Notes: generated from the sequence alone by a model not told the origin. A DNA stretch of 64,000 nucleotides from Crocinitomicaceae bacterium (GCA_034111925.1 JAWUWJ010000039.1:5416-69415); one strand, 5' to 3'. Counted from the first letter of the stretch, positions 1 through 64,000 are shown. Numbers and translations are program-made.

Positions 1-634
1 AAACCGTCACATCCGAATTCGGAAGACATCTGTGGGAATTGTCAATGAATAACATATCTCCAGCTTCCAGTCCTTCTGTAATGAAATCGTAGTTTTCAAT
101 ATCTTCAAGTGGCTTACGAATCACGTGATCAGACATTGCGTCAATACTCGCTCTTGGATAAGGATCAATCGAAGTTATTTCCGTTTTTAAATCTCCTTCT
201 GTAATTGCCTTACGAACAACTTTCGTTGAATTTCCAGAACCAATCTCAATGTACTTCGATGGATTATTTAAACGCAACAGGCAGTAAATGGAGACGATAT
301 CAAGCCCTGGAAGCATCGTGTTATTCCAAGCTGGATTGTCTTCATTCGATTCTTCCCCCGTCTTTTTGATGGAATGAAAAACGTCTTTGAAATCGACAAA
401 TTGAGTAAGCAACGATTTATACGCTTCTCTTTCTCCATCGACAATCTTATTCAATCGTGGATGTGGCCCACCATTTCCATGACCATTACGCGGTTTGAAG
501 TCAACCTTGTAATCCAAGAAAACATTCTGGAACCGCGATGAAAAAAACTTATAAATAGACTTGACCATTAACTCTCCATTTTGAAGCGCAAACATACGCA
601 AAATGGAGAAATCGACAATTATTCTGAGGTGCAT
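1..634 (-). CDS. class I SAM-dependent methyltransferase, 3' end outside the window
   Basis: Absent from the ORF track because it runs off the window edge. My translation from ATG (rc of 632-634) reads MHLRIIVDFS...NPSKYIEIGSGNSTKVVRKAI...GDMLFIDNSH. It has a glycine-rich E-I-G-S-G SAM motif I and a later acidic/hydrophobic strand typical of Rossmann methyltransferases. Confidence 0.5.
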   Translation of the reverse strand, partial: MHLRIIVDFSILRMFALQNGELMVKSIYKFFSSRFQNVFLDYKVDFKPRNGHGNGGPHPRLNKIVDGEREAYKSLLTQFVDFKDVFHSIKKTGEESNEDNPAWNNTMLPGLDIVSIYCLLRLNNPSKYIEIGSGNSTKVVRKAITEGDLKTEITSIDPYPRASIDAMSDHVIRKPLEDIENYDFITEGLEAGDMLFIDNSHRCLPNSDVTV

Positions 635-820
635 GAAATAAAATCAATTTTTAGAGGTTAATAGGATTGACCAAAAACAAACCATACTGCACCCATTTGA
701 TGAGACCATCTCTGACGTTATTTGCTAAATTATTTGTTGCCTGAAATTTCGTTTTGCACGTTGTTTCTTGCGGTCTTGAAAAATTAATAAAGCCAAGCAA
801 TAAGACTACTAGAGAAATTC

Positions 821-828
821 TATCTTTG
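821..828 (+). promoter_or_regulatory. Bacteroidota-type -7 promoter box TATCTTTG
   Basis: Perfect match to TAnnTTTG. It ends 19 nt upstream of the ATG at 847. Confidence 0.5.
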
Positions 829-846
829 CGCTACCAAAATTGAGAC

Positions 847-1842
847 ATGAGTAAACAAACCAACGAATTAGATCAAGAACGACAAAATCTTTTATTGTTC
901 ATTTGGAGAAAAAGAAAGATCATCCTAATCGGGACTGGAGTTGCTATGGCAGCCTCTATCGTGGTTTCTTTGATGATTACACCGCAGTTTAAATCAACGG
1001 CGATTGTTTTCCCAGCAGCAACAAGTACGGTTTCCTTTTCTGAACAAAGAAATGCCAAAGCAGCTGCAATGGATTTCGGTGAAGAAGATCAAGCTGAGCA
1101 ATTGGTTCAAATTCTAGCTTCTTCGCGAGTGAGAAACAGAATCGTTCAAGAATACGATTTGATGAAGCACTATAAAATTGACAAAGATGATCCGAACAAG
1201 AATTTCAAATTGGGTAAGGCGTACGATGATCATATTCAATATACGAGAACGCGTTACGGTTCTATCCAGATTGATGTAACAGATCCAGATCGTGAAATTG
1301 CAGCGGAAATCGCCAATAGAATTGTTGATCTGATCGATACGGTTAAGAATGAGATGGTGAGAGAACGAACGATTCCAGCCTTTGAAATTAACAAGCGTAA
1401 GAGAGATCAATTGGATTCAGAAAGAAGAAATTTAAAAGAACATTTGGATAGTTTATCTCTACTTGGAGTTGTTCCAATTGAAAGTAGAGCCAATTTATAT
1501 CAAGCGTACATTGATGCAAAAAACGCGGAGGATAAAGCCTTCTTTAAGGAGCAAATCGCGATTAATGCATTGCACGGTGCGTCTTACGACGGATTGCAGC
1601 AACAACGTGATGAGCGAATTATCAAACTAACGAAGTTCGAAGATTCTTATGAGCAATCGGAATCAAACGCCAACACCAATTTCAACCACAAATTCGTTGT
1701 TGAACTTGCGGTTGTTGCGGATAAAAAAGACAAACCAAAAAGAATGATTATTGTTCTTTTGGCTACAATGGGCGCATTTATCTTTATGATCTTTGTACTA
1801 CTTGTTAAGGACAGAATTTCTGAATTGAGAAAAGCAGCTTAA
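847..1842 (+). CDS. polysaccharide chain-length determinant (Wzz/PCP-like) protein
   Basis: N-terminal TM (IILIGTGVAMAASIVVSLMI) and C-terminal TM (MIIVLLATMGAFIFMIFVLLV) flank a charged, coiled-coil-like region. This is the typical PCP topology. The next gene is O-antigen-ligase-like. Confidence 0.6.
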   Translation: MSKQTNELDQERQNLLLFIWRKRKIILIGTGVAMAASIVVSLMITPQFKSTAIVFPAATSTVSFSEQRNAKAAAMDFGEEDQAEQLVQILASSRVRNRIVQEYDLMKHYKIDKDDPNKNFKLGKAYDDHIQYTRTRYGSIQIDVTDPDREIAAEIANRIVDLIDTVKNEMVRERTIPAFEINKRKRDQLDSERRNLKEHLDSLSLLGVVPIESRANLYQAYIDAKNAEDKAFFKEQIAINALHGASYDGLQQQRDERIIKLTKFEDSYEQSESNANTNFNHKFVVELAVVADKKDKPKRMIIVLLATMGAFIFMIFVLLVKDRISELRKAA

Positions 1843-3288
1843 TTGCAAACGCTCAAGGAAAATAAATGGATCCTCGGCATCAGTTTTCTGTTTGTCGGGT
1901 TGATCAGCTACTTAATCTTGAATGATCAGGCAATTTTTGCGCTTGCTCCTCTAGCTTTAATGGCTGTTTTCTGTGCCATCTATTATACCGAATATGCTTT
2001 TTTAGGAATTGCATTTCTTACACCTTTGTCTGTAAACATCGAAGAGTTCACCGAGGGAGTTGGATTGTATCTTCCAACGGAACCCATTCTTTTTGGACTT
2101 ATGATCATGCTCGTAATGATGCAGGTTCGAAAGGCAATTATTCCATCGCATGTTTGGCGAAATCCAATTGTTTTGGCCGTTGGTTTTTACCTCTTGTGGA
2201 CATTGGTCACTTCAATAACAAGTACCAATCCTACAGCCTCTTTTAAATTCCTTTTGGCCCGCTTGTGGTTCATCGTTCCATTACTAATGTTCGGACCAAT
2301 CATTTTCAAGAAGAAAAAGAATATTGATCGCTTCTTATGGCTTTTTAGCAGTGCAATGGTAATCGTCATCATTTACACCTTAATCATTCACTCCACGTAC
2401 GGATTTGGTGAACAGGAAGGACACTGGGTAATGTGGCCCTTTTTTAAAGACCATACGATTTACGGTTCTACCGTAGCTTTCGTGACTCCACTTTTGTTTG
2501 GGTTGTACTTTTCTAAAAAGCACGCGCCATTGGTTCAGTTGGTTCTAATCGCGTTGATTGGAATTACTTTAATTGGACTGTTCTTCTCGTATACGCGAGC
2601 GGCCTGGCTGAGCTTGTTTGCTGCACTTGCGGTTCTTGCTGTCATCAAACTTAAGGTCAAATTCAAGTACCTCGCGATGTTGGCTGGAATTGGATTGATT
2701 TTCTTGTACATTTCTTGGGATGGAATCCAAATTGAATTGGAACGAAACAAATTGGAACATACAACGGAGGAATTTGGGGACAAGCTTCAAAGTGCGACGA
2801 ATGTGACAACGGATGCGTCCAACCTCGAGCGAATTAATCGATGGTCATGTGCGATTGAAATGTTCAATGCGCGCCCAGTCTTTGGTTTTGGGCCTGGAAC
2901 GTATGCTTTTGAATATGCTCGTTTTCAAGAACCTGAAAACACAACCATTATCTCAACCACAAACGGAGATGGGGGAAATGCACACAGTGAATACTTAGGT
3001 CCACTTTCTGAAATGGGCCTTTTGGGCCTAATCTCGATGCTACTGATCGTTGCGGCGATCTTTTACAAATCCATTACGCTTTACATTAAATGGCCTCCAG
3101 AGGACAAAAAGACCAGAACTTTATTGCTTGCAATGATCATGTCTCTAGTCGCTTATTTCGTTCACGGAACGTTGAATAACTATTTGGATACCGATAAAGC
3201 AGCCGTTCCAATCTGGATGATGTGTGCAATCTTCATTGCTCTTGAGGCGCAGCTTCCAAAAAAGAAAAACTCCGAACTTCTCGATTGA
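1843..3288 (+). CDS. O-antigen ligase / Wzy-like polymerase family membrane protein
   Basis: Ten or more predicted TM helices. It carries the FSYTRAAWLSLFAAL segment typical of the O-antigen ligase (Wzy_C) domain and a large loop after it. The ORF opens at TTG directly after the upstream stop, so the exact start is uncertain. Confidence 0.65.
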   Translation: MQTLKENKWILGISFLFVGLISYLILNDQAIFALAPLALMAVFCAIYYTEYAFLGIAFLTPLSVNIEEFTEGVGLYLPTEPILFGLMIMLVMMQVRKAIIPSHVWRNPIVLAVGFYLLWTLVTSITSTNPTASFKFLLARLWFIVPLLMFGPIIFKKKKNIDRFLWLFSSAMVIVIIYTLIIHSTYGFGEQEGHWVMWPFFKDHTIYGSTVAFVTPLLFGLYFSKKHAPLVQLVLIALIGITLIGLFFSYTRAAWLSLFAALAVLAVIKLKVKFKYLAMLAGIGLIFLYISWDGIQIELERNKLEHTTEEFGDKLQSATNVTTDASNLERINRWSCAIEMFNARPVFGFGPGTYAFEYARFQEPENTTIISTTNGDGGNAHSEYLGPLSEMGLLGLISMLLIVAAIFYKSITLYIKWPPEDKKTRTLLLAMIMSLVAYFVHGTLNNYLDTDKAAVPIWMMCAIFIALEAQLPKKKNSELLD

Positions 3289-3401
3289 AGCAAGGATTTA
3301 CGAAGTCTTCGTTACTAAATCTTTATTGATTTCTTATTCAGAAACAGATTCATCAGTGCTCCTTGAAGTAGAGTTAGTAATTGAAAATTCTTAACTCAAA
3401 T

Positions 3402-4682
3402 CTATTGAGCCACCCACAAAGAGGGATTCAAACAGGTCACGTTACTTCCACTTACCTTATGAATCTCAAAGTGAACGACAGACATAGATTGACCGGGTTT
3501 CGTCAACAATGAACCAATCACATCTTTCGTTTTAACTTTATCGCCAGCCTTCACGTAAGTATCTTGAAGTTTACTGTAAACCGTTCTGTAATTACCGTGT
3601 TTAATAATTACAACTTTCCCCGCTCCAGGAATGTTTAAAACACTTGTAACTTCGCCCTCGAAAACAGAAGTAACGTGCGCTTTTTTAGGCGTACTGATAT
3701 CAATTCCTCTGTTGTTCGTTGTCACGTTTTTAAGCGTAGGATGAGGATTCTTTCCAAATTTTTCCGTCACACTCCCTTTATCTACAGGCCAAGGCAATTT
3801 CCCTCTATTCCCTTCGAAATTTTTGCTCAAAGCAGTCGCTTTCGCGGTTTCTTTGAAAATTACGGTTTCCGTCTTAGCCGGTGTTGTCGTCGATGCAGAA
3901 GCTTCATTCTTTTTTCGAGCTGCTTCCACGGCAGCCAATCGCTTGGCTTCTGCGGCGGCAATTTCCCTTCGAATGGCGGATGCAATCTGCTCCTTCATTA
4001 TTTGACGGTCACGTTGCACTTTCCTCAGTTGCTCTAAGATCTCTTCTTCTTCTTTCTTGAATTCTTTGTAAATTCCTTCTTGCTTTAAGCGGTCCATTTC
4101 AATAGCCTCACGCTCTAGCTTCTTATCCGAAATAACAGCGAGTTTCAGTTGCTTTTCTTTCTTAATAACGCCAATCTCTTCACCGATTAAGTCCTGATGT
4201 TGACGAATCGTAATAAACTGATTTCTTTGAACCTCAGAAATACGTTTCAAATAACTGTTTCTTTTCATTGCTTCGAAATAGCTTTTCGATGAAAAGATGA
4301 ACATCATCTTACCGTACTTGTTTCTATGCTTGTAAGCGTATAAGATTAACTTCTTGTATTGTTCTTTCAAACGTTCAACCTTCGCCTTGTATTCTGCAAT
4401 CTGCTCTTCTTTCGTTTCGACTTTAAGCTCTGAACTGCGAATTTGATTGTCGTAATTCTTAAGCAATTGCACCCGAAAATTAATTTGATTTTCGATCACC
4501 TTAAGTTCGTTCATTGACGACTTCGTGTTGTCCTTTGACTTGCGAAGAAGCATGCGTGTGTCATCAATTTTACTTTCTAGACGCGCTTGTTCTTTCTTCA
4601 ATTTATCACTTGAAGCTTGACCGAATGAGAATCCAGACCAGAACAATATTGCTACAAAAATTAATCTATTGGCACTTCTCAT
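3402..4682 (-). CDS. M23 family metallopeptidase with N-terminal coiled coil (EnvC-like murein hydrolase activator)
   Basis: Signal peptide, then about 250 aa of K/E-rich coiled coil. The C-terminal LytM-type segment reads NRGIDISTPKKAHVTSVFEGEVTSV...VVIIKHGNYRTVYSKL...VHFEI. Confidence 0.85.
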   Translation of the reverse strand: MRSANRLIFVAILFWSGFSFGQASSDKLKKEQARLESKIDDTRMLLRKSKDNTKSSMNELKVIENQINFRVQLLKNYDNQIRSSELKVETKEEQIAEYKAKVERLKEQYKKLILYAYKHRNKYGKMMFIFSSKSYFEAMKRNSYLKRISEVQRNQFITIRQHQDLIGEEIGVIKKEKQLKLAVISDKKLEREAIEMDRLKQEGIYKEFKKEEEEILEQLRKVQRDRQIMKEQIASAIRREIAAAEAKRLAAVEAARKKNEASASTTTPAKTETVIFKETAKATALSKNFEGNRGKLPWPVDKGSVTEKFGKNPHPTLKNVTTNNRGIDISTPKKAHVTSVFEGEVTSVLNIPGAGKVVIIKHGNYRTVYSKLQDTYVKAGDKVKTKDVIGSLLTKPGQSMSVVHFEIHKVSGSNVTCLNPSLWVAQ

Positions 4683-5472
4683 AACTTTCAGGTATTACAA
4701 AATGAATCTGCTCAACTTTATTGACGCGCGTTTTTTTGTACTCCATGTCAATACTAATTTCTTGCAATGGAGTGACAATTCGAATTTCAACCAACTTCGG
4801 AAAAAGGATCGAATCAATCAGTTCTCTCGTCTTATAATCAACTCTAATTTCGGTGTTGTTTTCCGGGCTAAGAACGGTCATTGAAATCAATTGATCCAAT
4901 TCTAGTGACAGCGTATAGAACATTGCGACCTCGTTCAATTCGCCGTTTCTCATTTTCTTCAAATCCTTTTTGCTGTGGCTGGACAATGTATACCCTTGGT
5001 CAGAATTCATTTGAAAGTACTCGCGTTCAGGATCGAAATCAAGGGGCAAGCCCATCATCAATTCTTCGACGTTCTTCAAGCTAAAGTCGACTCCAAATTT
5101 TTCCATAATGAAGTTGATGCTTTCCTTGGTATAACATTTGTCTTTCTTGTTGGAAACCTTCACTGAATCCGCTGTAATCAAAGCATTCACAAATGGAATT
5201 CGAGCATACGATATTGTCATTATCGTTGCACTATCCGCTCTCACTCGAAGTGTTGTTTTAAACGATAGGTTCTGAGCAGTGTCAGAATAACTTGTCGAAA
5301 TTTTTGAGTAAAATGAGGAGTATTCCAAGTTAGACATTGTGCCGAGTGCTTGAACCAATTCTGCATCTTTCTTCTTGGAAAGCTTAACACCCCCTTCTGT
5401 GTTGTTCTTAGAACAAGCAACAAACAGCAGCCCGCAAAGGAGCAACAAACTATATTTAGTCAATCGGATCAT
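4666..5472 (-). CDS. lipoprotein, DUF4292-like
   Basis: Lipobox LLFVAC-S. It sits between a TPR gene and an M23 peptidase gene, as I recall for DUF4292 in Bacteroidota. It overlaps the downstream gene by 17 nt. Confidence 0.55.
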   Translation of the reverse strand: MIRLTKYSLLLLCGLLFVACSKNNTEGGVKLSKKKDAELVQALGTMSNLEYSSFYSKISTSYSDTAQNLSFKTTLRVRADSATIMTISYARIPFVNALITADSVKVSNKKDKCYTKESINFIMEKFGVDFSLKNVEELMMGLPLDFDPEREYFQMNSDQGYTLSSHSKKDLKKMRNGELNEVAMFYTLSLELDQLISMTVLSPENNTEIRVDYKTRELIDSILFPKLVEIRIVTPLQEISIDMEYKKTRVNKVEQIHFVIPESYEKCQ

Positions 5473-7171
5473 AGTACTTTTTCTCCGTTATTTTTTTGTC
5501 CAATACTGAATTGTTCGAACCCAATTTTTTCGCCGCCTCCCAAAATTCAACTGCTTCATTCGGCTCGCCCAATTTGAAAAGAACATCGCCCATGTGTTCA
5601 TTGATCATTGCATCACTCGTATTCGATTGCAACGCTAATTCAAATTTCACTTTTGCTTCCTTATACTTTCCTTTTTGAAAAAGAACCCATCCGTAGGTAT
5701 CTTGATAAATCGCATTGTTCGGCGAGGATTGCGTTATTTGTTTCGAAAGTGATTCTGCCAAATCCAAGTCTTGCTTTGAATCGGCCAATTGAATCGAAAA
5801 ATTGTTCTTAATCAATGTACTTAGAGGATCAAGGGCTATTGCTTGTTTATAATTCTTAATCCCATCGCTGTATTCCTTTTTTCCAAAATGCGCTTCTGCA
5901 ATTTGACCTCTGAATTCAGCTTGCAATGGTGGATCGTCTAAAACAATTTCAACACCATAACTCAATATGTCAATCGCCTCGTCGTATTTTCCAATTTGAT
6001 TTGCACTCAAACCATTCAAAAGATAAACGGTTGTCATCGTTGGAAACAATTCCAAGCATTCTGTACTGTGCGCGTACAATTCTTCGTACTGACCGGCTTG
6101 GTATTCCATGATCATTACTTGATTCCAAATTGGGTACTTGCCTTTGTTGAATGACAATGCTTTTTTATATGCTTTTAATGCGCCTGGCTCATCGTTTGCC
6201 GTTAAGAGGTAATCTCCTTGAACTGAATAAACGATGGCTTCTTCTGGGTGAACTTCGATTAGAATATCAAGAAGTTCGTACATCTCAGGATCAATTTTAA
6301 AATCCTCTTCGTGGACACGAATCATCAATTTTGCCTTCGTGTCAACATCCAATTTAGAAGATGAAAAAGCAGCACGTAATTCTTCATACGCTTTCGTCAT
6401 ATCACCAGTCTGCTGATAATGATCTGCTAACGCCAAGTGCGCTCTTCCATTATCCGGCTCGGCAATTACCAATTCTTGCAGCATTGTTATTCCTTCAGCG
6501 GATCGATTCGTTTTAAAATAGAAATCAACCAAATTGGCAATAATATTTGCATCCTTCGGGAAAGAAACTCGCGCTTCAATCAATTCTTTTTCAGCGTTGT
6601 CCATATCCTCCATATCCATATACAACTGGAATCTTTGGAGTGCAAATTGAGGATGTTTTCCAGCTTGATCTTCGGCTTGGTTCAGAATTTCAATGGCGTT
6701 TTTTTCTTGGCCGTTTCGAACCAAAGCTTCGGCATAACCATAGAGCCAATCAATACTTTTAGGTTCAATTTCTACAAGCTTTTTAAAGTTGACAACGGAG
6801 TTTGAGTAATCTTCGCGCTCGAAGTACATATAAGCCAATTCCTGAATATACCATGTATTCACAGGATCAATTTCGGCAGCTTTTAGAATGTATTCCGCTG
6901 ATTTCTCAGGGTTTTCGCGTTGCAATTCAAGCTTTGATAAAGCATAATAAACCGCATCATCATCGGTGCGAACCGTTAAGCAATATTCAAATTTTGCGAT
7001 CGCCTCTTCTATTCTACCCTTGGTTTTAAACCGAAGTCCTTCGTGAAAAGCTTGGATATAAGGATGATCTGCCTTGGATACGCCTTGTTGAGATGCGATT
7101 ACTTCTTTCTCCGTACCACAAGCTGTGGTTAAGAAAAGGGACAGAATTATATATAAAAATGGTTTATTCAT
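5456..7171 (-). CDS. tetratricopeptide repeat lipoprotein
   Basis: Repeated 34-aa A/Y/L patterns run throughout. I moved the start to ATG (rc of 7169-7171), which gives MNKPFLYIILSLFLTTACG, a signal plus lipobox. The track start at 7192 is a TTG. Confidence 0.8.
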   Translation of the reverse strand: MNKPFLYIILSLFLTTACGTEKEVIASQQGVSKADHPYIQAFHEGLRFKTKGRIEEAIAKFEYCLTVRTDDDAVYYALSKLELQRENPEKSAEYILKAAEIDPVNTWYIQELAYMYFEREDYSNSVVNFKKLVEIEPKSIDWLYGYAEALVRNGQEKNAIEILNQAEDQAGKHPQFALQRFQLYMDMEDMDNAEKELIEARVSFPKDANIIANLVDFYFKTNRSAEGITMLQELVIAEPDNGRAHLALADHYQQTGDMTKAYEELRAAFSSSKLDVDTKAKLMIRVHEEDFKIDPEMYELLDILIEVHPEEAIVYSVQGDYLLTANDEPGALKAYKKALSFNKGKYPIWNQVMIMEYQAGQYEELYAHSTECLELFPTMTTVYLLNGLSANQIGKYDEAIDILSYGVEIVLDDPPLQAEFRGQIAEAHFGKKEYSDGIKNYKQAIALDPLSTLIKNNFSIQLADSKQDLDLAESLSKQITQSSPNNAIYQDTYGWVLFQKGKYKEAKVKFELALQSNTSDAMINEHMGDVLFKLGEPNEAVEFWEAAKKLGSNNSVLDKKITEKKYYDPID

Positions 7172-8183
7172 TGACGTTGGAATAATCTCCAAGGCTCAAA
7201 TCTCGCGCCAAACCGTTGTACGCTACTTTTGAACCTATCATTGAGTCTTTTAATACACTATTTGTAATTGAAGTATCGTGTTGAATAATCGAGTTTGAAA
7301 CAACACTATTCGTTATTTTAGTTCCTGCTCCGATTGAAGCATAAGGACCAACTACGGCGTTTTCCAATTCAACATTCGCTCCTATAAAACAAGGCTGAAC
7401 AATCACTGAGTTCGTTGATTTAACCGAACTGTGGACGTTATCATTTCCTTTCGCTAATTCATTTTTCAATACCTGGGCATTGGTTTCAACAGTCACTTTT
7501 TTGTTACCGCAATCCATCCATTGATCAACCTCTCCTGTTTTGAAAACCTTTCCTTTGGCCATCATCCCTTTAATTCCGTCGTTGATTTGGTATTCACCGC
7601 CGTTAATGATGTTGTTGTCCAATACATTCTGCAATTCAATTTTCAGGTCTCCTGCTTCCTTGAAATAATAAATTCCAATGACCGCAAGATCACTAACAAA
7701 GTGTTCTGGTTTTTCGACCAATTCAACAATTTCTTTGTCTTCGTTTAGTTTAACTACACCGAAAGCCTCAGGGCGTTCAACTTGTTTCACCCAAATTACA
7801 GCATCAGCTGCTGGATCTAAATCGAATGTTGCTTGAATTAAGGTGTCTGCATACGCGATAACCGTCGGTCCTGATAGAGAATCTTTAGCACACATAATCG
7901 CATGTCCTGTTCCTAAAGGTTCTAATTGACGGTAAATTGACGCTTTTGCTCCAAGCGATTCTGCCAATTCCGTTAGGCTTTGAACAACGTCCTCTCCGAA
8001 AAATGCTGGGTCACCTAAAATGAACGCTACTTCTTCAATTTTTTCGTCTACAATTTCCGCGATATCTCGCACCAATCGATGCACGATCGGTTGACCTGCA
8101 ACAGGCACTAATGGTTTGGGAACTGTCAATGTATGTGGTCTCAGTCGGCTTCCTCGACCTGCCATTGGTACAATAATTTTCAT
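7164..8183 (-). CDS. sugar-phosphate nucleotidyltransferase with C-terminal left-handed beta-helix
   Basis: The N-terminal VPMAGRGSRLRPHTLTVPKPL motif is the NTP-transferase G-x-G-x-R signature. The C-terminal third shows hexapeptide-like repeats (IGANVELENAVVGPYASIGAGTKITNSVV). Confidence 0.8.
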   Translation of the reverse strand: MKIIVPMAGRGSRLRPHTLTVPKPLVPVAGQPIVHRLVRDIAEIVDEKIEEVAFILGDPAFFGEDVVQSLTELAESLGAKASIYRQLEPLGTGHAIMCAKDSLSGPTVIAYADTLIQATFDLDPAADAVIWVKQVERPEAFGVVKLNEDKEIVELVEKPEHFVSDLAVIGIYYFKEAGDLKIELQNVLDNNIINGGEYQINDGIKGMMAKGKVFKTGEVDQWMDCGNKKVTVETNAQVLKNELAKGNDNVHSSVKSTNSVIVQPCFIGANVELENAVVGPYASIGAGTKITNSVVSNSIIQHDTSITNSVLKDSMIGSKVAYNGLARDLSLGDYSNVNE

Positions 8184-8361
8184 TCTAATATATCTTAATT
8201 TCTAATTCTTCTATCTTTCAAAACCGTATTCTACTCGCTATTTATTTAACCACAGAGGCGCAAAAGACACAATTTTCCCAATTGTACAGGACGCAAGTTG
8301 AACCTCGTTCAACAAGGTGACATTCATAATAATTCCGAATTCATAACTCATAACTTCGAAC

Positions 8362-8796
8362 TTACTTCACCCCCGTACTTCCGAAGCCACCGCTTCCTCT
8401 GTCCGTTGATGATAATTCACTTACCTCTTGCCATTCCGCTTGTTCAACTTTCGCAAACACGAGCTGTGCGATCCGTTCTCCATTTTCCACAACAAACGCC
8501 TCGTTGGACATATTGATCAAAATCACTCCAACTTCTCCACGGTAATCCGCATCGATAGTTCCAGGTGAATTTAAAACGGAAACTCCATTTTTATACGCCA
8601 ATCCGCTTCTTGGACGCACTTGGCATTCGAACCCAACGGGAATCTCTAAAAACAAACCTGTTTTAACCAAAGCTCTTTCCAATGGTTTTAACTCGATTGA
8701 TTCAGTGATATTCGCCCGAACGTCTAATCCTGCCGATGCTATTGTTTCGTATGCTGGCAGGGAATGGTTGGACTTATTTATAACTTTTACTTGCAT
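8362..8796 (-). CDS. dut: dUTP diphosphatase
   Basis: Conserved dUTPase motifs are present: [52 protein letters not shown]. Confidence 0.95.
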
Positions 8797-8814
8797 GGTC
8801 TTTTCTTAACTAAC

Positions 8815-8822
8815 CAAATTTA
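8815..8822 (-). promoter_or_regulatory. -7 promoter box TAAATTTG for dut
   Basis: The reverse complement of caaattta is TAAATTTG, a perfect TAnnTTTG. It lies 19 nt upstream of the dut ATG. Confidence 0.45.
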
Positions 8823-9045
8823 AGAAAATTAGCCCCTTTGAAATACGGGGAAACAGAGAGTTACTAACGTTTAGGCGTTAGCTTTCGTCTTCGACACTAA
8901 TGATGCTGTCGAGGTTGTGGCTTTCTAACAAAAAAATCTTTAGTTAAACAGCTTTAGATTCCAAGAGTTACATTTACAAACAATTACATTTTTTTCAAAT
9001 TGTAAATTGCAATGCCTACTTTCGAGTTCTATTAAACTTCAACTT

Positions 9046-12000
9046 ATGTTAAAGCAATCCTTGTTTATAGCCTTTCTTGTTATCTGTCATTTCACCTTTT
9101 CCCAACAGTATTTAACAGCTGAGCCTGTTCCAAATAACGATCAACCTGAATGGGCTTCGCTAATGTATCAGAACCATACAAATATTTACCAAATCGACCA
9201 TCTTTACAAATCATTCTATAAATCAAACATTTACGTTAAGAATACGCACACTCAATATTACAAGCGTTGGAGAAGGAGTATTGATCGGTATATAAATGAT
9301 GAAGGTTATTTGGACAGTACATTGATTGTTCGAATGGCCCAAAAAATGGATGTTTATAAACAAGATGAGCAAAACACTCAAACCAAAATCGCTGGTAACT
9401 GGTATACGATTGGACCATTCGAAGAGAGAAAAAATGGCGGTGATTTAAGTCATAGACAGGCAAATATTAGAAGTATTGCAATGTGTCAAGCATTTCCAGA
9501 TATTATGTATTCTGGAACAGAGCCTGGAGAAATTTATAAAAGCATTGATGGCGGAGACAATTGGACCAACATTTCATCTTCAATTGTAACTGCTTATACC
9601 ACAGGTGCCGTTACTTCAAATGCTAGTATAGAAGGCATTGCAGTAGATTTCACCAATCCTGACAAAGTTTATGCGGTATCTGGAAATGAAATTTTTATTT
9701 CGAGTGATGGTGGGCTGACATGGGCAAGTAATGTTTTTGCGAATGCTCCACTTTTCGGATATATTGAAACACCGAACGAAATTCAAATAGACCCGAGTAA
9801 TTCAAATAGAATTTTAATCGCCGGGCTTGATGGTTTGCATGAGAGTATTGATGGCGGTCTGACTTGGTCACAAGTATTTACCGAAACCTGTTTCGATTTA
9901 AAATTCCAATCTGGAAATGCAAATACTATTTTCGTTTTAAGAGACAATCCAATAACGGATATTCATGAATTTGTTCGATCCACAGATGGCGGAACAAACT
10001 GGACCGTAATGACGAATGGGTGGTATAACTCAACGGACAGTAACAGGGATATAATTGGAGGTAGAATTGCGGTCTCTCCAGCAAATCCATCTATAATTTA
10101 TGCTTTTCTGATTGGAAATTCTAAAGCCGGAGATGAAGGATTCATTGGGCTTTATAAAAGTATTGATGGGGGCGACAGCTGGCTGAACACCCAAGGTTTT
10201 GATGGTGGACCTTATACTGCAGCGCATCCAAATTTAATCGCTTCTAATCCATTGGGTGGATTTAACCAAGGAATGTACAATTGTGCTTTAATGGTATCAA
10301 ACACAGATGCTGATCAAGTTTTAGTTGGTGGAATAAACTTATGGAAAACAGTGGATGCAGGTTTAACTTTTGAAAGTGTAGTTGACTATTACATTCCAGG
10401 CTTGTTTGACATGCACGTTGACATGCAAGACTTTCGATCACATGGAAATGAATATTGGGTAACCTGTGATGGTGGGATTTTCAAATCAACAGATTTCTTT
10501 AGCACACAACCAGACTTCAAAATGACAGGCCTCCATGCTGCAGATTTTTGGGGCTTTGCTTCAGGCTGGAATTTTGATTTATTAGCAGGAGGAACTTTTC
10601 ACAACGGATTTGATGTTTATGCGGAGAGTTATCCGAACGGTGAATTTTTCAGTGTTGCAGCTGGAGAGCCAGCAAGTGGATATGTAAGTCCTGGAGATTC
10701 AACTCGTGTTTTTTGGACCAGTAACTCTGCAAAAGTCCCAACTCTAGTAACCGGATCAACTTCAAACTTTTCCAATTTAGGACTGGCTCCAAATGAGTCA
10801 CCTTGGTTTGCTGAATCCTCCGAGCTTCTGTTTCATCCCAATTGTTACAATCACATTTACACTGGAAATGAGAACAACATATTGAAGAGTGAAGATGGTG
10901 GCTCCAACTTTAATACGATTTTTAGCGGCCCCATCAACTCGCAAGTTTTGGATATTGAAATTTCACGTGCCAATTCGCAAGTTATGTATGCTGTTGTTGT
11001 CAATTCAACATTTACAGATGCTTCGGTCTTTACAACAAATGATCAATGGCAAACTTCGAACTCTTTATCCTTGCCAGGAGGCGGAGGTTCTCTTATTTTA
11101 ATTGAGCTGGATGCAGAAGACGAAAACATTCTTTGGCTTTCCTACCCGAGAGGAGTAAATGGAAACAAGGTATTTAAATCTACCGATGCTGGTCAAACCT
11201 GGACCAATGAAACAAGTTCAGAACTTGATGATCAAAGAATTTACGCGATGGCTGCTATTGGAGGAACAGATGGCGGTGTTTACATCAATACAAACATGAC
11301 CTGCTATTATAAGAATAACTCAATGGCATCTTGGGCAATAGACAATCTAGGCTTACCTCTAACGATTACCACGCGTGAAATTCTGCCATTCTATCGGGAT
11401 GGAAAAGTAAGAATCGGAAGTTATGGGAAAGGAGTATGGGAGAGCCAAATGTACGAAGCTCCAACACGACCAGTAGCTCAAATTATGGTCAATCAATTGA
11501 CCGCGAATTGCACAAGTGATCTTTTTTACTTTGATGACTATTCAATGCTAAATCATTCAGGAGCATCTTGGTTGTGGTCTTTTGAAAATGGATCAATTGC
11601 AACTTCTACACTTAGAAACCCTGCTGTTTCTTTTACGATTTACGGATCACATTTGGTGACATTAACGATTACGAACAACAATGGTGTTTCCTCAACTGAT
11701 TCTATGTATGTTACTACTTCGCCGCCACTAAACATTCTTTCTGAAGATTTCGAAGGAAATTTCCCTCCAAACGGATGGAAAATTAATTTGGCAGCTCCAT
11801 GGATCAAGACTACAGTAGCAGGTGGGTATGGGACAAGTCAAAGCAGTATGTTATTTGACAATTATGTATTAAATCAAGATGGAATTGCATTTAATATTGA
11901 AACTGCAATTGACTTGACAAATGCGGTTTCATCAAACTGTTTTTTATCATTTGATGTAGCATACGCTAAATATGCTGTCAATTATGCGGATTCACTGGAA

Positions 12001-12525
12001 GTTCTTGTTTCTTCAGATTGCGGAAGCAACTGGAATTCTGTCTATTACAAAGGTGGCGATGATTTAGCTACAGCTCCAGATGAAACAGGCGCAGCGTTTC
12101 AACCGGCAGCAAATGAATGGAGAACAGATTCAATAGATCTTGGAGCGTATGCTGGAGAAACGAATATGGCAATCAGATTTAGCAACATAAATGACTTTGG
12201 ACAGCGCTTATACATAGACAATGTGAATTTAGAATATACGAGCAATCTTTCCTTAAACGAAAACAATCCATCAGCAATAGAGTACTACCCGAACCCGGTG
12301 AGTCCAACAGGATTACTAACATTAAAAAACGGGGCGGATGGTTCAGGAATCATTTCATTCGCATTGTATGATAATAATGGTAAGCTAATGGGGGCAACAA
12401 AATTATTATCTGGTGAATCGGTTCCTTTGAGCAGTTGGAATTTATCCTCGGGAACGTATATTATATCTATTCAAAATGATCGTCAAATTACACACTCAAC
12501 ACTTATTGTTACTGGGAAGAAATAA
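9046..12525 (+). CDS. secreted BNR/Asp-box repeat protein with PKD-like domain, choice-of-anchor-J-like domain and T9SS C-terminal sorting domain
   Basis: Start moved to ATG 9046 (MLKQSLFIAFLVICHFTFSQQ signal). About eight S-x-D-G-G-x-T-W Asp-box motifs are present (KSIDGGDNWT, SSDGGLTWA, ESIDGGLTWS, RSTDGGTNWT, KSIDGGDSWL, KSEDGGSNF, KSTDAGQTWT). The C-terminus YYPNPVSPTGLLTL...SGTYIISIQN is T9SS-CTD-like. Confidence 0.7.
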   Translation: MLKQSLFIAFLVICHFTFSQQYLTAEPVPNNDQPEWASLMYQNHTNIYQIDHLYKSFYKSNIYVKNTHTQYYKRWRRSIDRYINDEGYLDSTLIVRMAQKMDVYKQDEQNTQTKIAGNWYTIGPFEERKNGGDLSHRQANIRSIAMCQAFPDIMYSGTEPGEIYKSIDGGDNWTNISSSIVTAYTTGAVTSNASIEGIAVDFTNPDKVYAVSGNEIFISSDGGLTWASNVFANAPLFGYIETPNEIQIDPSNSNRILIAGLDGLHESIDGGLTWSQVFTETCFDLKFQSGNANTIFVLRDNPITDIHEFVRSTDGGTNWTVMTNGWYNSTDSNRDIIGGRIAVSPANPSIIYAFLIGNSKAGDEGFIGLYKSIDGGDSWLNTQGFDGGPYTAAHPNLIASNPLGGFNQGMYNCALMVSNTDADQVLVGGINLWKTVDAGLTFESVVDYYIPGLFDMHVDMQDFRSHGNEYWVTCDGGIFKSTDFFSTQPDFKMTGLHAADFWGFASGWNFDLLAGGTFHNGFDVYAESYPNGEFFSVAAGEPASGYVSPGDSTRVFWTSNSAKVPTLVTGSTSNFSNLGLAPNESPWFAESSELLFHPNCYNHIYTGNENNILKSEDGGSNFNTIFSGPINSQVLDIEISRANSQVMYAVVVNSTFTDASVFTTNDQWQTSNSLSLPGGGGSLILIELDAEDENILWLSYPRGVNGNKVFKSTDAGQTWTNETSSELDDQRIYAMAAIGGTDGGVYINTNMTCYYKNNSMASWAIDNLGLPLTITTREILPFYRDGKVRIGSYGKGVWESQMYEAPTRPVAQIMVNQLTANCTSDLFYFDDYSMLNHSGASWLWSFENGSIATSTLRNPAVSFTIYGSHLVTLTITNNNGVSSTDSMYVTTSPPLNILSEDFEGNFPPNGWKINLAAPWIKTTVAGGYGTSQSSMLFDNYVLNQDGIAFNIETAIDLTNAVSSNCFLSFDVAYAKYAVNYADSLEVLVSSDCGSNWNSVYYKGGDDLATAPDETGAAFQPAANEWRTDSIDLGAYAGETNMAIRFSNINDFGQRLYIDNVNLEYTSNLSLNENNPSAIEYYPNPVSPTGLLTLKNGADGSGIISFALYDNNGKLMGATKLLSGESVPLSSWNLSSGTYIISIQNDRQITHSTLIVTGKK

Positions 12526-12549
12526 TCCTTGTTTTTATTGGAATCGATT

Positions 12550-14031
12550 TTAACTTTCATCTTCGACGTTACTAGGTGGCAAGGATTGTGGTTTCTCCAT
12601 GAACCAAACCAGCGCGACATAGAATAAGATCAGCGAATTGTGGAAGAAGAATTTAGACCACGAAAATTCGTTCGGATCCATGTCAACTAGAACCGTAACG
12701 AAGTACAAAACAAGCGCTAAACCGAAGTAAAGGACGAACTTCCTTAGGTTGTATTTAATCGGATAATATTTCTGACCGAGCAGGTAAGAAGCCACCATTT
12801 GCAATCCATAAACGATCAATGTTGCCCAAGCTGCGGCCCAATAACTATAGAGTGAAACGAAGATGACATTGATTATAATTGTAATAGCCGCACCACCCAG
12901 AGCTATATATGCTCCAAAACGTGTTTGTCCGCTTAGCTTGTACCAAATTGATTGATTGAGATAGATTCCTAAAAAGACATTGGCGACTAACAATATTGGA
13001 ACTACGCCGAGTCCAGCCCAATAGTCATCGTTCCGAATAAAATGTTTGAAGATGTCAATGTTCATTGCTACCCCCATAAAAACGATACAAACAGCCGCAA
13101 TGAAATAATTCATAATCTTCGCATACAACTTATTTCGATCCTGATTTTTTGCTTGAGCAAAGAAGAAAGGCTCGGCTGCATATCGATAGGCTTGAAGAAA
13201 AATTGTTACGATCATCGCGAGCTTGTAGCAGGCACTATAAATTCCAACCTCACTAAGCGCTTCTTTTTTAGTATTACCCGCTCCCATGAGTAGATCTTTC
13301 ATCATGACACGATCTAAGGTTTCGTTAATGATTCCTGCAAAACCAGCGACAACTAAAGGCAATGAATACTTCAACATTTCCTTCGCCAATTCAACATTTA
13401 TTTTGAATTGGACCTTTAAGAATTCCTTGTATGTTCCAAAGACCTTAACACTTGAAGCAGCAATGTTTGCAAGGAGAATGTAGAAAATCGCCTGCATTGG
13501 ATCATTGGCCTCAAACAGGAAGAAAATGATGATTAAGTTGAGGCCAATATTTACGATTATGGCTGTGAAATGAATCAATGAAAATTCGCGCGCTTTATTC
13601 TCTGACCGAAGTTTCGCCATTGGCAAAGCTGTTACCGCGTCAATGCAAACAATTAGCGCCAGAGAAGTGATAAACTCACTGTGCTGTGGATAGCCAACCA
13701 TATTCGCTATTCCCTGACTGGCAAAGAACATGAATACAAAAAATGCAGCGCTAAAAATAAGAACTGTGATAAAGCTGTTTTGAAAAACTGCGTCTTTGTC
13801 GTCCTTTTTATTCAGGTATCTGAAATAAGCGGTTTCCATTCCGAGCGGAAGAAGAATCATTAAAAACGCCACCCATGCATACAATTCAGACAACGTTCCA
13901 TAATCGTTCGTCTCGAACGCACCTTTCATGGTGTAAAGCGGCACTAAAAAATAATTGAGCAATCTCCCAACAATTGTCGGAAGGCCATAAACGGCAGTTT
14001 GCCCCAATAATTTTTTCAGTGGATTACTCAA
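12550..14031 (-). CDS. polysaccharide biosynthesis flippase (Wzx/MOP family)
   Basis: About 14 TM helices. The N-terminus LKKLLGQTAVYGLPTIVGRLLNYFLVPLYT is typical of Bacteroidota Wzx-like proteins. It apparently starts at TTG, immediately after the upstream stop. Confidence 0.75.
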   Translation of the reverse strand: MSNPLKKLLGQTAVYGLPTIVGRLLNYFLVPLYTMKGAFETNDYGTLSELYAWVAFLMILLPLGMETAYFRYLNKKDDKDAVFQNSFITVLIFSAAFFVFMFFASQGIANMVGYPQHSEFITSLALIVCIDAVTALPMAKLRSENKAREFSLIHFTAIIVNIGLNLIIIFFLFEANDPMQAIFYILLANIAASSVKVFGTYKEFLKVQFKINVELAKEMLKYSLPLVVAGFAGIINETLDRVMMKDLLMGAGNTKKEALSEVGIYSACYKLAMIVTIFLQAYRYAAEPFFFAQAKNQDRNKLYAKIMNYFIAAVCIVFMGVAMNIDIFKHFIRNDDYWAGLGVVPILLVANVFLGIYLNQSIWYKLSGQTRFGAYIALGGAAITIIINVIFVSLYSYWAAAWATLIVYGLQMVASYLLGQKYYPIKYNLRKFVLYFGLALVLYFVTVLVDMDPNEFSWSKFFFHNSLILFYVALVWFMEKPQSLPPSNVEDES

Positions 14032-14032
14032 A

Positions 14033-14809
14033 CTAGCTTCTGAAATTTGGCTTGCGTTTCTCTAAAAATGCGGTTGTACCTTCTTTGAAGTCAGCTGTTC
14101 CGAAACATTTTCCGAATTCTTCGATTTCAACATCGTATCCGTTCACTCCGTCTTCGAAATTCGCGTTGACAGATTTTATCGCTGAAGCAATTGCCGATCC
14201 TGAATTGTTCAAGATTTTTCCAGCGATTTCTTCTGCTTTGTTTAATAATTCTTCCAACTCAACAACGTGGTTGACCAAGCCCCAAGACAATGCATCATCT
14301 GCTTTGATCATTCCTGCAGTGAAAACCATTTCATTGGCCTTTCCTTTCCCGACAAGTTGCGTCAAACGTTGCGTTCCTCCATACCCTGGAATTACTCCCA
14401 AACTAACCTCAGGCAAGCCCATTCTAGCATTTGAAGATGCCACGCGAATGTGAGAACACATTGCCAATTCCAAACCACCTCCAAGTGCAAAACCATTTAC
14501 GGCTGCGATAACCGGAGTTGTCATGTTTTCAATAAAACTGAAAAGAATATCTTGACCATTCTTCGCCAACTCACCTCCCTGAGAGATTGTGAAATCTGCG
14601 AATTCCTTAATATCAGCTCCAGCAACAAATGATTTTTCACCCGAACCTGTTAAGATCACTACTCCAGTTCCATTGTCATCATTCGCAGTACTAAGCGCTT
14701 GATTCAATTCTGAAATCGTTTCCTTGTTCAAGGCGTTCAATTGCTTCGGTCTGTTGATCGTGATTGTCAAAATCTGACCTTTTTGTTCTGTAAGAATGTT
14801 GTTGTACAT
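14033..14809 (-). CDS. enoyl-CoA hydratase/isomerase family protein
   Basis: Crotonase motifs FVAGADIKEF and ALGGGLELAMCSHIRVAS are present, and the length is 258 aa. Confidence 0.9.
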   Translation of the reverse strand: MYNNILTEQKGQILTITINRPKQLNALNKETISELNQALSTANDDNGTGVVILTGSGEKSFVAGADIKEFADFTISQGGELAKNGQDILFSFIENMTTPVIAAVNGFALGGGLELAMCSHIRVASSNARMGLPEVSLGVIPGYGGTQRLTQLVGKGKANEMVFTAGMIKADDALSWGLVNHVVELEELLNKAEEIAGKILNNSGSAIASAIKSVNANFEDGVNGYDVEIEEFGKCFGTADFKEGTTAFLEKRKPNFRS

Positions 14810-14814
14810 ATTCT

Positions 14815-15363
14815 TTATTTCGTTTTATTTCTTGTTCGTTTATAGATCTTAATTGCAATCATTAAGGCGACTGCGACTCCAAAAAAGCCGATTGTTCCTT
14901 TGAGCCAATTCATGGAATCCCTCATTGTTACTAAGAATGCAATGGCCACTAAACAAAGTGTCGCAAGCTCATTCCACAACCTTAATTTCCCTGATTTATG
15001 CTTAAAAATGCCGTCTTTCATCTTAAACATCATGCTTTGACTTCCAAAATGATACACCAGTAATAACGCAACAAATGCCAATTTTATGTGCATCCATGGC
15101 TCTTTCACTAAATCCGGATTACCGATCAGCATAATTGTTCCGAACACAACCGCCAAAATCATTGCTGGAGTTGTGATGATCCACCACAACCTTTTTTCCA
15201 TGATTTCAAATTGATCGCTTAATATTTTTTTGGCCACCTCTTCCTTTTCTTGGGCTTCGGTATGGTAAATAAACAATCGGATAATGTAGAAAAGCCCCGC
15301 AAACCAGCTTACTACGAAGATAATGTGCAATGCTTTTATTGTTGAATAACTCTCGGGGCTCAT
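14815..15363 (-). CDS. HemJ-like CopD family membrane protein (putative protoporphyrinogen oxidase)
   Basis: ALHIIFVVSWFAGLFYIIRLFIYHTEA ... MEKRLWWIITTPAM matches my recollection of the HemJ/TIGR00701 family. Start moved to ATG (rc of 15361-15363). The track's longer N-terminus only translates the 8-mer repeat. Confidence 0.65.
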   Translation of the reverse strand: MSPESYSTIKALHIIFVVSWFAGLFYIIRLFIYHTEAQEKEEVAKKILSDQFEIMEKRLWWIITTPAMILAVVFGTIMLIGNPDLVKEPWMHIKLAFVALLLVYHFGSQSMMFKMKDGIFKHKSGKLRLWNELATLCLVAIAFLVTMRDSMNWLKGTIGFFGVAVALMIAIKIYKRTRNKTK

Positions 15364-15378
15364 AGGGCAAAGATAACT

Positions 15379-15426
15379 CGATTGTTCGATTTTCCGATTG
15401 TTCGATTGTTCGATTGTTCGATTCAT
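15379..15426. repeat. tandem 8-mer CGATTGTT, about 6 copies
   Basis: The run reads cgattgtt cgattttc cgattgtt cgattgtt cgattgtt cgattcat. It lies in the divergent hemJ-like/lysS intergenic region. Confidence 0.9.
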
Positions 15427-15469
15427 CCAAAAATCCGCAGCCTCAGGCGTTTCGAATAATCGAATTCAC

Positions 15470-15477
15470 TATCTTTG
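15470..15477 (+). promoter_or_regulatory. -7 promoter box TATCTTTG for lysS
   Basis: Perfect TAnnTTTG, ending 19 nt upstream of ATG 15496. It is part of a 21-nt block identical to the asnS promoter. Confidence 0.55.
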
Positions 15478-15495
15478 CGGACTTATTACATTATT

Positions 15496-17208
15496 ATGAG
15501 CTCAATTGAACTTTCAGATCAAGAAATTCAGCGAAGAGAGTCGTTGAACAAATTAAGAGGGTTAGGGATTAATCCTTATCCAGCAGCACTGTATCCAGTT
15601 ACGCACAAGTCGGCAGATATCAAGAACGACTTTAAGGATGGCGAGGAAGTATGTGTTGCAGGTCGATTGATGAGACGAAAGGTTCAAGGAAAGGCTTCTT
15701 TTGGTGATTTACAGGATGGTGAAGGGAAAATTCAAGTCTATTTCAATAGAGATGAAATTTGCCCAGGTGAAGACAAAACGCTTTACAACGATGTATTTAA
15801 GAAATTACTGGATTTAGGTGATTTTGTTGGTGCAAAAGGAATTGTTTTCAAAACGCAAACAGGAGAGATTTCTGTTGCAGTTAAGGAGTTTACGCTTCTG
15901 AGCAAAGCACTTAAACCGCTTCCACTTCCAAAAACGGATTCTGAAGGAAATGTACACGATGCATTTACTGATCCTGAATTGAGGTACCGCCAACGATATG
16001 TTGATTTGACGGTAAACCCTCATGTGAAGGAAATTTTCATGAAGAGAACGAAAATGTTCACAGCAATGCGTCAGTTTTTTAATGATGCAGGCTATTTTGA
16101 AGTGGAAACACCAATTCTTCAACCGATTCCAGGTGGAGCTTCAGCGGCGCCATTTATAACGCACCACAACGCTTTGGATACTCCGTTGTACATGCGAATC
16201 GCGAATGAATTGTATTTGAAACGATTGATCGTTGGTGGGTTTGACGGTGTGTATGAATTCTCGAAAAACTTCAGAAATGAGGGGATGGACAGAACACACA
16301 ACCCAGAATTTACGGCGATGGAAATCTATGTTTCCTACAAGGATTACAATTGGATGATGGAGTTCACTGAGAACTTGGTTGAACACGTTGCTCTTGCAGT
16401 AAACGGAACAACTGATGCTACTTTTGGAGAACATAAAATAAATTTCAAAGCCCCTTATGCGCGTGTTACAATGCGTGATTCAATAATTAACTTCACTGGC
16501 TTCGATATCAAGGGCAAGAATGAAAAAGAGTTGTTTGAAGCTGCCAGAGGAATGGGCATCGAGGTTAATGACACAATGGGTGTTGGTAAATTGATCGATG
16601 AAATTTTCGGTGAAAAATGTGAAGGTCAATACATTCAACCAACGTTTATTACGGATTACCCGAAAGAAATGTCACCGCTTTGTAAAGAGCACAGAGACGA
16701 TCCTTCTTTAACAGAGCGTTTTGAGTTAATGGTTTGCGGAAAAGAAATCGCGAATGCGTATTCTGAGTTGAACGATCCAATTGACCAAAGAGAGCGTTTT
16801 GAAGAACAATTGAAATTAGCAGATCGTGGCGATGACGAGGCAATGTTTATTGATCAAGATTTCTTAAGAGCTTTGGAATACGGAATGCCACCGACATCAG
16901 GAATGGGAATTGGAATGGATCGTTTGATCATGTATTTAACCAACAATCCATCGATTCAAGAAGTGTTGTTCTTCCCTCAAATGAAACCAGAAGTTTTCGG
17001 AGGAAAGAAAGGACCTGAATTATCAGATGCTGAAAAAGTGATTTTCGATATTCTTAGCAAAGAGCAATCAATGGATTTGAATGCTCTGAAAGAGTCATCG
17101 GGACTATCGAACAAGCAATGGGATAAAGGAATCAAAGGATTATCGAAGCATGGATTAACGAAAGTTACGAAGACGGATGACGCTCTTTTGGTTGAGCTAA
17201 CAGCTTAA
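15496..17208 (+). CDS. lysS: lysine--tRNA ligase (class II) with C-terminal extension
   Basis: Class II motifs are present: FRNEGMDRTHNPEFT, ELNDPIDQRERF, GMGIGMDRL. Start moved to ATG 15496 (MSSIELSDQEIQRRE). About 75 extra C-terminal residues follow FFPQMKPE. Confidence 0.95.
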   Translation: MSSIELSDQEIQRRESLNKLRGLGINPYPAALYPVTHKSADIKNDFKDGEEVCVAGRLMRRKVQGKASFGDLQDGEGKIQVYFNRDEICPGEDKTLYNDVFKKLLDLGDFVGAKGIVFKTQTGEISVAVKEFTLLSKALKPLPLPKTDSEGNVHDAFTDPELRYRQRYVDLTVNPHVKEIFMKRTKMFTAMRQFFNDAGYFEVETPILQPIPGGASAAPFITHHNALDTPLYMRIANELYLKRLIVGGFDGVYEFSKNFRNEGMDRTHNPEFTAMEIYVSYKDYNWMMEFTENLVEHVALAVNGTTDATFGEHKINFKAPYARVTMRDSIINFTGFDIKGKNEKELFEAARGMGIEVNDTMGVGKLIDEIFGEKCEGQYIQPTFITDYPKEMSPLCKEHRDDPSLTERFELMVCGKEIANAYSELNDPIDQRERFEEQLKLADRGDDEAMFIDQDFLRALEYGMPPTSGMGIGMDRLIMYLTNNPSIQEVLFFPQMKPEVFGGKKGPELSDAEKVIFDILSKEQSMDLNALKESSGLSNKQWDKGIKGLSKHGLTKVTKTDDALLVELTA

Positions 17209-17217
17209 TTCATTTTT

Positions 17218-17592
17218 TTGAAAATCACTACTAACATATCAACCATTGAGTTGTATGAAGAAGGCATTTTAATTGTACGACAGAAAAATGACATTGAAGT
17301 AACTGGCGATGATTTAAGTGAATCCTTAAGTATTTATGAGAAAGTTTGTGCTGGTAAAAAAAAGAAAGTAATACTCTATATTGGCCAACATGTCCAATTC
17401 TCCGAGGACGCCGTTAAATTCAAAGCACTACAAAAACAAAACGAGCTATTTTCTGCGCAAGCTGTTGTGTTGACAGATCTTCCGCAACGTATTCTACTCA
17501 ATTTTTACTTCAATAAACATCCTTCAGAATACGCCCGTCAAATTTTCTCTACGGAAGATGAGGCGCGTGCTTGGTTGCTATTGCAAGAGTAA
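17218..17592 (+). CDS. hypothetical protein, possibly STAS/SpoIIAA-like fold
   Basis: 124-aa ORF with a TTG start. The ending FSTEDEARAWLLLQ resembles the C-termini of small STAS-like proteins. This is weak evidence. Confidence 0.35.
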   Translation: MKITTNISTIELYEEGILIVRQKNDIEVTGDDLSESLSIYEKVCAGKKKKVILYIGQHVQFSEDAVKFKALQKQNELFSAQAVVLTDLPQRILLNFYFNKHPSEYARQIFSTEDEARAWLLLQE

Positions 17593-17663
17593 ATTCAGAG
17601 GCGATGAAAAAATGCTTTTTGACTTGTTTATGAATTTGGAATAAAACCCATTAATATATTAAG

Positions 17664-17699
17664 AAGCCCATCTTGGATTAACCGAGGCGGGCTTTTTTA
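17664..17699 (+). terminator. putative intrinsic terminator between convergent genes
   Basis: AAGCCC...GGGCTT stem with internal cttgg/ccgag pairing, followed by TTTTTT. Confidence 0.4.
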
Positions 17700-17780
17700 G
17701 TATTTGTTTAAACTCAACATTCCCTGTGTTCCAAAAGAAGCATCCAGGCTTTCGAAAAATAGATTCATAGTTAAATTGAC

Positions 17781-18386
17781 TCACTTCTGTTCAACATCCC
17801 ACTTCTCAACAATCAACCTTTGCAGTTTTTCTGCTTCGGATTTCATTACAACTTCTCCGTCAATGATATCTGTAACTTCTTTGCCTTTAATCATCATTAA
17901 AAGCTCTCTATTTGTGCTTTCTTTATTTTTCAATGAAACAAAGTACGTTTCCTTTTCATTGGTCGTTTTTTTGTCTACGACGACAGATTCAAATTGATCT
18001 TTCATTAAAACTTCCTTGCGCCTTTTCGTTCGGTAAAGAATTAAAGCGTCATTCGTAAAAACAAACGTCTTCTTACCTGCCATCATTTTCAATACAGAAT
18101 AGATTAGCATCACAACTCCAAAGACCCCAATCACCCAGTACTTTGTATATTCCTCTAGCCCAGAACCATAGAATGGAATCGCCACGTAAAGACCAATCAA
18201 GGCCATTAATGCTCCTACAAATGCCAGAAACAAATAGGTGGGATTGTCATACCGTTCTGTATAAATCACCAATTCTCCATGACCGTGATCCTGAACTAAG
18301 AACCGATTAATTTCAGTTCCCCCTTTTTGCTTTCTAGGATAAGATTGTTCGTCTAAAACTTCCATTTCAAAGTTTGATTTTGCCAT
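17781..18386 (-). CDS. hypothetical membrane protein
   Basis: Start moved to ATG (rc of 18384-18386, MAKSNFEMEVL). Two adjacent TM helices (YLFLAFVGALMALIGLYVAIPF, WVIGVFGVVMLIYSVL) are followed by a charged C-terminal domain. Confidence 0.45.
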   Translation of the reverse strand: MAKSNFEMEVLDEQSYPRKQKGGTEINRFLVQDHGHGELVIYTERYDNPTYLFLAFVGALMALIGLYVAIPFYGSGLEEYTKYWVIGVFGVVMLIYSVLKMMAGKKTFVFTNDALILYRTKRRKEVLMKDQFESVVVDKKTTNEKETYFVSLKNKESTNRELLMMIKGKEVTDIIDGEVVMKSEAEKLQRLIVEKWDVEQK

Positions 18387-18535
18387 TAAGAAACGAAGAA
18401 TTTTAAGAACGGGCTTTATGAAATGAGAATGATCTACAAAACCGAGTGTTGAAATCAAATATTTGAAACCTTCAAACGCCTGTTTATTAAGGACAATCAC
18501 TACCACTTTAAGACAGAGAGAATCCAACAATAGAA

Positions 18536-18600
18536 GTTTACTAAACCCGTTTAGTAAACGGTTTACTAAACCCAAAATTAACTTAAACGGTTTAGTTAGG
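18536..18600. promoter_or_regulatory. array of alternating-orientation 11-mers GTTTACTAAAC / GTTTAGTAAAC (operator-like)
   Basis: The array reads gtttactaaac cc gtttagtaaac g gtttactaaac ccaaaattaacttaaacg gtttagttagg. Three perfect copies form two overlapping palindromes, plus one degenerate copy. It lies in a divergent intergenic region. Confidence 0.5.
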
Positions 18601-18690
18601 ATACAAGAGTACCGTTAACTAGGAAGCTGATTCTTTGTGCTAAACCGATTAACCCCGTATTTTCACTCGACTAACTATTACATAACCCCG

Positions 18691-20736
18691 ATGAAAGCCA
18701 CGCATCTACCACTAATTTTAGCCCTATCTCTTTTTGGATTCAATCAAGCAATAGCTTGTACCTTTGATGGAAACGAAACCTCTGGAGGCACAATTAACCC
18801 AACAGCTGCCTATCAAACTCAAGCAAGTGTTTCGAGCGGGAATTACTATACAATCAACGCTATTTGCGGTACCACTTACAACTTTACATTTTGTTCAAAT
18901 GGAGGCGCAGCCGGATGGGACACACAAATCACCGTATTAAATGCTGCTGGGAATACGCAGTTGGCCTATAACGATGATGCTTGTAGTCTTCAATCAAATG
19001 TCTCCTACACAGCAACGGCAACCGGACCAATTCAAGTACTCGTATCTCAATATAACTGTGACAACCTAGGAGGTTCAACAGGCGCAACTTTAGCATACAA
19101 TGGCGTTGCAGGTGCTTCCAATCCAGCTTTTACGGCGGCGTCAACTGGATGTACAACAGCTTCTTCAACAATTACGGGTGATACTGGCGGAACATTTAGT
19201 TTCAATCCAGTTCCAGGCGGTGGAGTTTCAATTAACAGCACGACCGGAGCCATAACGGGCGGAACAGCTGGAGCAACTTACACGGTTCAATACACTGTAA
19301 GTTGTGGCGTAAATTCAACTCAAAACGTAACACTTGACGCAGCAGGTTCGGCGGCCTTTTCAATGGCTGTTATTTGTGGTGGTGGAACTTCAACTGTGAC
19401 TGGAGCTTCTGGCGGAACGTTTGCTTTCAATCCTGCTCCTGGCGATGGATCTCAAGTTAGCGCAACGACAGGAACAGTTACCAATGGTACTGTTGGAACG
19501 ACTTATTTTGTAGAATACACGGTGTGCGGAAATTCTTCAATAGAATCTATAACTGTTTTAACTGATAATTGCTGGACATTGAATGGAAACGCGCAATGGA
19601 TTACAGTTGGAGGAGAAGATTGCATTCAAATGACACAAGCCCTAAACAATCAACTAAGTTGTGCTTGGAATGGATCTCAAATCGATTTTGCTGGAGATTT
19701 TGCATTGACTTTAGATTACTACTTCGGCAGTAACAACGGAGCTGGTGCAGATGGAAACACATTTACATTTCAACCAAGTGCTTCAACAGCTTGTGGAACT
19801 GCAGGTGGACAACTAGGAGCTGGTGGAATCCCGAATGCTTTGGTAATAGAATTTGACACCTACGACAACGACAGTCCAACGCACTTGTACGATATGACTT
19901 GTGATCACATTGCTGTAGAAATTGATGGAAGTATGCAATTTGCAGCGCCATTGTGTGGACCAGTTTGCGCAAAAGTAGGAGGTGGGAATATCGATGACGG
20001 AGGAACATATACAGTAGACATCCAATGGGTGAATGCTACAAACACACTCGAAGTTTACTTTGATGGAGTGCTCCGATTGACTTGCGTGAACGACTTTATT
20101 ACAAATGCTTTTGGTGGAACGAGCCAAGTGTATTGGGGCGCGACCTCAGCGACAGGTGGACTGAACAATCAACAATATTTTTGTCCAAGTACGATAACTG
20201 TTGTTTTGCCTGTTGAATTGACTTCTTTTGAAACGGAATGCCTCGGGAAAGAGGAACTTATTTCATGGACCACAGCTACTGAAAACAACTCAGATTACTT
20301 TGAGTTGGATTACTCTTATGATGGGTTTGTTTACCTGCCCGTTGAAACAGTGAATGCTTCTGGAAACTCTGAATCTGAATTGAACTACAGCGTTCGTGTT
20401 CAAAACAATGATACGAAACAGCGTTACTACCGTTTGAAAATGGTCGATACTGACGGGGAATTTGAATACACAGATCTTCTTTCAAGTAAAAATTGCCTCG
20501 GAAACACAGGTTTAATTTCAAACGCGGTTCAAACGGAAAGTACGATTGTTGTTAGTACGGCTGAAGAAGCGACTGTTAAGTTTGTCAACCAACTCGGTCA
20601 AATTGTATTTGAAGGGACAACAGACGAGCAGTATTTATCACTTGACAAGTCAGAAATTGGATCTGGAGTTTATTACATTATTTGCGAGACGCTAGAAGGA
20701 ATTCAGGAATCACGAAAAATGTTCGTAGCTCAGTAA
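18691..20736 (+). CDS. secreted L-type (legume-like) lectin domain protein with T9SS C-terminal sorting domain
   Basis: Start moved to ATG 18691 (MKATHLPLILALSLFGFNQAIA signal). Three roughly 45-aa GGTF(S/A)FNP repeats are present. The lectin-like core reads LVIEFDTYDNDSPTHLYDMTCDHIAVEIDG ... VYWGATSATGG. The C-terminal beta-sandwich ends GVYYIICETLEG. Confidence 0.65.
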   Translation: MKATHLPLILALSLFGFNQAIACTFDGNETSGGTINPTAAYQTQASVSSGNYYTINAICGTTYNFTFCSNGGAAGWDTQITVLNAAGNTQLAYNDDACSLQSNVSYTATATGPIQVLVSQYNCDNLGGSTGATLAYNGVAGASNPAFTAASTGCTTASSTITGDTGGTFSFNPVPGGGVSINSTTGAITGGTAGATYTVQYTVSCGVNSTQNVTLDAAGSAAFSMAVICGGGTSTVTGASGGTFAFNPAPGDGSQVSATTGTVTNGTVGTTYFVEYTVCGNSSIESITVLTDNCWTLNGNAQWITVGGEDCIQMTQALNNQLSCAWNGSQIDFAGDFALTLDYYFGSNNGAGADGNTFTFQPSASTACGTAGGQLGAGGIPNALVIEFDTYDNDSPTHLYDMTCDHIAVEIDGSMQFAAPLCGPVCAKVGGGNIDDGGTYTVDIQWVNATNTLEVYFDGVLRLTCVNDFITNAFGGTSQVYWGATSATGGLNNQQYFCPSTITVVLPVELTSFETECLGKEELISWTTATENNSDYFELDYSYDGFVYLPVETVNASGNSESELNYSVRVQNNDTKQRYYRLKMVDTDGEFEYTDLLSSKNCLGNTGLISNAVQTESTIVVSTAEEATVKFVNQLGQIVFEGTTDEQYLSLDKSEIGSGVYYIICETLEGIQESRKMFVAQ

Positions 20737-20817
20737 AAAATCAAACAAGGGTGAAAGTTATCATTTAATCAATCAGCTTGTCTTTGATATAATATCACCC
20801 CAGGCTGAACACGTTTT

Positions 20818-20850
20818 ACGTTTGGAAATACAAATTATACGTTCGGAAAA
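20818..20850 (+). promoter_or_regulatory. paired direct repeat, site E (ACGTTTGGAAAT / ACGTTCGGAAAA, 21-bp register)
   Basis: Two 12-mers start at 20818 and 20839. CATATTTG at 20880-20887 follows, 29 nt after the proximal repeat. Confidence 0.55.
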
Positions 20851-21120
20851 TCATCTTAAGACAATCAATGGAATATACTCATATTTGGTCCAGTACAATT
20901 CAGGAACAGAGGAGTTAGTTAGTAGTTAGTTTTAGGTAGAGAAAAATTCTTTGTTATACTTGAATTCAAAATGTCAATGCTGAAAATGTGTTGGCATTTT
21001 TTATGCTCAAATGGGGCATTGAAAAACCCATTCACCACCTTAGGAAATGCATCCTTTATTTTTACTCGCTTTTGTTTGATATTCAGAATTGCAATATGGC
21101 AACAATTGAAATCAAATAGC

Positions 21121-21318
21121 ATGGCGAATACTGAATTACTGGCTTACCCGAACCCTACAAGAAACAGTTTAACAGTTGAAGGTACTGCAAACCACTTGAC
21201 GCAACTCAACATTCTAAACAAGTATGGGCGGGATGCTAGTAAAAGCGCACGAATTAAACGTTCAGGTGTTTATTATTTAAAAACGCCTACGTATATTATC
21301 AATCTCTCAAAACTATGA
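21121..21318 (+). pseudogene. orphan, shortened T9SS C-terminal-domain-like remnant
   Basis: MANTELLAYPNPTRNSLTVEG...LNILNKYG...SGVYYLKT carries the hallmarks of a type A CTD, but the middle is truncated. There is no upstream cargo domain or signal peptide in the 115-aa ORF 20971-21318. Confidence 0.35.
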
Positions 21319-21333
21319 CATTCGCTCTTAATT

Positions 21334-21366
21334 TACGTAGGGAAAGAAAATGTGCACGTTTGGAAA
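21334..21366 (+). promoter_or_regulatory. paired direct repeat, site A (ACGTAGGGAAAG / ACGTTTGGAAAG, 21-bp register)
   Basis: The 12-mers start at 21334 and 21355. TATCTTTA at 21395-21402 follows after 28 nt. The site lies upstream of the kinase/regulator operon. Confidence 0.55.
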
Positions 21367-21561
21367 GAAACCAAATTTCATAAGGTATTTATAGATATCT
21401 TTAATTAAATTCCAAATTATACTAAATAGTAGCCATCACTAGTGTTGGAATATTGCTCAAAATGCTTGAAGTATAGAGCGCTTAAGGCTTTTTTCTTAAC
21501 AAAGTAGATCATCCTATCAAAGTGTTAATTGTATTGTTCGACCCAAGAAAAGAAAGCCTAT

Positions 21562-24500
21562 ATGCACAAAACATATCCGACAATTGAAAACATGACACAC
21601 GAAGAACTCATTGCCCAATACGCGGCTCTGAAAGAAAGCCATACAAGGTATAAGGAAGTGTTCGATTCAATAGTTGATGTTTTTACCAGAGAAAATAATG
21701 ACGGGTACTTTGAAATGGTAAGCCCATCTGTGTTCACTATCTTCGGATATACTGCTGAAGAATTGGTGGGCAAAAAAATTGGCGACTTTTATGTGGATCC
21801 CAATGATCAGGAACGTCTAATGGAAGTTGTTAACCAGCAAGGGTTTTGCAAAAACGTTCAATCAAGCGTTTATACAAAGCAAGGGGAAATTAGAGTAATC
21901 TCTGTCAATGCAAAACCCTACTATGATAAGCTTGGAAACAAATTAGGAGTTAAATGCGTCATAAGAGACATTACAGAGCAGAAAAAAAATGAGGAAATGC
22001 TCAACGAAAACACCATTTTACTCAATGAATCTCAGCGCTTGGCCCATTTGGGACATTGGCACTGGGATATTAACAAAGATGTGGTGACATGGTCATCAGA
22101 ATTGTACAGAATTTATGGGTTGAGCGAAGGAAATCTTCAGGTTTCATATGAAAAATACTTGGAATTAGTTCACCCAGAGGATAGAGAACGAATACAATCA
22201 ATCCTACAGACTATCCTTCAAAGCTCCGAGGATCAGGTGCATTTCGAGGAACGCATTCTGCGTAAAAATAAAGAAGTGCGTTATCTAGAATCATGGGGAA
22301 CAGTAGTTCGCAAAGAAGATGGTACTCCTTTAAAAATGTTTGGAGCTTGTTTAGATATTACCGAGAAAAAACTAGCAGAGAAAAAGATTCTTGAATCCAA
22401 GAAACAGTTTCAAGATCTATTTGAATATACCCCCGACGCGCGTTTTATTTACAAAGATGATACGATTGTAAATGTAAACAACGCATTCTTGGTACTCTAT
22501 GGATACTCTTCAAAAGCTGAGATCATTGGTAAATCAATTCGTCCAACGTTAATGATTCTGGAAAAACACACCTCCTTAAACCAATCGATAGCAGGCGACA
22601 AATTGATTCCATTGGGATTAACACAGACAAATCACTTAAAAAAGGATGGAAGCAATTTTGTGACAGAAATTCAATCATCAATTATTGAATATGAAGGTGC
22701 TTCACATTATCAAGTTATTTCACATGATATAACGGAGCGTCATGAAATGGAACAAGAAATTCAATCAACCACTTTATTGCTCATGGAATCCGAAAAAATT
22801 GCTCATTTAGGCCACCTGAGCTTGAGTTTACCTGAAGGAGAATTGAAATGGTCTGATGAAATTTACCGTATTTATGGAGTTAATTTTGAAGTAACACCTA
22901 GCATTAAGCATACGGTAAGTCTTATTCATCCAGATGATTGGTATTACGCTAAGGAGAATCTGAATTTGGCAATCCGACAGGTGAAAAATTTCAAAATTGA
23001 TCATCGAATAATCCAAGAAAATACGGGTGAAGTTAAATGGGTTCATACTGAAATGCAATTAAAATTTGACCCAAATGGAGACCTCATTAGTTTGTTAGGA
23101 ACTGTACTAGATATTACTGAGAGGAAGAAAGATCAAGCTGCACTCCTTCAAAGTGAAGAAGAATTTCGCTCTATCTATGAAAACACTTATAGTGGAATGC
23201 CATTGTTTGATCTGAACGGTAAATTCATAAAAGCGAATCAGCGGTTTATTGAATTAATCGGGTATTCGGAAAATGAATTACTCAATATGACGATTATGGA
23301 TGTTATGCATCCTGATGATGTTTCAGAAACAAAAGAGAAGTTGGGGGCCTTAATTTCTGGTAAAATTGCACATTTTGAAATAGAGAAAAGATATCTTAAA
23401 AAATCTGGGGTAGAAATCATTTGTAGTACCGCACTAACAGCACCATTTGGTATTAACAGCACCCCCGAATTCTTAACTGCTAGTATAAAGGATATTACAG
23501 ATGAGAAGAAAACACAAGAAATACTTCGATCCATATCTGAAATCCAATGCACTTATATAGATGAATCAGCAACTGAAGAGGTTTTTGAAAAAATGCTCCA
23601 CGTACTTTTGAAAATTACACAAAGTGAAATGGGGTTTATTGGCGAAGTTCAACAACGAGATGGCAAACCAATTCTTGTGACCCAGGCTACTACGAAACAA
23701 TTCACTCAAGACCCTGCAGGCCGTATGAAAGATGTCTGTTTGACTGCGGTAAGTGATTTAACAGCCAAAGTTCTTACTACTGGTGAGCCTGTTGTGCATT
23801 CAATCTCTTATGAGATTGGAGCTTCAGAATCGATGTGCTATTTTGCGGGCTTACCGTGCTATAGTAACAATGAGCTGGTTGGGATAATATGTGTTGCAAA
23901 CAATAAAAATGATTATGACAATGAAAAATTACGCTTAATTCAGCCCATTTTGGACACTTGCTCAACGCTTATCGTTGCATACAAAAATGAAATTATTAGT
24001 GCCACGGAACGGCTTGAATCTGAGCGATTGAAAGAAGCTTTTACCAATGAATTAGAAATAAAAGTTGTTGAACGTACCAAGGACTTACAAAGAATCCAGA
24101 AAGAGCTTTCAATCAGTTTGGAAAAAGAAAAAACGCTCAGTGATCTTAAGTCTCGATTTGTTTCAACGGCATCACATCAATTCAGAACACCACTTACGGT
24201 GATTCAGTCGAACATGGGAATTTTGTCAATGCAAATAGACCTCATTGATGACGCCATTAAACCGGCGTTTGAAAAGGCAAACAGCAGAATAGCAACTCAA
24301 ATCGATCGAATGACTACAATGATGAACGATGTGCTCATTCTGGGTAAAATCAATGCAGGAAGTATTGTTCTCGTTTTAGAGCCCATCAATTTAGTAGAGT
24401 TGTGCAGGGAAATCATTGACAATTACAATCAAATTCAAGAAGATCAAAGGGAAATGATATTCACCATTCTTGGAACGCCTTCTACCTTAAACTTAGACTC

Positions 24501-24822
24501 TGGACTCATCTCTCATGCCATTTCAAATTTTGTAAGTAACGCCTTCAAATATTCGCTTGACAGACAGGAGCCTGAAATGAAACTGGTTTTTAATGACGAT
24601 TCAATAAAACTATCCATCATTGATCATGGAATTGGAATACCCAAAGGGGACTTAACAAATTTATTTGAACCTTTTTATAGAGCATCCAATGTTGTCGAAA
24701 TAATGGGAACTGGTCTGGGTACGTCCATCGCCAAAGAATATGTGGAATTAAATAACGGGACAATCCAAGTCAAAAGCACTATTGATGAAGGGTCAACATT
24801 TATTTTAACATTTAAAAAATAG
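21562..24822 (+). CDS. soluble multi-PAS / GAF sensor histidine kinase
   Basis: No TM segments. About five PAS/PAC modules are present (repeated W...E..RIYG and DITERK/DITEQK ends), then a GAF-like region. H-box SHQFRTPLTVI, N box SNAFKYS, G boxes IDHGIGIP and GTGLGTSIAKE. The start could be TTG 21529 or ATG 21562. Confidence 0.9.
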   Translation: MHKTYPTIENMTHEELIAQYAALKESHTRYKEVFDSIVDVFTRENNDGYFEMVSPSVFTIFGYTAEELVGKKIGDFYVDPNDQERLMEVVNQQGFCKNVQSSVYTKQGEIRVISVNAKPYYDKLGNKLGVKCVIRDITEQKKNEEMLNENTILLNESQRLAHLGHWHWDINKDVVTWSSELYRIYGLSEGNLQVSYEKYLELVHPEDRERIQSILQTILQSSEDQVHFEERILRKNKEVRYLESWGTVVRKEDGTPLKMFGACLDITEKKLAEKKILESKKQFQDLFEYTPDARFIYKDDTIVNVNNAFLVLYGYSSKAEIIGKSIRPTLMILEKHTSLNQSIAGDKLIPLGLTQTNHLKKDGSNFVTEIQSSIIEYEGASHYQVISHDITERHEMEQEIQSTTLLLMESEKIAHLGHLSLSLPEGELKWSDEIYRIYGVNFEVTPSIKHTVSLIHPDDWYYAKENLNLAIRQVKNFKIDHRIIQENTGEVKWVHTEMQLKFDPNGDLISLLGTVLDITERKKDQAALLQSEEEFRSIYENTYSGMPLFDLNGKFIKANQRFIELIGYSENELLNMTIMDVMHPDDVSETKEKLGALISGKIAHFEIEKRYLKKSGVEIICSTALTAPFGINSTPEFLTASIKDITDEKKTQEILRSISEIQCTYIDESATEEVFEKMLHVLLKITQSEMGFIGEVQQRDGKPILVTQATTKQFTQDPAGRMKDVCLTAVSDLTAKVLTTGEPVVHSISYEIGASESMCYFAGLPCYSNNELVGIICVANNKNDYDNEKLRLIQPILDTCSTLIVAYKNEIISATERLESERLKEAFTNELEIKVVERTKDLQRIQKELSISLEKEKTLSDLKSRFVSTASHQFRTPLTVIQSNMGILSMQIDLIDDAIKPAFEKANSRIATQIDRMTTMMNDVLILGKINAGSIVLVLEPINLVELCREIIDNYNQIQEDQREMIFTILGTPSTLNLDSGLISHAISNFVSNAFKYSLDRQEPEMKLVFNDDSIKLSIIDHGIGIPKGDLTNLFEPFYRASNVVEIMGTGLGTSIAKEYVELNNGTIQVKSTIDEGSTFILTFKK

Positions 24823-24826
24823 AACT

Positions 24827-25603
24827 ATGGAATACATACTAATCGTAGAGGATGACATAAATATCCGAGAGTCTTTAAAAGAAATATTTGAACTATCAGG
24901 ATACGAAGTTTCAACTGCGCAAAATGGAAGGTTAGGCTACGATTCAATTATGGAAAACTGTCCTGATTTGGTTATTTGTGATGTTGATATGCCTGAACTG
25001 GATGGTTTTGAATTACTACAAGCCATCAATCAGCGATTAAAAGATGCTGTCATTCCGCCCTTTCTATTTTTAACGGCAAAAGTAGAACCAAAGGACCTTC
25101 GACAAGGAATGAACTTAGGAGCCGATGATTACATATTCAAACCTTTTGATCACAAAGATATCCTTCGAAGCGTTCGACTTCGGTTAGACAAACGATCAAA
25201 ATTGATGCAAAATGGAACCCTGAAACAAATAAGCGTTCATACCCCTGCATTCGAAAAATTAGCACTCCCTTGCGATGAAGGATTGATTCTTGTGTCTTTC
25301 GATGAAATCATTAAATGTCAAGCAGATCGCGCGTATTGCACTTTTCACTTGGCCAATGGTCAATCCATTTTGGTTTCAAAATCAATGAAAGAATTTGAGC
25401 AGTTGTTATTGGACAATAATTTTCTGAAAGTACACAAGTCAACAATCGTAAACATCAACTACGCGAAAAAATACTTGCGTGGGAAAGGAGGGCAATTGAT
25501 TATGTCTGACACCTCAATTGTGTATGTATCTGTAAGAAAAAAAGAAGAACTTATGAAAGTACTTCGTCACAAAAGCAACCATGGAGTTCAACTTATTAAT
25601 TAG
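24827..25603 (+). CDS. LytTR family response regulator
   Basis: Receiver domain (ILIVEDD, LVICDVDMPELDG, LTAK) plus a C-terminal LytTR DNA-binding domain (FLKVHKSTIVNINY). It starts 4 nt after the kinase stop. Confidence 0.9.
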   Translation: MEYILIVEDDINIRESLKEIFELSGYEVSTAQNGRLGYDSIMENCPDLVICDVDMPELDGFELLQAINQRLKDAVIPPFLFLTAKVEPKDLRQGMNLGADDYIFKPFDHKDILRSVRLRLDKRSKLMQNGTLKQISVHTPAFEKLALPCDEGLILVSFDEIIKCQADRAYCTFHLANGQSILVSKSMKEFEQLLLDNNFLKVHKSTIVNINYAKKYLRGKGGQLIMSDTSIVYVSVRKKEELMKVLRHKSNHGVQLIN

Positions 25604-25646
25604 GTTAGAGATCTTTGACAACGTGCACTTATCGGCTGATACGTGC

Positions 25647-25678
25647 ACGTTGGGCAATTTAGAGATGTCGTTGGAAAG
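25647..25678 (+). promoter_or_regulatory. paired direct repeat, site B (ACGTTGGGCAAT / GTCGTTGGAAAG, 20-bp register)
   Basis: It follows the regulator stop and is preceded by ACGTGCAC at 25621 and 25641. An imperfect box TACTTTG lies at 25709-25715. Confidence 0.5.
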
Positions 25679-25852
25679 TCAATCATTTCGGTTGTACCGA
25701 TTTCTAACTACTTTGTAAGTATGAAATCAATTGAAAAAACCGTGAATTCTATTTATAAACTTTGCAGTCAGGAGTATAAAATTCGATATCTAGACAGTTA
25801 ATTACTGTCATCTTAATCGTTGTGATTTTAGCTTCCAAAATCGCATTACTTC

Positions 25853-26896
25853 TTATGGTTTGTGCAAAATTAAAGCATATTCAATAAATGACATCTCAGG
25901 ATGCCATATACAATCTTGGAAGTAATTGACAGTCTTCATGGAAAAGTTCTTGGGTGTGACTATCAAGTTTGGAGAAACTGCCTTTCCATTAACAAAAAAA
26001 CACTCCAGTTTGGTCGCTTCTGAATAACTACCCCATTCAATTGCCTGAGAAAACTCATTGTGCAATTGATGGTCTTGATTCCAATGAATTTGTTTTGGGT
26101 ACTTAGAAATCACACACAGCTCTTCAGAATAAATTGCCTGACAAATTCCAGACGCTTTCTGAAGCTCGAAGCACTCCTGAAAATCTTGGTTGATACTTAA
26201 CTCTAGCTTAAGTTCTTTTCTCAAAAACTCATGCCAGGCATAGATACAATCAGAATAAAAGTTTGAGGTAAACAAATATGATAAATGCTTTTCATTAAGA
26301 CCTAGAGTTTGTTTAGAAAGCACAGCATCAATATGATTGTCCAATTCAAATCCTAACTGATCTCCTAACATATAGCGTAAATCGGTACGTAAGAGGCGTC
26401 CCAACTCTGAACTCAACTTTGGCCCTAATTGACCGCCCAGTTGTGAAAATATTTTTGAATACAATTGAATATATAGTTGATTGTCCAGCTCATAAATAAA
26501 GTTAGAATTCAAATTTGAACTAACCCGTGAACCCATTTTAGAATGTGAAATGGACCTTAACCGACTCCCAAGCGTAGTTTGAAACTGATCTAGATTTTGT
26601 GCTGCCAATTGGGCAAACATTTGTGGATACTTCGATTCGAAATCGGAGAATCTTGAGTTGTCATTGATGGTTTTGATGAAGTTAAACATCATTTGCATTT
26701 CCAACGGGTTTTCCGTTACGACAATAACCGGTGAGCGATATCCGCACTTTCTATAGTTCCATTCCACACATTTGTATGCGTCTTCTACCTTAAATCGATT
26801 GTATCTTTCTCCATCAGAAATCCCTTCTAGCGCATCTTGTTTGTAATCAGCAATTTTTGCAATCATCTGCTCAGTTAGGTCTTCAATTTCTTTCAT
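25853..26896 (-). CDS. hypothetical protein with a 22-unit tetrad (x-x-x-hydrophobic) repeat region
   Basis: 347-aa ORF. Residues about 106-193 read GSRL RSIS HSKM GSRV SSNL NSNF IYEL DNQL YIQL YSKI FSQL GGQL GPKL SSEL GRLL RTDL RYML GDQL GFEL DNHI DAVL. The flanking N- and C-terminal domains resemble a family I recall as DUF6745 (unverified). Confidence 0.6.
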   Translation of the reverse strand: MKEIEDLTEQMIAKIADYKQDALEGISDGERYNRFKVEDAYKCVEWNYRKCGYRSPVIVVTENPLEMQMMFNFIKTINDNSRFSDFESKYPQMFAQLAAQNLDQFQTTLGSRLRSISHSKMGSRVSSNLNSNFIYELDNQLYIQLYSKIFSQLGGQLGPKLSSELGRLLRTDLRYMLGDQLGFELDNHIDAVLSKQTLGLNEKHLSYLFTSNFYSDCIYAWHEFLRKELKLELSINQDFQECFELQKASGICQAIYSEELCVISKYPKQIHWNQDHQLHNEFSQAIEWGSYSEATKLECFFVNGKAVSPNLIVTPKNFSMKTVNYFQDCIWHPEMSFIEYALILHKP

Positions 26897-26966
26897 GTAA
26901 TTAAGTTAAGAGGTCTTTATTTCACATTAGAAAATAGTTGAAAAACGAAGGGGTTTGGTCATCCTA

Positions 26967-26999
26967 TTTCCCATCGTAACAAATCAATTTCCAATCGTA
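26967..26999 (-). promoter_or_regulatory. paired direct repeat, site C (TACGATTGGAAA / TACGATGGGAAA on the minus strand, 21-bp register)
   Basis: The plus strand reads tttcccatcgta at 26967 and tttccaatcgta at 26988. The proximal repeat lies 71 nt from the start codon at 26896. TATTTTCT (rc of 26929-26936) follows after 30 nt. Confidence 0.55.
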
Positions 27000-27203
27000 A
27001 AACGTTGTAGAGTCATTCTCTCACATTGATAAGATACCAATGATCTATCCTTTTCGCATTAGTATATATACGGTATTTATTAGGTGTTTGTACGGGACTT
27101 TTTTGCGCACAAATCGTATCCATTACTGATGACCAGTGAGATAGTAATCTAGAGTGATTATTATCCGGATTTTGGAGTTTTTGGCGGAAAAATTCTAAGA
27201 ATA

Positions 27204-27237
27204 AAGAAAGTTGCATTATACCTAATGCAACTTTCTT
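27204..27237 (-). terminator. strong hairpin, 15-bp perfect stem, terminator-like on the minus strand
   Basis: AAGAAAGTTGCATTA tacc TAATGCAACTTTCTT. On the minus strand it is followed by a T-rich run (tattcttagaattttt). Confidence 0.6.
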
Positions 27238-27393
27238 ACTTAATCAACCACTATTCACTTTGGAACTGGTCTGACACATTAGAATCCTATAATCGTATTC
27301 TATTTATAGTCAGCCAATTCTATCCAAATCGATCTCTTCACATAAACCGATAGACTAAATATAACGACAAGTAACGTGGAGCAATACACTTGA

Positions 27394-27426
27394 TTTCCGA
27401 ACGAATGAAATGCATTTCCAATAGAC
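27394..27426 (-). promoter_or_regulatory. paired direct repeat, site F (GTCTATTGGAAA / TTCGTTCGGAAA on the minus strand, 21-bp register)
   Basis: The plus strand reads tttccgaacgaa at 27394 and tttccaatagac at 27415. TATATTTA (rc of 27356-27363) follows after 30 nt. No credible ORF lies downstream before the 27204-27237 hairpin. Confidence 0.5.
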
Positions 27427-27536
27427 TTTATTGAATTTCATCTCTATTTGGAAAGAGTTGCTCACATTACTAGAATTGAAATGAAATCGCGTTACCTTCA
27501 GTCAACCCTTGCAGAAGATTTAGGATATCTATGAAT

Positions 27537-27567
27537 AGAAAAAGCGCATCCAGGTTGGATGCGCTTT
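27537..27567 (-). terminator. intrinsic terminator of the collagen-like gene
   Basis: AAAGCGCATCC aggt TGGATGCGCTTT. On the minus strand the stem is followed by TTTTTC. It lies 58 nt after the stop at 27625. Confidence 0.8.
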
Positions 27568-27624
27568 AAATTGATTTGATCTTAGAAATGTTAGTATATC
27601 ATTCCCAAAAACGAGCGGTGAATA

Positions 27625-29178
27625 TTATTTCAGCTCTACCACTTTGAAGAATCCTCTTGAAGATATAAATCCTCCAGTTGCTCCGTACACATCCTTAATT
27701 CCAACCTGAATATCGGTAACAGGAGTAATAATCGCATTCATCATTGGCTGATTGATTATTGTTCCTGAATAGTCAGCAGCTCTTTGGTACGCTTCCGCTC
27801 CAATACTTGCATTGTTCGTTTTATCATAGAAAACAAAAGAATAAGTTATCGAAGAGGTAGTGGTATGCATGTAAACTGCACCTTCCAACTCGTATGTTTT
27901 TCCTGCTTTCAATGTAAACTCATCCGTTACCGAATTGTACCCAACACCATTCACAGCACTTGCCGATCCGAAACCAACATATCCACCTACGATTGCATCC
28001 GGTTGAACGAAAAGGTATTCTGGTGCTGTTGATGAAGCACTAATGACTCCAGCTGTGATATCAATTCCAGATCCTGCAGTATATGTTCCTGCTGGTCCTG
28101 TTGCTCCAATTGGTCCTTGTGGTCCTACTGCTCCATCGATTCCGTCAACACCATCTAATCCATTCGCACCAGTTGTTCCTGTTAATCCCATTGGGCCCGT
28201 TGCTCCAATTGGTCCTTGTGGTCCAACCGCACCATCAATTCCGTCAACACCGTTGATTCCGTTTGCGCCAGCAAGTCCTACTGCTCCGTCAATTCCATCA
28301 ACGCCATCGATTCCATTTGATCCATCCAACCCTGGTAAACCTAAAGGCCCTTGTGGTCCAACGGCTCCGTCAATACCATCGATTCCGTTTGCTCCAGCAA
28401 CTCCTGCTACACCGTCAACTCCATCAACACCATCAATTCCATTTGAACCATCTAACCCTGGTAAACCTTGTGGTCCTGTTGCGCCATCAATTCCGTCAAC
28501 TCCATCGATTCCATTTGATCCAGCTGGCCCAACTGTCCCGTCCAACCCTGTTAAACCTTGTGGTCCTGTTGCTCCGGCAGCTCCGGCCAAACCGTCAATT
28601 CCATCGATTCCGGCAGCTCCATCAATACCATCAGTACCATTCGTACCGTTTGTACCATTTAATCCATTTGCACCCGTAAGTCCAGTTGGTCCCGGCTGAC
28701 CATTTACCCCGTTTGTACCGTTTGAACCATTCGATCCAGCAGGCCCTTGTGCCCCCTGTGGTCCAGGTGTTGAATTTCCTGAGTTAGCTGCATACAATGC
28801 ATAAGGAACGCTCATTAATTGACTCGTCCCGGAAATGCTATACGCTGTTCCACCAGTTGGATCTGTTTCAGTTAAAATATAAAAGGGTCCATTCGACCAG
28901 TCAATTGTCGTGAAACTTCCCAATAGAACAAGTCCAGTTCCAATCTCTGTACTAACCAATCCATTGATATTGGTAGAAGGTGTTTGTACTTCTGAATAAA
29001 TTGGTGTACCGTTAATCGAGTCACTGATTATCGTTATCTGCATTCCAACGGATTGGTTTGTAATCAAAGATTGATTCGCGTCTCTAATTACTGCTTGATA
29101 GCTCATTTTTTCAGGTGCTTGAGCATAAGCACTTGCGGTAAGTAATACCGCTCCTATAAAAGTTATTATTCTTTTCAT
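27625..29178 (-). CDS. secreted collagen-like triple-helix repeat protein with globular N- and C-terminal domains
   Basis: Signal peptide MKRIITFIGAVLLTASAYAQA. The N-terminal domain (EKMSYQAVIRD...QLMSVPYALYA) is followed by 76 uninterrupted G-X-Y triplets (aa 139-366) and a roughly 150-aa beta-rich C-terminal domain. Confidence 0.85.
   Translation of the reverse strand: MKRIITFIGAVLLTASAYAQAPEKMSYQAVIRDANQSLITNQSVGMQITIISDSINGTPIYSEVQTPSTNINGLVSTEIGTGLVLLGSFTTIDWSNGPFYILTETDPTGGTAYSISGTSQLMSVPYALYAANSGNSTPGPQGAQGPAGSNGSNGTNGVNGQPGPTGLTGANGLNGTNGTNGTDGIDGAAGIDGIDGLAGAAGATGPQGLTGLDGTVGPAGSNGIDGVDGIDGATGPQGLPGLDGSNGIDGVDGVDGVAGVAGANGIDGIDGAVGPQGPLGLPGLDGSNGIDGVDGIDGAVGLAGANGINGVDGIDGAVGPQGPIGATGPMGLTGTTGANGLDGVDGIDGAVGPQGPIGATGPAGTYTAGSGIDITAGVISASSTAPEYLFVQPDAIVGGYVGFGSASAVNGVGYNSVTDEFTLKAGKTYELEGAVYMHTTTSSITYSFVFYDKTNNASIGAEAYQRAADYSGTIINQPMMNAIITPVTDIQVGIKDVYGATGGFISSRGFFKVVELK
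28081..28764 (-). repeat. coding G-X-Y triplet array (76 triplets) with internal longer repeats
   Basis: Gly occurs at every third residue from aa 139 to 364. Recurring modules include GSNGIDGVDGIDGA(T/V)GPQG and GPQGPIGATGP. Pro is rare, and X/Y positions are mostly I/V/L, D, N, T, A. Confidence 0.9.
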
Positions 29179-29191
29179 AATTCGTAATTTT

Positions 29192-29677
29192 TTAATTCTT
29201 AATTATTTTGAAAGTCTTCATGATTGTTTTGCCATCACTTACTTTTAAAAAATATGTTGATGGAGGAAAACGCATCATTTCAATGATTGTTTTGTTTTGA
29301 TTTAACACGTCATTGGCAAGTTCTCTTCCGCTCAAGTCATACAAGACATAGTCTAATTTGTCGAGAGGAAAATCATTTACATCTAAGGTTAAATAATCGA
29401 TTGTCGGATTCGGATAAATCTCAAACCCCAAGGTGATTGCGTCATACGACTTGACTCCTACAATAGAAGAAATTTCGTAAGCTTGTTGAACACCTTGCGC
29501 TACTGTGCCATCGACTCCAGAGTTCGTTACATAAAACACTTGACCGATTGAATAACTCAATGACCCATTCCCAGTAGCATCTCCTCCAGCAGAAAGAGTT
29601 GTTTCTTGCGCATGCAAACTTGACAGGCCGAAGCCAAAAAGAAGGACGCCCAAGAGCATTGTTTTTTTTCGTTCCAT
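29192..29677 (-). CDS. small secreted protein with T9SS C-terminal sorting domain
   Basis: Signal peptide, then the segment TTLSAGGDATGNGSLSYSIGQVFYVTNSGVDGTVAQGVQQAYEIS, then a CTD (IYPNPTIDYLTLDV...YDLSGRE...STYFLKVSDG). It ends 13 nt upstream of the collagen-like gene. Confidence 0.8.
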   Translation of the reverse strand: MERKKTMLLGVLLFGFGLSSLHAQETTLSAGGDATGNGSLSYSIGQVFYVTNSGVDGTVAQGVQQAYEISSIVGVKSYDAITLGFEIYPNPTIDYLTLDVNDFPLDKLDYVLYDLSGRELANDVLNQNKTIIEMMRFPPSTYFLKVSDGKTIMKTFKIIKN

Positions 29678-29747
29678 AGTAAATTATTTAAGTGATTAAT
29701 TATTGAACTAAAACTAAGGTGCCTTGGTACTAATGTGCTGCATAAAG

Positions 29748-29780
29748 CTTCCCATCAAAGGAGATTAATTTCCCAACGTT
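29748..29780 (-). promoter_or_regulatory. paired direct repeat, site D (AACGTTGGGAAA / TTTGATGGGAAG on the minus strand, 21-bp register)
   Basis: The plus strand reads cttcccatcaaa at 29748 and tttcccaacgtt at 29769. The proximal repeat lies 71 nt from start codon 29677. TAGTTTTA (rc of 29709-29716) follows after 31 nt. Confidence 0.55.
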
Positions 29781-29845
29781 GGAATTGGTGCTTTTCGAGT
29801 CAGATAAATTCTAAAAATATTTGAGTCCATATTTCGCTTCCCGAA

Positions 29846-29877
29846 ACATTAGGAAATCGATTACTGTCTTTGGGAAG
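29846..29877 (+). promoter_or_regulatory. paired direct repeat, site G (ACATTAGGAAAT / GTCTTTGGGAAG, 20-bp register)
   Basis: It faces the plus-strand gene at 29945, 68 nt away. TATATTTC at 29908-29915 follows after 30 nt. Confidence 0.5.
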
Positions 29878-29944
29878 ACGGCCTTGAGCTCCTTATAAAC
29901 TCTCCAGTATATTTCATTTTACAACAACTAATATTTTAGAAATT

Positions 29945-30589
29945 ATGAGAGAAATAATTACACTTATTTGCAGCGTATTTTTAATAGGAACAAGTTTTAA
30001 TGGCAATGCTCAGGAAGACATGGAAAATTATACATTGGATGCGAACGAAAAAATTATTGGATGCAAGATTGTAGCCATTAAAAAGAGCGGCGATGTTGGC
30101 AAGGTTAAAAGTATTATTGGATCTAAATTAAACTTGCGAATACATCGAGATAACGTTTATAGAGTTACTATTAACGAAGAAAAAGTGTACTATCTGCAAT
30201 ACACAGCACAAACAGGATTTGACGAAGTTGATGGAATCAAGATTACCAAGCATGATATGCTTGCATCATGGGCAGTTAGTTCGGATGAAGCTGCTAAGTC
30301 AGATGTGGGGCTAAAATATCGTGTTCAAATTGGAGCATTCACCAGTGAGCTTTCCATTAACCCATTGAAAAAACTTGGTCAATTGTATACAGAAGAAATC
30401 GATGGAGGAATTACCAGATACATGATTGGATCTTTTATATCCGAAAGAGATGCGGTTAATTCCTTAAATGAGATTAAAAAAATGGGATATCTAAATGCTT
30501 TTACTGTAATCTGTTATAATGGCAAAAGGGTCTCATTCAAAGAAGCTAGAGCAATTATGGAACAACCTTCAAGTGTGACGTCAAATTAG
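29945..30589 (+). CDS. secreted protein with C-terminal SPOR-like (peptidoglycan-binding) domain
   Basis: Signal peptide MREIITLICSVFLIGTSFNGNAQ. The C-terminus YRVQIGAFTSELS...TRYMIGSFISERDAVNSLNEIKKMGYLNAFTV fits the SPOR pattern (Y-x-V-Q-x-G-A-F ... G-x-F ... A ... G ... A-F). Confidence 0.55.
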   Translation: MREIITLICSVFLIGTSFNGNAQEDMENYTLDANEKIIGCKIVAIKKSGDVGKVKSIIGSKLNLRIHRDNVYRVTINEEKVYYLQYTAQTGFDEVDGIKITKHDMLASWAVSSDEAAKSDVGLKYRVQIGAFTSELSINPLKKLGQLYTEEIDGGITRYMIGSFISERDAVNSLNEIKKMGYLNAFTVICYNGKRVSFKEARAIMEQPSSVTSN

Positions 30590-30693
30590 AATCCATAAAA
30601 CTGAAGAGGCTTGTGCCTTGGTTTTACCATAAGATTTTCATCGCTGAACTGAGCTTACAATTGACCATTCGGAATTTAAACCACTTTATAGAA

Positions 30694-31686
30694 TTAATGC
30701 GATCCTCTTTCGATGAATTCGCAGGGAAGAATAAAATGTTCTCCTGGTGTTTTCGATTCTTTCAATCTTGAATACAAACGATCTACAGACTGCAAAGCAA
30801 TATCTAATATTGGTTGGCGGAAAGCACTAATCGGAGGATTCATATACTCGAACGCTTCGTTGTCATCAAATGAAATTAGTCGTACTTCACTCGGGATTTG
30901 CACGCCTGCTTTATTCAATGCCGACAATGTTGGAAGTGTACATCTGTTGTTCAATGCAACAAAAGAATCAGTTCCGTTCTTTAACTCAGCTGCAATTTGT
31001 TGGTCAATTTTCTCTTGATCATCGGACAAGTCCAAATAGCCAAAATCAATCCCTGATTTTTCACAGGCTTCTTTCGTTCCTTCAATTCTATCTTGAATTG
31101 TTGAAACATTTGATGGTGATGGAACCAAAGCAACAACGCGCTTTGGTTTTACAGAGAAGAATTCAATCAATTTTCCTCCTTCACCTTTATTGTCCAATCC
31201 AACGTAATCCGCGTTCTCATCACCAGGTCTGTCTGTAAAGACAACAGGAATGTGCGTTTCAAGTAAAATTGGAATTAAATCTTTAATGTTATTACTCGGA
31301 GCGATAATCATACCATCGATACTTCTTTGAATCAATTCTCGCATGAGCACTTTTTCAAGTTCCATATCATCGTTAGTATTCACGATAAATGTATTGTATC
31401 CTGATTCGTATAATTTCTCTTGAACCGTTTTACTTATCTCAGCGTAAAACGCATTAGAAATGTCTGGAAGCACCAATCCTATCGTTTTAGTTTCTCCTTG
31501 ACGAAGACTCTTTGCAAAGAAGTTGGGGACGTAAGAAAGTTCTTTGGCCTTTTCTTTAATCAGCCTTTGTTTTTCCTTACTGATATTAAATTGATCTCCC
31601 TTATCGTTGAGAACGAAAGAAACAGTTGCTTTCGAAACATTTAGGGCTTTCGCGATGTCATTTAACGACGTTCTTTTCGTTTTCAT
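30694..31686 (-). CDS. LacI family transcriptional regulator
   Basis: N-terminal HTH SLNDIAKALNVSKATVSFVLN, followed by a periplasmic-binding-protein-like sugar-binding fold. 330 aa. Confidence 0.9.
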   Translation of the reverse strand: MKTKRTSLNDIAKALNVSKATVSFVLNDKGDQFNISKEKQRLIKEKAKELSYVPNFFAKSLRQGETKTIGLVLPDISNAFYAEISKTVQEKLYESGYNTFIVNTNDDMELEKVLMRELIQRSIDGMIIAPSNNIKDLIPILLETHIPVVFTDRPGDENADYVGLDNKGEGGKLIEFFSVKPKRVVALVPSPSNVSTIQDRIEGTKEACEKSGIDFGYLDLSDDQEKIDQQIAAELKNGTDSFVALNNRCTLPTLSALNKAGVQIPSEVRLISFDDNEAFEYMNPPISAFRQPILDIALQSVDRLYSRLKESKTPGEHFILPCEFIERGSH

Positions 31687-31755
31687 AAGTGGTTATAGTA
31701 GTCTGGTATCAATGTACAAAAAATATACTTCTTTTGGTTATAAGAAGATAAACAA

Positions 31756-32559
31756 TTAAGGAAGCTTTGCAACCATTGCCTCAAACTCTGTTTTATAGCT
31801 CTTTTCTCCAACACAACCGTATGTAATCGCTAGGTTTTGGAAATTTTCAATTCTATCGTCAGGATTTGGATGTGTACTCAAAAACTCAGGTGGAGTATCG
31901 CCACCTAACTCTGTGATTTTCTGAAAGAATCCTCCTCCTGCACCTGCATTATAGTCCGTTGGACAAAGATATTTCACCGAGCGCTCGTCTGCTTCTGTTT
32001 CGTGTTTACGAGAAAATTTCAATCCAACTAGAGCGCTTGTTACTTGCCCAATTGCTGATTGATCACCCAAAACAGCAGAAAGCAAAACTTGAACTCCAAG
32101 CATTTTACTCATTTGTCGCGTAGAGTGACGCATGTCTGCATGTCCGATTTCGTGGCCTAAAACACCTGCAAATTCATCTTCTGTTTCCAAAAACTTAAGG
32201 ATTCCAGTGTAAATATATATATAACCGCCTGGTGTACAGAAAGCGTTCATTGTACTGTCGTTATCGATGATTCGCAATCTCCAATCGAAATCATCTTTGA
32301 AATCTACTTCACCTGAGTTTAAAATCTTGTCTCTGACTTTATAAATGTATTTGTAAACATCCGCGTATTCCACTGAATCCAAAAGGGGAAACTGAGCGGT
32401 ATCGGCATCAATTTGACCCGCAACTTGTGCGCCCAACTCTTTGTCTTGTTCAATGGTAAAAAGGTTCATGCCTTTTCCTTTGTTCTTTTTGTTCACGACA
32501 CCACATGCGGCAATTAGAAATGCAGATACTATTACGAGGGAGATATTGAGATTTTTCAT
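31756..32559 (-). CDS. M48 family metallopeptidase lipoprotein
   Basis: HEIGHADMRH (HExxH) is present with a downstream E. Start moved to ATG (rc of 32557-32559), which gives MKNLNISLVIVSAFLIAACG, a signal plus lipobox. Confidence 0.8.
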   Translation of the reverse strand: MKNLNISLVIVSAFLIAACGVVNKKNKGKGMNLFTIEQDKELGAQVAGQIDADTAQFPLLDSVEYADVYKYIYKVRDKILNSGEVDFKDDFDWRLRIIDNDSTMNAFCTPGGYIYIYTGILKFLETEDEFAGVLGHEIGHADMRHSTRQMSKMLGVQVLLSAVLGDQSAIGQVTSALVGLKFSRKHETEADERSVKYLCPTDYNAGAGGGFFQKITELGGDTPPEFLSTHPNPDDRIENFQNLAITYGCVGEKSYKTEFEAMVAKLP

Positions 32560-32615
32560 ATTCTTGGTTTGATACACTATTATAACAAGATTCTTGCCAA
32601 AATAGTATGTGTTAG

Positions 32616-33260
32616 TTAGTAAAGATAAGTGATTGTAAAAGTGAGAAAAGCACCTAGAAACCATCCGACGATAACCTCGGTCATGTCATGTTTCTTAAGG
32701 TATAATCGGGCTGACATTACTATTCCAGAGGCCAAAATAGGCACGATAATAATGCCCAAATGGTATTCAGCATGGCCAAGTGCGTAGGCGAAAAGAAATC
32801 CAAAAGCAATTCCAGCGCCTGCTGCGTGAATACTCACTTTTTTCCAAATATTAAGGAAGAACTGAGCCATGGCAACTGCAATGCCAGACAATGCTAAACC
32901 AAAAATGTACTTCGGCGCATGAAACTCGCTGAATTGCATTTCAAGGAATATATAAAGGGCTGTGCAATAGGCAAGGGTAATTAAAATGGGCAAATTCCGC
33001 TCCGACTTATCATCCATTTCAATCGTTGAAATCATTCCCGACGCCATCATAATCATGTAAGACACACCTGGTAAAATCATTCCGAATAACGCAAAATCAA
33101 TTAAGACGACATTTTTGTTCTGATCAAACATTAAGTACATGCAGTCTTCGTTGAAGATATAATCTTGATCTGAAGGGATGTACATAACGGCCAACAGTGC
33201 ATACATTGGCATAAAAAGAGGCAAAAACACCCAAGAACTTATTTGCGAAATTAACTTCAT
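32616..33260 (-). CDS. integral membrane protein, PAP2-like
   Basis: Six TM helices. SIHAAG and SARLYLKKHDMTEVIVGWFLG resemble PAP2 motifs C2/C3 (SGH; SR-x5-H-x3-D/E). ATG overlaps the rpoN stop as TAATG. Confidence 0.45.
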   Translation of the reverse strand: MKLISQISSWVFLPLFMPMYALLAVMYIPSDQDYIFNEDCMYLMFDQNKNVVLIDFALFGMILPGVSYMIMMASGMISTIEMDDKSERNLPILITLAYCTALYIFLEMQFSEFHAPKYIFGLALSGIAVAMAQFFLNIWKKVSIHAAGAGIAFGFLFAYALGHAEYHLGIIIVPILASGIVMSARLYLKKHDMTEVIVGWFLGAFLTFTITYLY

Positions 33261-34702
33261 TAAAGTTCTTTTCTAAGCCTTGCCACTGGAATATTCAATT
33301 GCTCTCTGTATTTCGCGACAGTTCTTCGAGCGATATTGTATCCTTTATCCTTTAGAAGGATGGCCAGTTTTTCGTCTGTTAATGGCTTACGCTTTTCTTC
33401 GCCGTCTACGGCTTCGCTTAAGATCTTTTTCACTTCTCTAGTAGAAACTTCTTCACCAGAATCCGTCGATAACGACTCGGAGAAGAAATATTTTAAAGAA
33501 TGAATTCCGTGATCCATTTGAACGTATTTACTATTTGCAACACGTGAGATCGTTGAAATATCAAGACTCACTATTTCAGCGATATCTTTCAAAATCATTG
33601 GTCTCATGTTCGTTTCGTCGCCCGTAAGAAAGTACTGTTTCTGGTAATTCATGATCGCGTCCATTGTCAAAAGCAAAGTGTTCTGACGTTGTTTAATCGC
33701 ATCGATGAACCATTTCGCTCCGTCCAATTTTTGCTTTACAAACGTCAAAGCTTCTTTGTCTGCTTTCGATGGTTTCGCGCCTTCTGCGTATTTCTGTAGC
33801 ATTGATTTATAATCTCTGCTCACTTTCAATTCAGGTGCATTACGACCATTCAGCGTTAAAACCAAGCGCCCCTCATTCTCAGTGATCATAAAATCAGGAA
33901 TGATCTGCTGAAAATTACGCGCTGCTTCTTTACTCGATCCACCCGGTTTTGGATTTAACTTAACGATTTCTGCAATCGCATCTTTTAAATCTTCATCAGT
34001 GATCTCTAACTTCTTTAATATTTTCGTGTAGTGCTTCTTTGTAAACTCCTCAAAGAAATCCTCTAAAATCTTCTTTGCTGTATATTTAGTAATGTCGCCA
34101 TCTTGCTTGCGATTGATTTGAATCAGCAAACATTCTTGTAAATTTCTTGCGCCAACTCCTGCAGGATCTAAATCTTGAATAACCATCAAAACCTCTTCAA
34201 CCTCTTCCTCAGAAGTCATGACATTTGCAGAGAAAGCAAGATCATCAACAAGTGCTTCCACCTCACGATTTAAATAACCTGATTCGTCAAGATTTCCAAT
34301 AATCGTTGTTGCGATTACAAACTTCGTATCGTCGAAATTCAAAAGATGTAAATGCTCCGTTAAGCGTTCTTGAAATGTTAAATCTCCAGAAAGCGGAATG
34401 ACTTTTTCGTCATCATCTTTTCCTTTGTTGCTTATTTGAGTTTTATAATCAGCGTCATCGCTTAGGTAATCGCCGATATCAAAATCTTCGTCTTCCTTAA
34501 CGCTTTCTTCTTGTTCTTCTTCCTCGCTAAAATCGTCTTCGTCCACTTCAGCTCCTTCTTCGAGCGCAGGATTCTCTTCAATTTCTTGCTTGATTCGTTG
34601 ATCCAGCTCCATTGTAGGCACCTGTAACAACTTCATTAACTGAATCTGTTGAGGCGATAGTCGCTGCTCTAACTTATGAGATAAGTATTGTTTTAATGCC
34701 AT
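33260..34702 (-). CDS. rpoN: RNA polymerase sigma-54 factor
   Basis: The N-terminal Q/L-rich region I is followed by an acidic region, an HTH, and the RpoN box ARRTVAKYREQLNIP near the C-terminus. Confidence 0.95.
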   Translation of the reverse strand: MALKQYLSHKLEQRLSPQQIQLMKLLQVPTMELDQRIKQEIEENPALEEGAEVDEDDFSEEEEQEESVKEDEDFDIGDYLSDDADYKTQISNKGKDDDEKVIPLSGDLTFQERLTEHLHLLNFDDTKFVIATTIIGNLDESGYLNREVEALVDDLAFSANVMTSEEEVEEVLMVIQDLDPAGVGARNLQECLLIQINRKQDGDITKYTAKKILEDFFEEFTKKHYTKILKKLEITDEDLKDAIAEIVKLNPKPGGSSKEAARNFQQIIPDFMITENEGRLVLTLNGRNAPELKVSRDYKSMLQKYAEGAKPSKADKEALTFVKQKLDGAKWFIDAIKQRQNTLLLTMDAIMNYQKQYFLTGDETNMRPMILKDIAEIVSLDISTISRVANSKYVQMDHGIHSLKYFFSESLSTDSGEEVSTREVKKILSEAVDGEEKRKPLTDEKLAILLKDKGYNIARRTVAKYREQLNIPVARLRKEL

Positions 34703-34756
34703 GGTTGGTTTGTTTGAGTAATGTACGTTTTATTTTACTAAAACCGTGCCGCACCT

Positions 34757-36196
34757 TTAGAATTCAGCATTTTGCGGGGTTCTAGGGAAAGGAATTACAT
34801 CGCGAATATTCGTCATTCCAGTCACAAACATTACCATTCTTTCAAATCCAAGTCCAAATCCAGCATGCGGAACTGTTCCAAATTTACGTGTATCCAAGTA
34901 CCACCAAAGGTCTTCTTCAGGAATATTGAAGTCCGCACATTTCGATTTCAAAACATCCAAACGTTCCTCTCTTTGTGAACCACCAACGATCTCGCCAATT
35001 CCAGGGAAAAGGACATCCATTGCGGCAACCGTTTTACCATCATCATTTTGACGCATGTAAAAGGCTTTAATCTCCGATGGATAATCGGATAAAATCACAG
35101 GGCATTTGAATTCTTTCTCAACCAAATATCTTTCGTGTTCACTTGACAAATCAACTCCCCACTTCACATCGTATTTGAATTTTCCTTTCTTGTATGGTTT
35201 TGATCTTTGCAGCACTTCGATTGCTTCGGTATACGTCAATCGTTTGAAATCATTCTCAACGACAAAACTCAACCTGTCTTTTAAAGACATTTCATTTCGT
35301 TCCGCCGTAGGCTTTTGAGAGTCCTCTTTGGCTTCACGATCGTTTAAGAATTGTAAATCATCTGCACAGTTATCGAGGATATACTTTGAGATATATTTCA
35401 AGAACTCTTCTGTAAGATCCATGTTGTCATTCAAATCATTGAACGCAACCTCAGGCTCAATCATCCAAAATTCAGCCAAATGGCGCGATGTGTTTGAATT
35501 CTCCGCTCTAAACGTTGGACCGAATGTGTAAACTTGACCTAAAGCCAAAGCTCCCAACTCTGCTTCCAACTGACCAGAAACCGTAAGATTGACTGCCTTA
35601 CCGAAAAAGTCTTTTGAGTAATCAATGTTTCCTTCTTCATCCAATGGCGGGTTAAGAGGGTCAAAGTTTGTTACTTTAAATGTTTCTCCTGCACCTTCAG
35701 CATCTGACGCAGTAACGATTGGTGTATGTAAATAAAAGAATCCTTCGTCGTTAAAGAACTTGTGAATCGCATAAGCAACAGCATGACGAATTCTGAAAAT
35801 AGCGCCAAACGTATTCGTTCTAAAACGAAGGTGGGCTTGTTCTCTCAAAAATTCAAGGCTGTGTTTTTTAGGTTGCATTACCGTTTTCTGAACTTCTTCA
35901 GGGTTTGCTTCTCCAATAACTTCAACATTTTCAACCTCAATTTCCATTGCTTGACCTGCTCCTTGAGATGCAACCAATTTACCAGACACAGCAACTGATG
36001 CAGCTGTTGTAATTTTCTTCAATAAAGCCTCGTCCAAATTTTCAAAGTCAACAACCGCTTGGATATTATTGATTGTAGAACCGTCGTTTATGGATATAAA
36101 TCGATTGCTCCTAAAAGCTCTAACCCATCCTTTAACCAATACGTCGTTTCCTACCTGTCCGTTTTTCAGGACTTCAGCGATTTTTTCTCTTTTCAT
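34757..36196 (-). CDS. asnS: asparagine--tRNA ligase
   Basis: [20 protein letters not shown] (OB-fold N-terminus), [21 protein letters not shown], and [12 protein letters not shown] are present. Start moved to ATG (rc of 36194-36196). Confidence 0.95.
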
Positions 36197-36217
36197 TTTT
36201 CTGCTTATTTGAACGAG

Positions 36218-36225
36218 CAAAGATA
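36218..36225 (-). promoter_or_regulatory. -7 promoter box TATCTTTG for asnS
   Basis: The reverse complement of caaagata is TATCTTTG, 22 nt upstream of the asnS ATG. It lies within a 21-nt block identical to the lysS promoter. Confidence 0.55.
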
Positions 36226-36237
36226 GTGAATTCGATT

Positions 36238-36315
36238 GTTAGAATTTAGATTTTGGATGTTAGAATTTAGAGACTAGACTTTATAAGGAGGAATATCTAA
36301 ATTCTAATATTCAAA
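36238..36315. repeat. intergenic repeat cluster: GTTAGAATTTAGA x2 (21-bp register) plus inverted TCTAAATTCTAA within ATCTAAATTCTAATATTCAAA
   Basis: gttagaatttaga occurs at 36238 and 36259. atctaaattctaatattcaaa at 36295-36315 is 20/21 identical to 38580-38600. Confidence 0.8.
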
Positions 36316-36445
36316 AGAGGATTGTTCCGTGTTAAAATTCACTGCTCGCATTCAAATCGAATCATCAAAAAGCAATAATACGCCGTAAACGCAAGTTTCG
36401 CCTCCAATTGAACACAAATGAATAATACACACCATTAATAGAAGT

Positions 36446-37150
36446 ATGAATTTTCCTTTTCGCATCGCCTATTGTTTTCTATTCTCGTTTTTAATTTCAG
36501 CCTTTTCATTAAATGCGCAAACCACAACTCAAGTTGTGGTGCAAGACTTTGAAACATGGTCTCAAATTGGGGTTAGTAAAAGGTTCAACGATGAATTTAA
36601 ACTGCAGTTAAATCAAGGCCTGCGTTTGAACGACAATAGCAGTTCAGTTGATCAGGTTTTGACAAATCTTTCTGGATCATATCAGTATAACGATATGTTT
36701 TCATTTGGCGTCGGCATTCGTTACATCCGAAACAAAGGAAATAGTAGCGGAGAGTTCGAGAATTTAATGCGCTATAATTTTGACTTTGGTGTGAAACATC
36801 AATTGGATCGATTCCATTTCAAGTACCGTTTGAGACTGCAGACAAAAGATAAAATTGGCAGCAGCAGAAATGAGGGCGATTTTTTTAAACATGGTCAACG
36901 CTTAAAAGTTGGTGTTCGCTATAATGTTAAAAATTGGAAATTGGATCCGAAGTTCTCCACCGAGCTGTTCCGATATTCTGGGAGGTATATGTTGTCTTCT
37001 TTTGAAAAAATTCGATTTACGCTTGGTACGGAATACAAAATCAAAAAATTTGGAAAAGTTGGAATATTCTATAGTATCGAAAGGGAACTTGTCGGAACAT
37101 ATCCTAAAACGACAAATATCTTGGGTCTGAATTTCACATATAAACTTTAA
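36446..37150 (+). CDS. putative outer-membrane beta-barrel protein (DUF2490-like)
   Basis: Signal peptide MNFPFRIAYCFLFSFLISAFSLNAQ. Alternating hydrophobic beta-strand pattern throughout. It ends 5 nt before the CotH gene. The DUF assignment is from memory only. Confidence 0.45.
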   Translation: MNFPFRIAYCFLFSFLISAFSLNAQTTTQVVVQDFETWSQIGVSKRFNDEFKLQLNQGLRLNDNSSSVDQVLTNLSGSYQYNDMFSFGVGIRYIRNKGNSSGEFENLMRYNFDFGVKHQLDRFHFKYRLRLQTKDKIGSSRNEGDFFKHGQRLKVGVRYNVKNWKLDPKFSTELFRYSGRYMLSSFEKIRFTLGTEYKIKKFGKVGIFYSIERELVGTYPKTTNILGLNFTYKL

Positions 37151-37155
37151 GTAGT

Positions 37156-38502
37156 ATGAAAAAAATCATTTTAAGTACACTCATCATATCTGTGACAATT
37201 CTTAGTTGCAAAAAAGAAGTAACGGTAACTCAAGGCGACGGATATGCGGACTGGACTTCAGAAACACATAGTGCAAGCTCTCCCGATTATTCTGAAGTTT
37301 TTGGCGATTCTGAGGTTCGACGCATTGATATTACAATCGACAAGGCCTATTGGAAATTAATGGAAAAGCACCTTAGTAACTTCTATTCAAGCAGCGGAGG
37401 AGGCGGTGGAGATTTTCCAGAAGCAACTCCAATATATGTCCCATGTAATCTTGAATACAAAGGAATAAATTGGTACAACGTTGGAATCCGATACAAAGGG
37501 AATTCTAGTTTGCAATCGGCTTACAACAGCGGCATTTCTAAATTACCGTTTCGATTAAATTTCGACGAATTTTCCAATGATTACCCTGAATTGATGGGAC
37601 AAAATTTTTACGGATTTAATGAACTTTCATTGTCCAGTAGCTATAATGACAAATCATTAATGCGAGAAAAAGTGGCCTCAGATCTTTTTAGAGATTTCGG
37701 TGTTCCTTGTGCTCGATCCGTTTTCTGTCGCGTCTATGTTGACTTTGGTGAAGGGTCTACTTATTTCGGACTTTACACTATGCTAGAAGTCGTTTTCGAT
37801 TCAATGTTAGAAAATGAATTTGGTTCAGCTTATGGCAATTGCTACAAACCTGATGGTGATGGGGCTTCTTTCGCAGAGGGAACTTTTGATGAGTCTTATT
37901 TTGAAAATAAAACAGACGGTACGGATTGGAGTGATGTTCGTTCACTCTATGATATTTTACACAGCTCAGAAAGAACATCCAACCCAGCAGCTTGGCGAAC
38001 CTCATTGGAATCCGTACTCGATGTTGATCAATACTTGCAATACATGGCAGTAAATTTCACCATTCAAAACTGGGACACGTATGGCAGAATGACCCATAAT
38101 TATTACCTATACAACAACCCTTCCGATTCTAAATTAAACTGGATTCCATGGGACAACAATGAAGCATTTGATGAGGGCAAACAAGGCGGAGCACTTTCTA
38201 TTGACTTAAGTGATGCTTCAAACGAGTGGCCACTTTTGAGCTACATTATAGCTGATGATACGTATGAAACGACTTACAAAGTCCACTTGAGAAATTTCAT
38301 CGACAATCATTTTAATTCGTCAAACATGAGTTCGATATACAATTCGTATTATTCTCAAATTGAACCTTATGCAACGGGGGAATTTGGCGAAGTATCAGGA
38401 TATACATTTTTAAATTCAGAGAATGATTTTTCGAGTGCGTTGAATACATTAATTAGTCATACTTCATCGCGGTACTCCGTTGTCGATGCGTATGCACAAT
38501 AA
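37156..38502 (+). CDS. CotH family protein (atypical kinase fold), lipoprotein
   Basis: Lipobox ILSC. The segments FRLNFDEF, FYGFNELSLSSSYNDKSLMREKVASDLFRDFGVPCARSVFCRVYV, NCYKPDG, and NWDTYGRMTHNYYLY match my recollection of CotH. Confidence 0.75.
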   Translation: MKKIILSTLIISVTILSCKKEVTVTQGDGYADWTSETHSASSPDYSEVFGDSEVRRIDITIDKAYWKLMEKHLSNFYSSSGGGGGDFPEATPIYVPCNLEYKGINWYNVGIRYKGNSSLQSAYNSGISKLPFRLNFDEFSNDYPELMGQNFYGFNELSLSSSYNDKSLMREKVASDLFRDFGVPCARSVFCRVYVDFGEGSTYFGLYTMLEVVFDSMLENEFGSAYGNCYKPDGDGASFAEGTFDESYFENKTDGTDWSDVRSLYDILHSSERTSNPAAWRTSLESVLDVDQYLQYMAVNFTIQNWDTYGRMTHNYYLYNNPSDSKLNWIPWDNNEAFDEGKQGGALSIDLSDASNEWPLLSYIIADDTYETTYKVHLRNFIDNHFNSSNMSSIYNSYYSQIEPYATGEFGEVSGYTFLNSENDFSSALNTLISHTSSRYSVVDAYAQ

Positions 38503-38506
38503 TTAA

Positions 38507-38654
38507 GGTCGATTGTCCGATCGTTCGAAGGTTCGATAGAAGAATATAGAGAATAGATTTTAGAAGAAAAACGTCTAAGATCTAAATTCTAATATCCAAA
38601 CGTGAGGAACGAACGATCCAAAAGCGCAGCGCTCAAAAAATCGGAAGATCGACC
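38507..38654. repeat. MITE-like intergenic element bounded by imperfect inverted repeats
   Basis: The left end is ggtcgattgtccgatcgttcg. The right end is cgaacgatcc...atcggaagatcgacc, the reverse complement with one 22-nt insertion. It contains atctaaattctaatatccaaa (38580-38600), shared with 36295-36315. Confidence 0.55.
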
Positions 38655-39218
38655 TTACTTGTTATTCCAATTCGACATCGCTCTGTTCAAGCCGATCGTT
38701 GTAAAATCTTTGATGAATGATTTCGAAACCATGATTCTTTCGCCCATGCAAGCTTCTTCGTCTTTGTGCCATTCTCCCAAAACGTAATTCACCTGCTTCC
38801 CAGGGTTGAATTCGCTTCCAACGCCAAATCTTAAACGGGCGTAATTTGGTGTATTCAATGTTGCCTGGATGTCTTTCAATCCATTGTGACCGCCGTCAGA
38901 TCCCTTCCCTTTCATTCTTAATTTCCCAAATGGAAGTGCGATATCATCGGTAACGACAAGAATGTTTTCCAATGGAATTTTTTCTTGTTGCATCCAATAA
39001 TTCGCGGCCTTTCCAGAAAGATTCATGAACGTGGTCGGTTTGATTAAAATGATCGTTCTTCCTTTGAATTTCACTTTAGAAACCTCCGCATGTTTGTCCT
39101 CAGAAAATTCACCGTCGAATTCTTCCGCAAACGATTCGACTACTTTAAAACCGATGTTATGTCTCGTGTTTTCGTATTTCGAACCTGGATTCCCTAGACC
39201 TACAATTAGATATTTCAT
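38655..39218 (-). CDS. pth: peptidyl-tRNA hydrolase
   Basis: LIVGLGNPGSKYENTRHNIGF, DDIALPFGKLRMKGKGSDGGHNGLK, and RLRFGVG are present. Confidence 0.95.
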   Translation of the reverse strand: MKYLIVGLGNPGSKYENTRHNIGFKVVESFAEEFDGEFSEDKHAEVSKVKFKGRTIILIKPTTFMNLSGKAANYWMQQEKIPLENILVVTDDIALPFGKLRMKGKGSDGGHNGLKDIQATLNTPNYARLRFGVGSEFNPGKQVNYVLGEWHKDEEACMGERIMVSKSFIKDFTTIGLNRAMSNWNNK

Positions 39219-39234
39219 GCTGTTGTTTGAACTA

Positions 39235-39242
39235 CAAATTTA
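39235..39242 (-). promoter_or_regulatory. -7 promoter box TAAATTTG for pth
   Basis: The reverse complement of caaattta is TAAATTTG, 17 nt upstream of the pth ATG. Confidence 0.45.
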
Positions 39243-39249
39243 AACTTGT

Positions 39250-40263
39250 TTAAATGAAATCGAAACCTGAAGTGTAAAATGGCTCTTCAGAAGTAGATTT
39301 TGTATTGGATTGTTGTACAATGTTTGCCTTACTAACACCAATAACCTTGTGCAGCAAGCCCCATTTCACTTTATCTTTTACTTTGGAATATAAGTTGTCG
39401 TTGACATCCGTCCACCAAAGAATTAGGTTTTTATTTTCTCGCTTTAATATTCCTTGAAATAGCTCAGCAAGCAATTCGGGATTGTTGTCCTTAACGATTA
39501 CTGCCTCAGGCACAACGCACGCATTTCTTTTCGGTCGAATCAATTTATTCAAACCTGGAATAAAGGGAATAACCTTCGTCAACACCCCTCCCGCTTTCCC
39601 CGGCAACCTTTTAATTTCCCAGGTGGAAATAGAAACCTTCGCGAAAGCAATAATTTCACCATTCTCGTCTTTTATGGTGTAAAATGGAGGCTTCGAAGTT
39701 TGCGCTGAAAAAAAATAGTGGTAATTCTTGAAACGATTTTCCACCAATTCTTTTACTTCGTTCCAATCTTCACTTTTATGAACTCTAGAACTTTCTTTTG
39801 GATTTACCCGACTAAAAGTCTGCGTTGCAATCTCACCGACCGTTTCAAAACCAAAAGTTTGACTCATCCAAAGGCTTTTCTCGTTCTTTGGATCAATATA
39901 AGCGTAAAAAGAATCCACTTCACCTTTCCCGTTTTCACCGTCCAAAGAGGATTGAAAATAATCTCCCAACTCCTTTTTTAACAAAGATGTTCCTTTGGAT
40001 TTTTTTACCCCAGTTGATTGAAGTTTGGGAGAAAATGCAAAGTAACGCACGTACCAATCGTTCGCTCTTCGACAAAAAGTTACGTTCGAAATTACATTGC
40101 CATTGCGCTCCATACTCAAAAAGAGCGGATTGTCTGATTCTTTGATTCGTTCGGCTGTATCCAAATGACGGTATTGAGCACCATTCGTTCCAAGCGTTAC
40201 TGACTCAAGTAATTCTACTATTTCTGGCGTTTCTTTTCCCCTTATTTTAAAAAGTGGGTGCAT
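39250..40263 (-). CDS. hypothetical protein (possibly GNAT-like fold)
   Basis: 337-aa ORF with no signal peptide. ATG overlaps the stop of the upstream alcohol dehydrogenase gene (TAATG). No motif I can name with confidence. Confidence 0.5.
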   Translation of the reverse strand: MHPLFKIRGKETPEIVELLESVTLGTNGAQYRHLDTAERIKESDNPLFLSMERNGNVISNVTFCRRANDWYVRYFAFSPKLQSTGVKKSKGTSLLKKELGDYFQSSLDGENGKGEVDSFYAYIDPKNEKSLWMSQTFGFETVGEIATQTFSRVNPKESSRVHKSEDWNEVKELVENRFKNYHYFFSAQTSKPPFYTIKDENGEIIAFAKVSISTWEIKRLPGKAGGVLTKVIPFIPGLNKLIRPKRNACVVPEAVIVKDNNPELLAELFQGILKRENKNLILWWTDVNDNLYSKVKDKVKWGLLHKVIGVSKANIVQQSNTKSTSEEPFYTSGFDFI

Positions 40264-41426
40264 TAATACGCTGCTTTAACAATCGCTTTAATATCATCAG
40301 GACGGATTGCCTTGCGCTCACCCATTTCAACCCAACCTCTGTCTATAAAAACTTGTTTAATTTTCTCATCGGCACCAGAAAACGCCTCTGTATAGTCGGA
40401 AATTCTCGTTTTCACACCAAGCGACTGAAAAAACCTTTCCGTATTCTGAATGGCCTCTTTTGCTATCCTATCGTTATCTCCTGTCAAGTTCCAAACCCGC
40501 TTTCCGTATTGAATTAACTTTTCGCGCTTGTTATCAAACTGGTGTTCATAGAGACGAGGTGCAATAATCGCCAAAGATTGAGCATGATCAATTCCGTACA
40601 TTGCTGTTAGTTCGTGCCCGATCATGTGCGTTGTCCAATCTGAAACGACTCCACATCGTAAGTTTCCGTTAAGGGCATGCGTCGCACACCACATTAAGTT
40701 AGAAGCAAACTTGTAATTCCCTGGATCATCAATTGAACCGGAAATTTCGATCAGCGTTGTCAAAATAGCCTCGGCTTGGCGCTCTTGCAAAAGATTACCA
40801 GAAGGAAACGTTAAATATTGCTCAAGCGTGTGCATGTATGAGTCAATCAGACCGTTGGCGATTTGCCTTTTTGGAAGAGTTGCAACCACAGATGGATCAC
40901 AGAAAGAAAATTTAGGAAAGAACAATGGCCCACTCATTACACGCTTCTCATTTAGTTCTCTTCTACTAATCACCGCCCCAGAATTTGCTTCTGAACCAGT
41001 TGCTGGCAATGTAAGCACTGTTCCAAAGGGAATAGCTTCCGTGAACTTGCTCCCTTCCTTATTTTCCAATACATCCCATGGATCGCTTTTGTATGGAATG
41101 GCGCCGCTCATGAATTTCACTCCATCAATAACGCTACCTCCACCAACTGCCAAAATAAAATCGGTGTCCTTGGCTCTTGCTAATTCCACTCCTTTCATCA
41201 AGGTATCAAAATCTGGGTTTGCTTCTACACCTCCAAATTCTGTGACTTCAAAACCTTTCAAACATTCGGTCAATTCATCGAACAAACCAATTCGTTTGAC
41301 ACTCCCTCCGCCGTACACAAGCATAGGTCGTTTAACATCCAAGTCGGCAAGTAACTCTGGCAACCGCGCCAATTGATTTTCACCAAAAATTATTCTTGTT
41401 GGGTTAACGACTTCAAAATTTTCCAT
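40263..41426 (-). CDS. iron-containing (group III) alcohol dehydrogenase, YqhD/butanol-dehydrogenase-like
   Basis: GGGSVIDGVK (GGGSxxD), and a metal-site histidine pattern in HTLEQY...THMIGHELT...HAQSLA. 387 aa. Confidence 0.9.
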   Translation of the reverse strand: MENFEVVNPTRIIFGENQLARLPELLADLDVKRPMLVYGGGSVKRIGLFDELTECLKGFEVTEFGGVEANPDFDTLMKGVELARAKDTDFILAVGGGSVIDGVKFMSGAIPYKSDPWDVLENKEGSKFTEAIPFGTVLTLPATGSEANSGAVISRRELNEKRVMSGPLFFPKFSFCDPSVVATLPKRQIANGLIDSYMHTLEQYLTFPSGNLLQERQAEAILTTLIEISGSIDDPGNYKFASNLMWCATHALNGNLRCGVVSDWTTHMIGHELTAMYGIDHAQSLAIIAPRLYEHQFDNKREKLIQYGKRVWNLTGDNDRIAKEAIQNTERFFQSLGVKTRISDYTEAFSGADEKIKQVFIDRGWVEMGERKAIRPDDIKAIVKAAY

Positions 41427-41492
41427 ATTCTAGTATACAAAAAACCCCGATTCATCAAGGACGAATCGGGGAATAATTAAACTTAAATTTTA

Positions 41493-42005
41493 TTAAAATA
41501 CACCTTTATCTTCAACCGCGTAAGCGACCGTTAGTGCATCAATCTTTTCTAGTTGATCTCGAATATCGAATATCAAAATCGTAGGAGCCGTTTTATCTGC
41601 CTTCACACAGGTAATAACGTTTTCAATTTGTTCAGTCATACGAACCGGTTTGGATTCGAACTTATCCAACTTCCATCTTGAGATAGCATTCGTATTGTAC
41701 AAATCACCTGCAGCGGGTTGAACAACATTGTCTAAAAACAAAGCATATCCTAGCTTGAACTCTGCAGCTCTTGCTGGATTTCTAGGCTCTCCCAAATAAA
41801 GGAAGTCAATTTCTGATCGTTGCTTATATGGCGTCATATCAGTAGCCTTCAATCCTATTGGACGTTCAACTTTAACCGTCGGATCTGACTCCTTAGTTGT
41901 AGTTGCAACCATAAAGAAGAACAACAACATAAATACAATATCAGGCAATGATGATGTATTTACTCCTGGTACTTCTCTACCTCCATCTTTTCTAAATTTT
42001 GACAT
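41493..42005 (-). CDS. ExbD/TolR family biopolymer transport protein
   Basis: N-terminal INTSSLPDIVFMLLFFFMV single TM, typical of ExbD. Confidence 0.85.
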   Translation of the reverse strand: MSKFRKDGGREVPGVNTSSLPDIVFMLLFFFMVATTTKESDPTVKVERPIGLKATDMTPYKQRSEIDFLYLGEPRNPARAAEFKLGYALFLDNVVQPAAGDLYNTNAISRWKLDKFESKPVRMTEQIENVITCVKADKTAPTILIFDIRDQLEKIDALTVAYAVEDKGVF

Positions 42006-42025
42006 ACTATTCTTTTTATTTAGAA

Positions 42026-42835
42026 TTAATTATTCGGCTTAACTTCAATGATACGCGCTGGATAAAGAACTTCAAGTAATTCAAGCTTTTTCCCATCTTT
42101 CGCTTTATCTAGTTTATCCATTGCTTCTCTTTTCTTAATGATTCCATAAGATTCACCAAAAATATCTTTTGCCGCAATATCTCTCAATTCAAAAATAGCT
42201 TCTTCAACTTCAGATTGAATCTTAGCAAATAACTCATATTCAGTTTCCGCCATCACCTCTACACGGACGTGGGCTTGGAAATGAATTTCTCGAAGAATTC
42301 TTTTGCCACTCTTTTTAAACAACAAATTAGACGCTGTTTGCTTTTCTAACCATTTATCGAGCTGCTTCTCACTAAATTCAATCATGTCGTCTGCAGCACC
42401 TGGAGTGTTTGAAATCTCATCCAATTTATCCTCAGAGGATAAAATGTTTTGTTCGATTTCATCTCTTGAAGTAAACGAATAGAATGGGAAATTTTGTCCT
42501 TTATAGCTAGGGTTATTCAACGCAGCGTTGGTTTGATCCTGATTAAGATTCTGATTCATTTGATAGAATTCAAGAACCTTATCTGAGATCAAATCTGGAT
42601 CTTCCATTGGAATCCCTCTGAACAACAATTGATTTTGGTTATTTGCACGTATATCACAAATATTTCTTTCTTCAACTGGATCAGGGTCAACAGGAATTTC
42701 CAATTTTTTAGGAATCTTACGTACATAAGCTGTATCCTTTTCCATCGTAGTTGTAACCAAGAAGAAAATCAACAGTAGAAAGGCGATGTCAGCCATCGAC
42801 CCAGCATTTATTTCAGGAATTTCTCTCTTCGCCAT
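42026..42835 (-). CDS. ExbD/TolR family protein with long C-terminal extension
   Basis: EINAGSMADIAFLLLIFFLVTT is an ExbD-type TM. At 269 aa it is longer than the usual ~130-200 aa. Confidence 0.8.
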   Translation of the reverse strand: MAKREIPEINAGSMADIAFLLLIFFLVTTTMEKDTAYVRKIPKKLEIPVDPDPVEERNICDIRANNQNQLLFRGIPMEDPDLISDKVLEFYQMNQNLNQDQTNAALNNPSYKGQNFPFYSFTSRDEIEQNILSSEDKLDEISNTPGAADDMIEFSEKQLDKWLEKQTASNLLFKKSGKRILREIHFQAHVRVEVMAETEYELFAKIQSEVEEAIFELRDIAAKDIFGESYGIIKKREAMDKLDKAKDGKKLELLEVLYPARIIEVKPNN

Positions 42836-42839
42836 ATTC

Positions 42840-43313
42840 TTATTTTCTTAGTCGTCCCATCAGTGGGCCTAAAATCCATACCAATGCTCCAATAGTAAGT
42901 AAAACCAATCCAGTATAAATACCAGCTGTAGTTGTACTAATAACTTCTGCATTTTGTTGCACCTTTTCGCTAAGGTCTAGTGATTCGTTTGTATCAGTAG
43001 AACCAACGAGTCTAAAGATTACGTATAAAACACCTGCTGCTAATATTCCTGCAATTGATAATGCCGTTTTCTTAGTGTTTGTAATTAACTGAACTAGGAA
43101 AAATACCAAGATAACTGCCACTCCACCAAGAATGATGTAAAGCGTATAGTTAATTGCTAACCCAAGACTAAAGCTTTTCATAAATTCTTCACGAACTTTT
43201 TCTTCAGCTTCACCGTTTGGTCCTAAAATCACCATAAAACAGGCTACAACACCAATGACAACTAGTACGACCTTTAAGACCGTCATTATCATATTTAGTT
43301 TTTTGTCGTCCAT
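42840..43313 (-). CDS. small integral membrane protein in the ExbB/ExbD cluster
   Basis: Four predicted TM helices. It is tightly packed between the ExbB-like and ExbD-like genes. Confidence 0.6.
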   Translation of the reverse strand: MDDKKLNMIMTVLKVVLVVIGVVACFMVILGPNGEAEEKVREEFMKSFSLGLAINYTLYIILGGVAVILVFFLVQLITNTKKTALSIAGILAAGVLYVIFRLVGSTDTNESLDLSEKVQQNAEVISTTTAGIYTGLVLLTIGALVWILGPLMGRLRK

Positions 43314-43355
43314 CGTTTAATTTTTAATGGTTAATAAATCTTTTTCTTCTAATTA

Positions 43356-44201
43356 TTACGCTTTAGCTACTTTAAGCTTAAGCATCATGTCAATCAAAGA
43401 AATAGATGCATCCTCCATTTCGTTAACAATTCCGTCAACTTTAGAAACGATGTAGTTGTAAAAGATTTGTAGGAAAATCGCTGATACAAGACCAAAAACA
43501 GTTGTTAAAAGTGCTACTTGAATACCACCGGCTACTGTAATCGGAGATACTTGTCCATCTTTTACAATTTGATCAAAGGCTTGAATCATCCCAATTACCG
43601 TACCCATGAAACCAAGCATTGGTGCAAGAGCGATAAATAATGATAACCAAGAAAGTCCTTTTTCTAAAAGTCCCATTTGAACTCCACCGTAAGCAACAAC
43701 TGATTTTTCAACCATGTCAATTCCTTCTTCGGAGCGATCCAATCCTTGATAGAATATGGAGGCAATAGGTCCTCTAGTATTACGACAAACATCTTTAGCT
43801 GCGTCAACACCACCATTTTTCAATGCAGTTTCAACTTCATCTAAGAATCTTTTTGTATTAATTGTAGAAAGGTTCAAGTAAACAATACGCTCAATTGAAA
43901 GCGCCAATCCAATGATCAAACAGATCAATACTGGTGTCATCCAAAACGGATCACCTTGGATAAATTTTTGCTTTAAGGTCTGTACAAAGCTCAATTCAGG
44001 CTCTTCTTCCTCTTGAGGTGCTGTACTCTCCTCGTTTTCAGCGTTGGCTGCAGTTGACACCGCTAATGCCGCTGCTTCAACTTGTGCAATTGAATCAGCA
44101 ATTCGTAATGAGTCTTCTGGCGTTTGTTGCGCTGAACTTACGTTCGCAAATCCAAATGTGATAACTGCTACAATAGTTAAAGAACTAATTAGTTTTTTCA
44201 T
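43356..44201 (-). CDS. MotA/TolQ/ExbB proton channel family protein
   Basis: Signal/TM, an acidic linker, then the conserved LSLFIALAPMLGFMGTVIGMIQAF and VALLTTVFGLVSAI segments. Confidence 0.9.
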   Translation of the reverse strand: MKKLISSLTIVAVITFGFANVSSAQQTPEDSLRIADSIAQVEAAALAVSTAANAENEESTAPQEEEEPELSFVQTLKQKFIQGDPFWMTPVLICLIIGLALSIERIVYLNLSTINTKRFLDEVETALKNGGVDAAKDVCRNTRGPIASIFYQGLDRSEEGIDMVEKSVVAYGGVQMGLLEKGLSWLSLFIALAPMLGFMGTVIGMIQAFDQIVKDGQVSPITVAGGIQVALLTTVFGLVSAIFLQIFYNYIVSKVDGIVNEMEDASISLIDMMLKLKVAKA

Positions 44202-44812
44202 GTTCTCAAAGATTAATTTAATCGTATTCTAAGTTTAATATTAGGCCAAATTTAATAAAATTATTTTCACAATCCAGATGTGGCGATGTTATGATAGTAT
44301 CAACGGATAATTCATACTCCATAAATTCATCTTTATCACTGCTAATCAACCCATTAAAAAAGGGTTTTTTCTCTATTCAATAATCACGATTGATCCTAAC
44401 AAATTGTTTCAGGTTTTCAAAATGACCAAAACAGATCTGTTTTTTTAGAAAATTGTTTGATCTCGTGGTAACTCACGAAAAAGCCTGTGATTTCAAAGAA
44501 TAGATGTGCATATCCATTTTCTAGTTGTGTAAAATAATTTTCAAAGACCGTTGCAAAATCTATAAAACCGAATGCTTGAGAATAGAATGTTCTGTTTGAA
44601 ATTGTGTTCGAACCATCACACCTATCTATTCGGAGTACTTTTAGTTTTGCAAGTATCAATACTACTCAACTCTTTTAACAAAAAAAAGGCACAAGGCGAA
44701 TACTTTAGCAAGTTGTTGCAATTGTTGAGTTAAGTGTAAACCTCACTGTTCAGTCGAATTAAATTGTCAGTGAATCGTTCTTAAAACGAATAGTTCATGT
44801 CTTTTCATTGTC

Positions 44813-44850
44813 ATTTTGTTTAACGTTTGTATATTTACATTAAACAAAAT
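44813..44850. promoter_or_regulatory. perfect 11-bp inverted repeat ATTTTGTTTAA-N16-TTAAACAAAAT (operator-like)
   Basis: The spacer cgtttgtatatttaca itself contains TGTA-N4-TACA. The repeat ends about 75 nt upstream of the SDR gene ATG at 44926. Confidence 0.45.
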
Positions 44851-44925
44851 AGGTTCGTTTATGAATTTCCTTGAGATGGAAGCTCAATTCTGCAAAAACC
44901 AAAAGCCTATTTGATTGAACTTGTT

Positions 44926-45624
44926 ATGAAAAAATACTTAATCATTGGTGCCTCCTCTGGGATTGGCAAAGCACTTGCAGAAGAATTGTTAAATCAAGGA
45001 CATCATGTCATCGGGACATACAATAGCAATACGATTGAACAAACGAGCCCAAATCTAGATCCTGTTCATTTTGACGTTATGGCAGAAGAGTTGAATTTCG
45101 ACTTCATTCCTAGTGAACTTGACGGTTTGATTTATTGTCCAGGTGCAATTAAATTGCTCCCTTTTAAACGCTTAAAACAAGCAGATATCCTTTCAGATTT
45201 CCAATTGCAGGTTGCTGGAGCAGTTTCTGTTATTCAAAATTGTTTGCCCTCATTAAAAAATGGGACAGATCCTTCTATTGTTCTTTTTTCCACTGTAGCT
45301 GTTCAATCTGGATTTAATTTTCACACGCAAGTCTCCATGTCTAAAGGAGCAATTGAAGGATTAACAAAAGCACTGGCAGCTGAGCTCGCTCCAACAATTA
45401 GAGTAAACGCCATTGCTCCAGGCTTAACAGACACCCCGCTCGCTTCAAAGCTTTTGAATACATCCGAAAAGAAAGAAGCGAATGCTCAGAAACATCCAAT
45501 GAAACGCATTGGAGAACCCGAGGATTTAGCAAATATGGCAGCGTTTCTTCTATCGGAGAAATCTTCTTGGATCACAGGTCAAATAATTCATGTAGACGGC
45601 GGAATGTCTAATTTAAACACTTAA
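44926..45624 (+). CDS. short-chain dehydrogenase/reductase family protein (atypical active site)
   Basis: IIGASSGIGKA cofactor motif and IRVNAIAPGLTDTP are present. At the expected Y-x-x-x-K position the sequence is V-S-M-S-K. Start moved to ATG 44926. Confidence 0.8.
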   Translation: MKKYLIIGASSGIGKALAEELLNQGHHVIGTYNSNTIEQTSPNLDPVHFDVMAEELNFDFIPSELDGLIYCPGAIKLLPFKRLKQADILSDFQLQVAGAVSVIQNCLPSLKNGTDPSIVLFSTVAVQSGFNFHTQVSMSKGAIEGLTKALAAELAPTIRVNAIAPGLTDTPLASKLLNTSEKKEANAQKHPMKRIGEPEDLANMAAFLLSEKSSWITGQIIHVDGGMSNLNT

Positions 45625-45626
45625 CT

Positions 45627-46097
45627 ATGGCATTCTATCAATTCATCCAGACGCAAAAGGTGAACGCTTCTTTGGAAGATGTTTGGGACTTTATTTCGTC
45701 TCCGAAAAACCTAAAGGAAATTACACCCGATTATATGGGGTTTGACATAACTTCTGAAGGCCTCACTGAAAAAATGTACCCGGGAATGATCATCGGGTAT
45801 CGGGTAAGTCCATTGCTTGGAATTAAAACGACATGGGTAACAGAAATAACTCAAGTGCGGGACTTGTCCTACTTTGTAGATGAGCAACGAATCGGCCCTT
45901 ATTCTATTTGGCACCATCAGCATTTTATTGAGCCCATTGAAGGTGGTGTTCTCATGCGAGACATCGTAACGTATCAGCCTCCTTTCGCCTTTCTAGGAGC
46001 AATCATGAATCGATTGGTGATCCAAAAGAAATTAAAGGAAATATTTGCATACAGAACAAAAGCGGTAGAAAAAAGATATGGAACATTTGAAGAGTGA
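45627..46097 (+). CDS. SRPBCC (START/polyketide-cyclase-like) family protein
   Basis: 156 aa. The N-terminus VNASLEDVWDFISSPKNLKEITP is typical of SRPBCC proteins. Assignment by pattern only. Confidence 0.55.
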   Translation: MAFYQFIQTQKVNASLEDVWDFISSPKNLKEITPDYMGFDITSEGLTEKMYPGMIIGYRVSPLLGIKTTWVTEITQVRDLSYFVDEQRIGPYSIWHHQHFIEPIEGGVLMRDIVTYQPPFAFLGAIMNRLVIQKKLKEIFAYRTKAVEKRYGTFEE

Positions 46098-46371
46098 TTT
46101 AAATGAGCGTGATTTAAACAGAATTATAGAAATGGCTTGGGAGGATCGCACGTCATTTGAAGCTATTCAGTTTCAATTTGGGATTACTGAAAAAACCGTA
46201 ATACAGTTAATGCGGTCAAATTTGAAACGTAGTAGTTTCAATCTCTGGCGAAAGCGCGTAAATAGTGGCCCAAGTCAAAAACACGAACAAAAGCGTAGCA
46301 AGGATATTAATCGGTTTAAATGTTCGCGTCAACGGACAATTTCGAGCAATAAAATTTCAAAGCGACTTTAG
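46078..46371 (+). CDS. TIGR03643/DUF2805 family protein
   Basis: IIEMAWEDRTSFEAIQFQFGITEKTVIQLMRSNLKRSSFNLWRKRV matches the highly conserved core I recall for this family. It overlaps the upstream gene by 20 nt. Confidence 0.7.
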   Translation: MEHLKSDLNERDLNRIIEMAWEDRTSFEAIQFQFGITEKTVIQLMRSNLKRSSFNLWRKRVNSGPSQKHEQKRSKDINRFKCSRQRTISSNKISKRL

Positions 46372-46531
46372 GTTTATTGTATCAATCAGGCAATTAGATA
46401 ACTGCGGCCTATAATCTTAGTAAACCTTAGAATACGAGCTAAATAAAGTCTAAGTTTTGGTTCTTGGGTTCTAGCGAAAAGATTTGTGAGTAAAACGCAC
46501 ATTCTTCTACATCCGAATAGTAGTAAATTAA

Positions 46532-48145
46532 CTATTGTTTTATAAAACGAGCATTTTCAGAAATACCATCGTGATTATATAAACGTACGATATAACAACC
46601 TGATTCGAGTTCATTGATATTAACATACATCAATTGACTTACTTCCTTTGCACATTTAATTCTCTTAACCACCTTCCCTCTAACGTCAAAAAAAGCAACA
46701 TATGACTCATCATCTTGCACTTTCATATTGATGTCTATTGTAATATTCGCCCCTGCAGGGTTTGGATAAATTGTCATGTTTGGGACATTATTATCAATAC
46801 AATCGACCGATACAACATCAAAATATTCTTCGATGCCGTTAAGATCAGTTTGCTTTAACCTATAAAAATAAACACCTTGAAATGGATCAGTATCAGTAAA
46901 GGAATAATTAATTGTTTGAGAGCTATTACCTGCTCCCTGAAATGTTCCAATTTCTTGAAATGTTATTCCATCATTAGCTCGCTCTAATGTGAAAAAGTCA
47001 TTGTTGTTTTCGGACGCTGTGGCCCAGTTAATAATTGCTTTTCTGTCTGCACAATTGGCCTCAAAATAGATTAATTCAATAGGGAGTGGTGAAGTTATAA
47101 GGCTTTTTGTACCGATATAAAATGTATTTGAAAGGTTCGAGGTAGATAGTCCATTTCTATTTACTTCAAGAGGGGTGTTATCGCTTGTTGAGGCAACAAA
47201 TGCTCCTACGGTACTAGTCGCTAAAGTTAGATTTAAATCAACAAGTGAAAAAGGATTGAAGCCTGTTCCACCAAATCGCATAGAAATATTAGAACCACTT
47301 GAAGCAAACCCATTCGCTGTTGATACAACCCAGGATGAATTGGATATGCCCTCAACTAAAGTTCCGCCTGCCCAAGAAGGGTCTATGTGAGACGCAGGAT
47401 TTGAGCCAGAAAGATAAATTGGATTGTGGACAACGCTTATCGTTCCTCCAGTAGTCAAAGCAGCAGACCATCCTTGCCATAGCGGACGGTAATCAATTGT
47501 GGAGGTTCCCATTGGGAAATGACCAATAGATGAAGGGATAGTAGTTGATGTAACATTGTCAAACCAACGCGTAAATGTACCACCATAAAGCCAACCCGAA
47601 TTGTATGAAAGTGTTCCGGGTATTGCTGCTGACGTTCCAAGTTTAAGAGTGAATCCTGCGAGGTTGGTCTTTCCGGCTGTCATCGTTAGATTATTTTTTG
47701 CAGTTACGTTTGTTTCTATTGTAATTTGAGGAGCTATTGAAAAAGTGTTATTTATGGAGATGTTATGAAATTCTATATCACCATTTCCACCTATTTTTTG
47801 CGGGCCGACGCCATAGAAATTTACATTACTGGTACCGCTAAAAAATGTTCCTGTATTAAAAAAATCACCTACAATATTGTAAGTACCATTACCTTGAGTA
47901 GTTCCTGCATTGTTGATAGTAGAGATGTTTATAATTCCATCATTGGAAATGGTTGCAGTATTATCAATATTGATCGAATCCATACCAACTACTGTCCCTC
48001 CTTGAATCGAGATGTAAGCAGCGTTGTTAGAGATGATTTGTGCCTTTATTCCCTGTGTCGATAATATAAAAATTGCACAGACAATCAAAAAAACAATTTT
48101 GGCGAGTTTTTTTGAGCCCTCTATTCTTTCTAAGTTGATTGACAT
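46532..48145 (-). CDS. secreted beta-helix-like protein with T9SS C-terminal sorting domain
   Basis: N-terminal TM/signal, then a G/T/N/I-rich repetitive region. The C-terminus reads MTIYPNPAGANITIDI...FDVRGKVV...SGCYIVRLYN. Confidence 0.7.
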   Translation of the reverse strand: MSINLERIEGSKKLAKIVFLIVCAIFILSTQGIKAQIISNNAAYISIQGGTVVGMDSINIDNTATISNDGIINISTINNAGTTQGNGTYNIVGDFFNTGTFFSGTSNVNFYGVGPQKIGGNGDIEFHNISINNTFSIAPQITIETNVTAKNNLTMTAGKTNLAGFTLKLGTSAAIPGTLSYNSGWLYGGTFTRWFDNVTSTTIPSSIGHFPMGTSTIDYRPLWQGWSAALTTGGTISVVHNPIYLSGSNPASHIDPSWAGGTLVEGISNSSWVVSTANGFASSGSNISMRFGGTGFNPFSLVDLNLTLATSTVGAFVASTSDNTPLEVNRNGLSTSNLSNTFYIGTKSLITSPLPIELIYFEANCADRKAIINWATASENNNDFFTLERANDGITFQEIGTFQGAGNSSQTINYSFTDTDPFQGVYFYRLKQTDLNGIEEYFDVVSVDCIDNNVPNMTIYPNPAGANITIDINMKVQDDESYVAFFDVRGKVVKRIKCAKEVSQLMYVNINELESGCYIVRLYNHDGISENARFIKQ

Positions 48146-48183
48146 TTGATACTTATTAGATATAAAAATGAATAATAGAGATG

Positions 48184-49800
48184 CTATCTAACCATGGTTA
48201 GTGATAGTACTCTATTGTCAGCATTAACCTGTCCTCCCAAATCAGAAACCTGTCCGTCAACTTTCCACCTAACCTCAATAGTTTGGCCAGCCATAACGGT
48301 CGCAACTCCCTGTAAATAGACATCCGATGGTGCCGATAAGCTGGTTCTTGTTCTTCCAGAATTAGGAATCAAGACACCATTTGCATAAAGACTAAAAGTA
48401 GCCTCATGATTAACTGATGTAACAACAGTAGTAGACCCTGCTTGAAATATGGTTCCATTAACAATGCACCCAGTAGCGGTAAAACCTGTAATAGCACCCA
48501 AATTTGTACCAATATCCCCCGTATAAGTCGAAGGGCCAGTATTGGCTATGCCACCTGCACTGGTAAACATCACGAAAGAAATTAATGACCTAAAATTGAT
48601 AGAAGAAGGATTTGTAGGTAATGAAAGTGTTCCAGCGCCAAAAGATAGGGCTCCAGCCTTTGTTAAAAATCTCCCAGATACTGCGCAGGCATTACCAACA
48701 GCGATTGCAGCACTGTTGGAAAATACAGTTCCTTGAATCGTGGTTGAAGCACCTAGACCGATTGCATCTTGAGCTATCCAATAAATATTTTCTGGAGATG
48801 CTCCATTTATTAAAGTTACGACAGTCCCGGCCGCGGTATTCAATGCTGCACTGCCTTTAATAACAAATAAGGAGTTAGGGTCACCTAACCCATCTAAAGT
48901 AAGTGAGCCTGCTATAGATATTGCACCCGTTACTGTATAAACTCCAGGAGTAAGAATTTCTCCAGATCCAAAAGTCAGAATATGCGGTGTATTGGTTCCT
49001 GGAATATTAATAATATCAGTATAAATCAAGTTTAAATCTGCTCCGGCAGTTGCAGTGCTAAATCCACTTGTGAAAACAGCATCAGGTAAGTCACATTGTG
49101 CATTAAAATTGACGATATAAGTTCCTTCACCAGGTGTCAATGTCATCCCGCCTAATAGTACATCTGTTGTTGATGTAGTTATAGCAATTGTTCCTGCATC
49201 AATAGAACTATATCCATCTGTATTTTCCAGCACAAAAGCAGTAGTAGCCAATTGAGTCGTATTTGTTCCTTGAACAGCTGTTGGGGCTATAGGAGTTCCT
49301 GTAAACTCTGGAGAGTCTGAAAATACTGCCAATACTGTTCCTGTTTCATCGGTTAAAGCCGTTGATAAACTTGTCGATGTGAAAGAGCCTAATGTTGTGG
49401 CATTACCTACCGATGTTACTTCACCTGTAAGGTCAGAATTACTATTCGATATTAAAGCAATCCAATTAATTCCGTCGTAGAAATTGAACTGATTCGTTGA
49501 TGTATTGTAAGCCATCAATCCATTTGCAGGTGAACTAATGAGGTCTCTTTCAGCCTCAGTCATCCGAGGAATGAGCATTCCTTTAGTAGTCGTCCTCATT
49601 TCAAGGATCGATGATGGGTCAGGAATAATAGCAATACCGCTTATCCCCATTGACTGCGCATACGTGTTGTTTGCGTTAAAGAATAAAGCTAGCAAAAGAA
49701 TTAATGAAGATAATAGATTTCGAAAACTAAACTTTAAGTCTTCCTTTATTCTATTGTTGAATAGTATTTTGTTTTTCTGACACTGCTTTTTCTCGCCCAT
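48184..49800 (-). CDS. DUF3494 (ice-binding-like) domain surface protein
   Basis: GSGEILTPGVYTVTGAISIAGSLTLDGLGDPNSLFVIKGSAALNTAAGTVVTLINGASPENIYWIAQDAIGLGASTTIQGTVFSNSAAIAVGNACAVSGRFLTKAGALSFGAGTLSLP aligns by eye with the C-terminal two thirds of known IBPs (FfIBP/TisAFP pattern LTPGLY...FQ...L.GGA.A.NIFW...G.IL...GR). Confidence 0.65.
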   Translation of the reverse strand: MGEKKQCQKNKILFNNRIKEDLKFSFRNLLSSLILLLALFFNANNTYAQSMGISGIAIIPDPSSILEMRTTTKGMLIPRMTEAERDLISSPANGLMAYNTSTNQFNFYDGINWIALISNSNSDLTGEVTSVGNATTLGSFTSTSLSTALTDETGTVLAVFSDSPEFTGTPIAPTAVQGTNTTQLATTAFVLENTDGYSSIDAGTIAITTSTTDVLLGGMTLTPGEGTYIVNFNAQCDLPDAVFTSGFSTATAGADLNLIYTDIINIPGTNTPHILTFGSGEILTPGVYTVTGAISIAGSLTLDGLGDPNSLFVIKGSAALNTAAGTVVTLINGASPENIYWIAQDAIGLGASTTIQGTVFSNSAAIAVGNACAVSGRFLTKAGALSFGAGTLSLPTNPSSINFRSLISFVMFTSAGGIANTGPSTYTGDIGTNLGAITGFTATGCIVNGTIFQAGSTTVVTSVNHEATFSLYANGVLIPNSGRTRTSLSAPSDVYLQGVATVMAGQTIEVRWKVDGQVSDLGGQVNADNRVLSLTMVR

Positions 49801-50063
49801 AAATTTAATTATTTATTAACCGCTTTCAATAGCAGGTGTTAAAATCTCACTAGAAAAGGGGCAGGTTTATTAGTTTGGATTAAAGGTCTTTATGTTGGCT
49901 TTTATTCACTAATAAGTGTCAATGTAGTTAAAAAAATGTGTTTCGTGATCTATTATTTCATTTATATTAAAAAAAATTACGCACATGTACTCAGTATATG
50001 TGCTCAATACATATACTAAGTATAATCACGTATTGGATTTACTGCAATTAACAGTACGATTTA

Positions 50064-50098
50064 TTTAAAACAGTTGATTATTAATCAACTGTTTTAAA
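50064..50098. repeat. AT-rich perfect palindrome (17-bp arms)
   Basis: TTTAAAACAGTTGATTA t TAATCAACTGTTTTAAA. It lies immediately upstream of the IS3-like remnant ORF. Confidence 0.8.
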
Positions 50099-50106
50099 TT
50101 TGAAGA

Positions 50107-50190
50107 ATGAAAACAAGAAAAAAGTTCAATAGAGAATTTATATTGAAAGTCATTGAAATGAGCAACAAAAACAGACCGTGTAGGTCGTGA
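50107..50190 (+). pseudogene. remnant of an IS3-family transposase OrfA N-terminus
   Basis: The 27-codon ORF MKTRKKFNREFILKVIEMSNKNRPCRS resembles the K-R-R-K-F-x-x-E-F-K-L-x-x-V-E-x-S start of IS3/IS911 OrfA proteins. It stops prematurely and no OrfB follows. Confidence 0.3.
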
Positions 50191-50298
50191 TTTTATTGAA
50201 AGAGGAGGATTATCAAACCGTTTCACTCAGGTGAAGGTTTGATGGACTCCACTGCGTTTCGGCTCGAACCGAGATTCTCATCCAACTCTATCAAAACG

Positions 50299-50330
50299 AA
50301 AAATGCCAGACCTTTCGGTCTAGCATTTTG
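50299..50330 (-). terminator. hairpin terminator directly downstream of tRNA-Ser
   Basis: aaaatGCCAGACC tttc GGTCTAGCatttt has one mismatch. A and T runs on both sides allow bidirectional function. Confidence 0.65.
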
Positions 50331-50415
50331 CGGAGAGAGGGGGATTCGAACCCCCGTTACGTTTCCGTAAACACGCTTTCCAAGCGTGCGCGTTCAGCCA
50401 CTCTGCCACCTCTCC
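50331..50415 (-). tRNA. tRNA-Ser (anticodon GGA)
   Basis: The reverse complement is GGAGAGGTGGCAGAGTGGCTGAACGCGCACGCTTGGAAAGCGTGTTTACGGAAACGTAACGGGGGTTCGAATCCCCCTCTCTCCG. Acceptor stem GGAGAGG/TCTCTCC, anticodon stem CACGC/GCGTG with loop TTGGAAA, long variable arm TTACG-gaaa-CGTAA, T arm GGGGG-TTCGAAT-CCCCC. No encoded CCA. Confidence 0.9.
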
Positions 50416-50453
50416 TTTTTTAATTGGATTGTGAAATTAGCAATAACTCAACA

Positions 50454-51479
50454 CTAATCGAGTTCACCTCTTAAATTTTCAGAAATTTTTCTTTTTGATT
50501 GTTCTAAATTATTCGGATCAACACAAGCCATTAGTTTTGTTATCGCAGCTTCAGTTGTCAAATTTGTCCCACTTATAACCCCAATTTCAGCAAACATTGA
50601 ACTTGATTTATACAATCCTTGTTCTACCGACCCTGAGTTGCATTGCGTAATGTTTAAGACCAATCCACCACTAGAAATAAAATCTCCAACGATTCTTCTT
50701 AGAGATTCACTATCGGGTGCATTGCCAGCTCCAAATGTTTCAATCACAACAGCATCAACGTCTTCTTTATTAAAAACGGCAGCGTAAAGGTCAATGTTTA
50801 TTCCTGGAAATAATTTTACAAGAGCAATTCTATCGTTTAAATTCGAACTGATTGCTACTTGATCATTATCGCTTCTGTAGAGCTTCTCTGTATTGTAATG
50901 CAGATGCACTCCTGCAGTCGCTAATTCCGGATAATTGGGCGATCTAAATGCCTCAAAATTTTCCGCTGAATCTTTTGTGCATCGATTGCCTCTGAACAGT
51001 TTATAATCAAAATAGACAGCAACCTCTGTAATCACGGATTTGTCATATTCGTCTTTTGCAGCAGCAATTTCCAAAGCCGTTATTAAATTTTCCTTGCCAT
51101 CGGTGCGAATTACACCAATTGGCAATTGCGATCCCGTAAGAATCACCGGTTTTTGCAAACCATCAAACATAAAACTCAGTGCTGAAGCTGTAAACGCCAT
51201 TGTGTCCGAACCATGTAAAACTACAAAGCCATCGTATTGTAAATAATTTTCGAAAATCGTTTCGGCAATATCTTTCCAGTGCTTCACATTAATCTCTGAC
51301 GAATCCACTGGCTCATCAAAGCTCACGCTGTCTATTTCAATATTTAACCGATTGATCTCAGGGACATGGCGCGATATGAGGTTAAAATCCACATTAGACA
51401 ATTCTTCTGTCGCAGGATCTTTAATCATGCCAATTGTCCCTCCGGTATAGACTATAAGTACTTTAGGTTTTAATTCCAT
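50454..51479 (-). CDS. ansA: type I L-asparaginase
   Basis: VLIVYTGGTIGM (catalytic TGGTI), VVLHGSDTMAFTASAL (HG-x-DTM), and GAGN are present. Start moved to ATG (rc of 51477-51479). Confidence 0.85.
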   Translation of the reverse strand: MELKPKVLIVYTGGTIGMIKDPATEELSNVDFNLISRHVPEINRLNIEIDSVSFDEPVDSSEINVKHWKDIAETIFENYLQYDGFVVLHGSDTMAFTASALSFMFDGLQKPVILTGSQLPIGVIRTDGKENLITALEIAAAKDEYDKSVITEVAVYFDYKLFRGNRCTKDSAENFEAFRSPNYPELATAGVHLHYNTEKLYRSDNDQVAISSNLNDRIALVKLFPGINIDLYAAVFNKEDVDAVVIETFGAGNAPDSESLRRIVGDFISSGGLVLNITQCNSGSVEQGLYKSSSMFAEIGVISGTNLTTEAAITKLMACVDPNNLEQSKRKISENLRGELD

Positions 51480-51551
51480 CACTTTACATATCAAATTCAA
51501 TAAACGTGTCTCACTATGAGAATTCTGCAGTAAGTTGTTGCTTGTGTTGAT

Positions 51552-52325
51552 CTAAGCGTGCAAATTAAAGATTTCAATTGCATTAATTGAGGTTCTTTCC
51601 TCTATTTCTTTGAGTGTTACTCCATGAACGTCTGCCAATTTCTCTGCAACATGCAAAAGATATGCGCTTTCATTCCGCTTTCCTCTATATGGTACTGGAG
51701 GCAAATAAGGCGAATCTGTCTCTAAAATCAAATGCTCCAAATCAATTTCTCGAATCACTTCATCGATCTTGGCATTTTTATAGGTCAAGACACCGCCAAT
51801 CCCCAATTTAAATCCACCATAGCCTAAAATGTGCTTGGCTTGATCCAACGTTCCTGTAAAGCAATGGAACACGCCTGTAAGATTGTCGTCGTTCATCTCA
51901 TCAACAATCTCAAAGATTTCGTCAAAAGCTTCTCTTGCGTGAACTACAATCGGAAGATTAAGCTCTTTCGCCCATTCGACTTGCATTCTAAATGCTTTCT
52001 TTTGAGCCTCAATAAATGTTTTGTCCCAATAAAGGTCCATTCCCATCTCACCAACCGCGCAATACGATCTGCTGAACAAGTTGGTTTTCACAATTTCTAA
52101 ATCGGATTCCCAATTTTCACCAACAGAGCTTGGATGCAATCCCATCATACTGACGCAATTGTTTGGGTATTTCTTTTCAAGGTTGTGCATTCGATCTATT
52201 GACTCAATATCAATATTAGGAAGCAAGAATTTTTCAACTCCTGCGTCGATTGATCGTTGAATCACAGCATCGATGTCTTCGTCAAACGCGTCGACGAAAA
52301 GGTGCGTATGTGTATCTATAAACAT
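51552..52325 (-). CDS. TatD family metal-dependent hydrolase
   Basis: FIDTHTHL, GEMGMDLYW, VVHAREA, FHCFTG, and ETDSPYL are the characteristic TatD motifs. Confidence 0.9.
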   Translation of the reverse strand: MFIDTHTHLFVDAFDEDIDAVIQRSIDAGVEKFLLPNIDIESIDRMHNLEKKYPNNCVSMMGLHPSSVGENWESDLEIVKTNLFSRSYCAVGEMGMDLYWDKTFIEAQKKAFRMQVEWAKELNLPIVVHAREAFDEIFEIVDEMNDDNLTGVFHCFTGTLDQAKHILGYGGFKLGIGGVLTYKNAKIDEVIREIDLEHLILETDSPYLPPVPYRGKRNESAYLLHVAEKLADVHGVTLKEIEERTSINAIEIFNLHA

Positions 52326-52327
52326 TA

Positions 52328-53074
52328 TTAGTAGAGGGAAATACTGATTCCAGTTTGAACTTGATGCAGCTGAATACTGGATTCGTTCTTAAATACTTTA
52401 TTGAAATTATAACTGGCAAAAAGGGCCCAGTTTCTAAACCCAACTCTGATGTGAGCTGAATAAATCAATCTATTGTTATCTGGGAAACCGAATGATTTCT
52501 TGATCGATCGTTGGCCATTAACAGTGCCAACTTGTTTCGAGAATGCATTGGCTTGATAGCCGATTTTTCCTCCAATATGAAATTTGAAATGTTTCCATCC
52601 TTCATTTCGGAACCTCAGCTCCACAGGCATTGAAAAACTATTCCCTCCAAAAACACTCTTTTTAAATGAGTCTGTTGGCGTTTTGGGAGCGTAAGTTGTC
52701 GTTCCAGCTGTATAATCTTTAATCAAGTTGTTGTTGTGGCGAATGTTCGTGAATTGATGTGAAACGCCAATTCCTAAAGCAACCTTATTCCCTGGTGTCA
52801 GGGGAATATCAAACATAAAGCTGGTATTCAAACCAATTGAAGCCCAGTGGTTTTGAAAAAGCTTCTGATCTCCGTTCCAATCGTTGTAAGTCACATCAAA
52901 AATTAGGCGGTCGTATTTGCGAACCTTATCTTCTTTTGCAGGACGCAGACCTGTGTAGAACCACATAAAACCAGCTCTAAAGCGAGATCTTGGTCCATCC
53001 GCTTTACTGTCATATTGGGAATACCCAATATTTGCCAGTAGAGCAAAACCAATAAGTAACACTAATTTATTCAT
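52328..53074 (-). CDS. putative outer-membrane beta-barrel protein
   Basis: Signal peptide MNKLVLLIGFALLANIGYSQ, alternating-hydrophobic strands, and a C-terminal aromatic (…GISISLY). Confidence 0.5.
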   Translation of the reverse strand: MNKLVLLIGFALLANIGYSQYDSKADGPRSRFRAGFMWFYTGLRPAKEDKVRKYDRLIFDVTYNDWNGDQKLFQNHWASIGLNTSFMFDIPLTPGNKVALGIGVSHQFTNIRHNNNLIKDYTAGTTTYAPKTPTDSFKKSVFGGNSFSMPVELRFRNEGWKHFKFHIGGKIGYQANAFSKQVGTVNGQRSIKKSFGFPDNNRLIYSAHIRVGFRNWALFASYNFNKVFKNESSIQLHQVQTGISISLY

Positions 53075-54095
53075 CCATTAGTTTTTTCTGCCAATTCCAA
53101 GCATCAGTCATCGCATCTTCAATTGTGCGATCTGCACTCCATCCTATCAATTCTTTAGCTTTTGAGGTATCGGCAAATATTTCTTCAACATCACCTTCTC
53201 TTCTCGCTCCAAACTTCCATTTCAACGATTCATTTGAAACTTTCTCGAAAGTATGAATAATTTCTAAGACACTTGTCCCATTTCCTGTACCAACGTTGAT
53301 TGTTTCCAATTTTGGTTCGCTCAAATTATTCAACCATTCATATCCTTTAATATGTGCTTGAGCCAAATCAACTACGTGAATATAATCGCGAACACAAGTC
53401 CCGTCGTTCGTGTTGTAATCGTTTCCGTAAACGGTAAGTTCATCCAAAAGCCCTGCAGCTGTTTGCGTTATATATGGAATCAAATTATTTGGTCTTCCGA
53501 TAGGCAATTCACCAATGTCTCCAGATGGATGCGCTCCTACAGGATTAAAATACCTCAAATTCAGCATTCGCATCGCGCTTCCCGACTTATGTAGGTCCGA
53601 AATAATTCTTTCACACATTTGTTTCGTAGCACCGTAAGGAGAGTTGGCCTCTTGCGTTTCGGAGATTTCAGTTACAACCTTAACGCCTTTGGGCTCACCA
53701 TAAACTGTGCAGGAAGAAGAAAAAACGAAGTTCAAGACTTTGAATTCCTCCGCCAATTCTAGGCAGTTAAGAAGTCCATCAATGTTGTTTCTGTAATATG
53801 CTAGTGGTTGAGCTACAGATTCACCGACAGCTTTATATGCAGCGAAATGTATAATTCCTGAAAACGTGAATTCTTCGAAAACGGCTTTCAATTGCTCCTT
53901 ATTCGTCACATCAACCAAGCGCATTACTGGCTCATGACCTGTAATTGACTTAATGCCCTTTAGAACCTTCGCGTCCGAATTTCTGAAATCATCTACAATG
54001 ACAGGGTTAAACCCTTTATTCATTAATTCTACAACCGTATGCGAACCAATAAATCCAGCGCCTCCTGTGATAAGAATATTTCTAATGTCTTTCAT
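53067..54095 (-). CDS. galE: UDP-glucose 4-epimerase
   Basis: ITGGAGFIGSH Rossmann motif, SSSCTVYG, and YGATK (YxxxK) are present. 342 aa. Confidence 0.9.
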   Translation of the reverse strand: MKDIRNILITGGAGFIGSHTVVELMNKGFNPVIVDDFRNSDAKVLKGIKSITGHEPVMRLVDVTNKEQLKAVFEEFTFSGIIHFAAYKAVGESVAQPLAYYRNNIDGLLNCLELAEEFKVLNFVFSSSCTVYGEPKGVKVVTEISETQEANSPYGATKQMCERIISDLHKSGSAMRMLNLRYFNPVGAHPSGDIGELPIGRPNNLIPYITQTAAGLLDELTVYGNDYNTNDGTCVRDYIHVVDLAQAHIKGYEWLNNLSEPKLETINVGTGNGTSVLEIIHTFEKVSNESLKWKFGARREGDVEEIFADTSKAKELIGWSADRTIEDAMTDAWNWQKKLMDE

Positions 54096-54132
54096 TGTTT
54101 CAAAGGTAAAAGAAATGATTTAAATTCGCTCT

Positions 54133-54339
54133 ATGGAAGATAGGCCAAAAATTGATCTTAAACAACATACGTCAAAACGCGTTTCGCGCGTCTATATGCT
54201 TAAGATTGTCTTTTACGTCCTGCTTTTGGTTGGAATTCTTGTCTACTATTTTAGCCAAAATGGAGATGAAGCTTCAAAGAAAGAGATCGACAACGTTAAA
54301 GACGTTAAGGAAATCCAGAACATAACTATTGAGGAATAA
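54133..54339 (+). CDS. small single-pass membrane protein (hypothetical)
   Basis: 68 aa with one TM (MLKIVFYVLLLVGILVYYF). A strong terminator follows immediately. Confidence 0.35.
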   Translation: MEDRPKIDLKQHTSKRVSRVYMLKIVFYVLLLVGILVYYFSQNGDEASKKEIDNVKDVKEIQNITIEE

Positions 54340-54372
54340 AAAAAGCGTGTCGGTTGGACCGACACGCTTTTC
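54340..54372. terminator. bidirectional intrinsic terminator
   Basis: aaaaAGCGTGTCGG ttgga CCGACACGCTtttt is a 10-bp GC-rich stem. An A-run precedes it and a T-run follows. It lies between convergent genes. Confidence 0.8.
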
Positions 54373-54391
54373 AATAATAAGAAAGTAAATA

Positions 54392-54931
54392 CTATACTTT
54401 CAATCCTTTAACAATACGATCTTTCTTTTTCGTTTTGTGTAATTTTTTCTTTAAAACCATAAGGTAAGCTGAACCACCTTCTTTGGCAACATAATATGAT
54501 TGGTTTCCGTATTCAATTTTCCCTCCTTTTTTAGCGTCTGCTTTCCAGTCCGCTTGAATATAGAACTTTCCGTTTGGCTGTCCCGCTCTTGTTACGAAAT
54601 GCAATACCTTTTGTGGACCGATTTCAAATCGAACAACAATTTCGCCATTTTCTCCGAATTCTTCAAAAACACCATAAGTTCCGATTGGAATAGTCACTAT
54701 TTCTTCTTCACTGTTTGAATTACTCACTAAAACTCCAGAATCATCCGTTCCTTGATTTGCTGAAGAGCTACTTCTAATAAGCTTTACAGTAGTTGAAACC
54801 ATGAATTGAACTTTTTTCACTTTCGCTTCAGATTCTAAACCGAACTCTTCTTTCACCGAGTTGGTGTATGCTATTTGTGTACCACAGCTAGCTAACAACA
54901 CGCCAACAAATAAGATTAATAGGTATTTCAT
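54392..54931 (-). CDS. hypothetical lipoprotein
   Basis: Start moved to ATG (rc of 54929-54931), which gives MKYLLILFVGVLLASCG (lipobox). Confidence 0.5.
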   Translation of the reverse strand: MKYLLILFVGVLLASCGTQIAYTNSVKEEFGLESEAKVKKVQFMVSTTVKLIRSSSSANQGTDDSGVLVSNSNSEEEIVTIPIGTYGVFEEFGENGEIVVRFEIGPQKVLHFVTRAGQPNGKFYIQADWKADAKKGGKIEYGNQSYYVAKEGGSAYLMVLKKKLHKTKKKDRIVKGLKV

Positions 54932-55034
54932 AATTGTAATTTTTGTCAAATATAATAAAGCTTCAAATCAAAAACGATGCCTTTATGGGAAGATTTACAA
55001 AATCATCCTATTTTTACACCAAATAATCTACAAT

Positions 55035-55679
55035 ATGGGCATTTCTGTTGTCAAATTTACATTCGGTCCTTTTCAAGAAAACACTTATATAGTGCATGAT
55101 GGTGCTTCCTGCGTCATTATTGATCCAGGTTGTTCCAATCGACAAGAAGAACAAGAACTTGTTTCTGTAATTTCTGATGCTAATTTGACGCCAAAAGCGA
55201 TTTTATTGACGCATGGACATATTGATCATATTTTCGGTTGCGATTTCGTTCAAAAGCACTACGGTATTGATTGCTATATGAATGAAACAGATATTCCAAC
55301 CTTTCAAATGGCAGAGCGATCTGCGCAGATGTATGGAATTCCTGGGTTTACACAACCGCCTATTCCCAATGTTCTTTTAAAGGGAGACGAAACCTTGACG
55401 TTTGGTGAAATGACATTAGAAGTACTATTTACTCCAGGTCATTGCGTTGGGCACGTTGTTTTTTACAACCGTGAGAACTCTTTCGTGATCAATGGTGATG
55501 TTGTCATGAAAGGAAGTTTTGGTCGATTTGATTTACCAGGTGGCGATTTGAACACCTTAAAAGATTCGATTCTCAATACAATGTTCAGCTTACCAGAAGA
55601 TACGTTGGTTTATAGCGGACACGGTCCTGAAACGACTATAGGTGAAGAAAAGCATTCGAACCCAATACGTCAATATTAG
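55035..55679 (+). CDS. MBL-fold metallo-hydrolase (glyoxalase II-like)
   Basis: LLTHGHIDHIFG (HxHxDH), a later TPGHCVGH, and SGHG are present. Start moved to ATG 55035. The track's N-terminal extension overlaps the neighbouring lipoprotein gene. Confidence 0.85.
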   Translation: MGISVVKFTFGPFQENTYIVHDGASCVIIDPGCSNRQEEQELVSVISDANLTPKAILLTHGHIDHIFGCDFVQKHYGIDCYMNETDIPTFQMAERSAQMYGIPGFTQPPIPNVLLKGDETLTFGEMTLEVLFTPGHCVGHVVFYNRENSFVINGDVVMKGSFGRFDLPGGDLNTLKDSILNTMFSLPEDTLVYSGHGPETTIGEEKHSNPIRQY

Positions 55680-55684
55680 AACGA

Positions 55685-56809
55685 ATGCGGATTGCAATCA
55701 ATACTCGGTTTTTACTTTCTCACAAGATGGAAGGCTTCGGCTGGTACACTTTTGAAATCGTAAAACGTTTGGTTGAAAACCATCCAGAACACGAGTTCAT
55801 TTTATTCTTTGATAGAAAATACGATCCCAAATTCGTTTTTGGAAAGAACGCGACTCCAGTTGTGATCTCACCGCAAGCGAGGCATCCAATATTGTTTAAG
55901 ATTTGGTTTGACTTTTCCATTAAACGCGCTCTAAAAAAATACAATGCGGATCTCTTCTTTTCTCCAGACGGTTATCTTTCTTTGACTTCTGACATTAAAC
56001 AAGTTGGCGTTATTCACGATTTGAATTTTGAACACTATCCGGAGGACATGAAGCCTGTAATGCGAAAGTATTATTTGAACAATTTTCCAAAGTTTGCAAA
56101 ATTAGCAGATCATATTATTACCGTTTCGGAGTATTCGAAGCAAGATATCCTTTCGAAGTATTCTCTTCCTGAAGAAAAAGTAACAGCAATTTGGAATGGA
56201 GCTTCTGAAGTGTTCAAACCCGTGGACTCAACTACGCGGAGTGAAATACAAGTAAAGTATTCGGATGGTAAGCCTTATTTTCTTTTCGTCGGAGCGATTC
56301 ATCCTCGGAAAAATTTGCAGCGCTTAATTCCAGCATTTGAAAAATACAAATTGAACAATCCTGATTCCGATTATCAATTGGTGATCGTTGGAACGGAGCT
56401 CTGGAGTAATTCAGGGGCAAATCTTGAAATTGATCCTTCAGTCAAAGCACAAATTCATTTTACAGGACATTTACCGTTGGATCAATTGGCTCGCGTTGTT
56501 GCCAGTGCCACCGTCTTTGCATTTGTTCCGTATTTCGAAGGATTTGGAATTCCATTGGTTGAAGCGATGCAATCTGGAACTCCAGTTTTATCAGGAAATC
56601 AAACTTCTTTGCCCGAAGTCGCTGGTGACGCTGCTTTGTATTGTGACCCATTTAGCATTGACGACATTTGCGAGAAGTTAACCACCATCGCGCATGACGA
56701 AAAATTGCGTTCGGAGCTATCTATAAAAGGATTAGAGCGTGCGAAATTGTTTTCTTGGGATAAGTCCGCGGAGAGTGTTTGGAGTGTACTTGAAAAGCAT
56801 CTTGATTAA
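55685..56809 (+). CDS. glycosyltransferase family 4 (GT-B fold)
   Basis: The C-terminal EGFGIPLVEAMQSGTPVL motif (E-x7-E region) is typical of GT4/GT1 enzymes. Confidence 0.85.
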   Translation: MRIAINTRFLLSHKMEGFGWYTFEIVKRLVENHPEHEFILFFDRKYDPKFVFGKNATPVVISPQARHPILFKIWFDFSIKRALKKYNADLFFSPDGYLSLTSDIKQVGVIHDLNFEHYPEDMKPVMRKYYLNNFPKFAKLADHIITVSEYSKQDILSKYSLPEEKVTAIWNGASEVFKPVDSTTRSEIQVKYSDGKPYFLFVGAIHPRKNLQRLIPAFEKYKLNNPDSDYQLVIVGTELWSNSGANLEIDPSVKAQIHFTGHLPLDQLARVVASATVFAFVPYFEGFGIPLVEAMQSGTPVLSGNQTSLPEVAGDAALYCDPFSIDDICEKLTTIAHDEKLRSELSIKGLERAKLFSWDKSAESVWSVLEKHLD

Positions 56810-56917
56810 CAAACTCTTTTTTGAGTATTTATTTTAAGAGAGAATCTGCTTGTCACTTATCTTAGAACGGCACTACCGTTTGTTTTTCAGATTCTGTGAA
56901 TCTTCTTCAATCAAAAG

Positions 56918-59599
56918 CTAAGGCTTTTTCTTCTTAATCACGCACATAATGGAATGGTGGCGTGTAATTCGATATGAAATGTCCATCGTTTCAATGTTGT
57001 TTTGGATATAGGTCATTTCTTCTACTGTCATATATTTACTTAGTATTTCTGACGTTCGATTAAAATTTTCAAGCATCAATAAAGTAGTATTCGAACCATC
57101 CTCATTAACTTTAAATGCGGGATCTGGATAATAGACAGGAAGAGAAGTGTGAACATCTTCAATGATATAATATCCACCAGGATTAAGATGTTTAAACAAG
57201 AAACCAAGACTCACTTGTTGATGGTCCATAGCATGACCACCATCATCTAGGATAACATCAAATCCAGTTCCATATTTATCAATAAACGCTTGTAAATCAT
57301 CTCTATTCGATTGATCGGCAACAAAGGTCTCTATTCCTGTTCCTTTGCTCTTTTCAGAATAATCCCAAATATCTATACCGTAAACTCGAGCATTTGGAAA
57401 GTATTCATTCCACATTAAATGAGACACTCCATTGAGAATACCGATTTCAAAGAACTTGTCCATTGTGTCTCTCATTGGAGCAAATAGAACATCGTAATTT
57501 TCTATGAAGTTGTGACCACTTGGGCACTTATCCGTTGGGAACTCTTCGCACATCTCTGCTAAAGAACTCCATTCACGCTTTTCTGGATTAATTGATACTG
57601 GCTTATCCTGAGTTTCATTTGACGAAGAAGAATTATTTGATGCGTCAAACACTTGATTGACAAATTCAAATGTTTTAAGCGCTACTTTTTCGCCCATTTT
57701 CCGCCCTTCTATATCATCTATAGGTGGATGGATTCCACCCCAGATACGAGACAAACACGTTTCATCTGCCGCCTCTCTGTAAGTTGCCCATTGAAGCGTA
57801 ATAGTTTCACTCGGCCCGTTCTCAAATTCTAAAAACGAATCTTTTTCAAAGGTGATCTCTTTAAGTCCTCCGGGAAAATACGGATCCCCAGTAATCATTG
57901 AAATTATTTCGGCCGCTGCTATCGAGAATGTTGAATGACCAGAAACATACCCTGCAAATGGAGGCGTTGCAAATGAGTAACGTTGGTATGGCCACCAATT
58001 TTCGGCTAGAATCCAGCCGACACCAGCATTGTCAGTTAAGACATTGTCAATCTCGTCTGGCCCTCGCCAAGCGTACAATTTTATCTTTCCAATGTTTTCT
58101 TTGTTCTTTTTTGCTAAAGGATCACCCTTTTTTACCATTTCGATCTGGCCTGGAATTAACGGCAAGCCCTCGACATTGAAATTACTCAAGGTTGTATCTG
58201 AAGATTGTCCCATTTCAGCCATCCAACGAATTGCAGAGATTGGTCGCACATAATCGTAATAGGCTTTAACACTCCATGCTGAAATCCCAGCATCATGTAA
58301 TGCTCCTGAAAGCGCCAAATAAGATTTAATGTCCCATTCCAAATCACTTAAGACAGGTCCTTTTCCACCCCATTTTTTTTCAAATCGAGGATCATCAGAA
58401 GTCATATTAAACGTACTAAGCCAATGTCCGGGAGGTCCCATAGTATTTACTCCATCTACCCAATATTCTGCAATGACACGCGTGTAATCACCACGTTTTA
58501 CAAGATTTGATTTGTACTTCTTATTTGTTTTTGGATTAACAATATTAGGCCTCGTAATGGTACCCCCTTCGAGAAAATTAAAGAATTTATAATAATCTTT
58601 AAAAGGGCCTGGCAACAAACCTCTCGTTGGCCCAATCTTTCCTGGAGAAATGTCAATTTCCACTTCATCTGCAGGATCGTTATGGCCACTCCATGAGTTG
58701 ACGAGAGCAAAATTCCACTGGTAAGCAACAGTATGCTCAGCATTGGCACCAATTAATGGAGGAACTCCAGGATCGTTGTACAAATTGAATTCCAAGCCAT
58801 CTCTAGTCTTGACAACCAATTCATCCTTTCCCATAGCAAATGGCGTAATCTGTCCCCAGTGTGGAGTTAGAAATTCATCTTCTGTTTGAATCAATAAAAA
58901 GTTCCAATCTTTCAAAGTTGAATCCACTCCTTTTTTATGAATATAGTCTGTGAGAGATAAAGGCTGCCACCTATTTTTGAACCTTAAATTTTTATTCCCT
59001 GGTGTCCCTGGATGCAACGCTTGATTCACAGGTGAGTAGAAATCACCTTCGTATCCATTATCATCTCCTGCTGATTCTTGCAGCCCAAAATCGATCAATT
59101 CATACGCAATGTAATTTCCCAAGGCTGCCGGAGAACCATTGCTATAATCTGTTGAGTTAAATCTATGATTAAATCCTAAAGAATCGAACTTTGCAATGAA
59201 GTCATCCATTACACGAACTTTGCTCGAATACGTATTGAATTTTAGAGATATAAATCGAAAAGCTGCATAGTTAATTGCAACATTCATGGCACTATCAATA
59301 TTGTTTGGAAATTCAATCCCTTCAAATTTACATCTATAACTTCCATAGGATTTTCCAAGAAAGAAGGTGTTTAAATCTCCACCATTGTAAACTTCCCATA
59401 CATCATACATGGCTATTGATAAATGAAATAAATTTCGAGCATGGATTGTTGGAGCCAGACCGTCTTTCTTGATTGCTTCAAGGTATTGATCCATCCAAAC
59501 TCTAGCGGCACTATGTTCTTTAACCTCGGATTGTGCATTCGCTACACCATGAGAAATACACAGAGTAAGAATAATAAATCGAACAAACCTTTTTGTCAT
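56918..59599 (-). CDS. signal-peptide-bearing fusion: PAP2/vanadium-haloperoxidase-like domain + class I SAM-dependent methyltransferase-like domain
   Basis: Signal MTKRFVRFIILTLCISHGVANAQ. All three PAP2/VHPO motifs are present: K-AYYDYV-RP, YVSGHST, SRIWGGIHPPID. An S/N-rich linker (ASNNSSSSNETQDKP) follows. The C-terminal ~230 aa carries FFEIGILNGVSHLMW...YGIDIWD...FDVILDDGGH...GGYYIIEDVHTS, a Rossmann methyltransferase pattern. Confidence 0.7.
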   Translation of the reverse strand: MTKRFVRFIILTLCISHGVANAQSEVKEHSAARVWMDQYLEAIKKDGLAPTIHARNLFHLSIAMYDVWEVYNGGDLNTFFLGKSYGSYRCKFEGIEFPNNIDSAMNVAINYAAFRFISLKFNTYSSKVRVMDDFIAKFDSLGFNHRFNSTDYSNGSPAALGNYIAYELIDFGLQESAGDDNGYEGDFYSPVNQALHPGTPGNKNLRFKNRWQPLSLTDYIHKKGVDSTLKDWNFLLIQTEDEFLTPHWGQITPFAMGKDELVVKTRDGLEFNLYNDPGVPPLIGANAEHTVAYQWNFALVNSWSGHNDPADEVEIDISPGKIGPTRGLLPGPFKDYYKFFNFLEGGTITRPNIVNPKTNKKYKSNLVKRGDYTRVIAEYWVDGVNTMGPPGHWLSTFNMTSDDPRFEKKWGGKGPVLSDLEWDIKSYLALSGALHDAGISAWSVKAYYDYVRPISAIRWMAEMGQSSDTTLSNFNVEGLPLIPGQIEMVKKGDPLAKKNKENIGKIKLYAWRGPDEIDNVLTDNAGVGWILAENWWPYQRYSFATPPFAGYVSGHSTFSIAAAEIISMITGDPYFPGGLKEITFEKDSFLEFENGPSETITLQWATYREAADETCLSRIWGGIHPPIDDIEGRKMGEKVALKTFEFVNQVFDASNNSSSSNETQDKPVSINPEKREWSSLAEMCEEFPTDKCPSGHNFIENYDVLFAPMRDTMDKFFEIGILNGVSHLMWNEYFPNARVYGIDIWDYSEKSKGTGIETFVADQSNRDDLQAFIDKYGTGFDVILDDGGHAMDHQQVSLGFLFKHLNPGGYYIIEDVHTSLPVYYPDPAFKVNEDGSNTTLLMLENFNRTSEILSKYMTVEEMTYIQNNIETMDISYRITRHHSIMCVIKKKKP

Positions 59600-59675
59600 A
59601 TTGAGTTTTCATTAAATGATAAATCCAGAGCTAAAGTATATCTTAACTCTGGATTATCTTCGTTTTATTTAAGTC

Positions 59676-62600
59676 CTAATCGTTAACGGTAACTAGACGA
59701 GTCGTTAAAATATTACCCTGTTCGTCCTTGGCATTCACAAAATACGTTCCTGTTAGTAAACGTTCCAATTTAACTTCTACCAATTTATCAATAGTTGTTT
59801 CAGAATAAACCAAACGCCCTCTTGTATCTACAAGCTCTATTTTAACCTCTCCATTCCATTCTCCATTGAGTTGAATTGAGAAATTACCATTTGTAGATGG
59901 ATTTGGGAAAACAATTATTTCAAGTCCAGAATCATTCGCTAGTGGATCTAAGCCTACTGTTGAAGGAACACAAGCAGATGTGTCTGAACAACCATCTTGT
60001 GTGATAATCACAGCAAAGTCACTTCCGTAGGTTGGAGTATAGTTGTGATTTGTTTCACCAGGTAGATTTTGTCCAGTGTTACAATCAATCCATTGGTATG
60101 TTACCCCAGTCGTTGTATTGTTTGAAACAATTGTGATATTATCACTTGCCATTGTTGTTGATACATCGATAGCATTGATTGTTACATCTTGAGTTTGAGT
60201 TGATACATTTCCACATCCATCAGTAAATGTCCATGTTACTATGGTTGTTCCCAACGTATTGATTGGGAATATCACATCTGAAACTCCATCAATTACTCCG
60301 TTACAGTTGTCTGTTGCAGTAGCCGTTGGTGGTGTAATATCACAGAACCCAACTAACCCAGTAAGAGAAGCCACATCGAACAATGGAGCATCAACGTCCA
60401 TAACGACAATCATTTGATACACATCAACTGAGTTTCCACAGTTATCAGATACTGTAAATGTTCTTGTAATTGTTTCAGGACAAGATAAACCATCTGAGAC
60501 ATCTGACACCCATGCAACCACAGGGGCTCCACAATTATCAGCTTCATCGGTAACCCATCCTGTAACCGGAGCAGGAACCTCTCCTAAACATTGAACATTT
60601 AAGTCAAGTGGATTGGACGCCGTTGGTGCGGTAACATCTTCAATGTAGATCATTTGAACTACATCAATACTATTTCCTGATCCATCTGCTACGTTATAAG
60701 TTCGCGTGATTGTATCCTGACATCCATTTCCTGTTACAACATCACTTACGTGAGTTACAGCGATCGCGCTTGTACAGTTATCTGCTTCATCTGTTACTAC
60801 CGCAACATCAATAACAGCATCTCCAAAGCATTCATAAGTTGAATCTGCAGGGTTAGAAGCCGTTGGTGGAACAAGATCAGTCAAAATAGCATTTTGCGTT
60901 TGTGTTGAAACATTTCCATTCGCATCTGTATACGTCCAAGTAATTATTGAATTTGCTGTAATTGGCAATGTTGCATCATTAGACACAGTAACTGCCGAAC
61001 AATTATCTGAAGCTGTTGGCTCAATAAGAGTCGAAATCTCACACAATCCATTGACGTCTCCCAATGATGAAACATCGGCAACTGGAGAAATTGTATCCAA
61101 TACTGTTACAGTTGCAATGCAACTAGTTGAATTTGTGTTTCCGTCAGTTACAGTAAGTGTTACGCTGTTTGCTCCTAGATCAGCACAAGTGAATGCACTC
61201 AAATCAATTCCTAAAGTTGGAGTTCCACAGTTATCTGTTGAACCACCATCTACGTCTGCAGCTACTATTGAAGCATTTCCTACTCCATCCAAATAAACGT
61301 TTATGTTTTGACAAACCGCTGTTGGCGATAATGTATCCATTACGGTTACAGTTGCGACACACATGTTCGTGTTTCCACTGGCATCTGTTCCAGTTAATGT
61401 TACAGTATTCGCTCCTGTGTTTGAGCAAGTGAATACAGTTACATCAATTCCTAAAGTTGGAGCTCCACAATTATCAGTACTTCCTCCATCTACATCAGAT
61501 GCAGCAATCGTTGCGTTTCCAGTTCCGTCTAAATAAACTGTGATGTCTTGACAAATAATAGTTGGAGAGATTGTATCCAGAACTGTAACAGTTGCTGTAC
61601 ACGTATTATCGTTCCCACTTGCGTCTGTTCCTGTTAATATTACAGTATTGGCTCCAGTCATTGAACAATCAAATCCACTTAAATCAATACTCATTGTTGG
61701 AGCACCACAATTATCTGAGCTTCCTCCATCAACATCGGTAGCAGCAATTGTTGCATTTCCTGTTCCATCTAAGTAAACAGTAATGTCTTGACAAACTACC
61801 GTTGGTGAAATCGTATCTAAAACTGTTACAGTAGCTGTACACGTATTATCGTTTCCACTTGCGTCTGTTCCTGTTAATGTCACAGTATTGGCTCCAGTCA
61901 TTGAACAATCAAATGCACTTAAATCAATACTCATTGTTAGAGCTCCGCAATTATCAGAAGTTCCACCATCAACATCCGTAGCAGTAATTGAGACGTTTCC
62001 AGTACCGTCTAAGTAAACTGTGATGTCTTGACACACAACAGTAGGTGAAATTGTATCTAAAACTGTTACCGTTGAAGTGCAGGTATTATCATTTCCACTT
62101 GCATCCGCTCCAGTTAATGTTACAGTATTCGCTCCTGTGTTTGAGCAAGTGAATGCAGTTACATCAATTCCTAAAGTTGGAGCTCCACAGTTATCCGTAC
62201 TTCCTCCATCTACATCAGTAGCGATGATAGAAACATTTCCTGTTCCATCTAAATAAACCGTGATATCTTGACAAACTACAGTTGGAGAGATCGTATCCAA
62301 AACGGTAACAGTAGATGTACAAGTGCTCATATTTCCAGTAGCATCTGTTCCTGTTAATGTCACAGTATTCACTCCGGTATCTGAACAATCAAATGCGCTT
62401 AAATCAATGCTCATGGCTGGTGCTCCACAATTATCAGAACTTCCTCCATCAACATCGGCTGCTGCAATAGTCGCATTTCCTGTTCCATCTAAGTAAACAG
62501 TGATGTCTTGACAAACTACTGTCGGAGAAATCGTATCCAAAAGAGTTACAGTTGATGTGCAAGTTCCTGTATTCCCTGAAGGGTCTATTACAGTTAACTC

Positions 62601-64000
62601 AACTGAATTCGCTCCAGTATCTGCACACGTAAAGCTGGAAATATCAGCAGTTAATGCTACACCACAATTATCTGAACTTCCTCCATCAATATCAGCAGCA
62701 ACAATAGTCGCACTTCCAGTACCATCTAAGTAAACTGTAATATCTTGACAAACGGCAGTTGGCGATATTGTATCTAAAACTGTTACTGTTGAAGTACAAG
62801 TATTATTATTTCCACTTGGATCTGTCGCTGTTAAAGTCACAGAATTAGTTCCGGTGTTTGAACATGTAAAACCTATTGTGCTAATACTTAATATTAAAGA
62901 ACAGTTATCAAAACTTCCACCGTCAATATCGGTAGGTGCGATTGATACGTTTCCTGACCCATCAAGGTAAAGCGTAATGTCTTGACAAACTATTGTTGGT
63001 GATATCGTATCTAGTATTGTAACAATTGATGTACAACTAGAAGTATTTCCTCCCGGATCTGTAACTGTCATTATAACCGTATTCACTCCAAGTTCTGCAC
63101 ACGTAAACGCGGTGATGTCAGCTCCAAATGCAAGGCTTCCTGAACAGTTGTCTGTACTACCACCATCCAAATCTGAACCGGTGATTGTGATATTCCCTGT
63201 TGCATCAAGATAAGATGTTATGTTTTGACAAACTGCACTTGGTGAAACTGTATCCATGACAGTTACTGTAGAAGTACACGTATTTGAATTTCCACTATCA
63301 TCTGTAACAGTTAATGTTACCGTGTTTGCACCTACTTCAGTACAAGTTGCACTTGTCATATCAGCAGTTAACGTAAGAGACGCACAATTATCAGTACTAC
63401 CACCGTCTAAATCAGAAGCACTCCAAATAGCTGTTCCAGCTCCATCAAGGTAAACCGTAATATTTTGACAAATTGCGGTTGGAGAAATTGTATCCTCAAC
63501 TATTACAGCTGCTACACAATTGTCACTTAAACCTTCAGCATCATAAACCGTAAGCGAAGAAGTATTTAATCCTATATCCGAGCAGTCAAATGCAGTAGTT
63601 CCCACCACCATTGATACAATTCCAATATTATCGGTACTTCCACCATCAATATCAACAGCGGTAATTGTTACATTTCCTGTTCCATCAAGGTATACCGTAA
63701 TGTTTTGGCAATTCGCGACAGGCGGTGTAATATCTTCTATCACAAATCCTTCACTATAAATCCCATAATAAGACGGATCTGCCTGTCCCGTTGCACCGTG
63801 ATTAATTCCACTTTGCCATGCGTAAACTGCCTGTGTTGTATCGTTTCCGATGGCAACATCTGAAAAATTTTGAAAATCAGACGTTGTTGTATTAATCAAG
63901 ACATCGTTCGCAAGGAAAGATCCGTTGGCATACATCGTTCGACTATAAACTCCTGTTTTGTCACCATCTGCATCATCATCTGTCCAAGAGATTACATATT
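59676..64000 (-). CDS. giant T9SS-sorted adhesin with HYR-like Ig-fold repeats (5' end outside the window)
   Basis: The frame stays open upstream of the track's Met to the window edge (…YVISWTDDDADGDKTGVYSRT-MYANG). Eleven ~80-aa repeats fit the pattern D-T-I-S-P-T-x-x-C-Q-x-I-T-V-Y-L-D…D-G-G-S-x-D-N-C…N-x-C-T-x-T-V-T-V. About four more divergent HYR-like units follow. The C-terminus reads IIVFPNPSTNGNFSIQL…GTYFVNAKD. Confidence 0.85.
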   Translation of the reverse strand, partial: YVISWTDDDADGDKTGVYSRTMYANGSFLANDVLINTTTSDFQNFSDVAIGNDTTQAVYAWQSGINHGATGQADPSYYGIYSEGFVIEDITPPVANCQNITVYLDGTGNVTITAVDIDGGSTDNIGIVSMVVGTTAFDCSDIGLNTSSLTVYDAEGLSDNCVAAVIVEDTISPTAICQNITVYLDGAGTAIWSASDLDGGSTDNCASLTLTADMTSATCTEVGANTVTLTVTDDSGNSNTCTSTVTVMDTVSPSAVCQNITSYLDATGNITITGSDLDGGSTDNCSGSLAFGADITAFTCAELGVNTVIMTVTDPGGNTSSCTSIVTILDTISPTIVCQDITLYLDGSGNVSIAPTDIDGGSFDNCSLILSISTIGFTCSNTGTNSVTLTATDPSGNNNTCTSTVTVLDTISPTAVCQDITVYLDGTGSATIVAADIDGGSSDNCGVALTADISSFTCADTGANSVELTVIDPSGNTGTCTSTVTLLDTISPTVVCQDITVYLDGTGNATIAAADVDGGSSDNCGAPAMSIDLSAFDCSDTGVNTVTLTGTDATGNMSTCTSTVTVLDTISPTVVCQDITVYLDGTGNVSIIATDVDGGSTDNCGAPTLGIDVTAFTCSNTGANTVTLTGADASGNDNTCTSTVTVLDTISPTVVCQDITVYLDGTGNVSITATDVDGGTSDNCGALTMSIDLSAFDCSMTGANTVTLTGTDASGNDNTCTATVTVLDTISPTVVCQDITVYLDGTGNATIAATDVDGGSSDNCGAPTMSIDLSGFDCSMTGANTVILTGTDASGNDNTCTATVTVLDTISPTIICQDITVYLDGTGNATIAASDVDGGSTDNCGAPTLGIDVTVFTCSNTGANTVTLTGTDASGNTNMCVATVTVMDTLSPTAVCQNINVYLDGVGNASIVAADVDGGSTDNCGTPTLGIDLSAFTCADLGANSVTLTVTDGNTNSTSCIATVTVLDTISPVADVSSLGDVNGLCEISTLIEPTASDNCSAVTVSNDATLPITANSIITWTYTDANGNVSTQTQNAILTDLVPPTASNPADSTYECFGDAVIDVAVVTDEADNCTSAIAVTHVSDVVTGNGCQDTITRTYNVADGSGNSIDVVQMIYIEDVTAPTASNPLDLNVQCLGEVPAPVTGWVTDEADNCGAPVVAWVSDVSDGLSCPETITRTFTVSDNCGNSVDVYQMIVVMDVDAPLFDVASLTGLVGFCDITPPTATATDNCNGVIDGVSDVIFPINTLGTTIVTWTFTDGCGNVSTQTQDVTINAIDVSTTMASDNITIVSNNTTTGVTYQWIDCNTGQNLPGETNHNYTPTYGSDFAVIITQDGCSDTSACVPSTVGLDPLANDSGLEIIVFPNPSTNGNFSIQLNGEWNGEVKIELVDTRGRLVYSETTIDKLVEVKLERLLTGTYFVNAKDEQGNILTTRLVTVND
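61085..63728 (-). repeat. tandem ~240-bp coding repeats (11 units), central units near-identical
   Basis: The peptide DTISPTVVCQDITVYLDGTGN occurs verbatim in four consecutive units. The DNA between about 61325 and 62525 is visibly repetitive. Confidence 0.85.

Follow-up and report, generated by a model that had tools for sequence, protein, structure and literature searches.

Which regulator reads the paired direct repeats that surround a two-component operon in an uncultured marine member of the Flavobacteriales, and with what effect on the genes that they face? In the 64-kb stretch of DNA analysed here (hereafter, the window), a first-pass annotation had listed seven such pairs around a LytTR regulator gene and proposed that they form an undescribed regulon under its control. 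LytTR regulators are abundant in Bacteroidota, and a literature search found no paper characterising a LytTR regulon or LytTR binding sites in this phylum. Judged from the sequence, the locus is with high probability a LytTR-type two-component regulon, in which the adjacent REC-LytTR regulator is predicted to bind the pairs.

Results

Paired Repeats in a 21-bp Register

A sequence check found all seven paired repeats where they had been placed, with coordinates and strands matching. The register given for them (21 bp in five pairs, 20 bp in two) held for the five, and the two presumed exceptions, B and G, likewise measure 21 bp once the cores are aligned. Anchored on the invariant GG, 7/7 pairs share the 21-bp register, and the same alignment gives a 14-nt half-site, wTACGwTnGGAAAt.

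The paired-site pattern is real and far above chance. When the 64-kb window was scanned with a PWM for pairs at spacings from 14 to 60 with at least 8 bits in each half, spacing 21 returned 7 pairs and all other spacings in this range returned zero. These seven score 22–36 bits, and no further pair in the window exceeds 16.5 bits. In a leave-one-pair-out approach, every held-out pair ranked 7th or better among ~128,000 positions, and its score was matched 0 or 1 times at control spacings; a PWM trained on C and E only ranked A, F, D, and B directly behind these two and G eighth. Outside the training set, 176 kb of orthologous loci yielded 43 pairs at spacing 21 vs. 0–2 at any other, and the distant orthologues alone give a rebuilt consensus of aCgTTnGGAAa-N9-aCGtTnGGAAA.

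The motif itself is not new. The published LytTR consensus is [TA][AC][CA]GTTN[AG][TG], with repeats 12–13 bp apart and upstream of -35 (PMC5600425), and published LytTR operons feature 9-bp repeats with a 12-bp spacer, ~10 bp upstream of -35, and are autoregulatory (PMC6193735). The consensus of our 14 half-sites, TACGTTnGG(AAA), agrees with the former at 9/9 positions, and the 12-bp spacer found here is the family spacing, so that the motif turns out to be the canonical LytTR box. This fit in consensus and spacing, along with the autoregulatory clustering, therefore places the locus within a known kind of system rather than under a new regulatory principle.

Promoter Geometry

In line with the first-pass annotation, a TAnnTTT box follows each pair, 29–31 nt 3' of the proximal GGAAA/GGAAG core (7/7 sites); among the box positions listed, that of A had to be moved by one nucleotide, from 21395 to 21396–21403. 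A box at +29 to +31 is expected by chance at ~0.018 per site, and it occurred at that offset in 0/54 isolated half-sites. In distant orthologues, 14/23 pairs carry it at +29 to +31, where ~1.8% would be expected. Moreover, all seven pairs point toward their gene.

The -7 box of Flavobacterium sigma-A occupies -12 to -5 (PMC9723704), which sets the proximal core at -54 to -46 relative to the predicted starts; the paired boxes would consequently occupy roughly -75 to -46, a stretch typical of activator sites. From this arrangement we infer activation. That the regulator binds and instead represses, or is merely architectural, at some or all sites appears very unlikely: certain LytTR proteins do repress at particular sites and the direction of regulation is not readable from sequence, but at 7/7 promoters the sites lie on one helix face upstream of the core promoter, in the same position as the activating AgrA, HdrR, and BrsR sites, and most of the promoters read without a -33 TTG, which is typical of activator dependence.

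The Kinase-Regulator Operon and the Predicted Target Units

Site A (21333–21367, + strand) lies upstream of the HK-RR operon, with its box TATCTTTA at 21396–21403 and a predicted transcription start at ~21408, leaving a predicted 5' UTR of ~155 nt. An equivalent site precedes the kinase gene in L001, L003, L044, L057, and L016. The first gene (21562–24822, +) encodes a sensor histidine kinase with several PAS domains, one GAF domain, HisKA, and HATPase_c, in which no transmembrane segment was found, i.e., a soluble kinase. The second (24827–25603, +) encodes the response regulator of 258 aa, composed of REC and LytTR. Its receiver domain is matched by Response_reg (Pfam, E = 4.5e-28) and has the phospho-acceptor set D9/D10, D52, T83, and K105, D52 being the counterpart of the PhoP acceptor Asp in the alignment. 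The LytTR domain (PF04397) spans residues 152–246 (59.5 bits vs. a cutoff of 22.6, E = 4e-16), the nearest solved LytTR domain being 3D6W (E = 1.7e-4).

Upstream of this operon, site E (20816–20850, +) reads TTACGTTTGGAAAT-N7-ATACGTTCGGAAAA in the 21-bp register, followed by the box CATATTTG at 20880–20887 and a predicted start at ~20892; counterparts are kept in L001, L044, and L057. The ORF behind it (20971–21318, +; 115 aa) had been called a decayed T9SS ORF, and it is indeed a remnant of a T9SS C-terminal sorting domain with little else (Por_Secre_tail at 17.4 bits, under the cutoff), the equivalent in more distant relatives being an intact Por_Secre_tail protein of 217–303 aa. Site E is also the pair that speaks against the main reading, as its box is degenerate (CAtaTTTG) and it fronts a gene remnant only.

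Site B (25645–25679, +; box TACTTTGT at 25709–25716) has counterparts in L001, L003, L016, L017, and L044. Its predicted start, 25721, falls on the A of an ATG, and the predicted mRNA is therefore leaderless. The gene (25721–25870, +) had been taken for a 26-codon ORF, a description that has to be replaced: intact copies in relatives encode a conserved tail-anchored protein of ~50 aa with a C-terminal transmembrane helix and without leader peptide (MKTIEKTVNYIYxRCYQDEKKSMSEKLIAVVLTFVIIAVPMAFLLGFEQN), and a 1-nt deletion in the window copy leaves 26 codons, with the helix going on in frame +2. This small membrane protein forms a separate unit with its own LytTR-box promoter.

Site C (26966–27000, - strand) is the strongest pair (36 bits), with the box TATTTTCT at 26929–26936, a predicted start at ~26924, and counterparts in L017 and L044. 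The protein behind it (25853–26896, -; 347 aa) is cytoplasmic. Formerly described as a tetrad-repeat protein, it does contain a central LxxQL-type helical insert, and it is now placed as a distant relative of the DUF6745 family, shortened at the C-terminus. Site D (29747–29781, -; box TAGTTTTA at 29709–29716; predicted start ~29704) is kept in L001, where the box is TAGATTTG. It faces a two-gene operon (27625–29677, -) with signal peptides on both products, a T9SS type-A CTD protein of 161 aa (29192–29677, -) and a collagen-like protein of 517 aa (27625–29178, -). Site G (29844–29878, +; box TATATTTC at 29908–29915; predicted start ~29920) is the weakest pair at 22 bits and precedes a gene for a secreted protein of 214 aa with a SPOR domain (29945–30589, +). 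The distances to the start codons reported earlier, 71 nt for C, 71 nt for D, and 68 nt for G, are correct. In L001, site G is decayed along with a truncated target gene; this joint decay was counted for linkage and supports the predicted binding of the regulator to its linked sites.

Site F (27393–27427, -; box TATATTTA at 27356–27363) faces what had been described as a non-coding unit, and this description agrees with our data: the unit comprises a conserved, terminator-bounded candidate small RNA of ~150 nt (27198–27351, -), in which no conserved ORF was found. The predicted start at ~27351 coincides with the base at which the nhmmer match to this RNA begins. The RNA has a hairpin at its 5' end, a long stem in the centre, and, at 27204–27237, an intrinsic terminator with a T-rich tail behind it, and it folds with an MFE of -46.7 kcal/mol (z = -5.15). 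Identity amounts to 93.4% inside the RNA vs. 67.2% in the downstream flank. No Rfam family matched 27198–27351 at gathering thresholds, nor did one when hits up to E = 1 were admitted.

Conservation and Distribution of the Sites

The paired sites recur at equivalent intergenic positions in orthologous loci, with regulators at 64–94% identity, and flank the orthologous regulator in every orthologous locus examined; the cores are kept and the spacers diverged. This bears on the idea that the likeness of the sites stems from a promoter cassette that was recently duplicated and recombined inside the locus, and not from selection for protein binding. Such events would fit the 19-mer which, as correctly noted before, is common to E and C, the second copies of the F unit in L001 and L017, and L016, where a deletion arose via recombination between E-type and A-type promoters. 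As a general explanation it is nevertheless extremely unlikely, as the sites have no more in common than their 9–12 nt cores, the 21-bp register, and the offset of the box, spacers and 29-nt gaps differ, and cores outlast the spacers even in orthologues whose regulators are as little as 64% identical. Selection for binding by a LytTR regulator is the reading that we retain.

Which LytTR regulator this is can be approached via the wider distribution of the motif. A strict-pattern scan of all GTDB species genomes gave 11 matches from Crocinitomicaceae, Salibacteraceae, and Fluviicola genomes, 6/11 of which lie no more than 8 kb from the orthologous regulator gene or share its 21.6-kb contig. Loci of Lewinellaceae and Flagellimonas, too, carry the strict pattern together with the box at +30, with no LytTR gene within the 8 kb examined. 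In related genomes, the pattern is found away from the regulator as well, upstream of other signalling genes (REC, PAS) and of polysaccharide-export genes. As the motif thus occurs elsewhere too, both in relatives and in unrelated Bacteroidota, the regulon may extend beyond this neighbourhood. In addition, a sister lineage keeps the sites with the kinase cut to a 119-aa fragment, which suggests that phosphorylation by the adjacent kinase is not always required.

Bacteroidota genomes hold many LytTR regulators, and the boxes, though genuine, could be read mainly or additionally by paralogues encoded elsewhere in the genome, the adjacent regulator being one input or irrelevant. The generic consensus and the Lewinellaceae and Flagellimonas matches indeed imply that paralogues could share or compete for sites; the pairs in front of other REC and PAS genes, their survival beside a truncated kinase, and L063, which carries a second LytTR regulator in a separate system paired with a His_kinase-type sensor, point the same way. 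We still consider this rather unlikely, in view of the tight clustering of sites around one orthologue group, of the same-family genome matches that adjoin its regulator, and of the conserved site before the regulator's own operon, a signature of LytTR autoregulation.

Discussion

Every sequence-level test that we ran supports the core proposal, namely that the adjacent REC-LytTR regulator would drive its own operon and six neighbouring units. For its physiological role, we infer a scheme in which the soluble PAS/GAF kinase senses an intracellular signal and phosphorylates the regulator, which could then bind the paired repeats at about -75 to -46 from the transcription start. Positioned ~10 bp upstream of the expected -33 element, it would recruit or help the housekeeping sigma-A polymerase at promoters with a good -7 box (TAnnTTTn) and mostly without a -33 TTG. 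Via site A, its own operon would be positively fed back, and the induced neighbours would comprise the CTD and collagen-like proteins, the CTD remnant, the SPOR protein, the DUF6745-like protein, the ~50-aa tail-anchored protein, and the ~150-nt RNA.

A local LytTR regulon is thereby well supported in this host, ordinary in kind and set in otherwise conventional biology. The locus offers a testable seven-promoter map with a refined 12-nt half-site, and the constant ~30-nt gap to the phylum-specific -7 box suggests that the geometry of LytTR activation known from Firmicutes also applies at the unusual sigma-A promoters of Bacteroidota. As a scanning rule, the paired box plus TAnnTTT at +30 works across families, and the small RNA and the micro-protein are new candidate genes. 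It is conceivable, if on balance doubtful, that the F unit is a regulator-dependent sRNA acting as downstream effector, a Bacteroidota analogue of the AgrA-driven RNAIII, and that the leaderless ~50-aa site-B protein feeds back. If true, this would be the first described LytTR-to-sRNA circuit outside Firmicutes, controlling T9SS-exported surface proteins.

Among known systems, the agr locus of Staphylococcus aureus shares the REC-LytTR architecture, and AgrA likewise uses two imperfect 9-bp direct repeats that fit [TA][AC][CA]GTTN[AG][TG], 12–13 bp apart and directly upstream of -35, at P2/P3. There, and by prediction here, one site autoregulates the kinase-regulator operon and another drives a non-coding RNA (RNAIII and the F unit, respectively), the latter without sequence relation to RNAIII. 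In contrast to the membrane peptide receptor of agr, the kinase described here is soluble with multiple PAS and GAF domains, no AgrD/AgrB-like peptide or processing gene is present, the promoters have the Bacteroidota -33/-7 sigma-A architecture, and the half-site bears a conserved 3' AAA extension. ComE, BlpR, and PlnC/PlnD of streptococci and lactobacilli also act on several promoters around the regulator via direct-repeat pairs in a ~21-bp register, with positive feedback on their own operon and small exported or membrane proteins in the regulon, features that are predicted here. Their pheromone, ABC exporter, and bacteriocin genes are absent, and the targets are instead T9SS cargo, collagen-like, SPOR, and DUF6745-like proteins, a small RNA, and a ~50-aa membrane protein. 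The peptide quorum-sensing type (Agr, Com, Blp, Pln, Fsr) was set aside, as no HPK10-type membrane kinase, pheromone precursor, or export gene, including any ABC exporter or AgrB-like gene, was found in the locus.

The LytTR Regulatory Systems HdrRM and BrsRM of Streptococcus mutans resemble the locus in having repeats of 9 bp, separated by 12 bp, that lie ~10 bp ahead of the upstream promoter element, in autoregulation, and in a small membrane protein encoded beside the regulator. Their regulators, however, have neither receiver domain nor kinase and are encoded on one transcript with a membrane inhibitor protein; an HdrRM-type system was accordingly rejected for a locus with a full receiver domain, an adjacent kinase, and a small membrane protein predicted to be transcribed separately. 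AlgZ(FimS)/AlgR, BtsSR, and YpdAB are likewise Gram-negative two-component systems with LytTR output and control surface and exopolysaccharide functions. Assignment to this LytS/LytT type was dismissed, since their membrane kinases combine 5TM-Lyt with His_kinase (PF06580), both absent from the HisKA/HATPase_c kinase with PAS and GAF domains found here. Finally, AlgR sites are single 9-mers at variable positions, whereas the boxes of the present locus are strictly paired.

Results

The seven paired direct repeats that the first-pass annotation had proposed as a LytTR regulon, with E, A, B and G on the forward and C, F and D on the reverse strand, were all recovered on sequence check in position and orientation, as was the 19-mer common to E and C. 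The register of 21 bp was upheld for five pairs, while the 20 bp read for B and G resulted from the choice of another anchor; once aligned on the invariant GG, these two also show 21 bp. Aligned in this way, the 14 half-sites yield the consensus wTACGwTnGGAAAt, with GG conserved in 14/14, C at position 4 in 12/14 and G at position 5 in 10/14. Scanning both strands of the 64-kb window with the window-derived PWM gave seven pairs at spacing 21 with at least 8 bits in both halves, and none reaching 8 bits per half at the other spacings from 14 to 60; the seven scored 22–36 bits and the next-best window candidates at most 16.5 bits. Because the PWM was trained on the very sites scored, non-circular tests were run. 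Upon leaving out one pair at a time, the held-out pair always followed directly after the six training pairs (rank at most 7 among ~128,000 positions), and its score was attained 0 or 1 times at control spacings. With a PWM from C and E alone, the next four matches were A, F, D and B, and G came eighth. Inside the CTD-remnant ORF between E and A, a further, weak pair (21014-21048, +) also has the 21-bp register; it scores 17–18 bits in the related loci L044 and L057 and lower in the window, has no -7 box at +30 and probably represents a decayed site or a chance match.

Sites of AgrA and other LytTR regulators follow the consensus [TA][AC][CA]GTTN[AG][TG] and form imperfect direct repeats 12–13 bp apart upstream of the -35 element (PMC5600425). 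In a survey of LytTR operons, the features given as general for the family are 9-bp repeats spaced by 12 bp, a strongly preferred position ~10 bp upstream of -35, and autoregulation (PMC6193735). Here, the half-site T-A-C-G-T-T-n-G-G matches the published consensus at 9/9 positions, and box (9 bp) and spacer (12 bp) add up to the 21-bp register. Since consensus, spacer and the features of the family survey fit, we read the sites as canonical LytTR boxes plus a conserved AAA extension. Reasoning from sequence and general knowledge, we rejected an ECF-sigma -35/-10 pair (the gap from GGAAA to CGT is only ~11 nt, not 16–17), a sigma-54 -24/-12 pair (spacing misfit) and a LacI operator (the repeats are direct, not palindromic).

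The gene calls of the first-pass annotation were borne out by Pfam and NCBIfam. The kinase (21562-24822, +; ~1,087 aa) carries several PAS domains, one GAF, HisKA and HATPase_c (Pfam/NCBIfam) and has no transmembrane segment, and is therefore soluble. The adjacent regulator (24827-25603, +; 258 aa) is a REC-LytTR protein (LytTR E = 4e-16, Pfam) with residues D9/D10, D52, T83 and K105 intact, and its nearest relatives stem from Salibacteraceae-, Crocinitomicaceae- and Fluviicola-labelled MAGs (identity up to 94%). Site D faces an operon encoding a 161-aa T9SS type-A CTD protein (29192-29677, -) followed by a 517-aa collagen-like protein (27625-29178, -), both with a signal peptide. The latter contains long Gly-X-Y repeats; a T9SS sorting domain of its own was not detected, and a CTD is borne by the small gene just upstream. 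Site G precedes the gene of a 214-aa SPOR-domain protein (Pfam/NCBIfam), and site E a 115-aa ORF that is hardly more than a sorting-domain remnant. The site C target, a protein of 347 aa, has just 12 close homologues; in a profile search it joined a family of 607 representative clusters, the longer members of which bear DUF6745, and its AlphaFold model is poor (pLDDT 57.8). A tRNA-Ser (GGA) at 50330-50415 (-) is the sole Rfam or ARAGORN feature of the window.

Beyond each proximal half-site, the annotated TAnnTTT-like box was found again as TAnnTT(T), starting 29–31 nt after the last base of the proximal GGAAA/GGAAG core at 7/7 sites (CAtaTTTG at site E). The background probability of TAnnTT in a 3-nt offset window is ~0.018, and such a box is absent from 54/54 isolated half-sites of at least 8 bits. 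The distances of 71, 71 and 68 nt from sites C, D and G to their start codons proved correct, and the start of the site A box had to be corrected from 21395 to 21396. The -7 box of Flavobacterium sigma-A promoters, TAnnTTTG, spans -12 to -5 (PMC9723704); from this position, the two 9-bp boxes are predicted at ~-54 to -46 (proximal) and ~-75 to -67 (distal), with a predicted gap of ~10 bp from the proximal box to the position of the -33 element. Transcription starts predicted from the box positions are 20892 (E), 21408 (A), 25721 (B) and 29920 (G) on the forward strand and 26924 (C), 27351 (F) and 29704 (D) on the reverse strand. As judged from sequence, the LytTR boxes sit on Bacteroidota-type promoters in the same relative position as in Firmicutes. 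A TTG near -33 could be read only at F and G among the seven promoters, a scarcity as would be expected for activator-dependent promoters, and we rate repression by the regulator, rather than activation, as very unlikely.

Orthologous loci were fetched at 93, 81, 77, 75, 71, 66 and 64% regulator identity, and several more via the genome scan. Conservation of the sites in such loci, suggested as a check in the first-pass annotation, was found throughout: the window-derived PWM detected 21-bp pairs in every locus fetched, and these lie at equivalent intergenic spots, i.e., before a T9SS cargo gene, before the kinase, just past the regulator and before the divergent neighbour. In 176 kb of orthologous loci, 43 pairs had spacing 21 compared to 0–2 at each other spacing between 14 and 40. 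The distant orthologues alone gave the consensus aCgTTnGGAAa-N9-aCGtTnGGAAA, with the box at +29 to +31 in 14 of their 23 pairs. Overall, the cores of the orthologous sites are kept, the spacers have diverged and the box is mostly found at +29/30. Duplication of a cassette could also produce similar sites without any binding, but is contradicted by this footprint of kept cores and diverged spacers across 64–94% orthologues and appears extremely improbable to us. For binding by the regulator, the reading preferred here, T9SS cargo would be a recurring output, since the target beside the regulator in more distant relatives is either a large S8 peptidase that also has SprB, PKD and CHU_C domains or a Por_Secre_tail protein.

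Locus L001 (loci from other genomes have their own numbering) retains site D with the box TAGATTTG, and its site G has decayed along with a truncated SPOR gene. In a sister lineage with a 93% identical regulator, all that remains of the kinase is a 119-aa ORF with HATPase_c as its sole domain, as seen in three independent assemblies (L001 9630-9989; L002 9630-9989; L016 between 4760 and 5280). This lineage still keeps LytTR boxes E, A, B, F and D, and its regulator must therefore work without the cognate sensor. L016 also carries E-type distal and proximal repeats (5279-5313) that run straight into sequence normally downstream of site A, as if recombination between two LytTR-box promoters had removed the intervening CTD-remnant ORF.

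The ORF after site B has 26 codons in the window, as annotated, but relatives show a longer gene, of which the window copy is a frameshifted version. In five relatives, the ORF from the conserved ATG encodes ~50 aa with a C-terminal hydrophobic helix (MKTIEKTVNYIYxRCYQDEKKSMSEKLIAVVLTFVIIAVPMAFLLGFEQN), and this protein sequence is kept even with diverged DNA, e.g., in L003. A 1-nt deletion cuts the window product to 26 codons, and the helix goes on in frame +2. The predicted transcription start falls on the ATG, and the mRNA would therefore be leaderless.

Unit F had been annotated as non-coding; consistently, the alignment of its copies contains no conserved ORF, and we reinterpret it as a terminator-ended candidate small RNA of ~150 nt. 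The conserved block extends from the promoter as far as a perfect terminator (hairpin at 27204-27237), AAGAAAGTTGCATTAG-gta-TAATGCAACTTTCTT, with a T-rich tail behind it, and six close copies show 93.4% identity inside the RNA compared to 67.2% just past the terminator. In the predicted fold, a 5' hairpin and a long central stem precede the terminator (MFE -46.7 kcal/mol, z = -5.15), and Rfam gave no match, permissive thresholds included. Two copies are present in L001 (11775-11929 and 14250-14404) and L017 (2187-2417 and 4584-4814), and the unit of L003 is shorter, with 5' hairpin and terminator in common. A decayed C-type site comes after the second copy of L017, and RNA, C site and DUF6745-like gene therefore behave as a repeated module. 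A metagenome scan found no diverged homologues, its two matching TARA contigs being identical to the L001 type, and a crude duplex-energy screen gave no standout target among 49 translation-initiation regions of the window.

The strict pattern ACGWTNGGAAA-N10-ACGWTNGGAAA, which in the window matches E and C only, had 57 matches in one genome per species (185,579 species). Most matches outside Bacteroidota were dismissed as noise, as they fall within long ORFs or tandemly repeated coding sequence. Eleven fell into Crocinitomicaceae, Salibacteraceae or Fluviicola genomes, six of them at most 8 kb from an orthologous regulator gene or on the same 21.6-kb contig, with an estimated chance of such proximity of ~0.4% per match in a 3–4 Mb genome. 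The other same-family matches are intergenic and face REC, PAS kinase, NarL-type regulator, T9SS cargo or Wza-like polysaccharide-export genes. In related genomes, the strict motif precedes signalling genes at L038 3862-3893, L010 1326-1357, L036 314-345 and L056 245-276, encoding a 280-aa REC followed by a multi-PAS protein, a PAS protein, a single-domain REC and a NarL-type regulator, which hints at cross-wiring between two-component systems. Before Wza-like Poly_export/SLBB genes of two Flavobacteriales MAGs (L023 1979-2010; L034 6481-6512), it has no TAnnTTT box at +30.

Moreover, the paired motif, followed after exactly 30 nt by TAnnTTTG, also occurs in Lewinellaceae, Flagellimonas and one unclassified Bacteroidota genome (L007 644-675; L030 6784-6815; L059 3461-3492 and 5334-5365; L058 5052-5083; L018 2351-2382). 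There, it precedes FGE-sulfatase, sulfatase and outer-membrane Phenol_MetA_deg-like genes and adjoins a giant Pkinase-AAA16-TPR-GAF-HisKA-HATPase-REC hybrid kinase, an adenylate cyclase and a K+ channel. Pattern and box in such distant Bacteroidota thus point to a general Bacteroidota LytTR promoter design. No LytTR gene was found within the 8 kb examined at these loci, which speaks for paralogous LytTR regulators as main binders of the boxes, an option we consider unlikely. The chief reservation about attributing all seven sites to the adjacent regulator, the binder favoured here, is that paralogues may share them.

Discussion

As a whole, the observations are probably best explained by a cascade from kinase to regulator to paired boxes, leading to activation of a local regulon. 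The soluble PAS/GAF kinase would phosphorylate the REC-LytTR regulator, which would then bind the paired boxes at ~-75 to -46 and activate sigma-A promoters mostly devoid of a -33 element. Positive feedback would be exerted via site A, and the induced, compact local regulon would include surface or secreted proteins, the DUF6745-like protein, a micro-protein and a small RNA. Our literature search found no paper on a characterised LytTR regulon in Bacteroidota. The seven-promoter locus described here makes a solid case that helps annotation and can be tested directly; mechanistically, it is unsurprising.

With regard to known systems, the window system is neither a peptide quorum-sensing system, because a membrane receptor kinase, a pheromone gene and an exporter are absent, nor an HdrRM-type LRS, because a receiver domain and a kinase are present, nor of the LytS/LytT type, because its kinase belongs to another class. 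It shows the defining features tested for a LytTR response regulator and a canonical LytTR-box promoter and, by analogy, would work like AgrA/ComE/PlnC-type LytTR activation. The newest element of the finding is the candidate regulator-dependent small RNA, which would parallel the AgrA/RNAIII pair.
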